From contig NC_057749.1 in the NCBI RefSeq assembly GCF_004010195.1, positions 13,452,543 to 13,516,542 of the forward strand: DNA of 64,000 nt. Direction: 5' to 3'. This stretch comes from Chiloscyllium plagiosum (Eukaryota). The notes under the pieces were generated by a model that did not search any database, was not told the DNA's origin, and was given only the letters and a program-made list of their open reading frames with translations. Positions within the stretch are counted from its first letter, which is position 1. Each line of letters begins with the position of its first letter. Below, in pieces: positions 1-64,000 of this stretch. The translations under genes and the position numbers were made by a program.

Positions 1-169
1 TACCACAATCCAAAGCTGTGCAGGCCAGCTGAATTTCCTGTAGTGTTAGGTGCCTTAGTCAGGGGTAAGTATGGGGAAAGGGTCTGGGTGGATAAATCTG
101 TGGAGGGTCAGTGTGGAGTTATTGGGCTGAAGGGCCTATTTCGATATTGCAGGGAATCTAATCTAATGT

Positions 170-910
170 AGTGGGACATGGGCTCGAACCCCACCATGGC
201 AGATGGTGGTATTTGAATTCAATAAATATCTGGAATTAAGAATCTAATGACTACTGTAAATCCATTGCCAATTGTTGGACAAACCCATCTCATTCACTAA
301 CATCCTTTAGGGAAGGAAACTGCCATCCTAACTTGGGCTGGCGTACGTGTGACTCCAGACCCATAGCAATGTGGTTGACCAATTAGGGATGGGCAATAAA
401 TGCTGCCTAGCCAACGATGCCCTCATCCTGTTACATAATAAAGAAAAAAAAACACGCACACTGTGACAGCATGCCTTGGATTGGCAACATAACATCATCG
501 CACCAGTCTCCCAAATTACAAAAGGCAAGTGGGCACTGGAATCAGGATGCCATCTGCCACACGGCCAACAGCCTAGTGGTATTTTCACAGGGTTTTTAAT
601 CTAGAGACCCAGGTAATGTTCTGAGGACAGTGATTCAAATCCTGCCATGGTGGAATTTGAATCTAAGTTTAAAAATCTGTTATTAAGAATCTAATGAGGA
701 CCATTTTCAATTGTTGGGGAAAACCCATCAGGTTCACCAGTGTCCTTTAGGGAAGGAAACCACCATCCTTTCCTGGTCTGGCCTACATGTGACTCCAGAC
801 CCACAGCAATGTGGATGACTCTTAACTGCCCTCTGGGAATCCCCACATAAGGATGGGTTGCAAGTGCTACCTTAGTCTGTGATACTCACATCCTGTGAAT
901 GAATTTAAAA
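170..910 (+). mobile_element. Two adjacent copies (~170-445, ~570-910) of an old SINE-like family
   Basis: Shared ccatggcagatgg...tttagggaaggaaactgccatcct...gtgactccagacccacagcaatgtgg. Further copies at ~26250-26580, 35345-35690, 36980-37270 and 51420-51770. I cannot name the family. Confidence 0.8.
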
Positions 911-2129
911 ATTGAAATTGCCAACTAGCAGTTATCAAGGTTGGTGATAATATGTTGCCCACTGCATTTTTCAAGCAGCTGACATGAAGAGGTTTGAAAG
1001 CATAATAATAGGGCAAAAGAATCAGCCTTCTCCCTCAGGACAATGACTGGATTCTGTTCGTTGTTCTGTTATGGGATGTGGATATCATTGGCTGACAGTT
1101 TTCCACACCAAATATCCCTTGAACAGAATGGCTGGCTGGGGCTATTTCAGAGGATGGTTAAACATCGACTATGTTGCTGTGGGTCTGGAGGCATGTATAG
1201 CCAGACTGGGTAAGGATGGCAGATTTCCTTCCTTGAAGCACATCAATGAATAAGATGGGATTTTACTGAAATCGACACAAGTTTCATGGCCACTATCAGT
1301 GGGACAAACTTTCAATTCCAGGTTTCAATAGGTGAATAGAAATTCCACCAGCCACTGCGATGAGATTTGATCCCATGCACCCCAGAACATCAGCTTGATG
1401 TCTACCATACTAGTCCAATAGCATTATCATTATACTACTGTCTGTCTGACAATTGACCCTGTTGACTTGAGTGTATCAGTGCAGCTATGGAATTGACTTT
1501 CATAAGAAAAGAGCAAATTAGCAAACAGAAAAATCCTTTCCCTTGGCTGCTTGCAGCAGACATGAACCTGGCTACAGTCAGTGAGTACATCTGTCCACTG
1601 AAATGCTAAGTTTAGCTCAATTTCAAAAATAGTCTGCAACTATTCCGTTCTGCAAACTAAGAACTCATTCCAGAATTAAACAAATGAAGGAAGTGCAGTG
1701 ACAACAAAATATATTGGGCAGATGTGGCTTTTATCCAGTTTCAATTAAGTGGCAGATTTTCGATATTAAAATTAACAAGCTGTGTGTTTTTTGGACTGGG
1801 GAATCAATTCAACCCGTACAGTTCTTCATTTTTACACTCAGTAATAGTTGCTGTTCTAATTGTGTTCCTGCAAAGAAACATCAGCAATCTACAAGGAGCA
1901 CTTGATAATGGTTAGATGGGGACCTTACTTTTCGTGAATTAGAGATACTGACTGTTGCAGTTATGTGACCCCACAGCACTGACACCTCATCGATGAACAA
2001 GCTATCGAAATGTGTGCCTTTACAGTTGAGTGATGGCAGGCTGCTCAGCTGCAAAAGGCATCACCAGGAGGCCCAAAACCTGTCCTCCTCCATTACCCAC
2101 TCTCATATGTTTGCTGGGTGATGGTCACA

Positions 2130-3060
2130 ACAACAACTTACATTTAAGTAGCACCTCCCATGCAGTGAAATGTCCCCAGGACTGAATAAAAGCCAAGATA
2201 TGACACCAGTCCACCAGTGGACATATTAGTTCAATGGCTAAAATGTTTGTAAAAGAGGTGCGTTTTAAGGATTGTCTTAAAAACAGAAGTGAGGCAGTGA
2301 GCTAATGAGGTGTAGAGACAGAATTAGGGAGCTTACGGTCTCCGAAACTGAAGACATGACCATGAAGAGGTTAATACCTGTATTAGGAATTCGTAAGAGG
2401 CCAAATAAGAAGAATGCACATATCTTGCAAAGTTGTTGGGCAAAAGAATATTAGAGTGAAGGGAGAGGCAAGGCCATAGAAGGACTTAAAAACAAAGAGA
2501 AGAATTTTAAAATCAGGACTTTGTTTGACCAGGAGTCATTGTAGTTCAGCAAGGACATGGCAGTGAGGGAAAAAGGTCATGTTGCCTGTTATAACACAGG
2601 CAGCAGAATGTTGGATCACCCCAGGATTATAGAGGGTAGAACAGAGAAGACCACCCAGGAGTGTTTCAGAATAATCAAGGAGCAACAGAATCTTAAATGG
2701 TAGCTTCAGCATCAGATAAGCAGCTACAGGGGTGAACAGTTTTACATAGGTGCAAATAGGAGACCTCAGTGATGGCACAAATATGAGATCAGAAACTTGT
2801 GGAAGACCTGAACGTGGCATCAAGATTGCAAACAGGCTAAAGGTATAAATAGAAAGCAGGAGCTTTGCTTCACTTGGAGGTCACCACTGATGATGTTACC
2901 TAGCCAGGTAATGAAATGTCTGGATATCAAACCTACAGCTCAGTGAGCAAACCTACACCCTTAGGCTAAACTAACCTTAGACTGTTGCTAGGGAGAGGGA
3001 TGATATAGTTAGCTAGGGACAGAGTAGGAGCAGGAACCAAAAACAATATCTTCAGTTTCT
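2130..3060 (-). mobile_element. Old L2 LINE 3' fragment
   Basis: ORF 2536-2823 has LDYSETLLGGL...IQHSAACVITG...VLAELQ, resembling the L2 ORF2 LDYCNSLL.GL / QNAAAR / PVLA.LHWL region. Interrupted by a Penelope-type piece at ~2865-2961. Confidence 0.75.
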
Positions 3061-3204
3061 TAATTGGATGGAACTGCAGAGCCACAACTATTGTTCATCT
3101 TTTCTGCCCTTCATTAGCCAGTGGAACTGGGACCTACTCTACACAGCAACTAGTATCCCACACAGCTAGCCAGAGAGCAAACCTCCTGGTCTATCTGCTG
3201 TCAG

Positions 3205-3615
3205 TCAGGACCCAGTGGATAGCACCACTCTCTGACCATGAAGGTTGCAGCCTTAGGTTCCACTGCAGATTCAAAATCAAGGCTGACACTAACAGAGCAC
3301 TGCTGAGGGAGGACTGTGGTGTTATAGAGTCATAGAGGTGTACAGCACGGAAACAGACCCTTCTTTTGGATAAGACATTAAATCGAGATCCAATCTGCTT
3401 CTCCAAGATCCATTGGTGCTCCTTGAGCAAGAGTGAGGGATTTCTGACCAGTGTGTACCCTTCCAACAACACCAATTTCACAAAAGAATTCCAAATTATC
3501 TGTTCATTCTTGTCTGTGGGTGCTTGCTGTGTGCAAATTGGCTGCTGTCTTCTCTACGTTAAAGTAATGACCACCACTTCAAGTGCAGTTTATCAGTTGT
3601 GAGGAATTTTGAGAT
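3205..3615 (+). mobile_element. Ancient DeuSINE-like repeat (SacSINE1/AmnSINE1-like)
   Basis: gtgggtgcttgctgtgtgcaaattggctgctg...acttcaag matches the recalled AmnSINE1/SacSINE1 3' portion. Related copies at ~6650-6830(-), 9700-10050(+), 12320-12520(+), 33220-33390(-), 35070-35300(+) and 61950-62330(-). Confidence 0.65.
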
Positions 3616-5589
3616 TCCCTCTTGCATAGGACCATCCAGGCTGGAGAGGAAGCACCCACAAATGTGACAATCATCTTGAGTTTGTCTGATGGTGTTGGCT
3701 AAGTACAAACAGGGAAGGGAATATGTGAGAAACCGAGCATTCCTCAAGATTGCCTTATCAAACAGCCCCATCTCCAACAGGGAATGTCACTCTATGCAGA
3801 CTGCATAAAGAAATGAAGATTGAAATGCAAGTCATTTTTTTATGGCAGCCTCTCCCCTCTCCCCCATCCAGTTTTACTGATTGTTGTAGATGTAGAGAGA
3901 GACTAACAAAGGTAAGTTCTTCCACTCTTTCTGAATCAGAAATATCCTCCTTTAATTCCTTTGATTGCATTAATGCAGATTATGCTGCATTCCAATTGCA
4001 AACTGTTTTCCCAAACTGTTCATCAGCAGAACTGATATTTATGAGCACATGTTTGCTAATCAGCGTTTGGAGCTGTTCATTAGGAGCAAGTGGAATTTCA
4101 TTAACATTTACTGTATGGTTTATGAGTCTAGCTTAAGGGGTAATCAATGTGGATGACAAACTTATTTTTTTTAAAAAGTCTAATTTAAAATTTAACAATC
4201 AACCTTTACAGAGAAACAGCCAGTGTGGAGGGGCCATGTGGGTGCAAACTATTTCAAAGACAGCCACCCTAATCAACTGCAAAGAATGCTCAGTTGTTAC
4301 TGTATATAGAAAAGTATGAGCTTTAGAAGCCAATAAGTCTCTCAAACCCATTCCAGCATTAAATTAAATCAAAGTTGATCCACATGTTAACTCCATCTAC
4401 CCACTTTCATTCCTAGCTCCTTAATATACTTCCTCTCTACCATTCTCATCAATTGAACACCTTCCCCATCTTGAAAAGTTATTTTTGGTGGTGGTGGGAT
4501 GGAAGATTTGTTCTTCCCTTTTTTTGTGAAGAATATTTTCTTACAGCATTCCTGAACAGTCTAGCTCAAATTCTACTTTTATGCCCTCTTGTCCTACACC
4601 CCTCCAACTAGAAGAAATAATTTATTTCTATTTACCCACCATGATGTATACTGACCTAAATCTTGTGTTCAAATATCTGGACTAGGATTTGAACCTATCA
4701 TTGCACCTTCGGGGTGTCTACACCTCGTGGACTGCAGGAGTTCAAGAAGGCAGCTCTTGAGAGCCATTCCAGGATGGCTGATACATACCCACATCCATGG
4801 AAGAATTTAAAAGAGGTGGGAATCAGGCCATTCAGCCCAACAAGTCCACGCCAACCCTCCAAAGAGCATCCCACTTAGACATTCCTCCCCCCCCCCCCAT
4901 CCCCCCCCCATTTCCCATGACCAAGCCACCTAACCTGCACACTATGAGCAATTTAGCATGTCTGATCCACCTAAACTGAAGATCTTTGTGACTGTGGGAG
5001 GAAACTGGAGCACCCTGGAGGAAACCTGTGCAGACACGGGGAGAATGTGCAAACTCCACACAGACACCTGAGAATGGAAACGAACCGTGGTCCCTGGTTT
5101 GGTGAGCCATCATGCCGTCGTTAGGAGTGAGTGAGTGTTAGCCAGTTAAGGAGAGGGGAAGAAAAGAACAAGTGAGAGGAAGCTGTGACCCGAGAATTAT
5201 CCTTTGCCTACTGCTGGGGCTGTGGGTCCACGCAGCTTTGCTGGGTGGACTGTGTAACTCCGCGGGCATAATACATTTGAAGACCCATTGAAAATCTCAT
5301 TGTTGTGAATGATTGCGCTCAGAATGGTGCTATCCGTGGTGCTGTAAGTGAAATGTATCGCCCAATCACTGGCGCTAACATTGACAAATACCATTTCCAG
5401 TCCCGGTAATTACAAGGCACGCAACACACCTAAAAATATCTTGCTGGAATCCTCTCAGTGCAGCCCAGCCTCTCCTACTCTGAAACGCAAATCCTGCAGT
5501 GTCTCTCCCTTCATTCTATAGATAGTCACTGCTGTTGAATATACGCATCCTGTACAGTACTCACTGTTACAATGAAGACGGTGCCAGTC

Positions 5590-5915
5590 ATAGAGTCATA
5601 CAACGTGGAAACAGACCCTTCGGTCTTCGGTCCAACCAGTTCACGTCGAACATAATCCTAAACTAAACTCGTCCCATCTGCCTGCTCCTTTTCCTCAAAA
5701 CCATTTATAGTCAAAAACTTATCTCAGTGTCTTTCAACTGTTGGAACTGTTCCCGCATCCACCGCTTACTCAGGAAGTTCATTCCGCAGGCGAAGTACCC
5801 TCTGTGTAAAACATTTGCCTCTTATGTCTGTTTTTAAACCTCTCTTCTCTCACCTTAAAAATATGCCCCCTAGTCTTGAAATCTCCCCACCGAGGGAAAA
5901 GATACCTGCAATTAA
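5590..5915 (-). mobile_element. CR1/HER1-type 3' fragment
   Basis: Same 3' UTR and KTRGHIFKVR end as 21530-22085. Another copy at ~39620-39895. Confidence 0.85.
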
Positions 5916-8072
5916 CTCTGAAATGATCAGGTGTTAAGCAGAGCTCCTTTGTTCCACAGCAGAAACAGAAATTGCTAAAGAAACTCAGCAGGTCTGGCAA
6001 TATCTGTGGACAGAAAACAGAATCAACGTTTCGTGTCCAATGGCCCTTTACTTCTTCTCCAGTAATTTCTGATTTTGTTTCAGATTTCCAGAATCCGCAG
6101 TTCTTTAATTTCTTTCTCCTTTGTTAGGGGACGGGAGTGGGAGGGAAAGGAGATCAAAAGCCAAGTGGAATCCAATTTTATTGCCCTATACACTTCTAGT
6201 AAAGTAGAGGATTTGAGATGAAATCTTCAATCAAAGTGTGTGGGGCAGGGGATGGTGGCTATTGACGTTTACATGGCGTACTTCAGAAGGGGTTGAATTC
6301 CATGTCGGGTCTTTGGACCTGCCGATAATGACGGGAACCACTGGTCGCTGTCCATGGTCCTGCATTCAGCAGGGAGCTGCTGCCTCGGGCTGTTTACTGG
6401 TATGTCTAATGTTTAAATGAAAAAAAAACAATTGTGAAAAAGACTCAAGACCGACCGCCCACCATCACCACCACCAACAACTCTGCTCCCAAAACTAGCA
6501 CAAGGTATATGAGAAATGAAGACCTTTCGAACCAAAGTCCAAAGGCCAACTCATACGTAAGATCGACTCTCACTTGTATTATACGGTAGCCTCTTTGCTG
6601 ATCGAAATTAGTGGGAAATCATCAAAACCATTGATTCTGGTTCATAACTGTTATGGAAAACTTGCATTTATGTAGCACCCTTCACAACCCCAGGATGTTC
6701 CAAAGCATCTTACAGCGAATAAAGAATTTTTGAAGCGTGGCTACTGTTATAACGAAGCAAATGCGACAGCTAAAGTGTGCATTGCAAGTTCCCACAAATC
6801 ATCCCTGAGACAATGAACAGATAGTCTGTGAAATAAAATAAACATTAATCGGTGTACTGACTTGAAGGGCAGATTATTTGAATTGTTTATATTTTAGATA
6901 TTTCCAAACAATGCATTTAAAAACGGTTTGCCTGGTTTGTCCCAAATCAGACAGAAACATTCCTATTACTATACTTTGCAATGTGTCATGGACAGGAAAC
7001 ATGGCTTTGGTGAAAATTAAACTAGAATGTTAAAAGGGGGAAGCCTGAGGTACCAACATTGAAACTGCTCCTGGTTATGTTATTGTCTGTGAGTCTATAC
7101 CCTGTGAAGCACACTGGCTGTGGAGGACCTCAAACTTTTCTCATGAGTTCCAAAATTACTTCTCCAGAAACATGGATAGAACCACAGGAAAGAGGAGTCA
7201 GGCAGTTACATCAATCTATTACTCACCCCCATCCTCCAGCACCAACCATCTGACCGTATCCAGTCTAGACTGTGTGGCCAAGCCACACTAGACACTGCAG
7301 TAGGTCCAATCGAATTAATTCAATTGCAAAGAGCATCCAGGACAAAGCAACTCACTTGATTGGCACCACATCCACAAACTTGCACTAATCCACCACCGAC
7401 TATAGGTCGCAGCAGCATGTACCATCTACAAGATGCACTGCAGAAATTCTCCAACATTCCTAAGACAGCATCTTCCAACCCTGATTGTATAGTTCCCAAA
7501 GGGCTTCATGGTAACTAACAGCCCAGGCCACCCTGATTTGATCAACCCTTTCTTATCCATTGTCAAAGTTTCACAATAAAATAACAGGAGGGACTTTGGA
7601 ACCTTCCAACTCATTAAAAGCAGCTTAAACCATCTATACTAAAACAGGATTAGGGTGTGATGTTTTGAAGTCATTAGAAAATCTCAGGGAAAAATAGGTG
7701 GCTCATGCATCTAGCTCTACTTAGCTTGAATTTAAATGCTAATTGTAGGTAAGGCAACTAGCAATTCATTATTAGCACAACAGCCAGGGGCGCACAAGTG
7801 CCCACAACTCAACCCAACGTCATTCACATTGAACTAAAAATGCTCAGCAAGTCTGGCAGCATCTGTGGAGAGAAATCAGAATTAACATTTCGCGCCTAGT
7901 GACCCTTCCTCAGAACTTTCTCTGATTTCGCTCCACAGATGTGGGCAGACCTCTTGAACTTTACCAGCAATTTCTGGTTTAGTTGCTGATTTCCAGCATC
8001 TGCAGTTCATTCGGTCTTTATTTTAAAAAATCACACAACACCAGGTTATAGTCCAACAGGTTTATTTGGAAG

Positions 8073-8107
8073 CACTAGCTTTCGGAGCGCCGCTCCTTCA
8101 TCAGGTG
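8073..8107 (-). ncRNA. Minimal type I hammerhead ribozyme motif in a Penelope-type pLTR (element ~8025-8120)
   Basis: Minus strand: cac-CTGATGA-a-ggagc-ggc-gctcc-GAAA-gcta-gtg. Intact core, perfect stem II, cac/gtg stem I, palindromic AGCT mini stem III. Confidence 0.7.
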
Positions 8108-11100
8108 GTTGTGGAGGTTAAGATCATCAATAGTTCATTTTGTCATTCATGTTGATCCTTTGAGTCCTTGTATTCTGGCCCCCTCTGGTGGCAGAGCTCA
8201 TGAATGGTATGCCTGCCACTCATTTTACAGGGACTCAAACCAGCAACTCAATTGCTTGGAATTTCTTCTCTGCAGACTGAATTCCTTCAGTCCACATTTG
8301 GTGCTAGCAGTAAGGAATGTGAACAAAAATAAAGGGTTACTGGCCCACAGAAGTCTTTATCCTGCACCTGTGTAGTTCAAATGTTGTAAATGATTCAACC
8401 TCTACTATTCCACTGAGAAGTGTTCCAATATTCATTCTGAATATTAAAGTTAAGTCTTCCAGACTGACTATAAAGCTTCAAAATGCATAACACTCTTGTA
8501 TTGTTGAAGCAGTTTTCTGCTTTCAATTATTAATAGATGGCTGAAAGCTCAATTAAACTTATTAACACTTTTATTTTTTGGCACCCTGAGGGACCCAGGG
8601 CAATAAAGCTCTAACAGTAGTTCTGGTCTATGTAATCTCTTTTGCCTGAGGTCCTCTTTAAATATACTTTACCAGGTCTCCTTTGGCCAGATCCATTGTC
8701 TATTCCCATCTGAGGGTGTCCATTCGAATGCCAATGTAGCAGAGTGTATATCCAGGAGATGAAGTTTGTGTCCTTTCAGTCTCAGTCAACGTTCCCTCAC
8801 AGTGTCTGTAGGCACCTCCAACCAATCCTGTGTAGCTCTTCTTCATTAGTGACATCCTCATTCCAAATGATTTACAAGATTTAAGCCCCAGATTGAAGAG
8901 GATTCATACAGGACTCAAAACATCAATTCTGCTTCTCTGCCCACCGTCACTGTCTGACCTGCTGAGTTTCTCCAGCACTTTCAATGTTTTGTTTATCTCT
9001 GATGTGGAGGTGCCAGTGTTGGACTGGGGTGAACAAAGTTAAAACGATTGTTCAATACATCACATCAGTTGTATGACACTTTGATCTTTTACTATAAAGT
9101 CTGTGTCCTTTGATCCCACCCCACTAGCTGTCTGACATAGGAGCAGCTTGTATGTCCAAATAAATCTGTTGGACTATAACCTGTGTGATTTTTAACTTTG
9201 TTCATCTCTGACTGCCTTTGAGAAAGTAAGGAGAAGCAGACATTTGAGCCATTGCAGTCTATAGGGTGTAGGTGCACCCACAGTGGTGTTAGGGTAGGAG
9301 TTTGAGGATTGTAGCGATGATGAAAGAACATCAATGTATTGCCAAGACAGGCTTGTGTGAAGCTTGGAAAGGCACGTGGAGGTACTGTCATTCTCTTTGC
9401 ACATGCAGCCCTTATTCTTCCAGTTGGTAGAAGCCTATGGTGTAGTTCACCCTCTGGTCAATTCTTTGATGTGATCATTTTTTATGGAGAAGTGTATGTT
9501 CAGAGTGGCAACAACCAAGATTGAAAAATGTAGGAGGCTAAAAAGATAAGTGAAGAAGTTGAATTTTGGTGATTCCGAGTTTGAGTTTCAGAAGTCTGAG
9601 GAATTGGAGACTGAGGGAGTGATGAGAGTGCCTCTTTTGGTAAAGGAAGAGATGAGACAATAAGCCATTGTGGATTGCAAGGCTCTAGGCTCTATTCCAG
9701 GGTTTCAGCACATTCAATGCAGTAGTGAACGAGCTAGGAACTGGCTCTCCAATGAGATGTCAAACCAAAGGCCTCTCTTTGGGTAGATATGACATTTTTT
9801 AGAATAGTGCAGTTTTGAAGAAGAAGAGATGACTGGTACCCAAGTCAATGTTTGTCCCTCAGTCAAAAAGAAACACTTATCTGGTCACTACCATATTGCT
9901 ATTTGTAGAAGTTTACTTTGTGCAAACTGACTGAGGTGTTTCCTACAATACAACAGTGACTATACTTCAGCAAAGGACTTCATTAGCTGTAAAGTATTTT
10001 GAGTACTCCAGTGCTTGTAAAGAATGCTTTATAAATGCAAGACTTTATTTTTGCAAAAGCAGATAGATTGTGGAAAATGCTCTCTGGTGTATTCATAGGC
10101 AAGTAAGACTGAAAGTGGAAAGTTCAAAGAACTGTTATGTACCAACAAAATAGAAAAAAAAAGTTAAGAGAGCCTGTTATTATAAAATATTCAGAGATGA
10201 GAGGCATAATCTATTAAATGCTAGATACTTTCTCTAACAGCCATTGAGCCCGAGTTTACAACACTTGAGAAATACCAGATCCTGTATAAAATTACTCCCT
10301 GATTCAAGTCTGCTTCTCCAATTCATTTTTTTAGTGAATCTTTGAGCAGTTGAACTCTTTCTCCCAAATCTTCAATCCATTAGGACCCATGTTCAGCACT
10401 AACTGGTTTCGATTTACACCTTAGCAGTTTCCTGTGCTATGTGTGGTCTTGGTGGAGGCTTGATGGATATTGTGGGTTCGTGATTTGGTCATGGATGAAC
10501 AATCCAAGAGGTGAAGAGTTTAGATCCTAGAGTGGCAAGTTAGAAAATCGGTCATTGATAGCTGCCATCAAATAAAGTGATTGTAAAAGGGCACTGGGTA
10601 AATGCTCAACTGCACTGAACCCCTTCAGGAGAAGGGATCTTTCATTAATACATGGTCTGGTGTACAGCTCCAGACTACATGAAATGAGGCCCTATTTTTG
10701 TCCTGTGCAGTCCAATATCAATGATAGGATGATCTAACCCAAGAACAGGTCACTCAGCTCCATGCTAGTACCAGAAGGAGCTTTCTATTAAAATCCCACT
10801 CCCCATCTCTGTCCCAAGAGCCAAGCAATTTTCTCCCCTTTACGTTTATATTCATTTTACGTTTGACAGCTAGTATTGCATTAAAAATGTACCATCCTAT
10901 TAGACAGAGAATTCCAAATCAATACAGACCTCAGGACAAAATTATATCTCCTAATGTCCCTCTCTGCTTCTTTTTTAAACATATTAAGTCTGTGTTCTCT
11001 GTTTATCAACAGCCCTCTGTTATTGGGAAACAGTTTCTTGTTATTTATTGGATCAAAATCCATCATTCATTTGGAAAATTTCTATTAAATCTTCCTGCCA

Positions 11101-11483
11101 AACTACTCATACTCAAAGGCAGGTGCCTGTCCTCTGCAGGATAAAGGAACATGCTAAGGTATTGTGTCTTATTAAATGAAACAAAACACGGGGGAGCAAT
11201 AGTTCCATGGTTTCCATGGTGTTTTCTCCATGGCAACAACTTGACCAATCAGAACTGCCTTGTCAACCAGTCAGCACTCTTTCCTCATGTAGTATAAATT
11301 GGTGTTCCCTCTGTAATTTGGCATTCTTGCATCTGTCCTGATGAGTGCAAGACAGAAAGCTTCAACATCATATCTGCAGCAATAATAAAAAGAAGCCCAC
11401 CTGTGTTGAGTGGTCTGATGATCTGTATCATTTCCTCAGTCTGTAATCTGGCTTTGATAAGCCTATGGCTGTCACTCTTTCAG

Positions 11484-11599
11484 CTTACGTCCTGCCAGTT
11501 AAGGTGGAGATGGAGATGGTCGTCCAACAGTACGAGAAGGCCAAACAGGTCAGAGAGGAACAACTTGAACGACTCACACAAATTTGTCAGGAACAAGCT
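11484..11599 (+). CDS. TMEM266: TMEM266 internal coding exon (post-S4 coiled-coil region)
   Basis: Acceptor ctctttcag|, donor |gtaagt, 116 bp, phase 1 in and phase 0 out. Encodes (A)YVLPVKVEMEMVVQQYEKAKQVREEQLERLTQICQEQA, matching human TMEM266 AYVLPVKLEMEMVIQQYEKAK...EQLERLTQICQEQG as I recall it. Upstream exons were not found, so they lie before the window. Confidence 0.93.
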
Positions 11600-13263
11600 G
11601 TAAGTATGATCACAACAGAGAGCCAGTGTTTAGAAAGCACCTTTTACAATCCAAGACATCCCAAAGTGTTTTACAGTCAATTATGTACCTTTAAGAGTGT
11701 GTAATCATTGTTGTATTCTAGGAATGAAGGGAAAGAAAATGTTTAAGAAATTTTTGATGGTGGTACCTTTGGATGTGTGAGTTATGATGGGCTGAATGGC
11801 CTTTATCACACACATCAATTTTGGTGACACCAAAGCAAAGATTAGAATTAAAATTTTATAAGCCTGAAGCTTTTGTGGGTACAACAAGCAAGTATTACAA
11901 CCACACTGGAAAGAAAGAACTGCCTTATTATTGAGGATAAATCTTTAAAAATCAGCATAAATATTATAAAGTACATTATAAAAATATAAATCCCTCTGAT
12001 AATTTTGATTGAGTTCATCAGCTTGGTGCAGTGGCTGTACTATTATTTCCGGACAGCAGAGGGCGGTGAATTCACACCAATCTTGTGAATACAGCAATTT
12101 TTTGAAATCTGAACAATGTCTCCACCCTCCATGGAGTTTATCTTTTGAGTTCTGCATGATTTGCATCAAAATACAGTGTGGAATTTGATGATGTGTTCAA
12201 TGTACACAGAAATTTATTACTTTATAACTCTAAACTCAGAGACAATTCTTTCCCTCAACCTTAACCCCTGGAACTTAACCAACTAAAATAGCACTTCTCC
12301 CGCTCAAAGTGCTATGCCAATACTTATTGTTCAATCAACATCACTAAAAAAGCTGAAGTGATCATGTTCTCATTGCTATATGTGGTAACTTGTGTTAAGT
12401 GATTGCTGTGTTTCCTATGTTAGAATAGCGCTGACAGTTCAGAAGTACAGAAGTGAATGCAAGGAAATCTGATATGCCCCAGGGTCAGGAAAGGTGCTAT
12501 ATAAATGCAATTATTTATTTTCTTTCCGATCTGCAATTACCCCAGATAAATGTCGCCCCACCCACTATCTGGGTGCTCTTTGTCACAATCACTCCACTGC
12601 AATATCACATGATAATCTTCCAGTCTCTGTTTCAGGATCACTCTTTCCTGCCCGCTGTGTTTGAGGGTTCAATTGTCTGTGTTCAATTTGTGAGTTTGCT
12701 CACGGGTCCAGGCTCACTGTGTTTGATTGCTGATCCTGGGCATTGACTCAGAGCAAACAGATAGTTAACAGTCACCACAGAAATCAGAACTGGGATAAAC
12801 ATTAACTGAGACTCTTTTTGTGATTGGAGAGAGATTTTAAAAACACTTGATTTTCACTTAGAAACTAGAGTCATCCTTGTGTTTTTCTGAGGAAAATCAA
12901 ATATTAAAATGTACTAAATTCCCAACCTTCCAAAGTCTCTGAAAAATATATCCAGTGGAAAGCTTCTGTATAAATGTGAGGTTTTTAGTAAAGATAAACT
13001 CACTATAGCTGTACCAGATGATAGGGCTGCTCTTTCATTAGAGACAAATAACTGATGGGTTTAACCTGACGGTCACCAAGACACAGGCAAGGGAAGAGGT
13101 TGAGAAGGAAAGTCCTTCATGGTAACTTCAGTTGGTGGGGGAACTGAACCCATGCTATTGGTATAATTGCAAGCTAGCCAATTGAGCTAACCAAGCCCCC
13201 ACTGCTCTGATGGTAATAAATATCTCATGATAACACACCTCTGCATTTGTATCCAACGTATAG

Positions 13264-13456
13264 TTTGAAATCAGACAGCTAAGGGCCCACCTAGCACAGC
13301 AGGACCTGGATCTCGCTGCTGAAAGGGAGGCTGCTATGGAAATGCACCACGTCTGGAACAAGCAGAGCAGCAAGTTTCAAGTAGTCGATGGCTCAACCAC
13401 TGGAGTGTCTGATGATGAGAGTCCTGACAGCATCATTGATCCACGCCAAACACAAA
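13264..13456 (+). CDS. TMEM266: TMEM266 internal coding exon
   Basis: Acceptor tag| at 13261-13263. Encodes FEIRQLRAHLAQQDLDLAAEREAAMEMHHVWNKQSSKFQVVDG...DPRQTQ; FEIRQLRAHLAQQDLDLAAEREAA matches the recalled human sequence. Donor |gtaagg at 13457 (phase 1). An in-frame GC donor after 13468 is also possible. Confidence 0.92.
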
Positions 13457-14722
13457 GTAAGGAAACTGGCAAGTGTCTGTTTGCACAATCCTGCCCGTTT
13501 GGAAATGTAAATCTTACTAAACTAAGCAGACAGCTATAATCCCATCAAGGTTGAAATTTGGAGTCCAGCAGAGGTTCCTTTTTACCCCTGGTGAGACATG
13601 GGTGTCACTGGCAGGGCCAGTGTTTATTGCCCATCACTAGTTGTCCTTGCAGTGGTGGTGAAGAGCTGCCTTCTTGAACCACTGCAGTTCATGCAGGTTA
13701 AGAGGCAATTTAGACGGACTCAGGAACAGGCAGGAAATAGAGAGATAGGGACCATTTGCAGACAGATGGGGTTAGTTTAGAATGTTATCATGGTCAGCAC
13801 AGACATGGGAGGCTGAATGTCCTGTTCTTGTGCTGCAATGCGCTATGTTCTTTGTTCTATGTAGGTAGACCCACAATGCCATTAGGTAGGAATTCTAGGA
13901 TTTTTATCCTGTGACACTGAAGCAATGAAGATGTATTTCCAATTCAAGGTGGTGAGGGGCTAGGAGGGGAACTTGCAGGACGTAGTATTCCCATGTATCT
14001 GCTGCCCTTGTCCTTATAGATGGTAGTGGTCCTGGGTACGGAAGGCGCAGTCTAAGTATCTTTGTTGAACTGTCAATGGTGGAGGGAGTGAATGTTTGTG
14101 GATGTGATGCTGAGATGAAGCAGGGCATAGCAAGAAATTCTCTTGCCTGCAATCCTAAAGTTTTAAAACCTCAGCCTGGACTTTAGGAGTCTGGAGATTG
14201 TGGACTGAAGGAAAGACCTAGACATCTGAAACTGGTTTCATTGTCACCATTGAAGGCAAAGCAACAAAGGTTTACTGGACTTCTTTCTATGACATCAGGC
14301 CTGTCCTATGACGTGTGAAATAAACTGGGCCCATATTCTGTCGAGCTTTGAAGAATGAGACGTGATCTCATTGAAATCTGCAAATACTAAAAGGGGGAGA
14401 CAGTTAGATGCAGTTAAGATGTTTCCTCTGGTTGGTGAATCCAGAACCAGGGGACACAATGTAAAGAAAAGGTGATACCATTTAGGTCCCAAGATGAGAA
14501 GAAATTATTTTTATTCAGATAGCTGTGAACCTATGGAATTCTCTGCCACAGAGGGTTGTGGTGGTTCAGTTTTTGAGTATGTTTTGAGGTAGAGATTGAT
14601 AGATTTCTGTTCCATGGACGCTGTCAGACCTGCTGAGTCTATCCAGCATTTTCATTTTAGATTTCTAAGCTCTGCAGTATTTTGCTTTAGTTTGAGTAGC
14701 AAATATATTTTATATCCAACAA

Positions 14723-15306
14723 GTTAGTGGTTAGCACTGCTGCCTCACATTATCAGGGACCTGGGTCCAATTCCAACATCATGTCTGAGTGATTTTCCTC
14801 TGAGTGTTCTGGTTTCCTCCACAATCCAAAGATGTGTAGATTAGATGGATTGGCCATGCTCAATTGCTCACAGTGTCCAGGGATGTATTGGCTAGGTGGA
14901 TTGGCCATGGGAAATTGCTCACAGTGTCCAGGGATGTGTTGGCTAGGTGGACTGGCCGAATTAAATTGCTCACAGTGTCCAGGGATGTGTTGGCTAGGTG
15001 GATTGGCCATGCTCAATTGCTCACAGTGTCCAGGGATGTGTTGGTTAGGTGGATTGGCCATGTTAAATTGCTCACATGTCCAGGGATGTGTTGGTTAGGT
15101 GGATTGGCCATGCTAAATTGCTCACAGTGTCCAGGGATGTTTTGGCTAGGTGGATTGGCCATGTTAAATTGCTCACAGTGTCCAGGGATGTGTTGGCTCG
15201 GTGGATTAGCTGTGGGAAATGCAGGGTTATAGGGTTGGGTCTGGGTGGGATGCTCAGTAGAGAAGTAGTATGGGCTGAATGGCCTGTTTCCCCACTATAG
15301 GGATTA
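14723..15306 (+). mobile_element. HE1-type SINE with expanded internal tandem repeat
   Basis: Head agtggttagcactgctgcctcac and tail ggcctgtttccccactatagggatt flank ~7 copies of a 51 bp unit. Confidence 0.9.
14830..15208 (+). repeat. 51 bp minisatellite (~7 copies) inside HE1 SINE
   Basis: Unit ggatgtgttggctaggtggattggccatgctaaattgctcacagtgtccag (e.g. 14881-14931). Explains the repetitive 17-aa ORFs. Confidence 0.95.
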
Positions 15307-18300
15307 TAGGTTTCAAGTCTTGGCATGGGTTTTGACCCAAAATTGCAAGTTCAGAAACAGGGGTACTACTACTGAGCTATGTAATGGAAAATTAACAAAT
15401 TTAACATTTACTGTGAATTCTGAAAGAGAATGCTTTTCTAAACTTAATACTGAACTTTGCTGAATTCTGCAATTGAGGAGACAGCTTGTCTTTGTGTGAA
15501 CTTTGTAAACATTCAGCTTGACCTTGTGACAGTTGAATTCAGCAAAAAGCTAAGGGAAAACATAAGAACAGTTATGTCCACAACAAGGGACTGAGAAAAT
15601 AACAACTTAAGTTTGCCCAGTCTTTGCCCTTGAGAGTGTGATAAGAATGGTATAAGAAGAGTATGTGAATTATGCTCAGGGCCCCTTACATGAAGCATCT
15701 GGCCAAATGTATTGGGTCGGTTCTGCAGAATCTGAATAAAGCTCTTTTCTTTGCTCTTGCTAACAATTGAGTCGAGTCAATTTAATTTCCATGACAGCTA
15801 CAATAGTGATCTTACAGCTTACTTGTATTTTATAGTTCTGAGCTTTTTCCTTTGTATAAAGTTTTAATATTACACTTCATTGGGAGTATTGCAATACAAC
15901 AGTCCACCTTGTCCTTAGAAACATTGCAGAGCAACTGCGGAACTTGCAGGCAGTAGTATTCCCATGTATCTGCTGCCCTTGTCCTTATAGATGGTAGTGG
16001 TCCTGAGTGTGGAAGGCGCAGTCTAAGTATCTTTGTTGAACTGCTATCGAGTGTTAGTGGCGGAGGGAGTGGATTTTTGTGGTTGTGGTACTGAGATGCA
16101 ACAGGGCATAGCAAGAAATTCTCTTGCCTGCAATCCTAAATAATCTCTGATCATAACCATCAAAGGAAATATTACACATAATCTCATCACCAAGAATATT
16201 ACAATACTTCTTGTCACGGGAGTTAAAAGGATTTATTCTATTATTATAGATATTGCAATCTGTTTCCCACAAGCAGCATCAAGGTCTATCTCACAATTAG
16301 AATTGCTACAAATCGGTGTTGCTCATATTGACTCTGTTTTTCTCTCCACAGATGCAGCCAGACCTTCTGAGTTTCTCCAGCACTTTGTTTTTATTTCAGA
16401 TTTCCTGCTTTTATTCAAAAGCACGGTTTTTGAGTGTGCTGAAGCAGATCTTTTACTAATCTGAAAGCTGAGTTAAAACCATGAGTCTGTCATTAAACAC
16501 TATAAGCATGAATCCAGAACTGATACCTAGATAACCATTGCCTGATGATTGTGATTATCACACAAACTACAGTCCAACTATTCATTAACTGAACAGCTAA
16601 AAACCATGGACAGTGGGTTCGAGAATTTCCATTGTACAGACCTTACTGTGTTTCAGATGTACCTACTATTTTAGTGTTGGGGGCTCTGCAGACGGGCCCT
16701 GAAACTGCATTGAAACTTAACACAATTGCAGTTATCCATTTGAGTCAATAAACCTCTTACTTCAGGACCTTGGACAGCAAATAATATTCTGCCTCATGCT
16801 GTAGCTAGTTACTTGAATGCCCAGTGTCAGTGCCATCCACTGTATATAACTTACTGTTCTAAGCATGCAATAAATCAATGACCATTGTCAGTAGAAACTG
16901 TGGAGAGTCTGGCTTTAAACTGCATTTAAGTAGGCAGCAATAGATTGTGAGTGACTCAATTGTAAGACCATATTAAAAGTACTCTAAATGAATATAAATC
17001 ATTGTTATTTTATTCAGGTTACTATTCCCCAGCTTTCACTTCTCTCATTCTCAGAGATCTTATCTGTTTTCTAAAAATGCTCTAACAAACATTTCAATCC
17101 CAGACTCTGTTTAATAACCTCACACTTCACCCACACAACAGATAATGTACACTGGACTGGCATTTTGATAATTTCATGAGCATGATTAAAGATGTTAATT
17201 TTCTTTATTCTGCCTTGGAATGTGAGTGTTACTAGCAAGGCTAGCATTTGTTTCCCATCTGTCATTGCCTTTGAACTAATTAACTTGCTGGACCATTTCA
17301 AAGGGCAGTTAAGAGTCAACTAGAGTCATGTGTACACATAGACAGGTAAGGATGGCAAATTTCCCGATTTAATGACAATCATTCATAGTTGTCTTGTCAC
17401 CATCATATGGTGAGCTTTCAATAAATCAATTCTTTTAAGGAATAAAATTCCACCAGTTGGTGGTGGTGGTATATTGGGATTTGAACACACCCTTCAGGGA
17501 ATTGAATAGCACCTCTGAGTTGCTCATCCAATAACATTACTGTTAAGCCACCAGGAGGGGGCACCACTTTAGGACAAATAAAAGAAGAATTTCTTACTTT
17601 CAGAGAGCTGTACAACTTTGGAATACCACCACAGAAGGCAGTGAAGGTGGGGTCATTGTATATTTTTAAGAAGCTGGATAGACTCTTGTTAGGCAAAGGA
17701 ATCAAACGTTATCAGAGAAGGATGGGAATGTGGAAATAAAAGTACAAGCAGATCAACCACAAACTTATTAAATGATGAAGCAAGCTCCAGGGTTTGAATG
17801 GACTACTGCTTCATACGTTCCTTCACTAATTGCCAAGTTAAATGTTGTGAATGTAGTTGACAAGTTGGATGCGATAATCTGAGGACTGCACTGTATTCAC
17901 AATCCAGTCTGTCTGGTGCAGTATAAAGAACATGCTTTTTATTGTAGCCCTTCTATTAATAAGATTGCCCTGAAGAATATATAGTGTTAATACCTCACTT
18001 CTGGTTTTCTGAAATAAATACTTGGATTCAAAGTAGTTACGAACAACATCCCAAAGGGGGTTGACAAAGGAGATGGAGAGAAGGTGTTTCCCCTTGTGGG
18101 GCATGAGAATGAGAGGTCACAGTTTTAGACTAAGGGGTGGCAAATTTAAAACAAAGATGGAGAGGAATTACTACTCACAGTGTATCTGTGGAATTCACTA
18201 CTCCAGAGTGCAATGGATTCCAGGACACCGAAAAAGTTTGAGGAGGTAGAGTTTTCATTAGTCATGGGTTGAAGAGTTCTGGGGAGTGGGCAGGAAAGTG

Positions 18301-19714
18301 GAGTTGAGGCTGATAAGATCAGACATGATTGTATTAAATGGTAGAGCAGGCTTGAGGGGCTGAATGGCCTACTCCAACTCCTAGTTTTTTGCTAACAACA
18401 GTCGACTGTGGTTTAAAGGTTTGAAATTTGGTTCCAATGTCTATCTTGAATGAAATGCAATGGGAGAGAGAGAAAGAGAGAGAAGCTTTTCTTGTTGAAT
18501 TTAGTGAAATTCTGCCAAGAAGTCAGGCAGCATGTAAACAATGAATCCTGGATGAGTGGAATGTAAAATCTTTTTACACTGAGTATCTAGTGTAATTCCA
18601 GCCTTTCCCATGTATCCACATCAAGTCCTGAGGAATGGCCCCAGGCTACACCAAGGCATCCCTTTAGAAATGAGACATTAGTAAAGTACATGCTTCTGAC
18701 TGGGGGCATTTAGACGAGAGTGGGGCCAGAAAAGCTTTTAATGCTCTGTGGAACCCGGGAAACCAGTTATGTTCTCTTTGTATGTCAGGTTAGATTGCCA
18801 TCTCTAGAGTGCAGCTATTTCAGGTACAGAGTGCTCAGTGGTTTGGGTCATGTACTGAGGGGATTGTGGTCCACAGAAAACATCTGTTTCTTTCACCTGA
18901 CGACTACAAGCTGCTGTAAAAGAGGGAGGCCGCAGACTCCCGGGGACTGGCTGTCATCACTGAGATAGGCTGAGCCCCTGCCACCCCACATCAATGTGAG
19001 AGTACCTTACTGAGACAGCAAGGAAGATTACATCTGCAATGATTGTCATTGAAGGAAACCTTCCCCTCACTGTCCCAGCATTGAACAAGAAAGCGTTAAG
19101 TGGTATTTTGCTTTCTTTTTTGTTCTGATTAGTCGTGATGAATAAGAAATTAAGGATGACTTTTTTTTTTGTTTTTGCAGACATCAATGTTTGAGACTTC
19201 CCAGTTTCTCCACTAACCTTCACACCCGAATCCCAGGATAATGATATTGTTTCTCCTTTCTTCTTCCTTCCTGTGATGATTTGGTTTAACAAGGAAGCTG
19301 GGTTAGACAGCCCATTACTGAAACCCAAAGGGAACTGCTAAAAGGCTGCCAATCCTGTCCTTCCAAATTCTTTCTCCACCCTGAGAGCGAGTGAATGACT
19401 AACCGAAGCCTGTTGTTGTACCACCACCACCCACAGGCTATCTTTTGTCCTTATTTATTTCCTTTGTTTTATTACTTTAGTGTGAAGTGTTCTCAAGTCC
19501 ACTGCTAACTGTCCACCATTGTACTTGCACTTGTAGCAAAATCCAACATGCGTTTCCCTCGTGCTATAACTTGGGAGAGAAATAAGATTCTAATGGGCTC
19601 GAAATGATCTACTTTATGCCACTGGACAGAGGTAATTCTCTCCCACCACCTCTGTCAGACAACGTTTTTGCTCCTGTTTTTGACTCATAATTAGGTTTGC
19701 TTAAGAATGTAAAC

Positions 19715-20510
19715 GTAAAGCCTCTTCTGGAATACTGTGTCAAATTCTGGTCGCCCTGTTATTAAGCTGGAGAGGATTCAGAAGAGATTTAGCAGGATAT
19801 TGCTGTATATGGAAGGTTTGAGTTATAAAGGAAGGCTGGATAGGCTGGGATGTTTTTCACTAGAGTGTAGGAGGTTGAGAGGCAACCTTGTAGAAGTTTA
19901 TAAAATAATTAGAGGTGTAGACAGAGTTAATGGCAGTTGTCTTTTCCTTAGGATTGGGAATTTCAAGACTAGTGGGCACATTTTTAAGGTGAGAGGAGAG
20001 AGATTTTAAAAAGGCATAAGAGGCAATTTTTTTACACAAAGTGTGTTTCACATGTGGAATGAACTTTCTAAGGAAGTGGTATTTGAGAGTACAATTACAA
20101 TATTTGAATAGAATAATGAACAGGAAAGGTTTGGAGAGATATGGGCAGCCCTTGGAGTACAGCGTTAAAAAGAGCAGCACCTTTCCAGTTATAAAGGAAG
20201 GCTGGGATGTTTTTCACTAGAGTGTAGGAGGTTGAGAAGCAACCTTGTAGAAGTTTATAAAATAATTAGAGGTGTAGACAGAGTTAATGGCAGTTGTCTT
20301 TTCCTTAGGATTGGGAATTTCAAGACTAGTGGGCACATTTTTAAGGTGAGAGGAGAGAGATTTTAAAAAGGCATAAGAGGCAATTTTTTTACACAAAGTG
20401 TGTTTCACATGTGGAATGAACTTTCTAAGGAAGTGGTATTTGAGAGTACAATTACAATATTTGAATAGAATAATGAACAGGAAAGGTTTGGAGAGATATG
20501 GGCAGCCCTT
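19715..20510 (+). mobile_element. CR1 3' fragment, partly tandem-duplicated
   Basis: KLERIQKRFSRIL...LRGNLVEVYKII; 19821-20187 is repeated at 20188-20546. Confidence 0.9.
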
Positions 20511-21529
20511 GGAGTACAGCGTTAAAAAGAGCAGCACCTTTCCAGTGCACTGCCTGTCCTTTGTACCCATTCAAAATGGATCAGCATACGTTTGCAAGCA
20601 ATATGGAAAGGTTGCTTCCCCCTTAGTCGAGGATCAGATGACATCATCTTAGAATAACACATTAAGGCGGAAATGAGGAGGAATTTCTTCTCTCTGAGGG
20701 AAGTGAATCTGTGGAATTCTTGACCACAGAAGGCTGTCAAGGCTATATTCAAGGCTGAGACAGGCATATTTTTAATCAGTACGGGAAGCAAAGGTTATGG
20801 AGAAAAGGCAAGAAAGTGGAGTTGAGGATGATCAGATTAGCTCTCCAACGATGGGCCTCTGAATGTGGGCAGGATCATTCATATCTTTCCCTCCTTTAGC
20901 CTGTGGGAACTCAACAACATTATATTGCATTTGTATAACACCTTTACTGCAGTGAAACAGCCCAAGGACCTTCACAGGAACTTCCTTTGGTCACAAATAT
21001 GCAAGTCTCTCTTTTTTTGATTTGGCCAGGGCTTTGCTTTTAATTCATCCCCTTTCATGGACTTGGGTGGATGTGGGGGTGGCTGAGGATTCTAACATGA
21101 CAGACACAGTGAACAGTCATCTATCTCGTACAAATGAATGAGGCAAGATGTAAAGAAAAATAACTTTTAACAGTTCATGAAGTCTTAAAATGCATTCATG
21201 ACTGGAAATGGTTAATACTGTAAGTTCGATTATGCTGGATCTTACTCTCTAAGTAAATTCAGATTAAGGATTCAATCAATTTGGACTGAGAGAAAGAGGA
21301 ATTTCTTTGCTCAGAGGGCTGCACATCTTTGCAAGTCTACACTAGAGAGCTGTAGATGCTCTGTCATTGATACATTCAAAGCTGAGATCATAAGAGCTTT
21401 GGGCATTATTGGATTTAAAGGATATAGGTATCAGGGAAGAAACTGGGGTTAAGGTAAAGGTCAGCCATGAATGTATTGAATGGTGGAGCAGGCTAAAAGG
21501 GCTGGATGGCCTATTCCTATTTCTAATTC

Positions 21530-22085
21530 TTCGAGTCACAGAGTTACACAGAAACAGACCCTTCGGTCCAACCAGTCCATGCCGAACATAATCCCAAACT
21601 AAACTAGTCCCACCTGCCTGTTCCTGCCCATATCCCTCCAAACCTTTCCTGTTCATTATTCTGTTAAAATATTGTTTAAATGTTGTAATTGTATCCTCCA
21701 CCACCACTTCCTTAGAAAGTTCATTCCACACGTGAAACACACTTTGTGTAAAAAAACTGCCTCAATGCCTTTTTTAAATCTCTCTCCTCTCACGTTAAAA
21801 ATGTGCCCACTAGTCTTGAAATTCCCCATCCTAAGGAAAAGACAACTGCCATTAACACTGTCTACACCTCTAATTATTTTATGAACTTCTATAAGGTTGC
21901 CTCTCAACCTCCTATGCTCCAGTGAAAAACACCCTAGCCTATCGTGCCTTCCCTTATAACTCAAACCTTCCATACACAGCAGCATCCTGCTAAATCTCTT
22001 CTGAACTCTCTCCAGCTTAATAATATCCTTCCTATAACAGGGCGAGCAGAACTTGACACAGTATTCCAGAAGAGGCCTTACGTTT
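21530..22085 (-). mobile_element. CR1/HER1-type LINE 3' fragment (part of right arm of inverted duplication)
   Basis: ORF 21656-22099 VRPLLEYCVKFCSPCYRKDIIKLERVQKRF...LRGNLIEV is the CR1 ORF2 C-terminus, followed by 3' UTR. Confidence 0.92.
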
Positions 22086-23059
22086 ACATTCTTAAGCAAA
22101 CCTAATTATGAGTCAAAAACAGGAGCAAAAATGTTGTCTGACAGAGGTGGTGGGAGAGAATTACCTCTGTCCAGTGGCATAAGATAGATCATTTAGAGCT
22201 CATTAGAATCTTATTTCTCTCCCAAGTTATAGCATGAGGGAAACGCACGTTGAATTTTGCTACAAGTGCAAGTACAATGGTGGACAGTTAACAGTGGACT
22301 TGACACTTCGCACTTAAGTAATAAAACAAAGAACAAATAAATAAGGACAAAAGATAGCCTGTGGGTGGTGGTGGTGGTACTACAACAGGCTTCAGTTAGT
22401 CATTCACTCGCTCTCAGGGCGGAGAAAGATTTTGGAAGAACAGGATTGGCAGCCTTTTAGCAGTTCCCTTTGGGTTTCAGTAATGGGCTGTCTAACCCAG
22501 CTTCCTTGTTAAACTGGGCTGAAACATATAAATATCTGTTAAATTGCAATACTTCTGAGCAGAATATAGACCTATCTGCTGTCACCATATCATTAACCTG
22601 ACCATAGAATCCCTACACTGTGGAAGCAGGCCATTCAGGCCATCAAGTCCACACCAACCCTCTGAAGCGCACCTCACCCAGACCTACAATCCTACTCTAT
22701 CCCTGGAACCCTGACTTTCCCTTGGCTAATACACCTAACCTGCACATCTTTGGACTGTGGGAGGAAACCAGAACACCCAAAGGTAAACATACACAGGGAG
22801 AATGTGCAAACTCCACACAGACAGTCACCTGAAGATGGAATTGAACGCAGCTCCTTGCCACTGTGAGGCAGCTGTACTAACCACTGTGTCACCCATGCTA
22901 TAAAGGCAGCAGAGAGAAAGTTTACAAGGATGATACCAGAAGTGCATATTTTACACTGTGGATGCTGGAAATCTAAAACAAACACAGAGAATGCTGGAGA
23001 AACACAGCAGGTCTGGCTGCATCTGTGGAGAGAGAAACAGAGTCAACATTTCCAGGCCA

Positions 23060-23920
23060 GTATAGAACATAGAACATAGTGCATTACAGTGCAGTACAGG
23101 CCCTTCAGCCCTCGATGTTGCGCCGACCTGTGAAACCATTCTGAAGCCCATCTATCCTATACTATTTCATTTTCATCCATATGTTTATCCAATGACCATT
23201 TAAATACCCTGAAAGTTGGCGAGTCTGCTACTATTGCAGGCATGCATTCTATGCTCCTACTACTCTCTGAGTAAAGAAACTACCTCTGCCATCTGTCCTA
23301 TATCTATCACCCCTCAACTTAAACCCCTCATGCTAGCCATCACCATCCAAGGCTCTCACTGTCCACCCTATCTAACCCTCTGATTATCTTATATGTCTCA
23401 ATTAAGTCACCTCGCAACCTTCTCTCTAACAAAAACAGCATTAAGTCCCTCAGCCTTTCCTCATAAGACCATCCCTCCAGACCTGGCAACATCCTAATAA
23501 ATCTCCTCTAAACCCTTTCCAAAGCTTCCACATCCTTCCTATAATGTGGTGACCAGAACTGTACACAATACTCCAAGTGTGGCCGCACCAGAGTTTTGTA
23601 CAGCTGCAGTATGACCTCGTGGCTCCAAAACTCAATCCCTCTACCAGTAAAAGCTAACATGCCTTCTTTACAACCTTATCAAACTGGATGGCAACTTTCA
23701 GGGATCAATGTACATGGAGACCAAGATCTCTCTGCTCACCTACATTACCAAGAATCTTACCATTAGCCCAGTACTCTCTATTCCTGTTGCTCCTTCCAAA
23801 GTGAATCACCTCACACTTTTCCACATTAAACTCCATTTGCCACCTCTCAGCCCAGCTCTGCAGCTTATCTATGTCCCTCTGTAACCTGCAACATTCTTCA
23901 GCACTATCCACAACTCCACC
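23060..23920 (-). mobile_element. CR1 LINE 3' fragment
   Basis: ORF track gives DSAEECCRLQRDIDKLQSWAERWQMEFNVEKCEVIHFG (CR1 RT C-terminal region). Tail repeat tagaacatagaacatag on +. Confidence 0.92.
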
Positions 23921-23964
23921 AACTCTTCACCAGAAGTATGACTCTTCACCAGAACTGAACAGTG

Positions 23965-24310
23965 GGTTTTGAGAAGATTTGTAGCTCAGGTTCAGGTTTT
24001 AAATGTAGGTTTGCTCACTGAGCTGCAAGGTTCATTTCCAGATGTTTCGTTACCCTGCTAGGTAACATCTCCAGTGGGCCTCAGGCGAAGCAATGCTGAA
24101 AATTCCTGCTTTCACTTTATATGTTTGGGTTTCTTTGGGTTGGTGATGTCATTTCCTGTGGTGATGTTATTTCCTGTGGTGAAGTCACTTCCTGTTCCTT
24201 TTCTCAAGGGGTGGTAGATGCTTCGCCTGAGGCCCACTGAAGATGTTACCTAGTAGGGTAACGAAATGTCTGGAAATGAACCTTGCAGCTCAGCGAGCAA
24301 GCCTACACCC
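23965..24310. mobile_element. Penelope-type inverted pLTR element with 14 bp target duplication
   Basis: Inverted arms ~24003-24092 and ~24219-24307. Flanked by agaactgaa(c/t)agtg at 23951-23964 and 24311-24324. Hammerhead core at 24237-24270. Confidence 0.8.
24234..24273 (+). ncRNA. Minimal hammerhead motif, sense to TMEM266 pre-mRNA
   Basis: cca-CTGAAGA-t-gttacc-tagtag-ggtaac-GAAA-t-GTC-tgg. A related copy is at 2884-2923. Confidence 0.6.
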
Positions 24311-25787
24311 AGAACTGAATAGTGTTGCAATTTGCTTAAATAGTTTTAAGAGATGCAGAGGAGGAGCAAGGGGGCAGATGGTGTAGAGGTCCAGTGCAAA
24401 AACCTTAGGGGTTATTAATTGTGGTGAGAGAGAAAAAGGTATGTAAAATGGGTGTAAACTAAGGTGTAAAAGGAATGAATAGATCCTCTCTGCTAAGAGT
24501 AAAGAAGACACCAACAAATCATGGCTGGGGGTTGGGAAGGGGGAGAGAATTTAAGCTAGGTGGAGAAGACATGTCAGGTGGTCAGTTTCTGACGTTGTTG
24601 CTTTCAATATTGAGCTCTAGAGGCTATAAATTGTCTAAGTGGGAAATAACATGTTGTTCCTCCAGCTTGTATTGGTATTTCCCTGAAACACTGCAGTAGG
24701 CTCAGGACAGAAACATTAGCACGAGAGCAAGGGGGTTGTCGAAATGGCAAGCAACTGGGAGTTCAGAATCATTCCTACTGACAGAATGGAGGTATTCCAT
24801 AAAGTGGTCGCCTAGTCTGAAAAAAGAATCACCAGACTCAAAATGTTATCTCTGTTTCTCTCCCCATTGATGCCGGCAGACCTGCTGAGTTTCTGCAGTC
24901 ATTCCTGTTTTGGTTTCGGATCTTCAGCATTCGCAGTTCTTTGTTTTACCTAGTCTTTACAATTGTAAAGGATACTGCACTGAGAGCTTTGTATAAACCC
25001 AACAGAAGTCAGGACTTAAAGAGAGTAGAGGGACAAATAGAGAAGGGGTCAAGCAGGGCTGCTGGGTAACATACAATTGCTATAAGTATGGCACTGCCCT
25101 ATGTGGAAGACATGAGTGGATAGTAAAGAAATAACTTGCATTTAAAGATCATAGAACCCATTTAAATAGCACTTTTCATAGAATCCCTACAGTGTGGAAG
25201 CAGGTCATTCAATCCACACCAACCCTCCAAACACCCAGAGCCACCTTATCTCTCTTATAGCTAACCCACCTAGCCTGCACATTCTTGGACACTGTGGGCA
25301 ATTTAGCATAGCCAATCCACCAAACCTGCACATCTTTGGGCTATGGGGTGAAGCCAGAGCACCTGGAGGAAACATACACAGACACAGGGAGAATGTGCAA
25401 CCTCCACACAGTCACCCCAGGGTGGAATCAAACTCAAATCCCTGGCACTGTGAAGCAGCAGTACTAACCACTGAGCCACCGTGCCATCCCATGTCACAAC
25501 CTCAGGTTATCCCAAAGTGCTTTTCAGCCAATGAAATACTTTAGAAGTTTTGTCATAAGTCTAATGAATTTGAGAACCTTACAGACTGAGGAAATGTGTG
25601 CATGAGCGAGTTCTAGGTCAGATGATCAGTTCAATGTTGCACCACAGCCCAGCAGAGAAAATGATCCTGATAATGATAGACAGAAGCTGAAAGCGATGTT
25701 TACCAGAATAGACCGATGATATGATTCCCAGTTCTGTTGAAGTGGGATCTGCACAATGTGCTTAAGTTGTCACAATTTATCTTGCAG

Positions 25788-25850
25788 AAGCTGTCACCAG
25801 AGACGATATGAACAATTACATCAGCCAGTATTACAGTGAACCCAACAGCG
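25788..25850 (+). CDS. TMEM266: TMEM266 penultimate coding exon (63 bp)
   Basis: Acceptor tcttgcag|, donor |gtgagt, phase 1 to phase 1. Encodes (K/E)AVTRDDMNNYISQYYSEPNS versus recalled human EATMKDDMNSYISQYYNGPSS. Confidence 0.92.
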
Positions 25851-27266
25851 GTGAGTACTCAACATCCCATGGTCTATCCCCCTCCCTCCACACCACAGTC
25901 TCTTCAATTCAGCTGAAATCGTGTTCCAATTTGTTGGCATTAGGAAGCTTTAGTCTCCCCTGGGCAGCAAACATCTTGTCTCTGTTGATGGAAACAAAAA
26001 GATGGGCAGCATCTTAGGGAAGTATTTGACACATAAAGAGTGACCTAAATATAGAGTAAATCCCTGGCACTGGACCATTCAGCCCCTCCACCCTATTGTG
26101 TAAACACTAATCATCTGAACACATGTCATAATCAAGGTAACACTTGTTGCCCCTGATTATGATCGAACTGAATAACAATCCTAGAATCACAGCCTAACAA
26201 AACTTACAGACTCAATCAACCATCACTACGTTAACCATTACATTAATGGGGAGGCAATGGTATTATTGCTGGACTATTAATCTAGAGATCTAGATGATGT
26301 TCTGGGGACCTGAATTCAAATCCTACCATGGCAGATGATGGAATCAGATTTCAATAAATACCTGGGATTAAGAGTCCAATGGTAAATGTGAATCTATTGC
26401 CAATCGTTGGGGAAAAACCTTCTGGTTCACTAATGCCCTTCAGGGAAGGAAACTGCCATCTTTACCTGCTCTGGCCTACATGTGACTCCAGACCCAATAG
26501 CAATGTGATTGACTCTTAACTGCCTCTCGGCAATAAATACTGGCCTGGCCAGTGACATCCCTATCCTGTGAATGAATAAACAAAGCCTGTGTGTTTTGAA
26601 GGAATGATTGCCCCATTGGCTAGATCAAGCCCCAAATGAACTTTGTCCCTTTATCAGGTATAATGTGTCCATTTTGGGAACTGTACTAACATAGAGACGA
26701 TAACTGAAGATCTGTGGAAGAGAAAGAGAAGCCATTGAAATGTTGAAGCTTAAGATTCCATCACAGACAATAAGACAAATGAGGAGGGGCCTTGAAATTG
26801 CATGAAAATAAATACTCCAAAAGGTGACACGCAGAAAAGATCTGCATTTTGGCCATTCATTGGATCAGAGCTGAAAAGCTGCAGAGATCTCTTCTAAAGG
26901 GTATTTTGGAGGGCAACAGGAAGAGGGATTGAGCGGGGTGTAGCTGGGTAACAAATGTCCTGATGAGCTGTAGAGAATGTGTGAGGGTGGCCCGAGACAG
27001 ATAAGAGTAGCACCACAAAAGGAGAGATTGGGACTAACACATGGTTATGTCTGTGGGATTTATTTGCTCTTCAGATAAGGCCCAAGTATTTAGATTGTAA
27101 TGGAACACAAGAGATCAATATAAATGTATGCTCTACAGGAATGCAGAGGAAGTTCCAGATCTTATTTCCCCTGTTAATGATCCTGGTGGTTTCCTCTGGG
27201 TTTGTTTTGGATTCTCTTGGTGATTTATTTTGAGAGAAAGAATGACGAAAGGCCACATTCCAAAAA

Positions 27267-27700
27267 TGCACTTCCACCAATGTCATTTATTGCATCTGTT
27301 GCTCCCGATGTGGTCTCTTTTACACTGGGGAGACTGGATGCTTTCTCGCAGAGTGCTTCAGGGAACATCTCCTGGACACCCGCACCGCCCCATGGCTGAA
27401 CAGTTCAACTTCTCCTCCCATTCTGTCAAGGACATGTAGGTCCAGGGCCTCCTCCACTGCTACTCCCTCACCACTCGACGCCTGGAGGAAGAACGCCTCA
27501 TCTTCCGCCTCAGAACACTTCAACCCCAGGGCATCAACGTGGACTTCACCAGTTTCCTCATTTCCCCTCCCCCCACCTTACCCCAGTTCCAAACTTCCAC
27601 AAGGTTTCCAGCTTCATTCCTGATGAAGTACTCCTGCCCGAAACGTTGACTTTCTTGCTCCTCGGATGCTGCCTGACCTGCTGTGCTTTTCCAGGACATA
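27267..27700 (+). mobile_element. Penelope-like element 3' fragment (GIY-YIG endonuclease remnant + pLTR)
   Basis: Translates as CTSTNVIYCICCSRCGLFYTGETG...FREHL...RRLEEERLIFRLRTLQPQGINVDF, followed by ctgatga...gaaacgtt at 27620. A similar remnant lies on - at ~24590-24820. Confidence 0.88.
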
Positions 27701-27719
27701 TCTAATCTTGACAACATTC

Positions 27720-28420
27720 CAAAAAGGCTTGCCGTTCTAAAGAAGGATACGGACAAATCACTGAGGGTGACAGGGCAGCCAGATAGGACAGTTAATAAAG
27801 CATACTGTGTCTTAGGTTTGCCAAAATTGAGTTACAGAGTGCGGTATCAATGACGTAAGGATAAGCCTGTATAAAGCATGGCTCAATCTCAACTGAAGAC
27901 TTGTGTCCAGTTCTTCACACATTCGAAAAGGTGTGCAGGTATTAGAGATGGTGCAGAAGAGATTCATTGACACAGTCCCAGGAGTGAGGAATTTTAGTTT
28001 TGAAGATTAGAGAAGGTAGGACTGTTTTCCCTGGAGAAAATGAAGGAAGTTTGATTGAGGTGTTCACAATCACAAGGGGTCTGGACAGAGCAGGTAGGGA
28101 GAAACCATTTCCAATTGTGGAAGGATCCAGAACCAAAAGGGCATGGATTTAAGATGATTGGCAGAAAAAGCAATGGCAACACAAAGAGAAACCTCTTCAT
28201 TTTCACACAGCAAGTGGTTAGGATCAGGAATGCAAAGCCTGAGAGTGAGGTGGAGCCCGGTTCAAACAAGACTTTCAATAGGAAATTGGATCATTGCCTG
28301 AAGAAAGAAAAGTTGCAGGACTCCAGGTGAAAGGCCAGGGATTGGTGAGTTGCTCTTGTTTAATGCCAGCATTGAGATGATAGGCTGAGTGGCCTCCTTC
28401 TGTGCTGTAACCATTCAATG
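27720..28420 (+). mobile_element. Old CR1 3' fragment
   Basis: Degenerate CR1 ORF2 C-terminus and 3' UTR (ggctgagtggcctccttctgtgctgta). Similar fragments at ~14300-14610, 17570-17815, 18050-18385, 20580-20830, 21290-21525, 34650-35060 and 49925-50330. Confidence 0.75.
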
Positions 28421-28611
28421 TTTCTAAGGTTACATGATAGGAAGGACTTTACAAAGGGGTTAAGTTTTTATGCTGGGGCCATTGTGGTATGGGACAGGCT
28501 TGCTGGATAGTTGGTGCATCCATCCCCATTCTCATCAGAAGGCAGCTATTTGGCCCTTCAAACTCATATTGGCTCTCCTCTAGAGCAAATTAGCTGTTAC
28601 TACTGCCAAGT

Positions 28612-31600
28612 TGAAATATCTGCACAGAGGCCGGTATCCTGTCACCAAGTCATCTCTTATTTACATGTGCACAGTACACTGGCGGTGGACTGCCAGCTCA
28701 GAGTCAGTCCCAGAGTTCAGGAAACTGTTTTTTTTTTCTTCTATTTTTTCTTTTCTTTTTTTTTCTTTTCTGTTTTTTTCTTTTATTTAAAAACAAGAGC
28801 AGAGTCCTTCGCTCACATTGATCCAGTTCCCTCAAAGGCAGAATCTCCTGGTTTTTTTCAAGGAACAAAACACTTCAAAATAAACCCTTCCTCCTCAATG
28901 GGAAGACACCAACAGAATCAGTCTCCTCTCCTCTCCTCTCCGCACTGATCCAGCTCCCTCAGAGGCAGAGGCAGCTCTCAGACACACCTGTTCATGTTTT
29001 TTCCCTCTGTCGTCACTGAAGTAACTCCACAGAGGCCAGTATTCCATCACCAAGTCATCCTTAACCTCCTGTCTATTTTTTTTATATATATATGCCTGCT
29101 TTATTTTTTTTTCCCCCACAGTACCGCCTAATTGCGGTAGTGCTTATTTTTCCCCAGCACCCATGGTGTGTGTGTGTGTGTAGGTGTGAAACTTCCTGTC
29201 TATTTTTTTTATTTTTATCTTTTTTTTCTTTTTATCTTTTTTTTCGTTTTTCTTTTTTTTCTCTCCATGGTGTGTGTGTGCAGGTGTGAGACACAGTGAA
29301 AGACACAAACCTCCTGTCAATTTTGTTTTTCTTTTTTTTTATCCCGAGCACCCATGGTGTGTGTGCAGGTGTGAAACACAGTGAAAGACACAAAGTGCAC
29401 GAATTTGTTATTCAATTTCCATCACCAGGAAGATAGGAAAACACCCGGGTGGCCAGGGACAAACACTGCCCTTCTCATCAATGGGCAGTGCTGTGTGATC
29501 AAAACAGTGAAGGGGAGGGGAGGGACTAAATCAAAATAGAGTTGGAGGGAGAAATAATGCACTCCACTACCTCCTGTCTATTTTTTTTCTTTTTTTTTAT
29601 TTTGGAACACTTCTGTATTTTTTTTCTTTTTCTTTTCTCTTTTTTTTTCTTTCTTTTCCCCCACACTACCACCTAAGTGCGGTTGTGCTTATTATATTTT
29701 TTTTCCCCAGCACCCATGGTGTGTGTGTGTGCGCAGGTCTGAGACACAGTGAAGGACACAAAGTGCACCAATCTTTATTCAATTTCCACCACTTGGAAGA
29801 TCGGAAAACACCCGAGTGGCCAGTGACAAACACTGCCCTTCACATCAAAGGGCAGTGCTGTGTGATCAAAAACAGTGAAGGGGAGGGTAGGGACTAAATC
29901 AAAATAGAGTTGGAGGGAGAAATAATGCACTCCACTACCTCCTGTCTATTTTTTTTTGTTCTGTTTTTTTTTCTTTTTTGCTTATTTTTTTCCCCAGCAC
30001 CCATGGTGTGTGTGTGTGTGCAGGTGTGAGACACAGTGAAAGACACAAAGTGCACCAATCTTTATTCAATTTCCACCACCAGGAAGATAGGAAAACACCC
30101 GGGTGGCCAGTGACAAACACTGCCCTTCACATCAAAGGGCAATGCAGTGCTGTGTGTTCAAAACAGTGAAGGGGAGGGTAGGGACTAAATCAAAATAGAG
30201 TTGGAGGGAGAAATAATGCACTCCACTACCTCCTGTCTATTTTTTTTTACCAGGAAGATAGGAAAACACCCGGGTGGCCAGTGACAAACATTGCCCTTCA
30301 CATCAAAGGGCAGTTTTCCCCCGTTTATTTATTTTTTTTCTCTTTTTTTTTAAATAATTTAACCCCCACACTACCACCTAAGTGCAGTAGTGCTTATTTT
30401 ATCCCCAGCACCCATGGTGTGTGTGTGCAGGTGGGAGACACAGTGAAAGACACAAAGTGCACAAATCTTTATTCAATTTCCACCACCAGGAAGATAGGAA
30501 AACACCCGGGTGGCCAGTGACAAACACTGCCCTTCACATCAAGGGGCAGTGCTGTGTGTTCAAAACAGTGAAGGGGAGGGTAGGGACTAAATCAAAATAG
30601 AGTTGGAGGGAGAAATAATGCACTCCACTGCCTCCTGTCTATTTATTTTTTAAGAGGGGCAGGCAGTCGTCCCTAAATAACTCCTGGTTATTTTTTTTTT
30701 CTCTTTTTAATAATTTAACCCCCACACTACCACCTAAGTGCGGTAGTGCTTATTTTATCCCCAGCACCCATGGTGTGTGTGTGTACAGGTGTGAGACACA
30801 GTGAAAGACACAAAGTGCACCAATCTTTATTCAATTTCCACCACCAGGAAGATAGGAAAACACCCGGGTGGCCAGTGACAAACCCTGCCCTTCACATCAA
30901 GGGGCAGTGCTGTGTGTTCAAAACAGTGAAGGGGAGGGTAGGGACTAAATCAAAATAGTGTTGGAGGGAGAAATAATGCACTCCACTACCTCCTGTCTAT
31001 TTTTTTTTCTTTTTCTTTTTTCTTTTCTTTTTATTGAAGAGACACCATTTTATTTTATTTTTTTTCTCTTCTTTTTCCCCCACACTACCACCTAAGTGCG
31101 GTAGTGCTTATTTTATCCCCAGAACCCATGGTGTGTGTGTGTGCGCAGGTGTGAGACACACTGAAAGACAAAGTGCACGAATCTTTATTCAATTTCCACC
31201 ACCAGGAAGATAGGAAAACACCCGGGTGGCCAGTGACAAGCACTGCCCTTCACATCAAGGGGCAGTGCTGTGTGTTCAAAACAGTGAAGGGGAGGGTAGG
31301 GACTAAATCAAAATAGAGTTGGAGGGAGAAATAATGCACTCCACTACCTCCTGTCTATTTTCTCTTTTTTTTCTCTTTTTCTTTTTTTTTCTTTTTGAAG
31401 ACACAAAGTGCACGAATCTTTATTCAATTTCCACCACCAGGAAGATAGGAAAACACCCGGGTGGCCAGTGACAAGCACTGCCCTTCACATCAAAGGGCAG
31501 TGACTCTTCCCTTTTTTTAATTTTTTTTTCTCTTTTTTTTTCTCTCTTTTTTTTTTAACCCCCACACTACCACCTAAGTGCGGTAGTGCTTATTTTATCC

Positions 31601-32071
31601 CCAGCACCCATGGTGTGTGTGTATACGTGTGAAACACAGTGAAGGACACAAAGTGCACGAATTTTTTATTCAATTTCTACCACCAGGAAGATAGGAAAAC
31701 ACCCGAGTGGCCAGTGACAAACACTGCCCTTCACATCAAAGGGCAGTGACTCTTCCCTTTTTTTAATTTTTTTTTCTCTTTTTTTTTCTCTCTTTTTTTT
31801 TTAACCCCCACACTACCACCTAAGACACTCCTGTTTATATTTTTTTTCTACGGGCAATTTAGCATGGCCAATTTACCTGACCTGCACATCTTTGGACTGT
31901 GGGAGGAAACCGGAGCACCCGGAGGAAACCCAATAGAGTTGGAGGGAGAAATAATGCACTCCACTACCTCCTGTCTATTTCTGTCAGTCAGTGTTTCCTG
32001 ATTGGCCCAGGTTAACAACCCCAATCAATGATCTCATAGTCAATGAGATCCATCTGGTTCTAATCACTACA
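28612..32071 (-). mobile_element. Solo LTR of the same family, split at its TATA region by a ~3.2 kb insertion stack
   Basis: LTR 5' half at 31967-32071 (tgtagtgattag...ctgacagaaatagacaggagg on -). LTR 3' half at 28612-28727 (...gacttggtgacaggataccggcctctgtgcagatatttca on -). Both align by eye to 33403-33625. Confidence 0.8.
29076..31966 (-). repeat. Tandem stack of poly(A)-tailed 3' ends of a non-LTR retrotransposon (probably Tx1 group)
   Basis: About six ~240-290 bp units plus partials. On -: VECIISPSNSILI* ORF end, 3' UTR with hairpins (cactgccc...gggcagtg; cactacc...ggtagtg), AATAAA and an A-rich tail. Units are separated by tagacaggagg. The Tx1 assignment rests on recall of similar ORF2 C-termini (also a DCLPL fragment at 30652-30672). 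Confidence 0.75.
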
Positions 32072-33402
32072 TGTATCCTTTCCCATGGCTCTGCAAATGC
32101 TTTTCCCTTCAAGTATTTATTTAATTGCCTTTGGAAAGCCAAAATTGAACTGCTCTGCACCATACTCTCAGGCAGGCTAATTCAGATCCCAACTATTGGC
32201 AGCATAAAAACAGTTTTTCTTTATGTTGTCTTTAGTTAAATCCATATTCTCTAGTTCTTGACCACTTTTGTCAATGGAAACAGTTTCTGTTACATTTCAA
32301 GTGTTACACAGTAAGAGATGTTGACTCTGCAGACAACAAGTTTATGCTAGGCTGTTTCCTGACCAAAATGCCTAATCACATCATCAAGACATCATACGAT
32401 CAGACTCCTAAAGTGATAGTTCATTATAGTTATCAAATTTACAGCAATTTCTCCTTCTTACTGTGTCCAGATGTCTTGTAGTTTCGAACACCTTGATCAC
32501 ATTGCCTCTCAACCTTCTTTAGGGACAAGAGTGTGATGCTGGAAAAGCACAGCAGGTCAGGCAGCATCTGAGGAGCAGAAAAATCAACATTTTGGGCAAA
32601 AGCCCTTCATCATCCTTCAGGGAATCAATCCACTCCTCCAATCTACCTACACAACTTTATTGTTCCCATTGTGCTTTTGCTGACTTTAATGATGTGCCTT
32701 CAAAGCTCAGCGCTGTCGAGCTATCTGATAATGGCATTACTATGTCTGTAGGGAATGAGGTAGCCAGGATTTGTATAAAGATTTAAGGTGGAATGCCTCA
32801 GGACCAAGTCAACCCTCCTGTAGGGGAGTCAGTGCTTTGATAACCGAACCAGAAAGGTTCATGTTGTGTCTGGATTACATTAACAATAAATCCACATATC
32901 TGGTTCACTAATGGAACTGCGGTGACTGGACCCATTATCACAAAACTACGATTCTTCACATTGAACCTCAAATGGTCCTACAGATCAGCTGCAGTTTACC
33001 CTCCTGACTAGAGAATCTGCACATTTCAAATGATTCATTTCCAGCACTGTTGCTGGATAAAATTGCAAGTGCCAAACCCTTACAGTGACCAAACTGAGCC
33101 TAGGCTCTTTGCACTTAAATACATGATCCATGTCCCAATAATGTGAGAGTCTGCCCTCAGTACTGGGCAAACAGAAATCATACAAGGATAAGTTTGTCAA
33201 TAATTTGGTAAGGAAATTCCTAAAAATAATGGTGCAATGTGGGAGCCACAGCAGCCAATTTTCACACAGCAAGCTTTCACAAAACAGAAATGTGAACTTG
33301 ATTTGATCATCTGCTTCAATAACATGGCTTGAAGAACAAGTATTGGCCAGGTGACCCACAGATAATCCCTGAAACAGCACTGCAGGATTTTACCTTGGTG
33401 GC

Positions 33403-33625
33403 TGTTATAATTGAAATGAAGGCCAGGTATATCTCATTGGGTGTGAGATTCCTGATTGGAGCTGTTAACCTGAGTCAACCAGGGAACCTTGGCTGACAGA
33501 TATAAATAGGAGTCTCAGCAATTGGCACTACTCTAGGGACTGGCTCTGAATTAACTGGTCAGTCTATGTACTGTAAATGAAGGGTGACTTGGTGATAGGA
33601 TACTGGCCTCTGTGGAGTTATTTCA
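33403..33625 (+). mobile_element. Short solo LTR (~220 bp, probably Gypsy-type)
   Basis: TG...CA ends, TATA-like gacagatataaataggag at ~33495-33512, 3' end gggtgacttggtgataggatactggcctctgtggagttatttca. Flanks gtggc/gtgga. Confidence 0.7.
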
Positions 33626-35966
33626 GTGGAAGACACAGCCTTGGTATAATTTGTTATCTGAAAGACGGCATCGCCAGGCTGTCCAACACTCCCTGTATTG
33701 TGCACTGACATCCTCAAAGGGAAGTTCCAGTCTATAATCTGAGGAAAGAGCATCACCACCAGCGTCACAGCTGAAAAGGATAACAACAATAAAGGGCAAA
33801 GCTTTCTCAAGAGTCAAATGAAGATTAATTCTCCGCCAATCCACATCAATTCCATAATTATTTTTCCTTTGCATCCATCATGCACTAGTTCATAACTGTC
33901 TGATGACACATGTGGTGGTTAAAAATTGAATGAAAGCTCCTTATCAATTGGCATGAAATATATTTAATATCTGGAAACATGAGGAAGACTGAACTCCAAC
34001 GTGAGAAAAGACTCTTCGGTCTTTCAACTCCAAACTATCAAAATTCCATGTCTGGTCATTAATTCATGGCCTCTCACCACCAGTAACACCTGTTCAGAGA
34101 GCATTCCCTTTCATCAAAGATGTGTCTAATAGTGTCATTAACAGCTCTCCATCTCTCCTTGGCCCTGAACAGCTATTGACCCTTTTATAAGTGACAGTAA
34201 TCCAAAATAACCATCTTCCTTTGAAGGTGTACAATGGGCTGAGGTGACTGATTTCAAGGATGTAATGTAATCTCTGGATTTGAATGTCATTTATAGAGCT
34301 GCTGCTCACAGATTCTGACAATGTCTGAATCCCTTGATTGGATTACTACTATGTAATCACTTTCAGGTATCTATTATTCTATTTATAAATCATCCGAGTT
34401 GCTTGATTAGATTACTTTTTTTTCAATTACTCACAGCATCCATTATTCCATGTTAAAATCATTTAGTCGAATGCTGCATGTAATTGCCCTGGTGTTACGT
34501 GACTAAGGTGCAGGCACCAAGCTCTGAGTCAGAGCGTTACAGATTCAAGTCACTTCTTTAGACTTGAGTACAAAAAATTCCAGGCAGCATTGAGGGAGAG
34601 CTGCATTGTCAGTGGAGCGATCTTTACGAGAGGATATTAATCCCAGGTACGGAGGGTTTATCTCATGAGGAGAGGTTGAATAGGTTGTGCCCGTACTCAT
34701 TGGAGTTTAAGAATGAGAGGCAACCTTATTGAAAAATATAAGCTTCTTACAGGCTTGCTTCCTCTTGACAGAGGGACATAATCTCAGAGTAAGGAGTCAC
34801 TCAGCTAGGACAGAAATGAGAACTTTCTTCTCTCAGAGAAAAGTAAATCTGTGAAATTGTTTACCACACATAGAGACTGGGTTGTTAAGTATATTCAAGA
34901 CTGAGCATGACAGATTTTGAATTAGTAAGGGAATCAAGGGTCATGGAGAAAAGGTAGGAAAGTGGAATTGAAGATTATCAGTTCAGCCGTGATCTCATTG
35001 AATAGCAGAGCAGACTTGATGGGCTGAGTGGTCTCCTTCTGCTCCTACAAATTATGGTCTTTGTCTACTTCCTCAGATGGACAGGAAGAATCCCTTGGCA
35101 TAATTTGAAAGTAAAGAAGTTTATTCCTCAATGCAGTTCACAAGATGAATTCTCCTGCTCATGAAAACTCAATAGGCTCAAATTGTCTGTCCCGTTTCCT
35201 GTGTTACATCAGAGACAAGACTTCAATGGGGTTTCACTGATTTGTAAAGCACGTTGAGACGTCTTGGACTAATATAAGGCCCCAGAAAAATGCAAGGGCT
35301 TTCTCCGATAGTGCTTTTGCACCCCAGATATATACTAATGATGGAGATGGTGGCATAACAATAATACCACTAGACCTTGTAATCCAGGTTAATGCTCTGG
35401 GAATATGTGCTCAAATTCCACTTTAGGAAACTGGTGGATTTGAGATTGAGGTAAAATCTGGTCTTGGTGATCCTGGCCTGGAAACTATCATTGAATGTTG
35501 TTTTAAAAACCCATTTGATTCTGTTCCTAGGGAAGGATATCTGCCATACTTACCCAATCTGGCTCACACGTGACTATAGAACCACAGCAATGTAGTCAAC
35601 TCTGAAACGGTCTGGAAAGGCACTCAATTTAAGGATCTCTGGAGATGGGCAGCAAGTGTTGGCCTTTCCAGGATTCTGTGAAAGAATAAAATGAGCATTG
35701 CAAATCTGAAACTGCTTTACACCAATATTAAATTTGGAGTGAAAATTGGGTTTCAAGGCCCTGTGCCAGTTACAAAATAAAACAGAGGGATTTCCTCCTC
35801 CAAATAGTTCCAATCCATTCTTATAAGTGGGTGTTTACAGGAGTCATAAGTTGCTTATACACACTCAATCTCAGGCTGATATCAGGTGAAATATCCTCAA
35901 CTCATTACTGCAGCTGAAATGCTTAGTGATTTTGTTTGTGGCGATAACTATGCTTGTCTTTCTTAG

Positions 35967-36571
35967 ATATGGGAATTCCAGAAGGTACCTCCCATGTTAT
36001 CACAACTGCTGCCATCGATGTCCATCTCCCCAGTTCCCTTCACAATGCCTCGTCTGACCTCTTGACGGTGGAGACGCCGGCAAAGCTCGAGAGGGTGAGC
36101 AGTTCCGTGAGCGATAATTCAGGCAGTGCCTCCAGATCTATAGACAGCACCACCACACAAGCCCAAAGCATCAGCAGCCAAACCCTGGGCTCCTCCACGG
36201 ACTGCAGCACAACTAGGGAAGCATCGTCCGAAAGCTACCTGTTGGAAAGGCCTGAGAAGGAGGCGGGAGTGCACCAGGACAAAAGGGTGGTGGTGCAGGA
36301 ACTCCTGTCCACCTTATCAGAGGATACGTGCCTGACTCAGAAGGGTCTGGACCCAGTAAACCTCAAGCTACCAAGTCCGCCTGGGTCCACTAACGCCAGC
36401 CCAGAGCTGGGACATAGGGTTAATATTTATAACAAAAAGAACCAGGACCATCTCTGTGTGCATCCAACAACGCCAGTCATCCAGATACAAGGCAACGACA
36501 TCACACTCGAAGAAAAGTACAGATTCCGGGAACCTACAGAATCTACAGTGAACAGACTGCCAGAATCTTAG
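35967..36571 (+). CDS. TMEM266: TMEM266 terminal coding exon
   Basis: Acceptor gtctttcttag|, phase 1, inside the 205-aa ORF 35954-36571 ending in TAG. Motifs TTAAIDVH, SSQTLGSSTDCSTTRE, VQELLSTLSED, LDP, PSPPGS, SPELGHRV match the recalled TMEM266 C-terminus. Confidence 0.93.
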
Positions 36572-38705
36572 TCCTCATTGTGCCCCAGAACAGCACTCCC
36601 TATGCTTCAGGCATTGGGGGTTCTTCTGATCCTGGCAATCACGGATCCATCATCGGATAGAATTCAGGAAACGGGATCCCACGTCAGGTTATAGTGAAGA
36701 ATGTTTTGCCATTGGCACCATCTCACATGCTGAGTAGATGCAAAACAGTATGACAAACAATTACTTTTTTACATTTTGAATGTGTGTCTTTCCTTTTTCT
36801 TTGTAATGTCTGTCTTGAAGTGCTGAACATGACATAATTGGAAGAATGAGCTGGGAGAAGTTGCACTCAATGGACCACAAGTCAATGAATGTTTTTGTAG
36901 TGAGATGAAGACCGTACTATTGGTTTCAGTGAGTCCTAATGGTCATGTTACTGATAGTTCAACCTACCAATTGAAGGTATTGTGGCACAGTGGTAATGTC
37001 ACTGAATTAGCAACCCAGAGGCCCATACTGAATCTCTAGAGAAATGAGTTCAAATGCCATAGGGGCAGGAGGAGGGAAATTTAAATACAGCTAATTTCTG
37101 AATATTAATACTTGTTATGAAATGCCCTTTTGTCAGGAAATTTGTTGCCCACGTGTTTCAAATGCACATCTACACTGTATACAATTGACACTTAACTGTC
37201 CATTTGTAGGTAGCTCACCACCATATTCTCAAGGGGCTTTTGGGGTAGGTAATAAATGCTGGCTTGGCCCAAAACCCCCACGTCCCATAAAGAAATTTTG
37301 AACATTTACTGTTTCTGATAATCAGCAATGCTTAACCAGTTTATGCTACTTGTAGTCATCTTTTTTTTTTAAACAGGGTATTAACCTCCAAAATCACCAT
37401 AAAATAGTTAACATGGAACATCTCACAAAAAGAGCTTTGAGTTTAACAATACAAACAGTAATATTCCAGACCCCTGGTGTTTAAATATTAAAGATTTAGA
37501 ATTGTTCCAGATGTTGGAGAAAATAGGAGTTGAGGGTTATCAGATTGGTCATCACTTCATTGAATGACAGAGTGGTTTCAATAGGCTGAATGGCCTACTT
37601 CTGCTGCTGTACCTTATGGTCTTATGGTGTGAGTTTGAAGTTAAAGGTTGGAAATGAAGGTATAATCAATCAGCATCTGATAGAGAAAACATAAAAATAA
37701 CCAGAAAAATATTGTTTTCTTTTCTCCTTTTGGAGGAAACAGACACTTGCAGAATGCTTTATTTTAAGATTTTCAAGGTTTGTGCATTTTTCTCATCTTG
37801 AAACACCAAAATGTTGTGGTGTTGGGGATGAAATATGGGCAAGAACCAATTGCTAAAAATCTCTCTTTAAAGTTGATTGAATGTCAGTACCAGCAGCGAA
37901 CAGGTCTGGGACTCAGGCCAGCCCAATAGTGAACTATTTTTTGTGTTTTAAGAGAACTACTTTTTGATGGTTGAGAACATTCTTTGTAAAACCACTTGAA
38001 GGAGCTATCCTTCAGCATACCTTGCTGTCTTTTGATTTGATTTGACTTGATTTTAATGAGGTTCGACGAGTAGTTCATTGGGGTCTCTGTAGGTACCTGA
38101 GCAAAAATAGTTGTCCCAGAAGATGACTTATTGTCCAGAGCTCTGCATCCCACTCTCAAAGTAATTCTGTTCAGAACGACTTGTCATTTAAATACTGATT
38201 CACAATACTCTAACCCTCTGATCACAATAGTGTGAAAATATAATCAAAATATTAGACTGATTAAAAAGTTAATTTGTAAGAATCCAGAGTCCTGATGTTT
38301 CCCTATTAAACAAAAGTTCAATTCAATTTTCTTTGCATTTTCTTCACACCAGTTAGGGGTTTGCTCCCCATCTGCCTTTAGATTAACAGTCCAGTTCTTG
38401 TGTGTGGGCTGTCAGTAACCCTCAAACAGGGGAAACTGATCTCCAAAGCTGTGTCTGTATTTTCCAGTCTGATTTCTCACTTGCTCATTTTACAGGGTGC
38501 TAAACTGTGAGCTGGTGACTGGAGATGTAGAAAATTTCAGAAGCAAAGTCTTTTTAATGAAAGACCAATCCTTCCCTGGTTTACTACCTTGGCCTGTGAT
38601 GCAATGGCATTATTAGTTATCAAGGTTGTTACAGACATCATCAGACTTTAAGCCCTGATTCCGCCTCTACACCAGTAGAGCAGTGAGTGGCAAATGAAGG
38701 TAAAT

Positions 38706-39440
38706 TGTTATGACACGGGGTGAACCCCTCTGCTAACTTAAACCAGCTACAGAGAAAAAGTTCGCCTCACGCCGTAATCTGTTAAAATTCGAGAGGCAAA
38801 GAACTATCCCAGAGGTCACTATTTAAGGTAAAAATTAACAGTTTTATTCTTTAAATCCAACAGAGAATGTTAAAACCAACAACAATTTACAACTCCTTTC
38901 TCTCAAAGCCATCTTTTACCTCCCACTCTACAATACTAATCCAATAAAAAAAGCCCTGATGAAGATTTTAGAAAGTCATGTTACAAAAATCAGTCAGCTT
39001 CATCAATTCTACTTTGTAGATTTTTCTCTGCAGATTTTCTTTCGGTCAATTTCGATGTTCTGCTGCTCAAACTTCTTATAGACAGGTATTTTTCAGAGAG
39101 CTCTTCAACTAGCAGTCTATATTTTTGGATGTCCTTGGCAGTTCTCCTTCTAACTGTTCAAGACATCTGGTTTTATACCCCAAAATATTAAATTGTTTCA
39201 TTGGTTTTAATATTATCAAAATGGTAAATTCAAATTTGATTGGATTTTGCTATCTTGGGGCATAATTTAAACTGATTGGCCAAATTTGAATTTGTTTTTG
39301 TTTCATAGCAACTCAGCTACAGCTATTTGTTTCCCAAGTGTTACATTCTTACTTTGTTCAGGACTCTCTGTGCTTTTGTCAGTCCTTGCTAGTTTTTAAA
39401 CTCTCTTAAAGGTACAATGCATCGCTACACCTTCAGAACA
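38706..39440 (-). mobile_element. Solo LTR (~735 bp)
   Basis: Termini tgttatga...tcagaaca (imperfect inverted repeat, TG...CA) with flanks aaat/gaat (4 bp TSD, one mismatch). On -: CCAAT (attgg ~39275), TATAAAA (~39171-39177) and AATAAA (~38843) in the expected order. Confidence 0.7.
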
Positions 39441-41070
39441 GAATCAACTCTGGCTCTCAGTCTGCCCACTTGTCCAGCAACCCTTAGGATGCAAAGGTCA
39501 TGCATCACCAAATTAAAACACTTACTGACTGGATGGCCAGAGCAGAAAAGAACATTATAAGAACCTGTTCTCTTGCTGTTAAAAGATGAAAATCAGTTAG
39601 AAACAATACTGTTGCACTGGATCATAGAGTCATAAAGTTATACAGTGTGGAAACAGATCCTTCACTCCAACTCATTTGTACCAATGAGATACCCTAAACT
39701 GATACAGTCCCATTTGCAGCATTTGGCCCATATCCCTCCAAATCCTTCCTATTCATGAAACCATCCAGATGCCTTTTAAATGTTGTAATTGTACCAGCCT
39801 CCATCATCACCTTTGGCAGCTCATGCCACACACACACACACACACACCACCCTCTGCGTGAAAACGTTGCCCCTCAGAGTCCTTTTAAATCTTTCACATT
39901 ACCTTTGAGCCATTTCCAATGGCAGTTTGGGGCCCCTCCTGCAAAGTTATCTGTGCTAAAAAGGATTTATATAAGCTGGTGAAAAATTAATCAGAGTTCT
40001 TTGTAGTTGAAGCTCTGTGGGAAGAGCTCTCTTACACAAAAAACATTTTCTTTCAAACCAAGGCTCATTGGTTTCAAACCAAGGCTAACCAAAGACTGTA
40101 TCCTATAGAAGCCAGATGTTTGCATCTTGTCATAAACCCAATTAAGTTTGAATCTCATTAGTGAGTGGATCACTCAGTAAACTGGAGGGGACAGAGAGGC
40201 TTGATATCCCAAGCTAGTTTGAGTTAACTGGTTACAGTTGAATTGAGCTTGGTATAGCCAGACTAGTGAGGGGGAAACTGAGCCAGGATTCTAATTGGTG
40301 ACATCTTTAAAGCACACACGTGTCTGTGGGTTGAGAGTTGGTTTCGCCTTGTGTGTGATGCCTTCCAAGGTCAAACAGCTCAAATACCTATGATCCAGCA
40401 GCAGGGTACATGAGGTGATCACACATGAACAGGGCTGCCAGTGACCTTTGCATCAAAAACCAAAAGTGTCAGAAAATAGAGTAACATTGGGAAAAACAAT
40501 ACGTTCATTAAAATAAACTTGAATTATTGAAGATTATATTTGAAAAATAATTTAAAATGGGACTTTATTGTTCAACAACATTCTAAATGAGGTAGCTCTA
40601 TTCTCGAATTGAGAAAAAGCTGAGAGGGTGCCTGATGAAAATGATACTGTACCCTTAAAAGGAAGCTTACATTGATAGGCGAGAACAAGCAGAGTGAACA
40701 ACTATCTCATTCAAAGAATACCGAGCTCAGTAATCCTCTAAGTACAACACTGACCCAATAGAGAAGAGGAAACAACAGTGCATTTAAACACAGGCTGGAG
40801 AAAAAACATACAATGACTGTTCCCAGCTGCATTGTTCTCCGATTGCCAGATAAGAGCCATTATCAAGGTGATTTAATTTAAGGTTAGAGGGTTTAATTGT
40901 GGGGACAGTGATGTGACCTGACACCTGCACCTGCATGTGAACTATATGCAGTACACCCAGCCCTGCATTTGTAACTGAAATGCTTCATTTATAAGGTCTC
41001 AATTCTGTAAGAAAAAAAGGAATTTATATTGCAATGAGCAATTGTGGAGAATATTATTGAATCTCTTTTA

Positions 41071-41076
41071 AATAAA
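41071..41076 (+). terminator. Candidate TMEM266 polyadenylation signal
   Basis: AATAAA after AT-rich unique sequence and followed by a U/GU-rich tract (ttgtgtcaattcttttcctgtgttttt). It would imply a ~4.5 kb 3' UTR. Other AATAAA motifs occur earlier. Confidence 0.3.
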
Positions 41077-41376
41077 AAAAATCTTTTTGATTGATTACAG
41101 CAATTGTGTCAATTCTTTTCCTGTGTTTTTCCAGTCTCCTTCCTCAATATATTGACAAATATCTCCAGCCCCTCGCCCCCAAGTAGCCATTTTTCAGTTC
41201 ATAGTTGATGGGAAAGCACCAAACTGTTTGACAGCAAGAGCATCACAGTCAAACCTAATCCTATTTTCAATTGGTATCTATACTTTTCAGCCTGATTTAA
41301 CAACTTGGAATTTCAGCTGAATTTTCTCCTGCAGTTATGAGTACACATTACATTCCGCAAATAATTCGGCATTCAA

Positions 41377-41962
41377 GGAGAAAGTGAGGACTGCAGATCT
41401 GGAGAGTTAGAGTCAGTAGTGTGGTGCTGGAAAAGCACAGCAGGTCAGGCAGCATCCGAGGAGCAGGAGAATCGACGTTTCAGGCATAAGCCCTTCATCA
41501 TAAATGTGGAGGGGTAAGGGCAACTGAGGGATAAATAGGAGGCTGGAGTGGGACTGGTAACTGGGAAGGCCATAGATGGATGCAGGTGGGGTAATTGTTA
41601 TAAGTCTGTCAGGAGGGTGGGGTTGTCAGATGGGAGGGTGGAGTGGATAGGTGGGAAGGAAGATGGACAGGTAGAACAGGGCAAGAGGGCGGTGGTGAGT
41701 TGTGGGGTTGGATCTGGGCTGAGGTGGCAGGAGGAAGGGAGATTTGGAAACTAGTGAAGTTGATGTTGATGCTGTTGTGATTGAAGGGTCCCAAGGTGGA
41801 AGGTGAGGTGTTCTTCCTCTAGTTGGTGAGAGGCTTTGGTTATAGGCATTCATGCCAACAGGCATTCATTCCTGAAGAAGGGCTTATGCCCGAAACGTTG
41901 ATTCTCCTGTTCCCTGGATGCTGCCTGACCTGCTGCGCTTTTCCAGCAACACATTTTCAGCT
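41377..41962 (-). mobile_element. Penelope-like element fragment with inverted pLTRs
   Basis: 41420-41500 and 41870-41950 are inverted copies of the pLTR (gctggaaaagcacagcaggtcaggcagcatcc...). The interior encodes an end like PFNHNSININFTSF, similar to 27510-27560. Confidence 0.85.
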
Positions 41963-43029
41963 CCATTCATGCCAACTAATCTATGCTATGCACAATCCAA
42001 ATTCTACTCCCACAAATGCTGTCCCATTAGTTAGCTCATTAGTGCAGGAATCATAACTGACGCTTTCTATTCTTAATGATTTATGATTAGAATGGAATGG
42101 AATGAGCTTTATTGGCATGTTTATAAGTCACCACTTATAGCTCCATCACAGGTACAAAGGTACCCAGGAATAGCTTCGTCAGTTACAAGGTCTTACTTTA
42201 GATTAAATTCCCTACAACATGGAAACAGGCCCTTCAGCCAAATAAGTCCACACCGACCCTCTGAACAATAACCCACCCAGACCCAATCCCCTACATTTTA
42301 CCCCTGACTAACCCACCTAACACAATGGGCAATTTAGCATGTCCAATTCACCTAACCTACACATCTTTGGATTGTGGGAGGAAACCAGAGCACCCAGAAG
42401 AAACTCATGCAGACACGGGGAGAATGTGCAAACTCCACACAGTAACCCAAGGTGGGACTCAAACCCGGGTCCTTGGCGCTGTGAGGCAGCAGTGCTAACC
42501 ACTGAACCATCGTGTCACTACATAGAAAAACAGAGAAATAAAAGTGCAGTGTTGCAGAAGTAAAAGTTCAGAAACAATGATCTTCCAACCCAGTCCACAC
42601 TAGCACCTAGTCTCCAGTCTGGATTGGGCTCCTCTGGTACCAGACCATATCAGGCCTCAAGGTTCATAAAGCAAGGATTAACTCACAGATAACTGTAGTT
42701 CCTGATTTCAGGAGTTCATCTCCACTTACGTAGTTCTTCTGGCACAGAGAATATTCCAAGACTCTTGAAACAGACACATAAGCTGAGAATGGAGTGATCC
42801 TGTGAGAGTAGTGGCAGAGGTTTATTTGAAAATGTGGCTTTTAAAAGAGAGTCATCAGGGTGGAGAGAGTGTCACAGAAGCTGACAGGGTTTAAGAGTAG
42901 GGAATTCCAGAAGGTGAGCTGAATTCGATGAAAGTACAGCCTTCAACAAAGAGTTGACGGACAAAAGGTTGGAAAGGGAGGATGGAAACGCTCAGAGGGA
43001 AGAGAGTGAGATGGAGGAGGCTTTTTACA

Positions 43030-43268
43030 AAATATTTTCTTATCAACCTGTTCAGAGATGACATCATACACTTTTGGAGCTGATGGGTTAGAACCCAAGC
43101 CTCCTGCCTCTGAGGGAGGGACACTACCACTGCACCCCGAAGGGCCTCCATCTTCTTCTCTCGATATTTTCTAATCAACCTGCACAAACATGTTTAGACA
43201 CACTTCCAGGGCACGTGGGACTTGAACGCAGGTCCTCAGCCTCAGAGATAGGTGCACTACCACTGAGG
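43030..43268 (-). mobile_element. Tandem pair of short (~120 bp) tRNA-derived SINEs
   Basis: On -: A box tgcagtggtag, B box ggttctaaccc/gttcaagtccc, tail caggttgat(a/t)agaaaatat, present twice. A similar pair lies at ~50965-51210. Confidence 0.65.
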
Positions 43269-43498
43269 TTATTGCATTAGGAGAGGACAGGGGTGTGGAG
43301 AGATTTCAAGACAAAGATGTGAATGAGAGTATGAGTGGTTAATTACCGGGGCACAGGCTTAGGGTGATTGGTGGAAGGAATGGAGGAGACATGAAGATGG
43401 CGGGTATCCAGAATTGGTTGCTTGGTTGATGCAGAATCTTTCAATTCATTTCAAAGGAACATGGAGCTGCAGCTGAAATCTGCAAGGTTCCAGACCAG

Positions 43499-43811
43499 TT
43501 ACATTACATTACATTACAGTGTGGAAACAGGCCCTTCAGCCCAACAAGTCCACACCGACCCGCCGAAGCGCAACCCACCCATGCCCCTACATTTACCCCT
43601 TACCTAACACTACCCGCAATTTAGCATGGCCAATTCACCTGACCTGCACATCTTTGGACTGTGGGAGGAAACCGGAGCACCCGGAGGAAATCCACGCAGA
43701 CATGGGGAGAACGTGCAAACTCCACACAGTCAGTCGCCTGAGGTGGGAATTGAACCCGGGTCTCTGGTGCTGTGAGGCAGCAGTACTAACCACTGTGCCA
43801 CCGTGCCGCCC
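43499..43811 (-). mobile_element. HE1-type tRNA-derived SINE (young, full length)
   Basis: On -: gggcggcacggtggcacagtggttag (A box), gggttcaattcc (B box), V-SINE-like core cccacagtccaaagatgtgcagg, tail ggcctgtttccacactgtaatg. Confidence 0.93.
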
Positions 43812-46800
43812 ACGGTGGAGATATGATCAATCTCAAATACAGTCGAATCATAGAATCTCTACTGTGCGGAAACAGGCCAGTTGGCCTATCAAGTCTGCAT
43901 TGACCCTCCAAACAATATCACTCCCAGACCCACCCACCCACCCTACCCTACCCTATTCTCATAACCCTGCATTTAGCATGGCCAATCCACCAAACCTGCA
44001 CATCTTTCGACTGTGGGAGGAAACCCACGCAGACACGGGGAGAATGTGCAAACACTGCATAGACAGTCACCCGACAAGGATGGAATCAAACCTGGGTCCC
44101 TGGCACTGCGAGGCAGCAGGGCTAACCACTGAGCCACTGCACCGGGAGACTTCTTAAATAGGTAGTTGTACATACCATAGCTTTCCACACATGATGCCAA
44201 AGCTCAACTGAGAATTGTTTTCATTCATTCATGGGATATGAGCATCATTCGCTAGGCCAGCATTTATTGCCCATTCCTAGTTACCTTAAGGAAGTGGTGG
44301 TGAGCTGCCTTCTTGAACTGCTGTGACCATTTGGTGAAGGAACGATGATATATTTCCAAGTCAGAATGGTGAGTGGCTTGGAGAGGAACTTGCAGGTGGT
44401 GGTGTTCCAGGAAGATGGCATCAGAAGATGTGCCCAGGACTCATTCACTCAATCTATCCACTTTTCTTTTTGTTGCATTTCTCTTTTATTGCACTCACCT
44501 CTCATGAAGAGCCCAGTTGCAACCATGGCATCGACAGTTGTGACTTAGCCCAGCTCTGAGTCGTGGCAGAGGATTCCGGTAAAGTGGCGGCAGAGGAGCT
44601 GGCAGAGGGACATGTGCAGGACCTGGTATGGGCATCGGTGGCTGCCACATTGACGGAGGCATCAGCAAGGTAGGCCCAGTGATTTAAGATGGTGCCTGAG
44701 GATTGGTAACTTTAATGTTGGTTGGGTCCAACGCTAGTGGCGGCAAAACGGTGGCAGAATAGGCATCACAGTGACAGTCCAAAGATGTGCAGATTAGATG
44801 GATTGCCATATTACATTGCCTATTGTGTCAAGAGATGTGCCAGTTAGGTGCATTAGTCAGGGGAAATGTAAAAGTAATAAGGTAGGGAATGATTACTGGG
44901 TAGGATACTCTTCAGAGTGGACAGTATTCGGTGTGGACTTGTTGGGCCAAATGGCCTGTTTCCACACTGTAGGGATTCTATGATATTGGCGTAAAAGGTG
45001 GCATATTTGGTTGGCGTCACAATCAGAGATATTGGGCTTCAGTTCCAACAGACTAGAATTGGTATTCCTGGAATGGACTGTGATGCAGGGGTGTTAGTGG
45101 ACCCAGAGTCCATTGCAAACAGAACACAAGGAAGGAAGAAGGTGACTCTGTTTTTACTATATCTCCTATATCATGATTTCAGTCTTATATCTTAATATCC
45201 CTATAGTGTGGAAACAAGCTATTTGGCCCAACAAGTCTAGACCAATCCTCCAAAGAGCATCCCACCTAGCCCCATTCCCCTACCATATTACTTTTACATT
45301 TCCCCTAACGTATCTAACTGACACATCCCTTGACACAATGGGCAATGTAATATGGCAATTCATCTAATCTGCACATCTTTGGACTGTCACTGTGATGCCC
45401 ATGTAGGGGTATGTAGGGGTATGGGTGGGTTGCGCTTCGGCGGGTTGGTGTGGACTTGTTGGGCTGAATGGCCTGTTTCCACACTAATGTAATGTAATCT
45501 AATCGTAATCTAATCTAATCTAATCCCTGGACACTATGAGCAATTTAGCCAGTTCACCTAACTGCACATCTTTAGACTGTGGGAGGAAACCAGAGCACCC
45601 AGATGAAACCCATGCAGACACAGGGAGAATGTGCAAACTCCACACAAACAGTCACCCGAGGCTGGAATCAAACCCAGGTCCCTGACGCTGTGGTGCAGCA
45701 CTGCTAACCACTGAGCCACCGTGCCACCCTAAATATCGTCCTTAAGTCAAAATGGTGTCAGAGCACAACGAAATGTTACACTTTTCACTGTAAATAAAGT
45801 GAGAATAAATCATTCAAATTAAATGTATCTTTTCCATCTAAGTGGAAGTAGTCGTGGATTTGGAAGGTGCTGTCTAAAGAGCATTTGGAGAATTTCTGCA
45901 GTGAATCTTGTAAATAGTACATACTGTTGCTATTGAGTGTTGGTGGTGGAGAGAGTGAATGTGGTGTTAATCAAGTGAGCTGCTTTATCCTGGATGTTGT
46001 CAAGACTCTTGAGTGTTATTGGAGCTCGACCCATCAGGCAAGAGGGGAGTATTCTATCATACTCCTGACTTGCACCTGGTAGATTATTCGGGAACAAAGA
46101 TAGATATTGTTGGAAAAGTTCAGCAAGTCTGGTAGTACCTGCAGGCAGGAATCAGACTTAACGTTTCGGGTCAAGTGACTCTTCCTCAGAACTCAACCTG
46201 AAACATTAACTCTGATTTCTCTCCACAGATGCTGTTAGACCTGCTGAGTTTTCCCAGCAGTTTCTATTTTTGTTTCAGATTTACAGCAACCGTCGTTATT
46301 TCAGTTTTTAGATGTTTCTGGAAGTTAGGGAGTGAGTTACTCACTGCAGGATTTCTAGACTCAGATCTGCTCTTATAGCTACAGGGTTTATGTGGTTCAG
46401 TTTCTGGTCAATGGTAAGCTTCTGAATGTTGATGGTAGGCAATTCAGTGCACAAAACCACTCTTTACTGTTTCTGGATATAATGGAAGGACTGCAGTAGA
46501 AAGCGGTGTAGAAAAAACATTTGGGTTTCAGATTCATTGAGAAATTCAATTTATCTCTGAAATTAATGCTTGACATTATCCAAGACAATCCATTTCTTGA
46601 TGCTCTTCTGATGTACAAAGCGGAGGACAATTGATCAACAGCTCATTTAAAATCATCCTCACAATAATTGCTGCTTATGACAACAGAATCTATAACAAAA
46701 CATAGTTGTTATAATCAAGTCACAATTTTGACTCAGTGGCATCAATTCTCCTTCAATGAGTCAGGACAAAGGGCCTGTTTCCACGCAGTAGCACTCTAAG

Positions 46801-48090
46801 TGAGAAGGTGCCAGAAACCTACCCTTCAGAGTGTTGCATGAAACATTAGATGAAAGTCCTTCCTTTCCTCTTGAGGAGACAAAAGATTTATAAGAGGGAG
46901 GATGTAGAGTTCTCCATGTGGCCTGACCAACATGTATCCCTCAATAAATATTACCAGAAAGGAGAATATCTGGTCATTCTCCTCGCTGTTATATATGGAA
47001 CCTATGATTGCATGAGTGTCACTCATCACCTCTCATGTCAAGCCTGAGTGCTGTCTAGGTCTGGTTGTGTGTAGACAGACTGTTTCAGTGGCAAATTGTA
47101 CTGCACATTGTAATCAAAAATGAACATCACCAATGTTGACCTTATGTTTGAGCAGAGACTGGGAGAGTGCAACTACATCAAGGTCCAATAACCAGTAGTC
47201 CCAGGATATTGATTTTCATAAAATCCCAGTGTGGAAACAGGCCATATCAACAAGTTTACACTGACCTCCCAAACAGCATCCCAGCCAGACCTATCCCTCG
47301 ACCCTATCCCTGTAACTCTGCATTTTCCGTGGCTAATGCACCTAACCTACAGGTCCCTGCACACTCTGGGCAATTTAGCACAGCCAATCCACCTAACTTG
47401 CACATCTTTAGACCGTGGGAAGAAACCGGAGCACCCAGCAGAAACTCACACAGACACGAGGAGAATGTGCAAATTCTACACAGACAGTTGCCTGAGACTG
47501 GAATCGAACCCAGGTCCCTGGCGCAGTGAAGCAGCAGTGATAACCATTGAGCCACTGTGCTGCCCATTTTAGGAGGGCTCATGAGCATGATTACCTAATA
47601 TGGGAAGTCCACCATGTATAGCAATTCTCTGATAGAATATTAAGTGTGTTAAGAAGCATCAGTTTCCATACGATACATTAGTTAATCAGATAAAGTAAAT
47701 ACCTGACCTTGACAAATGAGAACACTTCATCAATCCTGAATTCTGTCGAGTGCAGGAACACAGGGAGTGTTCATCTCTGATGCTGTGCAGTCTTTGGACG
47801 TAACAATCTGTGTTGTTCCCTGAAGCTAATTGAGGGGAACCCCTGGTCTTTTCCCAAGAAAATGGTGATCCCCGGATTTCACTCTAACCCCACTCCGGTC
47901 TCTCTCTCTCTCTCTCCTCCCTTCTACACCTATTGATAAACCTCCTTTTGGCCCATCAACCACCTGTCTAAACCCTCTTGGCCAAATGATCCTGGACAGC
48001 AATTCATTATGCAGGTTAATGATTGTCCCCTTGCCCCCACCCCTCCATTTGAACATATGGCAGACAATAATTTTTTTTGTTCACATTTGT

Positions 48091-48396
48091 GGGTGGCACA
48101 GTGGTTAGCACTGCTGCCTCACAGCGCCAGAGACCCGGGTTCAATTCCCGCCTCAGGCGACTGACTGTATGGAGTTTGCACATTCTCCCCGTGTCTGCGT
48201 GGGTTTCCTCCGGGTGCTCCAGTTTCCTCCCACAGTCCAAAGATGTGCAGGTCAGGTGAATTGGCCATGCTAAATTGCCCGTAGTGTTAGGTAAGGGGTA
48301 AATGTAGGGGTATGGGTGGGTTGCGCTTCGGCAGGGCGGTGTGGATTTGTTGGGCCGAAGGGCCTGTTTCCACACTGTAAGTAATCTAATCTAATC
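48091..48396 (+). mobile_element. HE1-type SINE (young)
   Basis: Nearly identical to 43499-43811, with (taatc)n tail. Confidence 0.93.
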
Positions 48397-50438
48397 TTTG
48401 TAGAAGGCTAGTTATTGCTGTAACATGAGGTCTCAAGCTTTATATGGAATGCTAATAGAACTCTGAAATAACATTTAAAATACATTTGGATAAGTTTATG
48501 AATAGGAAAGGTTTGGAGGGATATAGGCCAAGAGCAGGCAGGTGGGACTAGTTCAGTTTAGTTTAGGAACATGATTGGACTGAAGAGTCTGCTTCCATGC
48601 TGTATGCCTCTATGACTTAATGACGATCATATTATAGCTACTGTAAAATACCATTATTTTACATGGTTTAAGCAAATAAAGTGCAAGATTCAATTTGAGT
48701 ATGATTCTATGTAAATCTGGGAGATGACTGTTCACTGTTAAACTAGATGGGACTGTTACTGTCAGCCATTGATTTACGCAAAACTTATTCTAAATGAGTA
48801 GCACCTGCAGGATATAAAGGGAAAAGATTTGTGGAAGGAACTTGAATTGCAATTCTGACACAAAAAAATCATAAATTGCTGGAGAAACTCAACAGGTCTG
48901 GGAGAGAAAAAAAGGTCAATGATTCGGTCCAGAGACCATTCATCTGAACTAGTCGTAGCTAGGAAGTCTTTGGTCGTAGCAGTGCGTTGTTCCCTCAAGT
49001 TAATTGAGGGGGACCCCTGGTCTTATGCTGAATATGGGGAGTATTGGGGTCATAAAGGAATAAACAATAGGTGGAGATGGAGCCCAGAGTGACAGAAAGA
49101 GAGTTAAACAGACAGAGGGATGGATAATGGCAAACCAGGGAGAAAGAAAAGCTGCTAACATTAAGTCTGACATTGTACAATTACTCTACACAGACAGAAC
49201 ATGCAAAATATAAAGGAGATTGGAAGAACCCTTTGGGAGAAACTAACTGGAGTTCTGTGCATATTGTTATGTTCCAGTAATGACCTGGAATAGGTCTGTC
49301 AAGCTTTCTCCAGCTTAAGCACTGAAAACACAAGTAATAGTAATGCTATGCTACAAAATTAATAAAAGATTAACATTTAATGGCGCCACTCAAAGCATTC
49401 AGGAGGAGCTGTGATCTTATACTCGGGTATTTCAACACTGGAGACTGATTATGATTATGCCATTAATAAGCCAAGAGCACTTAAGCTCAAAGGGGGAAGT
49501 GTAATCATTCCACTTAGCAACACAATCCTTAATGCTATACAAATGATTGTATCTATACACTTACTGGTACCTCTTGGATCTCTTTTCCTGTTGTATTTCC
49601 TGCTTTAAAGCTGATTAGAGACAGCAATGCAATAATAAGTTGATAATTTCTTTCTGGGTGTGGTTTGGGAGGCACACGTTAGCCAGAACATCCCTATTCT
49701 TTTTTCAAAATAGCTTAAACATCTGGATCAGATGAAACATCTGAAAAATGCTATCTATGACAGTTCTGCAGTGAGGTGACAGTCTAGACTCTGCCCTCAA
49801 GAATCTTGAGTGAAACTGGAGGCCAACCTGCTGACTGAGGCAAGTGTGAGATGCACTAAGCCAGGGCTGAGACCACCCAGCCAGCCTTCATTATATAACA
49901 CTTTTAACTGGCACCACTAATACCTGGAATGGGAAAGATGTCTCATGGCGAAATGTTAGACAAGCTAGGCTTATATCTGCTGGAGATTACAACAATAAGG
50001 GGCAACTTGATTCAAACACTGAAGATCCTGAGGGATCTTGTCAGGGTGCATGTGGAAAGGGTGCTTCCTCTTGTGGGAGAATCTAGGGAAGATTATTTAA
50101 AAATAAGGAGTTGCCCATTTGAGATACAGATTTTTTTTTAAATCACAGAGAGTCATGAATATTTGGTGCACTCTTCGAAAAGCCATGGAAGCAGGGTCTA
50201 TGATTTTTTAAAGACAGAGGTAGATAGACTTTTGTTAAGCAAGAGGTGAAAGGTTAACAGGGTAGGAGGGTACCGGGAGTAATCAGATCAGCAATGACCT
50301 TACTGAATAGGAAAGCAGGCTCAAGGGGCTATGAGGAAGAAATGCTTCCTCAAATTAGCTCCGATCGGTCTAAGTTTAAAGCTCCACTCCCTTGTTCTAT
50401 ACACACTTCCACCAGAAGAAATAATACCTCTCCGTCAT

Positions 50439-50746
50439 GGGCGGCACGGTGGCACAGTGGTTAGCACTGCTGCCTCACAGCACCAGAGACCCGGGTTAGA
50501 TTCCCGCCTCAGGCGACTGACTGTATGGAGTTTGCACGTTCTCCCCATGTCTGCGTGGGTTTCCTCTGGTACTCCGGTTTCCTCCCACAGTCCAAAGATG
50601 TGCAGGTCAGGTGAATTGACCATGCTAAATTGCCCATAGTGTTAGGTAGGGGGTAAATGTAGGGGTATGGGTGGGTTGCGCTTCGGCGGGGCGGTGTGGA
50701 CTTGTTGGGCCGAAGGGCCTGTTTCCACATTGTAAGTAATCTAATC
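50439..50746 (+). mobile_element. HE1-type SINE (young)
   Basis: Same subfamily as 48091-48396. Confidence 0.93.
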
Positions 50747-52199
50747 AACTCTTCTGATCATCTTAAACATTTCCATGAGGTTGCCACATAATTTTTACAT
50801 GTAAGGAAATTCAAACCAAATCTGGACAACTTGGTCTCATACTTTAACCCATTTAGAGCCTGTACTATTCTGGTGAATCTGTACAACACCATCTCCCAAT
50901 GTTGATATACTTGAAAGTGTAGTGCCCAGAACTGTACACAATGCTCTAAAAAATTTGAAGATTTTTTTAGAAGAATACCCAACCTGCCCACAACTTTGGC
51001 ACAATTCTTGAGCAAGTAAGACTTGGACCCAGACCTCCTGCTTCAAACATAGGAGCATTACCACTGATCACAAAAAATACAACCAGAGGCTTATAGACTT
51101 TTTAAAAAAATTCAACTTGTTCAGACATGTTGTTACATGTGTCTGGAGCAGATGGAATTTGAACGCAAACATCTTGGCTCAATGGTAACATGACTACCAT
51201 TGCATCACAACAGTCAAACCAGAGACTGATATACTACAGCTCTCTATATAGTAGCTGAGGTGAGAATAATTGACAACCTACAAACTGGGACATCTGATCT
51301 AACTGATGTAGTTGCCATTGTTTTAATTTGTTCTGCCATCAAGGTGCCTAAGTTCTACAGTTATTCTAACACCAATGGTAATATCTTCACTGGACAGTAT
51401 CTTTAATTGCATATTAGAGTAGGTGGTGGTTTAGTTGTAATGTCAGTGGACTAGTAATTCAGAATCCATGTTCTATGGACATGGGTTTGATTCTCACCAT
51501 AGCAGATGGTGAAAACTGATTTCAACAAAATATGGAATTGAAACCTACTGTAATGGCAACCATGCAGTCAGCAAAACTTATCTGGTTCATTAATACCCTT
51601 AGGGAAGGAAATCTGCCATTCTTACCTGGTCTGGTTTACATACGACTCCATAGACACACAAATATGGTCATCTTTTAACAGCCCTTTGAATGGGTGAGCA
51701 AGCCACTCAGTTTGTGGGCAATTGATGGCCTAGTCAAGGATACCCACATCCCATGAAAGATTTTGAAAAAAATTTGTTGAACTGCACAGAATATCAGCAA
51801 ACTTGATAAGTAAAGGGTGCACCAAAAGCAAAAATTGCCACATTTAATTTTACTCTGTAGATCTGATTATTTGAAATGTTCTTGCGAAGCCTGGAACTCT
51901 CAGTATTAAGCACCATTGTCAACACTAACTCATTTATCTGTCTCTCCTCCTCCTCTGAATAATAGAAACCTTCCATTTCAAGGAATTCCATAGCTTCAGA
52001 TCTATCAAAATTTGTTTTGCCTCCTAATTGAGTTACTAGTCAAGGCAAACTAAGTGAATTAAAGACCTATTTTAAAAATATTTGAAATTTATCACAAGCA
52101 CTTTACTCTCAGTACTTCATGAGTATTATCTTCATTCAGCAGAATGCAGTTTGTAATTGATACCATTCCTTGTTGCACATTTTTACAGTGAAGACAAAA

Positions 52200-53600
52200 A
52201 AGACATAAGAGCAGAGGTAGCCACTCAGCTCATTGAGGCTGCTCTGCCATTCAGATGATTCCTGATCTGGTAATCCTCAAATCTACTTTCCTGTTTTTTC
52301 CTTATAACCAATTCCCTTGCTGATTAAAAATATCTATCTCATACACATGAATACACTTAATGACCCAGCTTCAGTAGACCTCTGCAAAAAAGGACACTGC
52401 GGATATACTACCTTCTAATCAGGGAAATTTCTCCACATTTCTGTTTTAATAATGATGTGGAGGTGCCGGCATTGAATTGGGGTGGACAAGGTCAGAAGTC
52501 AGATGACACCAGGTTATAGTTAAGCAGACTTATTTGAAATCACAAACTTTCAGAGCATTGCCCCCATGGTCAGGTGACTTCATCTTGTTGGACTATAACC
52601 TATGTCGTCGGAATTCATACCCTATTTTAACAAATGCAACTCCTTATTTTGAGGTTATGCCTTCTGATCCTAGACAAAAGGAAACAACAAATTTGCATCA
52701 TCCCTGTCAAGTGCCCTAAGAAACTTTATGTTTCAATAAATTCACCTGTCTTTCTTCTAAATTCCAATGAGAACAAACAGGCTCACGCTACTCAACCTAT
52801 CAAAAGACAGTTCCTCCATACCAGGTATCAACCTCCAATGCCAGTACATCTTTCCTTCGTTAAGCGGCCCAACATTGGTCAGGGTAGGAAACTAAAACAG
52901 AAGTTGCTGGAGAAACACACTTTCATAGATGCTCCCAGACCTGCTGTGTTTCTCAGCAATTCCTGTTTTTGTTTCATATTTCCAGCATTCACAGTTCTTG
53001 GCTTTATTTTACTGCTCAGAGTCATCCAGTTGTAGCTTGGCTCATGGCTGGCATGGTTTTAGCAAAATCGCCCTATTTTCAAACTCTATTTCTTTTGAAA
53101 TAAAGGCTAACATCCCACTTGCCTTCCCCAGGACCAGCTAAACTTGGATTCAAGCTTTTTGTGATTCATGCTTGATGACTCCCAAATGCCTCTATTCTGT
53201 AACTTTCTGCAGTTTTACACATTTAAATAGTATTCAGCTTCTCCAATCTTCCTGCCAAAGTACTAAATCTCATATTTTCCCACATTATATTTCATCTACT
53301 AAGTCTTTGCCTACTCACTCATACTGTCTAAATCCCTTTGCTGACTGTCATCCTCTCACTTACTTTTGTACCATCTGTAAATTTGATTATAATAGATTGA
53401 CTTTTCTCATCCAAATCATTAACATATATATTAAATAATTATGGCACCAGCACTGATCCCTGTGGCACTCTACTAGTTACAGTTTGCCATCTAGAAAATG
53501 GTCCCTTATCCCAACTCTATTTTCTATTACTAAGCCAATCCTCTATCCATGCTAATATACTACCTCCAACACCATGAGTTCTTGCCTCATTAAGCAGAAA
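52200..53600 (-). mobile_element. Old CR1 fragment with nested Penelope-derived inserts
   Basis: cagcactgatccctgtggcactc is the reverse complement of the GVPQGSVL coding motif. CR1 3' UTR near 52200. Confidence 0.8.
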
Positions 53601-54750
53601 AATGCGTAGTACCTTGTTCTCAAAATCAAACATATTAGCAAAGTTCTGTTAGCTGAGCAAGAGGCCTTGTTAGAACCATCTAGTCAATCTACGCTCACAG
53701 ACCAGAGGAAGGATTGGCACACTGTATAGCTGAGAGACATGCAATAGATTGAAACAGCTCAGCCACTTTCCTAAGTGTGATGTCTCAGCCCTCAAGGTGA
53801 ATTTCATTATGAGATCTTCTTTTGTCCATATGGCTCAGCAGCTCACCGATTTAAACAATTGAGCTATCAGGGAACATTGTTCCAATTTCTTAACTCTACT
53901 CAGGCTAGGTGTAAGTTTGGCAAGACGTTTAGAAAGATGTATACAGGTATTGAATATTCAAGGAGGCAGTATTGACCATCATCACAGTTGGAGGTAATTA
54001 CCATTCTATTGCTTTGCTTTTGTCACATTATGGCTAAAATAAAAGGGAAAAGTGACGATACTTTTTAACATAGGTATATAAATATCTGGTCTTGTGATCT
54101 GGTAAGCGTTATCAGAATGATTGGTGGAAGCAGGTTAAGTGGAACTTTCGAAGAGGAATTGCATTGATACTAGAAAAGGAAAGTCTTGGATATAAAAGAC
54201 CCTAGAAGAGAAGTAAGGCTCTAATTAGACAGCTTCTTGAAAGAGCTAGCACAACTACAATGGCCTCCTATATTGAAAGAATCCATGATGCATTTCAGTA
54301 TCATTACAATATCAATTTGAACATAGCATTTATATTTTAATCTATGTCCTATTGGGCCTTGGAGGATACCTTGATTGCAGCCAGCTAGATTTATCCAGTC
54401 GTTGAAAGTGTGATGCTGCAGGTGAGGCAGCATCTGAGGAGCAGGAGATTCGACGTTTCAGGCATAAGCCCTTCATCAGGAATGATGCCCAAAACGTCGA
54501 ATATCCTACTCCTTGGATGCTGCCTGACTTGTGCTTTTCCAACACCGCACGCTCGACTCCGATCTCCAGTCCTCATTTACTCCTGGATTTATCTAGCATG
54601 CAACTCATGTGAATTGACTACACCTCAGGTGAACTGACTACATCAGTGACTCTAACCAGGAGCTGAAAGCATGGGGAAACACAGCATTTTTGGACCAGTG
54701 AAACTCTCTGTTACTTTGCAAGTTGAAATGTTAGCAATATGACACCCAAG

Positions 54751-55043
54751 GGGCAGCACGGTGGCTCAGTGGTTAGCACTGCTACCTCACAGCGCCAGGG
54801 ACCCAGGTTTGATTCCCACCTTGGGTGACTGTGTGGAGTTCGCACATTCTCCCCGTGTCTGCATGGGTTTCCTTCCACAATCCAAAGATGTGCAGGTCAG
54901 GAGAATTGGCTATGCTAAATTGCCCATAGTGTTAGGTGCATTAGTCAGGGGTAAATATAGGTTACGGGAATGGGTCTGGGTGGGCTACTCTTCAGAGGGT
55001 CGGTGTGGACTTGTCGGGCCAAAGGGCCTGTTTCCTTCCTGTA
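54751..55043 (+). mobile_element. HE1-type SINE
   Basis: tRNA-like head, core and tail present. Further copies: 1-165(+), 4820-5117(-), 22605-22894(-), 25178-25490(-), 42200-42517(-), 43850-44143(-), 44775-44985(+), 45195-45390(-), 45400-45520(+), 45525-45729(-), 47220-47566(-). Confidence 0.9.
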
Positions 55044-55609
55044 GATAAGCTAAACTTGACATCTGCTGAAATGTGTCCCAGTTTCTGATAAACTTAGCAA
55101 ACGTTTTCAACTAAACATGAATCAGAGAGATGTTCATGAATAAAATTGTGCATTAACAATAATTGAGAACCACTGTTAGGATCTGCCATCTTTTAAACGA
55201 ATAAACCTCAAATGCAACCACTAAAACTATGTTGGACAAAGGGGATCCTTTTACTTGTATCTATATCAGTTCCATCTTCCCCACAACAAAATCACTGTTA
55301 ATTGGTTTTGTCTCAACACCTAATCCTGGCAACTCTTCAGCTGTCAATTAGCTAACTCGTCTGAAAGAAAATATACCGGTAAATTTCAGTTTTCAATTTG
55401 GTCTGAGTCTTGATGCCTCTCCACTTTCAGGTATCAAACTGTTATCTTGGATGTACTCGGTTCTGTTGAACATTTTCATATCCAAGCTTTCTCCATTACA
55501 GGATTAATTTGTGTAGGGGACGAAATCCAAGGAAAAATGTTGATGAGTATTATTTTCTAAAAGAGCATAGCAATATACAGTTTAGGAACTAGAAAAAAAT
55601 TTTGAAGTT

Positions 55610-58600
55610 AAGTTACGGGCATCGCTGGATATCAGAGTGCGTCTGGGAAAATTAAAAAAGTGAAATTCACAACTAATCTTGGAGGAACCTGTTTGGGAGA
55701 GGTCACAGCACAGAAATAGATAAGTGATTATTTTAAGTGTGGTTACAGTAAGTCTGCGGTAGTGAGTACAGTGGGTTCTTTCTTGATTATGTTATATTGA
55801 GATATGTCTCTTGATTAAACTTAAAAATATAAGCCATAAGTATTAATTTAAACTGGAGCAGTGTTTTGCAGAGGAATAACACAGAACTATTTTCTGGGTC
55901 TGTAGGCTGAAAGAAGCAAAAATGGCCTTTAGTAGAGCGATATGCTGTTCTTGTCAGATGTGGGAGTTTAGGGAGAGTTTACGTGTTACTGGGGATTATA
56001 TCTGCAATAAATACCATTGGTTGTGAATCCTATCAGATCGAACGAATTGGTTGGAGAGACAGTTAGAGGCATTGAGGAATTCCCAAGAGCAAGGGGATGT
56101 GATGGATGGCAGTTATAGGAAGGGAGAAAAGTTGAAGATACAGTCACATAAGTGGGTTAACTCCAGGAAAGGTAAGAGAGGTAGGCAGCTAGAGCAGGAG
56201 TCTTCTGTGGCTATCCTCATGTCAAACAGGATGCTGTTTTGGAAAATGTGGGGGGTGTGGGTATGGATTCTCAGGGAAACGTAGCATGAACAGCTACGTT
56301 TCTGGTATTGAGACTGGCTCTAATACAACGAGGGGTATGTCGAGTTCCAAAAGATCGATCGTGTTAAGGGACTCTTTAGTCCAAGGTACAGATAGATGTT
56401 TCTGTGGCCAGCAGTGAAAAATCAGAATGGTGCGTTGTTTCCCTGGTGCCAGGATCAAGGATGTCTCAGATAGGATGCAGAATGTTCTCAAGGGGGAGAG
56501 GGACCAGCAGGAGGTCATTGTACACATTGGAACCAATGACATCAGAAGGGAAAAGGTTGAGATTCTGAAGGGAGATTACAGAGAGTTAGGCAGGAAGTTA
56601 AAAGGGAGGTGCTCGAGAGTAGTAATACCTGGATTACTCCTGGTGCTATGAGCTAGCGAGGGCAGGAATAGGAGGATAGAGCAGATGAATGCATGGCTGA
56701 GGAGCTGCTGTATGGGAGAGGGATTCACACTTCTGGATCATTGGAATCTCTTTTGGGGTAGAAATGACCTGTAGAAGAAAGACGGATTGCACCTAAATTG
56801 GAAGAAGACTAATATACTAGCAGGGAGGATTTAAACTCATAAGGTGGGGGGGCTGGGAAAGAGATCAATCTGAGACTGGTACAGTTGAGAACAGAAGCGA
56901 GTCAAACATTCAGAGCAGCAAGGACAAAGCAGAGAACAGATTAAACTGCATTAATTTCAATGCAAGGGGCCTAACAAGGAAGGCAGATGAACTCAGGCCA
57001 TGGTTAGGAACATGAAATTGCGATATCATAGCAATTACAGAAATGTGGCTCAGGGATGGACAAGACTGGCAGCTTAATGTTCCAGGATACAATTGCTACA
57101 GGAAGGACAGAAAAGGAGGCAAGAGAGGAGGGGAAGTGGCGTTTTTGATAAGGGATAGCATTACAGCTGTACTGAGGGAGGATACTCCCGGAATTACATC
57201 CAGGGAAGTTCTTTGGGTGGAACTGAGAAATAAGAAAGGGATGATCATCTTACTGGGATTGCATTATAGACCCTCTAATAGTCTGAGGGAAATTGAGAAA
57301 CAAATTTGGAAGGAGATCTCAGCTATCTGTAAGAATAATAGGGTGGTTATGATAGGGGATTTTTACTTTCCAAACATAGACTGGGACTGCCATAGCGTTA
57401 AGGGTTTAGATGGAGAGGAATTTGTTAAGTGTGTACAAGAAAATTTTCTGATTCAGTATGTGGATGTACATACTAGAGAAGGTGCAAAACCTGACCAACT
57501 CTTCGGAAATAAGGCAGGGCAGGTGTCTGAGGTGTCAGTGGGGGAGCACTTTGGGGCCAATGACCATAATTCTATTAGTTTTAAAATAGTGATGGAAAAG
57601 GATAGACCGGATCTAAAAGTTGCAAGTTCTAAATTGGAGAAAGGACAATTTTGACGGTATTAGGCAAGAACTTTTGAAAACTGATTGCTGACAGATGTCC
57701 GCAGGTAAAGGGATGGCTGGAAAATATGATGCCTTCAGAAATGAGATAAGAAGAGTCCAGAGAAAGTATATTCCTGTTAGGGTGAAAGGAAAGGCTGGTA
57801 GGTATAGGGAACGCTGGATGATTAAAGAAATTGAGGGTTTGGTTAAGAAAAAGAAAGAAGCATATATCAGGTATGGACAGGATAGATCGAGTGAATCCTT
57901 AGAAGAGTGTAAAGGCAGTAGGAGTACATTTAAGAGGGAAATCAGGAGAGCAAAAAGGGGACATAAGATAGCTTTTGCAAATACAGTTAAGGAGAATCCA
58001 AAGGGTTTTTACAAAATACTTTAAGGACAAAAGGGTAACTAGGGGGAGAATAGGGCCCCTCAAAGATCAGCAAGGTTGGCCTTTGTGTGGAGCTGCAGAA
58101 AATGGGGGATATACTAAATGAGTATTTTGCATCGGTATTTTCTGTGGAAAAAGACATGGAAGATATAGAATGTAGGGAAATAGATGGTGACATCTTGAAA
58201 AATGTCCATATTACAGAGGAGGAAGTGCTGGATGTCTTGAAATGCATAAAAAGTGGATAAATCCCTAGGACCTGATCAGGTGTTCTTCCAGAATTCTGTG
58301 GGAAGCTAGGGAACTGATTGCTGGGCCCCTTGCTCAGATATTTGTATCATCGATAGTCAAAGGTGAGGTGCTGGAAGACTGTAGGTTGGCTAACATGGTG
58401 CCACTGTTTAAGAAAGGTGGTAAGGACAAGCCAGGGAACTACAGCCCAGGGAGCCTGACATCAGTGGTGGGCAAGTTGTTGGAGGGAATCCTGAGGGAGA
58501 GGATGTACATATATTTGGAAAGACAAGGACTGCTTACGGATAGTCAACATGACTTTGTGCGTGGAAAATCGTACCACAAACTTGACTGTTTTTTTGAAGT

Positions 58601-59130
58601 AACAAAGAGGATTTATGAGGGCAGAGCGGTAGACATGATGGATATGGACTTCAGTAAGTCATTCAACAAGATTCCCCATGGGAGATTGGTTAGCAAGGTT
58701 AGATCTCATGGAACACAGGGAGAACTATCCATTTGAATACAGAACTGGCTCATAGGTAGAAGACAGAAGGTGGTGGTGGAGGGTTTTTTTCAGACTGCGA
58801 TCAGTGGAGTGCCACAAGGATCAGTGTTGGGTCCACTACTTTTCGTCATTTACATAAATGATTTGGATGTGAGCAGAAGAGGTATAGTTAATAAGTTTGT
58901 AGATTACACTAAAATTGGTGGTGTAGTGGACAGCAAAGAAAGTTACCTCAGATTACAACAAGATCTTGATCAGATTGGCTAAGAAGTGGCAAATGAAGTT
59001 TAATTTAGATAAATGCGAGGTGCTTCATTTTGGGAAAGCAAATCTTAGCAGGACTTATATACTTAATGGTAAGGTCCTTTGGAGTGTTGCTGAACAAAGA
59101 GACCTTGGAGTGTAGGTTCATAGCTCCTTG
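55610..59130 (+). mobile_element. Decayed near-full-length CR1 LINE (ORF1 with esterase-like domain; ORF2 APE endonuclease + RT), 3' end missing
   Basis: ORF1 from ~55922 (MAFSRAICCSCQMWEF; VLGDSLV; CFPGARIKDV; VIVHIGTNDI). ORF2 from ~56941 (NFNARGL; YRKDRKGGKRGG; GDFYFPNIDW; DHNSISF; PLFKKG.KDKPGNY; DFSKSF; GVPQGSVLGPLLF; FVDYTK for FADDTK). Many stops and frameshifts. The 5' boundary is approximate. Confidence 0.95.
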
Positions 59131-59139
59131 AAGTAGGTA

Positions 59140-60200
59140 ATGAGATAGTTGATACATGAATTATAACATTCTAAAAGAACATTAGATTTAGGGAAGGTTC
59201 CATTTGATTGGAGCTGAAAATGTGTTGCTGGAAAAGTGCAGCAGGTCAGACAGCATCCAAGGAGCAGGAGAATCGACGTTTCGGGCATGAGCCCTTCTTC
59301 AGGAATTCCTGAAGAAGGGCTCATGCCCGAAACGTCGATTCTCCTGCTCCTTGGATGCTGCCTGACCTGCTGCACTTTTCCAGCAACACATTTTCAGCTC
59401 TGATCTCCAGCATCTGCAGTCCTCACTTTCTCCATTTGATTCGAACACAGCAAATGTAACTCCTTTCTTCTAAAAGGACAGGAGTTAGAAAGCAGGAAAC
59501 TACAGACTAGTTAGTTCAAAATCTGTCATTGGGAAAGTGTTAAATGCTATTAAAAACATTATAGTACGGCATCAATATGGTTTTGTGAAAGGGAAATCTT
59601 AAGTCATTTATTAGAGTTCTTTGAAGGAGTAATAGATGCTGTGGAACAAAGAGAAACCAGATGAACTGTACTTACACTTACAGAATGTATTTGATAAGGT
59701 ATTATATCAAAGTTTATTGCAGAAGATAAAAGTTCATGGCTGTGGGATAAAGTATTGAAATGGATAGAAGATTGGCTAGTTAACAGTAAACAGAAAGTAG
59801 ATATAAATGGATCTTTTTCTGGTTGGCAAGATGCAACCAGTAGTGTGCCACAGGGATCAGTACTGGGGCTTCAATTTTTCACAATTTACTTAAATAACTT
59901 AAAAATGGGTAAAAGAAAGTAATTTATGAAAAAGACATAAGGAGGCTACAGAGGTATATACATAGTTCAAGTTAGTTAGCAAATTGATTTCTGGCAAACA
60001 ATGTGGAAATACCCATTTCGTCAGGAACATAAAAGCAACATGCAATTGAAATGTTATATTGCAGGCCTCTGAGATGCAGAGGGATCCAGATGCCTGGTGA
60101 ATGAATCTCAAAGGCTTAAATACTGATACAAGTAGGGAGGCTATGTTTCAGTTATATAGTGCACAGGAAAGACAACTTCTGCAGTATCTTGTACAGCATT
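59140..60200 (+). mobile_element. Older CR1 RT fragment, interrupted by a palindromic Penelope-derived insert
   Basis: gcaaatgtaactcct...ggaaactacagactagttag, tttgataaggt and gtgccacagggatcagtactgggg are degenerate CR1 RT motifs. Confidence 0.85.
59210..59430. mobile_element. Penelope-derived palindromic pLTR insert
   Basis: 190 bp palindrome 59211-59400 centred on ggaattcc. Direct repeat tccatttgatt at 59199-59209 and 59431-59441. Confidence 0.88.
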
Positions 60201-62803
60201 CCAAAAATACTTAACAGCCATTAGAGTGATTTTGAAGTGCAGTCAGTTTTACAACGCTTTGACCAAAATGACCACTGGCTCTTCAGAAAGTTCTTCCATC
60301 TTTATTTTCTTCACCACTGGTTCCCTATTTGCCATTTCTTTGACTGTCCGCCTTGCAAAGTTCTAAACAAGCTTTCCTTCACAAAGTGAGAATGCCCACC
60401 AAGATCTTGAGCCCCTAATCACCTACAGCAGTAGGATTTCTTCATTCACACTTTCGCAGATTCTGGCCATATTGATAGTTAGGAATCAGGTGCTGACCAA
60501 TCAAAGACTTTAAGGGAAGACCATTGAACATTCTTGGATGATCAGAAGCTAATCTCACTTTCACTCATCCCTTACAGTAAGCAGGAATGTTAATACAGAT
60601 GTGACATGAAATTCAGTAAGTTCATTAAATGTTATCAAGAGATCGGATTCAATTTTTTGAAGATTGTCAGCCTATATAAATTAACCTTAAACTGTCAAAG
60701 GACATCTTGCTAAGGAAAAGGAGTAGAACAACAAAGTTATACCTATGTGGAGCAGGAAATTTGACTGGAGTCATACAGTCTGGAAGACTTTCAATGAGAA
60801 GTCACAGAGCCTAGTCTGAGAAAGGGATAAATGCATTTTTGAACTGAGAGCATTTTTTAAACATCATTAATAGGATGTACACATCAGCGGCTGAGCCAGC
60901 ATTTATTGCCCATTCATGGAAGATGGTGGTGAGCTACATTCATGAATCCTGTAGTCCACTTGGTGGAGGTGAATGTGTAATACTGTGAGGGAGGGTGCTT
61001 CATGATTTTAACACCGAGACATCGGAGAAATGCCACCAAGTATTTTGGGGGAGTGATGGATTTTGCAGGTACAAATACATGGTATTCACATCTGTTTGCT
61101 GTCTTTCCCCTTCTAGATGGTAGTGGCCATGGTTTTGGAAGATGGTTTCTAAGGAAACCTGAGACATGCCTAAGAGGCAACAGATTAGAGTGGTGCTGGA
61201 AAAGCACAGCAGGTCAGGCAGCATCCGAGGAGCAGGAAAATAGCCCATGCTTCCACTCTTTCTTTGCACTTCCTCTCAGCAAGAGCTTGAGCTACAAGCT
61301 CACCAAGTTATTTTTACCATTTGGGAAGCGTTTGTGGAGTGGACTTTCTTGGAAACTATCCAATGTCTGAAGCAAAAGAATTTGGCCAACTATAACTGTT
61401 TCAGGAAGATACCTGTGTTAGTAGCTTATGGGTGCAGAACGACTTTGGAATCAGAATACTATTTCACATAATCTATGACTTAGCCTTTTCTTCATGAGTT
61501 TATTACCTGGCTAAAGTACTTTAAAGTTAACATGGCAGGGTTTCCATTTTGTTTCTCCTCAAAAATGTCAGATTTCGATCTTTTAAAAATAAACTATTTG
61601 CTTAATTCAAACTATCAATTATCCTTATATCTTTAAGTTGATTTTTGGTAATAAACCAGTTATTGTTTCTTCTAAAGAAACCTGCTGACTCTGTTCTTAA
61701 TATGCAACCTGAATCTCTGAGACCTGTGTAAGTGATCATCTCACAAGTCTGCTTAAATTAAAAATGTGCAGTGACCAGCAGAGAAACGCGACTAGAAAAA
61801 TAGAGGGATCCCTCCAACCTGGATCATAGCATTGTACATAAAATAAAATTTGGTTCTTGCTAAACCAAATGACCTTTGCTTGACCCATGCAAGATGCGGG
61901 ATAATAACTTATAAGAAATTATATTATGAAAGAACAAATTTGTTGTCTGACTTTCACTCTCAGATCATTCCAAAGTACTTTATAACTAATTAAGTATCTT
62001 TAAAGGGAAGTCACAATTATAAATATATAGAACTTTTGCAGCCAACCTTTGCACAGCTAGGTTCTGAAACAGTAATGTGAAAAATGTCCTTATAATTTGT
62101 TTGTTAGTGGTGTTCATAGAGATATAGGAGTTAGCTGAGCATCACAAAAACTGCCCTGCTCTTTGAACAGTTTAATGGAATTTATTACATCCATTGAGGG
62201 GGAAACTGAGGCCTCAGTTCCAATTTAAAAGAGGGATGCCCCATATCTACTCAGTACTACACTGAAGGGTAAGCCTGGAAAAGTTCACCAATTCTGGAGC
62301 AGAGCTTGAAATGATGGATTTTAGTGCTACCAGTGAATTCTTAAATTTATGCAAGGGAAAAATTAAAACCTGTCTCCTAGTTTCCCCATGATCTCCTAAG
62401 ATCTTAGTCTGTTAGTTCTCTCACTTGTAATCACAAAAGACATCATGACTGCTGTAAAAGATATTATACTTATTGGGAAAAATATATATATACAATTCTT
62501 TGAAGTTAACATTCCCCAAAATAATCTTGGAAGGTTCAAACAAATTTGATCACATTTGTCAACAGTCAACAAGTTCCTTCTTTTACAGAGAAGTCCTTGG
62601 TTGAAGAGGATTGGGCAAAATGCTTGAGGTTAATTGGCTTATCATCAGCATCTAAAACCCAAGTACTTATCACCAACTCCAATCACTTTGCATTTTCTCA
62701 ATAAATGATATATGCAACTTTAATCCATTTTGGTTCTATTTGTAGTTAATTATGTAACTGTTCTAATATTTGAGGACACGGATACAAGAGAATGATCTCT
62801 CAG

Positions 62804-62853
62804 TTTATTACAAAATATTATCCAGTTGATTGCCCCAAAATTTGACATTTATT
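62804..62853 (-). terminator. Candidate ETFA polyadenylation signals (two AATAAA on - strand)
   Basis: tttatt at 62804-62809 and 62848-62853, ~0.95 kb downstream of the ETFA stop. An ATTAAA also occurs at 63129-63134. Motif evidence only. Confidence 0.3.
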
Positions 62854-63788
62854 GTAACTGAATAAAATGTCTGCAGATAAATTGATTACTATTAACAATT
62901 TTTTTGATATTGTAATCTCATCCAGAAGACCAGCCTCACCTCCTCCCCTTTATAATATCACAGTGTCACATATAATTCCCAGATATTCATAGCCCTAGTC
63001 TTTTGCATATTTATCTGTAGTCATACCTCTCCCCTCTATAGTAGAGTTGTAATCATTCATTAACTGAAGAACTGTTGAGGTCACTCAACTCACATTGCAA
63101 CATGTTGGAATCTCAAATTAAAATTACATTTAATTACAACTTTTAAGGATTTTTAAATTGCAATGGGACAGAGTAGCTCGAGTAATCAAGTGCAGTGGAA
63201 TAACCAACATGATCTTCAGTCACTAGAACGTCTCCCCAAGTTATGAGTAAGAAATACAAACACACATCACAGCTGCATGTTGTTAGAGGAAACACAAATT
63301 AGCAATTCCACCAGAAGATGGTCACTATAATCCTGTAGGCTATGAGTTAAGAATCTTTTCTGGAAAAAGTTTTAGAAACAAGCTGATACATTGATAGCTT
63401 AAAAGGTTCACACCTGCCAGTCTCTCCCTAGGAAGGTGCTACATGAGATCTTGGGGTGGAGGGGGTGTTCAGAGGCAGTTTCTATTTACTCAAGTTATCA
63501 GTTGTGTAGATGGGCTTGGGGTAGGCAATGTGGTCATGTACCTCCTCTCTGTGTCAGATTTGGTACATACACAGGTAAGCAGTCAAATTCTGGAACCACA
63601 ATCCACTCAACTAAACAGATCTTCTAGTGTAATCAATTAGCTATACTGATTAATTTAGAGACCAAATTGGGTCTATCAAAATAATATTCAGCATTCATGT
63701 ACACACTATCTGTACATAATATTTAAACTGTACAGGTCCAATTAACGGATCAGCACCAGATTATTGATCAAACTGTAGAACTTTGAGA

Positions 63789-63824
63789 TTACTTCTCCAA
63801 TAGAGCCGTCATCTCTGGTACTGC
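63789..63824 (-). CDS. ETFA: ETFA (electron transfer flavoprotein alpha) terminal coding exon
   Basis: Minus strand reads ctcttgttttcctttgcag|GCA GTA CCA GAG ATG ACG GCT CTA TTG GAG AAG TAA = AVPEMTALLEK*. Recalled human last exon is VVPEMTEILKKK*. Strong acceptor, and ETFA is the convergent neighbour of TMEM266 in human. Too short for the ORF track. Confidence 0.85.
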   Translation of the reverse strand, partial: AVPEMTALLEK

Positions 63825-64000
63825 CTGCAAAGGAAAACAAGAGTAGTCAATATTGAACAATATCAACAATACTGATTATTAGGCATAATCCACTGGAACC
63901 CATTCAATGCATTTTTGAACATCTCTTTGAAAACATACATAAAATTAACAAAAGGTTGAACAATAGTGTTGCACATTCAAGAAAAACTTGCAATTACAGC

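Follow-up and report, generated by a model that had tools for sequence, protein, structure and literature searches.

Probable stacked retro-insertions of a Tx1-group LINE at the TATA region of an LTR in Chiloscyllium plagiosum

An LTR of approximately 220 bp in the Chiloscyllium plagiosum genome was found to be split at its TATA region (28727/31968) by 3.2 kb of inserted sequence, consisting, as assembled, of approximately 15 head-to-tail, A-tailed modules. In our judgement this array was most likely built by stacked retro-insertions of a young, abundant and target-specific LINE belonging to the Tx1 group. The window, i.e. the whole stretch analysed, comprises 64,000 nt (NC_057749.1 of assembly GCF_004010195.1, positions 13,452,543-13,516,542, forward strand), and the feature under study occupies positions 28612-32071 (Table 1). 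When real LTR copies were compared with the window by BLAST, LTR positions ~1-113 fell at 32074-31968 and ~126-234 at 28722-28612, on the minus strand in both cases, and the halves are therefore separated by approximately 3.24 kb. This agrees with the initial annotation, made from the sequence alone, which had described an LTR divided at its TATA region by about 3.2 kb of same-orientation, A-tailed modules. All modules are A-tailed pieces of one repeat in the same orientation, and nearly every one is preceded by a 12-13-nt motif (minus strand ATAGACAGGAGG, hereafter M). As the 11-mer CCTCCTGTCTA on the plus strand, the motif was detected eight times (29065, 29570, 29938, 30229, 30631, 30989, 31347 and 31967), and it was absent outside those sites on either strand of the entire 64-kb window. 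A relaxed scan with TCCTGTC[TA]A added 29194 and 29312, and weaker variants could be read from the sequence near 28846, 28986, 30681 and 31824. The dominant motif is the split LTR's own variant, as had been claimed: the 5' part of the LTR ends in the first copy of M (31967-31977). At the opposite edge, the last tail of the array joins CAG of the LTR 3' part directly and no motif copy is kept, the one exception among 11 arrays inspected at the 3' edge.

Table 1. Features of the split LTR and its array. LINE coordinates are positions in the LINE reference, placed by BLAST unless stated otherwise, with window positions in brackets.
Feature	Window position	Strand	Description
Split LTR, 5' part	31968-32074	-	U3-like: CCAAT-like box, then TATA region; BLAST of 5 real LTR copies
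Module 1 (chimera)	31839-31969	-	38 nt of LINE, 2243-2280 (31969-31932)
Module 1, rest	31931-31851	-	~81 nt of a very abundant SINE-like repeat, then short A tail
Module 2	31760-31838	-	Foreign motif variant TATAAACAGGAGTGT (31824-31838), last ~21 nt of LINE (31803-31823)
Module 3	31514-31759	-	Motif variant GGGAAGAGTCA, LINE 2324-2514 (31748-31559), tail
Module 4	31359-31513	-	GGGAAGAGTCA and LINE 2324-2428 (31502-31398); 3'-truncated, yet followed by A/G tail
Module 5	31001-31358	-	M (31347-31358), LINE 2243-2514 (31349-31077), long tail
Module 6	30692-31000	-	M (30989-31000), LINE 2243-2514 (30991-30719), tail; genome query unit
Mini-module 7	30643-30691	-	Foreign motif ATAACCAGGAG, 25-nt internal ORF2 fragment, 2126-2150 (30676-30652; 96% identity over 25 nt), short A tail
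Module 8	30330-30642	-	M (variant, final C), LINE 2243-2514 (30633-30363), tail
Module 9	30241-30329	-	Degenerate motif, internal LINE fragment 2325-2389 (30314-30249), A9 directly after
Module 10	29950-30240	-	M, LINE 2243-2486 (30231-29979), 3'-truncated by 28 nt, tail
Module 11	29582-29949	-	M, LINE 2243-2514 (29940-29658), 76-nt tail
Module 12	29321-29581	-	M, LINE 2243-2483 (29572-29334), 3'-truncated, short tail
Module 13	29204-29320	-	Motif variant TTGACAGGAGG, LINE 2420-2465 (29308-29265), 61-nt tail
Module 14	29077-29203	-	Motif variant ATAGACAGGAAG, LINE 2436-2514 (29192-29113), tail
Module 15	28728-29076	-	M (29065-29076), then non-LINE content, 62-nt tail at end
Split LTR, 3' part	28612-28727	-	Contains AATAAA, ends in CA; BLAST and sequence
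Intact unoccupied LTR, same family	33403-33625	+ (opposite orientation)	TATA region GATATAAATAGGAGTCTCAG; BLAST and sequence

Several modules depart from the simple pattern of motif, LINE fragment and tail. The bin covering the SINE-like part of module 1 (31862-31998) reached a depth of 5-9 million in short-read contigs. Module 2 ends in a 43-nt complex A/G tail that is identical to the tail of module 3, and these two modules form a composite which is repeated in module 4; the two copies (31398-31570 and 31644-31816) are identical at 167 of 174 positions, including an identical 59-nt complex tail. The odd motif and junction of module 3 were found again at an unlinked locus (L019). Tails otherwise differ from module to module in the window; that of module 5 contains a mini-fragment of approximately 12 nt, and the tail region of module 13 (29203-29262) was listed by Tandem Repeats Finder. 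Module 15 starts with the last 46 nt of the LTR (LTR positions 178-223 at 29062-29017, by BLAST) and a PBS-like stretch, followed by two pieces resembling the LTR 3' part, each with a foreign motif in front (near 28986 and 28846) and the second ending at AATAAA. We read this content as LTR-derived or read-through RNAs that may have been copied by the LINE machinery.

The modules are the 3' ends of a LINE that is both young and abundant. Its RT (279 aa, L075:2-838) showed 63% identity, across 100% of the query, with the Xenopus 'Transposon TX1 149 kDa protein' (YTX2_XENLA, the ORF2 of Tx1L; E 3.5e-101) and matched Pfam RVT_1 (E 1.8e-22), with human L1 ORF2p as the best solved relative (1.5e-17, compared to 1e-5 for R2). 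The Tx1 ORF2 could be aligned to genome copies from residue 3 to approximately 1300, at places coinciding with the RT-region matches and with stop-free open frames of 1286-1436 aa. For a putative C-terminal zinc knuckle of ORF2, zf-RVT scored 23.1 bits (E 1.2e-4), below the cut-off of 27.5, and a C-x2-C...H...C pattern is visible. Tx1L-EN spans residues 1-239 (PMC1950540), and close relatives carry PF03372. Best-match RT identity assigns the LINE to the L1-like Tx1 group, and its endonuclease is putatively of APE type. Copies were 95.6-98.6% identical among themselves in the 3' unit, and the family looks recently active, judging from RT-region copies 97-99% identical to the query copy together with stop-free frames of ORF2 length. 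The LINE tails begin with TTAA and include G and T. A GC-rich ORF in L083 was considered as the 5' end of the LINE; it gave 491 first-look candidates at 85-90% identity, one copy (C2) lying approximately 270 nt upstream of an ORF2 match, and was rejected since the distances to ORF2 elsewhere (5.9 kb and 9.2 kb) do not fit.

The invaded LTR belongs to a separate, older element of Ty3/gypsy type. The family has TG...CA ends (30 copies aligned), and 5-6 copies run into a shared internal region, in which (L041) RT_RNaseH_2 was matched at 1.1e-25 along with an Integrase_H2C2-like stretch (1.9e-5; 25.1 bits, cut-off 25.5). Between the intact copy in the window and other copies of the LTR, identity is 75-81%. 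The targeted TATAAA has a CCAAT-like box approximately 35 nt upstream and AATAAA approximately 75 nt downstream, a position by which it is assigned as a candidate promoter TATA box.

The same arrangement was encountered across the genome. Fifty-six other loci were fetched with LINE queries (both locus samples consist of the best matches to the queries and are not random), and in 34 of these the LINE lies between or beside LTR halves of the same strand, with the break at LTR position ~100-115. In 28 loci an LTR half ends at position 101-122 and in 16 one starts at 93-112, both halves being present in 10, and the halves are always on the strand of the LINE. With at most one mismatch, AACAGGAG was found within 100 nt after 51 of 91 LINE 3' ends, compared to 312 of 5000 windows taken at random and to 7 of 111 A-runs (approximately 6%), which excludes random flanks. 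Approximately five LINE 3' ends lie in non-LTR contexts (L030, L074, L077, L080 and L089). Where both sides are visible, the insert is flanked by a locus-specific duplication of approximately 12-15 bp, reaching from TATAAA to just before CAG. L015, for instance, is a single 351-bp insertion with the locus-specific TAAGCAGGTATGT at either side, and matching locus-specific duplications occur at L018, L028, L029 and L016, with the right edge always before CAG; at L023, L021, L062 and L086 the flanking motif copies differ from each other. Since the duplications are locus-specific, the motif is the regenerated target and not part of the element. Both the proposal of a sequence-specific Tx1-group LINE entering the TATA region of an LTR and that of a site recreated by target duplication have therefore held up, and the target is narrowed to a few bases, a 12-15-bp interval at the TATA region.

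A possible route to the array is the following. A candidate endonuclease would nick the bottom strand inside TATAAA of the old LTR and the top strand approximately 12-15 bp further, just before CAG(A/G)G (modelled site TATAAACAGGAGTCT/CAG), after which target-primed reverse transcription would insert the LINE copy, always in the same orientation, with (A)TAAACAGGAGNNT on either side of it. Because the duplicated interval carries the recognition sequence, each insertion would leave two usable sites, and later insertions into regenerated sites would give repeats of motif, 5'-truncated LINE and A-rich tail. The machinery may also copy other A-tailed RNAs, such as the SINE chimera, LTR-derived RNAs and an mRNA-like RNA. 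Read-through transcripts carrying a neighbouring tail, motif and module are probably copied as well, and the foreign motif variants in the array were probably carried in and spread in this way, while occasional local duplication would add units. Endonuclease specificity would be the cause of the site choice, as the pattern of insertion sites suggests.

The ends of the modules add detail to this scheme. It had been proposed that the modules end at several different 5' points, as expected for independent truncations. Several indeed differ: six modules in the window start at reference 2126, 2324 (twice), 2325, 2420 and 2436, and one more near 2494 (by eye). Seven, however, share the start at reference 2243 (31969, 31349, 30991, 30633, 30231, 29940 and 29572), so that half of the larger modules have a common 5' end. 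Across the sampled genomic loci, a start within reference 2240-2250 was recorded for 21 of 160 modules, and starts are also concentrated at 2143, 2203 and 2158 (the counts are non-independent, with several modules per locus), and shared 5' ends also occur within the arrays L016 and L025, five times each. Simple random 5' truncation does not fit such hot spots. Microhomology was rejected as the general cause of the shared end (reference 2243-2247), with an AGG overlap at the window junction and none at L016. The idea that a first insertion supplies a better primer for those that follow, giving positive feedback, was likewise rejected on geometric grounds: pristine sites and re-used ones both offer the complement of the motif itself as primer. 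At the other end, 69 of 160 modules (43%) genome-wide are 3'-truncated at internal positions, and in a second count an A-run was found within 8 nt after 45 of 71 such modules; their tails resemble ordinary tails in length and composition. If a polyadenylated full RNA were simply copied by target-primed reverse transcription, A-tailed modules with a truncated 3' end would not be predicted.

The modules are of unequal age and mostly independent. With median identity to 26 unlinked genomic copies as a proxy for age, values in the window span 97.1% to 87.7%, approximately 9 percentage points, and adjacent modules are no more similar to each other than to unlinked copies. The values do not change monotonically along the array (94.5% for module 5, 96.3% for module 6, 96.8% for module 8, 93.7% for module 10, 91.5% for module 11, 93.1% for module 12 and 87.7% for module 14). 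The initial annotation had seen a chronological array in the stack; given this non-monotonic divergence, the local duplication of a composite and the foreign motif variants inside, it is not a clean chronological record.

Some of these features would also be expected if the array had arisen in one or a few integration events, during which the reverse transcriptase aborted, re-initiated or jumped between templates to leave a single-round concatemer. Many tiny internal fragments and 'empty' motif-tail units, the 3'-truncated but tailed modules, the chimera of LINE and SINE-like sequence in module 1 and the 5' ends shared within arrays (seven times in the window, five times each in L016 and L025) all speak for such an origin. 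We nevertheless hold it to be improbable, since module identities of 97.1% and 87.7% are hard to fit into one event, clean single insertions with a duplication exist (e.g. L015), and we could not construct a template path giving a fresh motif at every junction. Still less credit is given to the amplification of one LINE insertion by unequal crossing-over or replication slippage, in the manner of a minisatellite with the motif as part of the unit. Tandem Repeats Finder did report periods of 358 (2.9 copies, 90% matches) and 287 (1.9 copies, 94%), the 174-nt composite with its 59-nt tail is duplicated, and one 5' junction is common to seven modules. Yet the units differ in their tails, 3' ends and several 5' ends, neighbours are no closer than unlinked genomic copies, non-LINE modules and foreign motif variants sit in the stack, and at 34 of the 56 other loci the architecture recurs with a motif variant particular to the locus, which makes this a very improbable origin for the array as a whole.

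That the array or its length is an artefact of repeat collapse or expansion during assembly seems highly improbable. Short-read contigs from four runs (two studies each of organisms A and B) were compared with the window. No contig of the four runs spans the array, no read record runs across the stretch, and in two of the runs the contigs have an insertion of 9 nt after 28978 that the window lacks. Against an artefact, both flanks of the array run into the LTR halves in all four runs, at single-copy depth, and the unique piece 28791-28917 of module 15 was recovered as a single-copy-depth contig in all four, from two organisms. The same architecture is moreover present at dozens of loci on many contigs. 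The array is, in part, both real and old.

The initial annotation had further described the LINE as parasitising the promoter of the LTR. The position at the TATA region stands; the promoter sense is purely positional. A broader proposition, to which we attach a rather low likelihood, is that the site choice constitutes a transcription strategy and not only a safe haven, combining use of the LTR pol II promoter, RNA-guided re-insertion and re-tailed decay fragments. Were this the case, landing approximately 10 nt downstream of the LTR TATA box would give a new copy a ready-made pol II promoter. The LTR poly(A) signal, approximately 80 nt beyond the site, would yield read-through RNAs with the target motif at the 3' end, which could guide re-insertion. 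Doubly truncated modules with mixed A/G tails would be copied decay fragments, re-tailed by a non-canonical poly(A) polymerase, and the stack would preserve the RNA metabolism of the element as a fossil record.

For the reading as stacked retro-insertions, the observations add a cartilaginous-fish genome to the hosts of a target-specific Tx1 LINE. A literature search on Tx1-like repeats in sharks returned nothing on their targets beyond a passing mention of the repeats (PMC8455134). As the LINE looks recently active and its target is narrowly defined, it would offer a natural system in which to study the reading of a long site by an APE-type endonuclease, the question behind the engineering of Tx1L-EN (PMC1950540). 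The stacks hold hundreds of abortive products and may show how target-primed reverse transcription fails. In genome annotation, such arrays should not be named satellites or new SINE families.

A Tx1 LINE that rebuilds its target and stacks there is not new in kind, the habit having been described before in Tx1 relatives of frogs and crocodilians. Within the Tx1 clade, preference for a target sequence is frequent, though not universal. The closest named relative is Tx1L of Xenopus laevis, which uses one site in the Tx1D DNA transposon and to which the shark LINE is related by the RT identity and ORF2 alignment given above. Tx1L has been described as 'stringent', with an endonuclease of specific targeting, and it integrates into another transposon (PMC1950540, PMC4494074). 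The two differ in target, a piggyBac-type DNA transposon for Tx1L and the TATA region of a Ty3/gypsy-type LTR for the shark LINE, in the vertebrate lineage of the host, and in the endonuclease specificity, biochemically shown for Tx1L and deduced from insertion sites for the shark LINE.

R1 and R2 in 28S rDNA and other target-specific LINEs likewise keep to one site and one orientation and have many dead copies truncated at the 5' end. R2 uses a restriction-like endonuclease, and the RT of the shark LINE is far nearer to L1 than to R2. The target also differs, being a dispersed, decaying transposon family for the shark LINE and a conserved host gene for R1/R2. Co-transcription with the target has been discussed as a strategy of target-specific LINEs such as R1/R2 (PMC4494074). 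In crocodilians, Tx1 families targeting transposons are known, and Tx1-8_Crp and Tx1-4_AMi also insert into LTR retrotransposons, with no site within the LTR element named in the main text (Kojima 2015, PMC4494074). The same source describes tandem SINEU-3 insertions that sandwich a TSD, and the SINEU-3/Tx1-Mar tandems in Mariner-N4_AMi follow the same regeneration logic as the shark array. As described there, these tandems consist of two copies, compared to approximately 15 modules in the window and several at many other loci, and unlike them the shark arrays contain many doubly truncated modules and co-inserted other RNAs.

The LTR that hosts the array is a single copy of ~220 bp on the minus strand, spanning 32074-28612 and interrupted by ~3.24 kb. 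As assembled, the gap between its halves is filled by ~15 head-to-tail modules of uniform layout, each opening with a motif of 12-13 nt (mostly ATAGACAGGAGG) that is followed by a body and then an A-rich tail. The 11-mer CCTCCTGTCTA (plus strand) was found in eight exact copies, every one within the array, and a scan of the 64-kb window revealed none outside it on either strand; the variants listed in the initial annotation were also present in the window. Its observation of an LTR split by ~3.2 kb of same-orientation, A-tailed modules, with the LTR motif recurring between them, was thereby confirmed. The occupied copy and an empty copy of this old LTR family, 1.3 kb away and oppositely oriented, differ at the site, which reads ATAGACAGGAGG in the former and ATAAATAGGAGTCT in the latter. 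Relative to the window, 9 additional nt follow 28978 in contigs from read runs X1 and X4, a minor haplotype or assembly difference inside module 15 (numbered along the minus strand from the 31969 side).

Positions of the split and intact LTR copies
Feature	Position	Strand	LTR positions	Basis
5' LTR half	32074-31968	-	~1-113	BLAST of five real LTR copies
3' LTR half	28722-28612	-	~126-234	BLAST of five real LTR copies
Intact LTR copy	33403-33625	opposite to split LTR		BLAST

Whether the motif derives from the target or is part of the inserted LINE was assessed at 56 other loci, 27 sampled via the LINE 3' unit and 29 via the ORF2 C-terminal region, both samples being non-random best matches to the queries. 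Tabulation was lessened by N stretches in or beside LINE or LTR copies (L054, L062, L063, L064, L066, L068, L072, L075, L076, L078, L081, L082 and L087), which in several loci start immediately after the LINE 3' end or mask upstream coding sequence. LTR halves broken near one LTR position were observed at 34 of these 56 best-matching loci, always on the LINE's strand; a half ended at LTR position 101-122 in 28 loci and started at 93-112 in 16, with both halves present in ten. Between the halves there is an overlap of about a dozen bases, a target duplication. Locus L015 carries a single 351-bp insertion flanked on both sides by its own variant, TAAGCAGGTATGT, and L018, L028, L029 and L016 similarly have their own motif variant on both sides, the right edge of the duplication always lying just before CAG(A/G)G. 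Moreover, 51 of 91 LINE 3' ends had AACAGGAG (≤1 mismatch) in the next 100 nt, compared with 312 of 5000 random windows and 7 of 111 A-runs. Many of the 40 ends lacking it are LTR variants with two mismatches, and ~5 lie in non-LTR contexts (L030, L074, L077, L080 and L089). At L077 and L089, short-period satellite-like repeats without the LTR motif follow right after the LINE 3' end, perhaps reflecting secondary targets or off-target events. LTR-motif-LINE junctions of other loci also turned up among the contigs of run X4. Taken together, the break points, the locus-specific duplications and the motif excess after LINE 3' ends demonstrate that the motif is target-derived and regenerated, in agreement with the earlier proposal of a LINE specific for the TATA region of the LTR, whose target duplication recreates the site.

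The target family is abundant (3934 first-look candidates in the genome) and old, its other copies sharing 75-81% identity with the intact copy of the window. In an alignment of 30 copies the ends are TG and CA, and an internal region common to 5-6 of them continues from the LTR and, at L041, encodes RT_RNaseH_2 (1.1e-25) along with a zinc-binding stretch of integrase slightly below cut-off. The TG/CA ends and the shared internal region encoding RT_RNaseH_2 therefore mark the family as a genuine LTR, belonging to an element of the Ty3/gypsy type. In real LTR copies, such as that at L038, the insertion site reads GATATAAACAGGAGTCTCAG, with a CCAAT-like box ~35 nt upstream and AATAAA ~75 nt downstream, a layout from which the site may be labelled a TATA box.

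Searching the window's own 3.56-Gb genome with the 281-nt unit 30719-30999 gave 1461 first-look candidates, most genomic copies having coding sequence upstream, and walking upstream reached the end of ORF2 and then the reverse transcriptase (RT). The RT matched Pfam RVT_1 (E 1.8e-22), a zf-RVT match in ORF2 was under cut-off, and the best solved relative was human L1 ORF2p (1.5e-17; R2 ~1e-5). Over its full length (279 aa) the RT is 63% identical to the Xenopus 'Transposon TX1 149 kDa protein', bearing out the proposed Tx1-group source, and many sea-turtle relatives (60-67% identity) carry RVT_1 and Exo_endo_phos. Residues 3 to ~1300 of Tx1 ORF2 aligned with genome copies (48-56% identity), and several stop-free open frames of 1286-1436 aa were found at matches coinciding with RT matches. 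Genome copies of the RT region share 97-99% identity with the query copy, and the family is therefore young. The ORF2 stop falls within the 281-nt unit, with a 3' UTR of ~235 nt. A GC-rich stretch at L083:2693-3596 (LINE-oriented), with a ~270-aa open frame and 491 first-look candidates at 85-90% identity, may be the ORF1 region; in one copy, on C2, some 270 nt separate it from the ORF2 match downstream. The stretch opens with bases similar to the target motif in reverse complement.

The stack probably grew through a bottom-strand nick within TATAAA, the tail always being followed by the motif, and a top-strand nick 12-15 bp downstream. Two such staggered nicks would yield motif-insert-tail-motif, and since both motif copies would stay targets, later insertions would stack. 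Median identities of window modules to 26 unlinked copies were 97.1, 96.8, 96.3, 94.5, 93.7, 93.4, 93.1, 91.5 and 87.7%, and neighbouring modules were no closer to each other than to unlinked copies; most modules are thus separate insertions of different ages. These ages are non-monotonic along the array, which is therefore no clean chronological record. In two studies of each organism, A and B (the sources of the short-read contigs), the flanks and the unique piece 28791-28917 showed single-copy depth, so that at least part of the array is older than their split. The initial interpretation was essentially right, save for the chronological order and, in part, for the independent 5' truncations, as seven window modules share a 5' end at LINE reference position 2243.

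This shared end is one of several features that do not fit simple insertion. Across the genome, starts at reference 2240-2250 account for 21 of 160 modules, other hot spots exist, and microhomology accounts for the window junction but not for that at L016. Internal 3' ends were found in 69 of 160 modules; in another count, an A-run followed within 8 nt in 45 of 71 3'-truncated modules, whose tails match ordinary ones (median 31 nt, ~75% A, 8.5% G, 2% C). Such modules could stem from RNA fragments that were tailed again, or from abortive insertions of a tail alone that deleted the neighbour's 3' end. Tails in the window and at loci L004-L089 are not pure poly(A) (~75% A, 8.5% G, 11-15% T, 2% C), and (ATAA)n runs often directly precede the motif, as if its start had been copied reiteratively. 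A 174-nt composite of LINE 3' end, 59-nt tail, odd motif and module start is duplicated locally (167/174 identical), and recurrence of its odd motif and junction at the unlinked L019 suggests read-through RNAs carrying neighbours along.

Module 1 is a LINE/SINE-like chimera, in which an ~81-nt SINE-like repeat (31851-31931) is joined to 38 nt of LINE. Summed contig depth over the bin holding this repeat reached 5-9 million in all four runs, which makes the repeat one of the commonest in these genomes; L030 has a similar one, reversed, upstream of its LINE. Module 15 is made up of pieces of LTR origin, one of which stops at the AATAAA of the LTR. At L023, a ~490-nt unrelated A-tailed RNA copy lies between motif copies. 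This non-LINE stretch (L023:2310-2795, LINE-oriented) has internal repeats and ends in AATAAA and a short tail, is flanked by a motif copy and by motif plus LTR 3' half, and looks like a trans copy, inserted at this same target, of an RNA from the cell or from another element. Among the 3' edges of 11 arrays inspected, that of the window array was the one exception lacking a motif copy.

Full-text literature searches found no description of this LTR target in cartilaginous fishes, and a whale-shark genome paper goes no further than noting Tx1 L1-like repeats in whale shark and Callorhinchus (PMC8455134). Tx1L is a 'stringent' element with a specific endonuclease that integrates at one Tx1D site (PMC1950540). 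In crocodilians, the Tx1 families Tx1-8_Crp and Tx1-4_AMi have LTR retrotransposons as targets (PMC4494074). Kojima 2015 also describes Tx1 families aiming at Mariner, Harbinger and microsatellites, as well as 'tandem SINEU-3 insertions ... sandwiching a TSD' that arise through sequential insertion (PMC4494074). The phenomenon belongs to a kind already known from other Tx1 elements.
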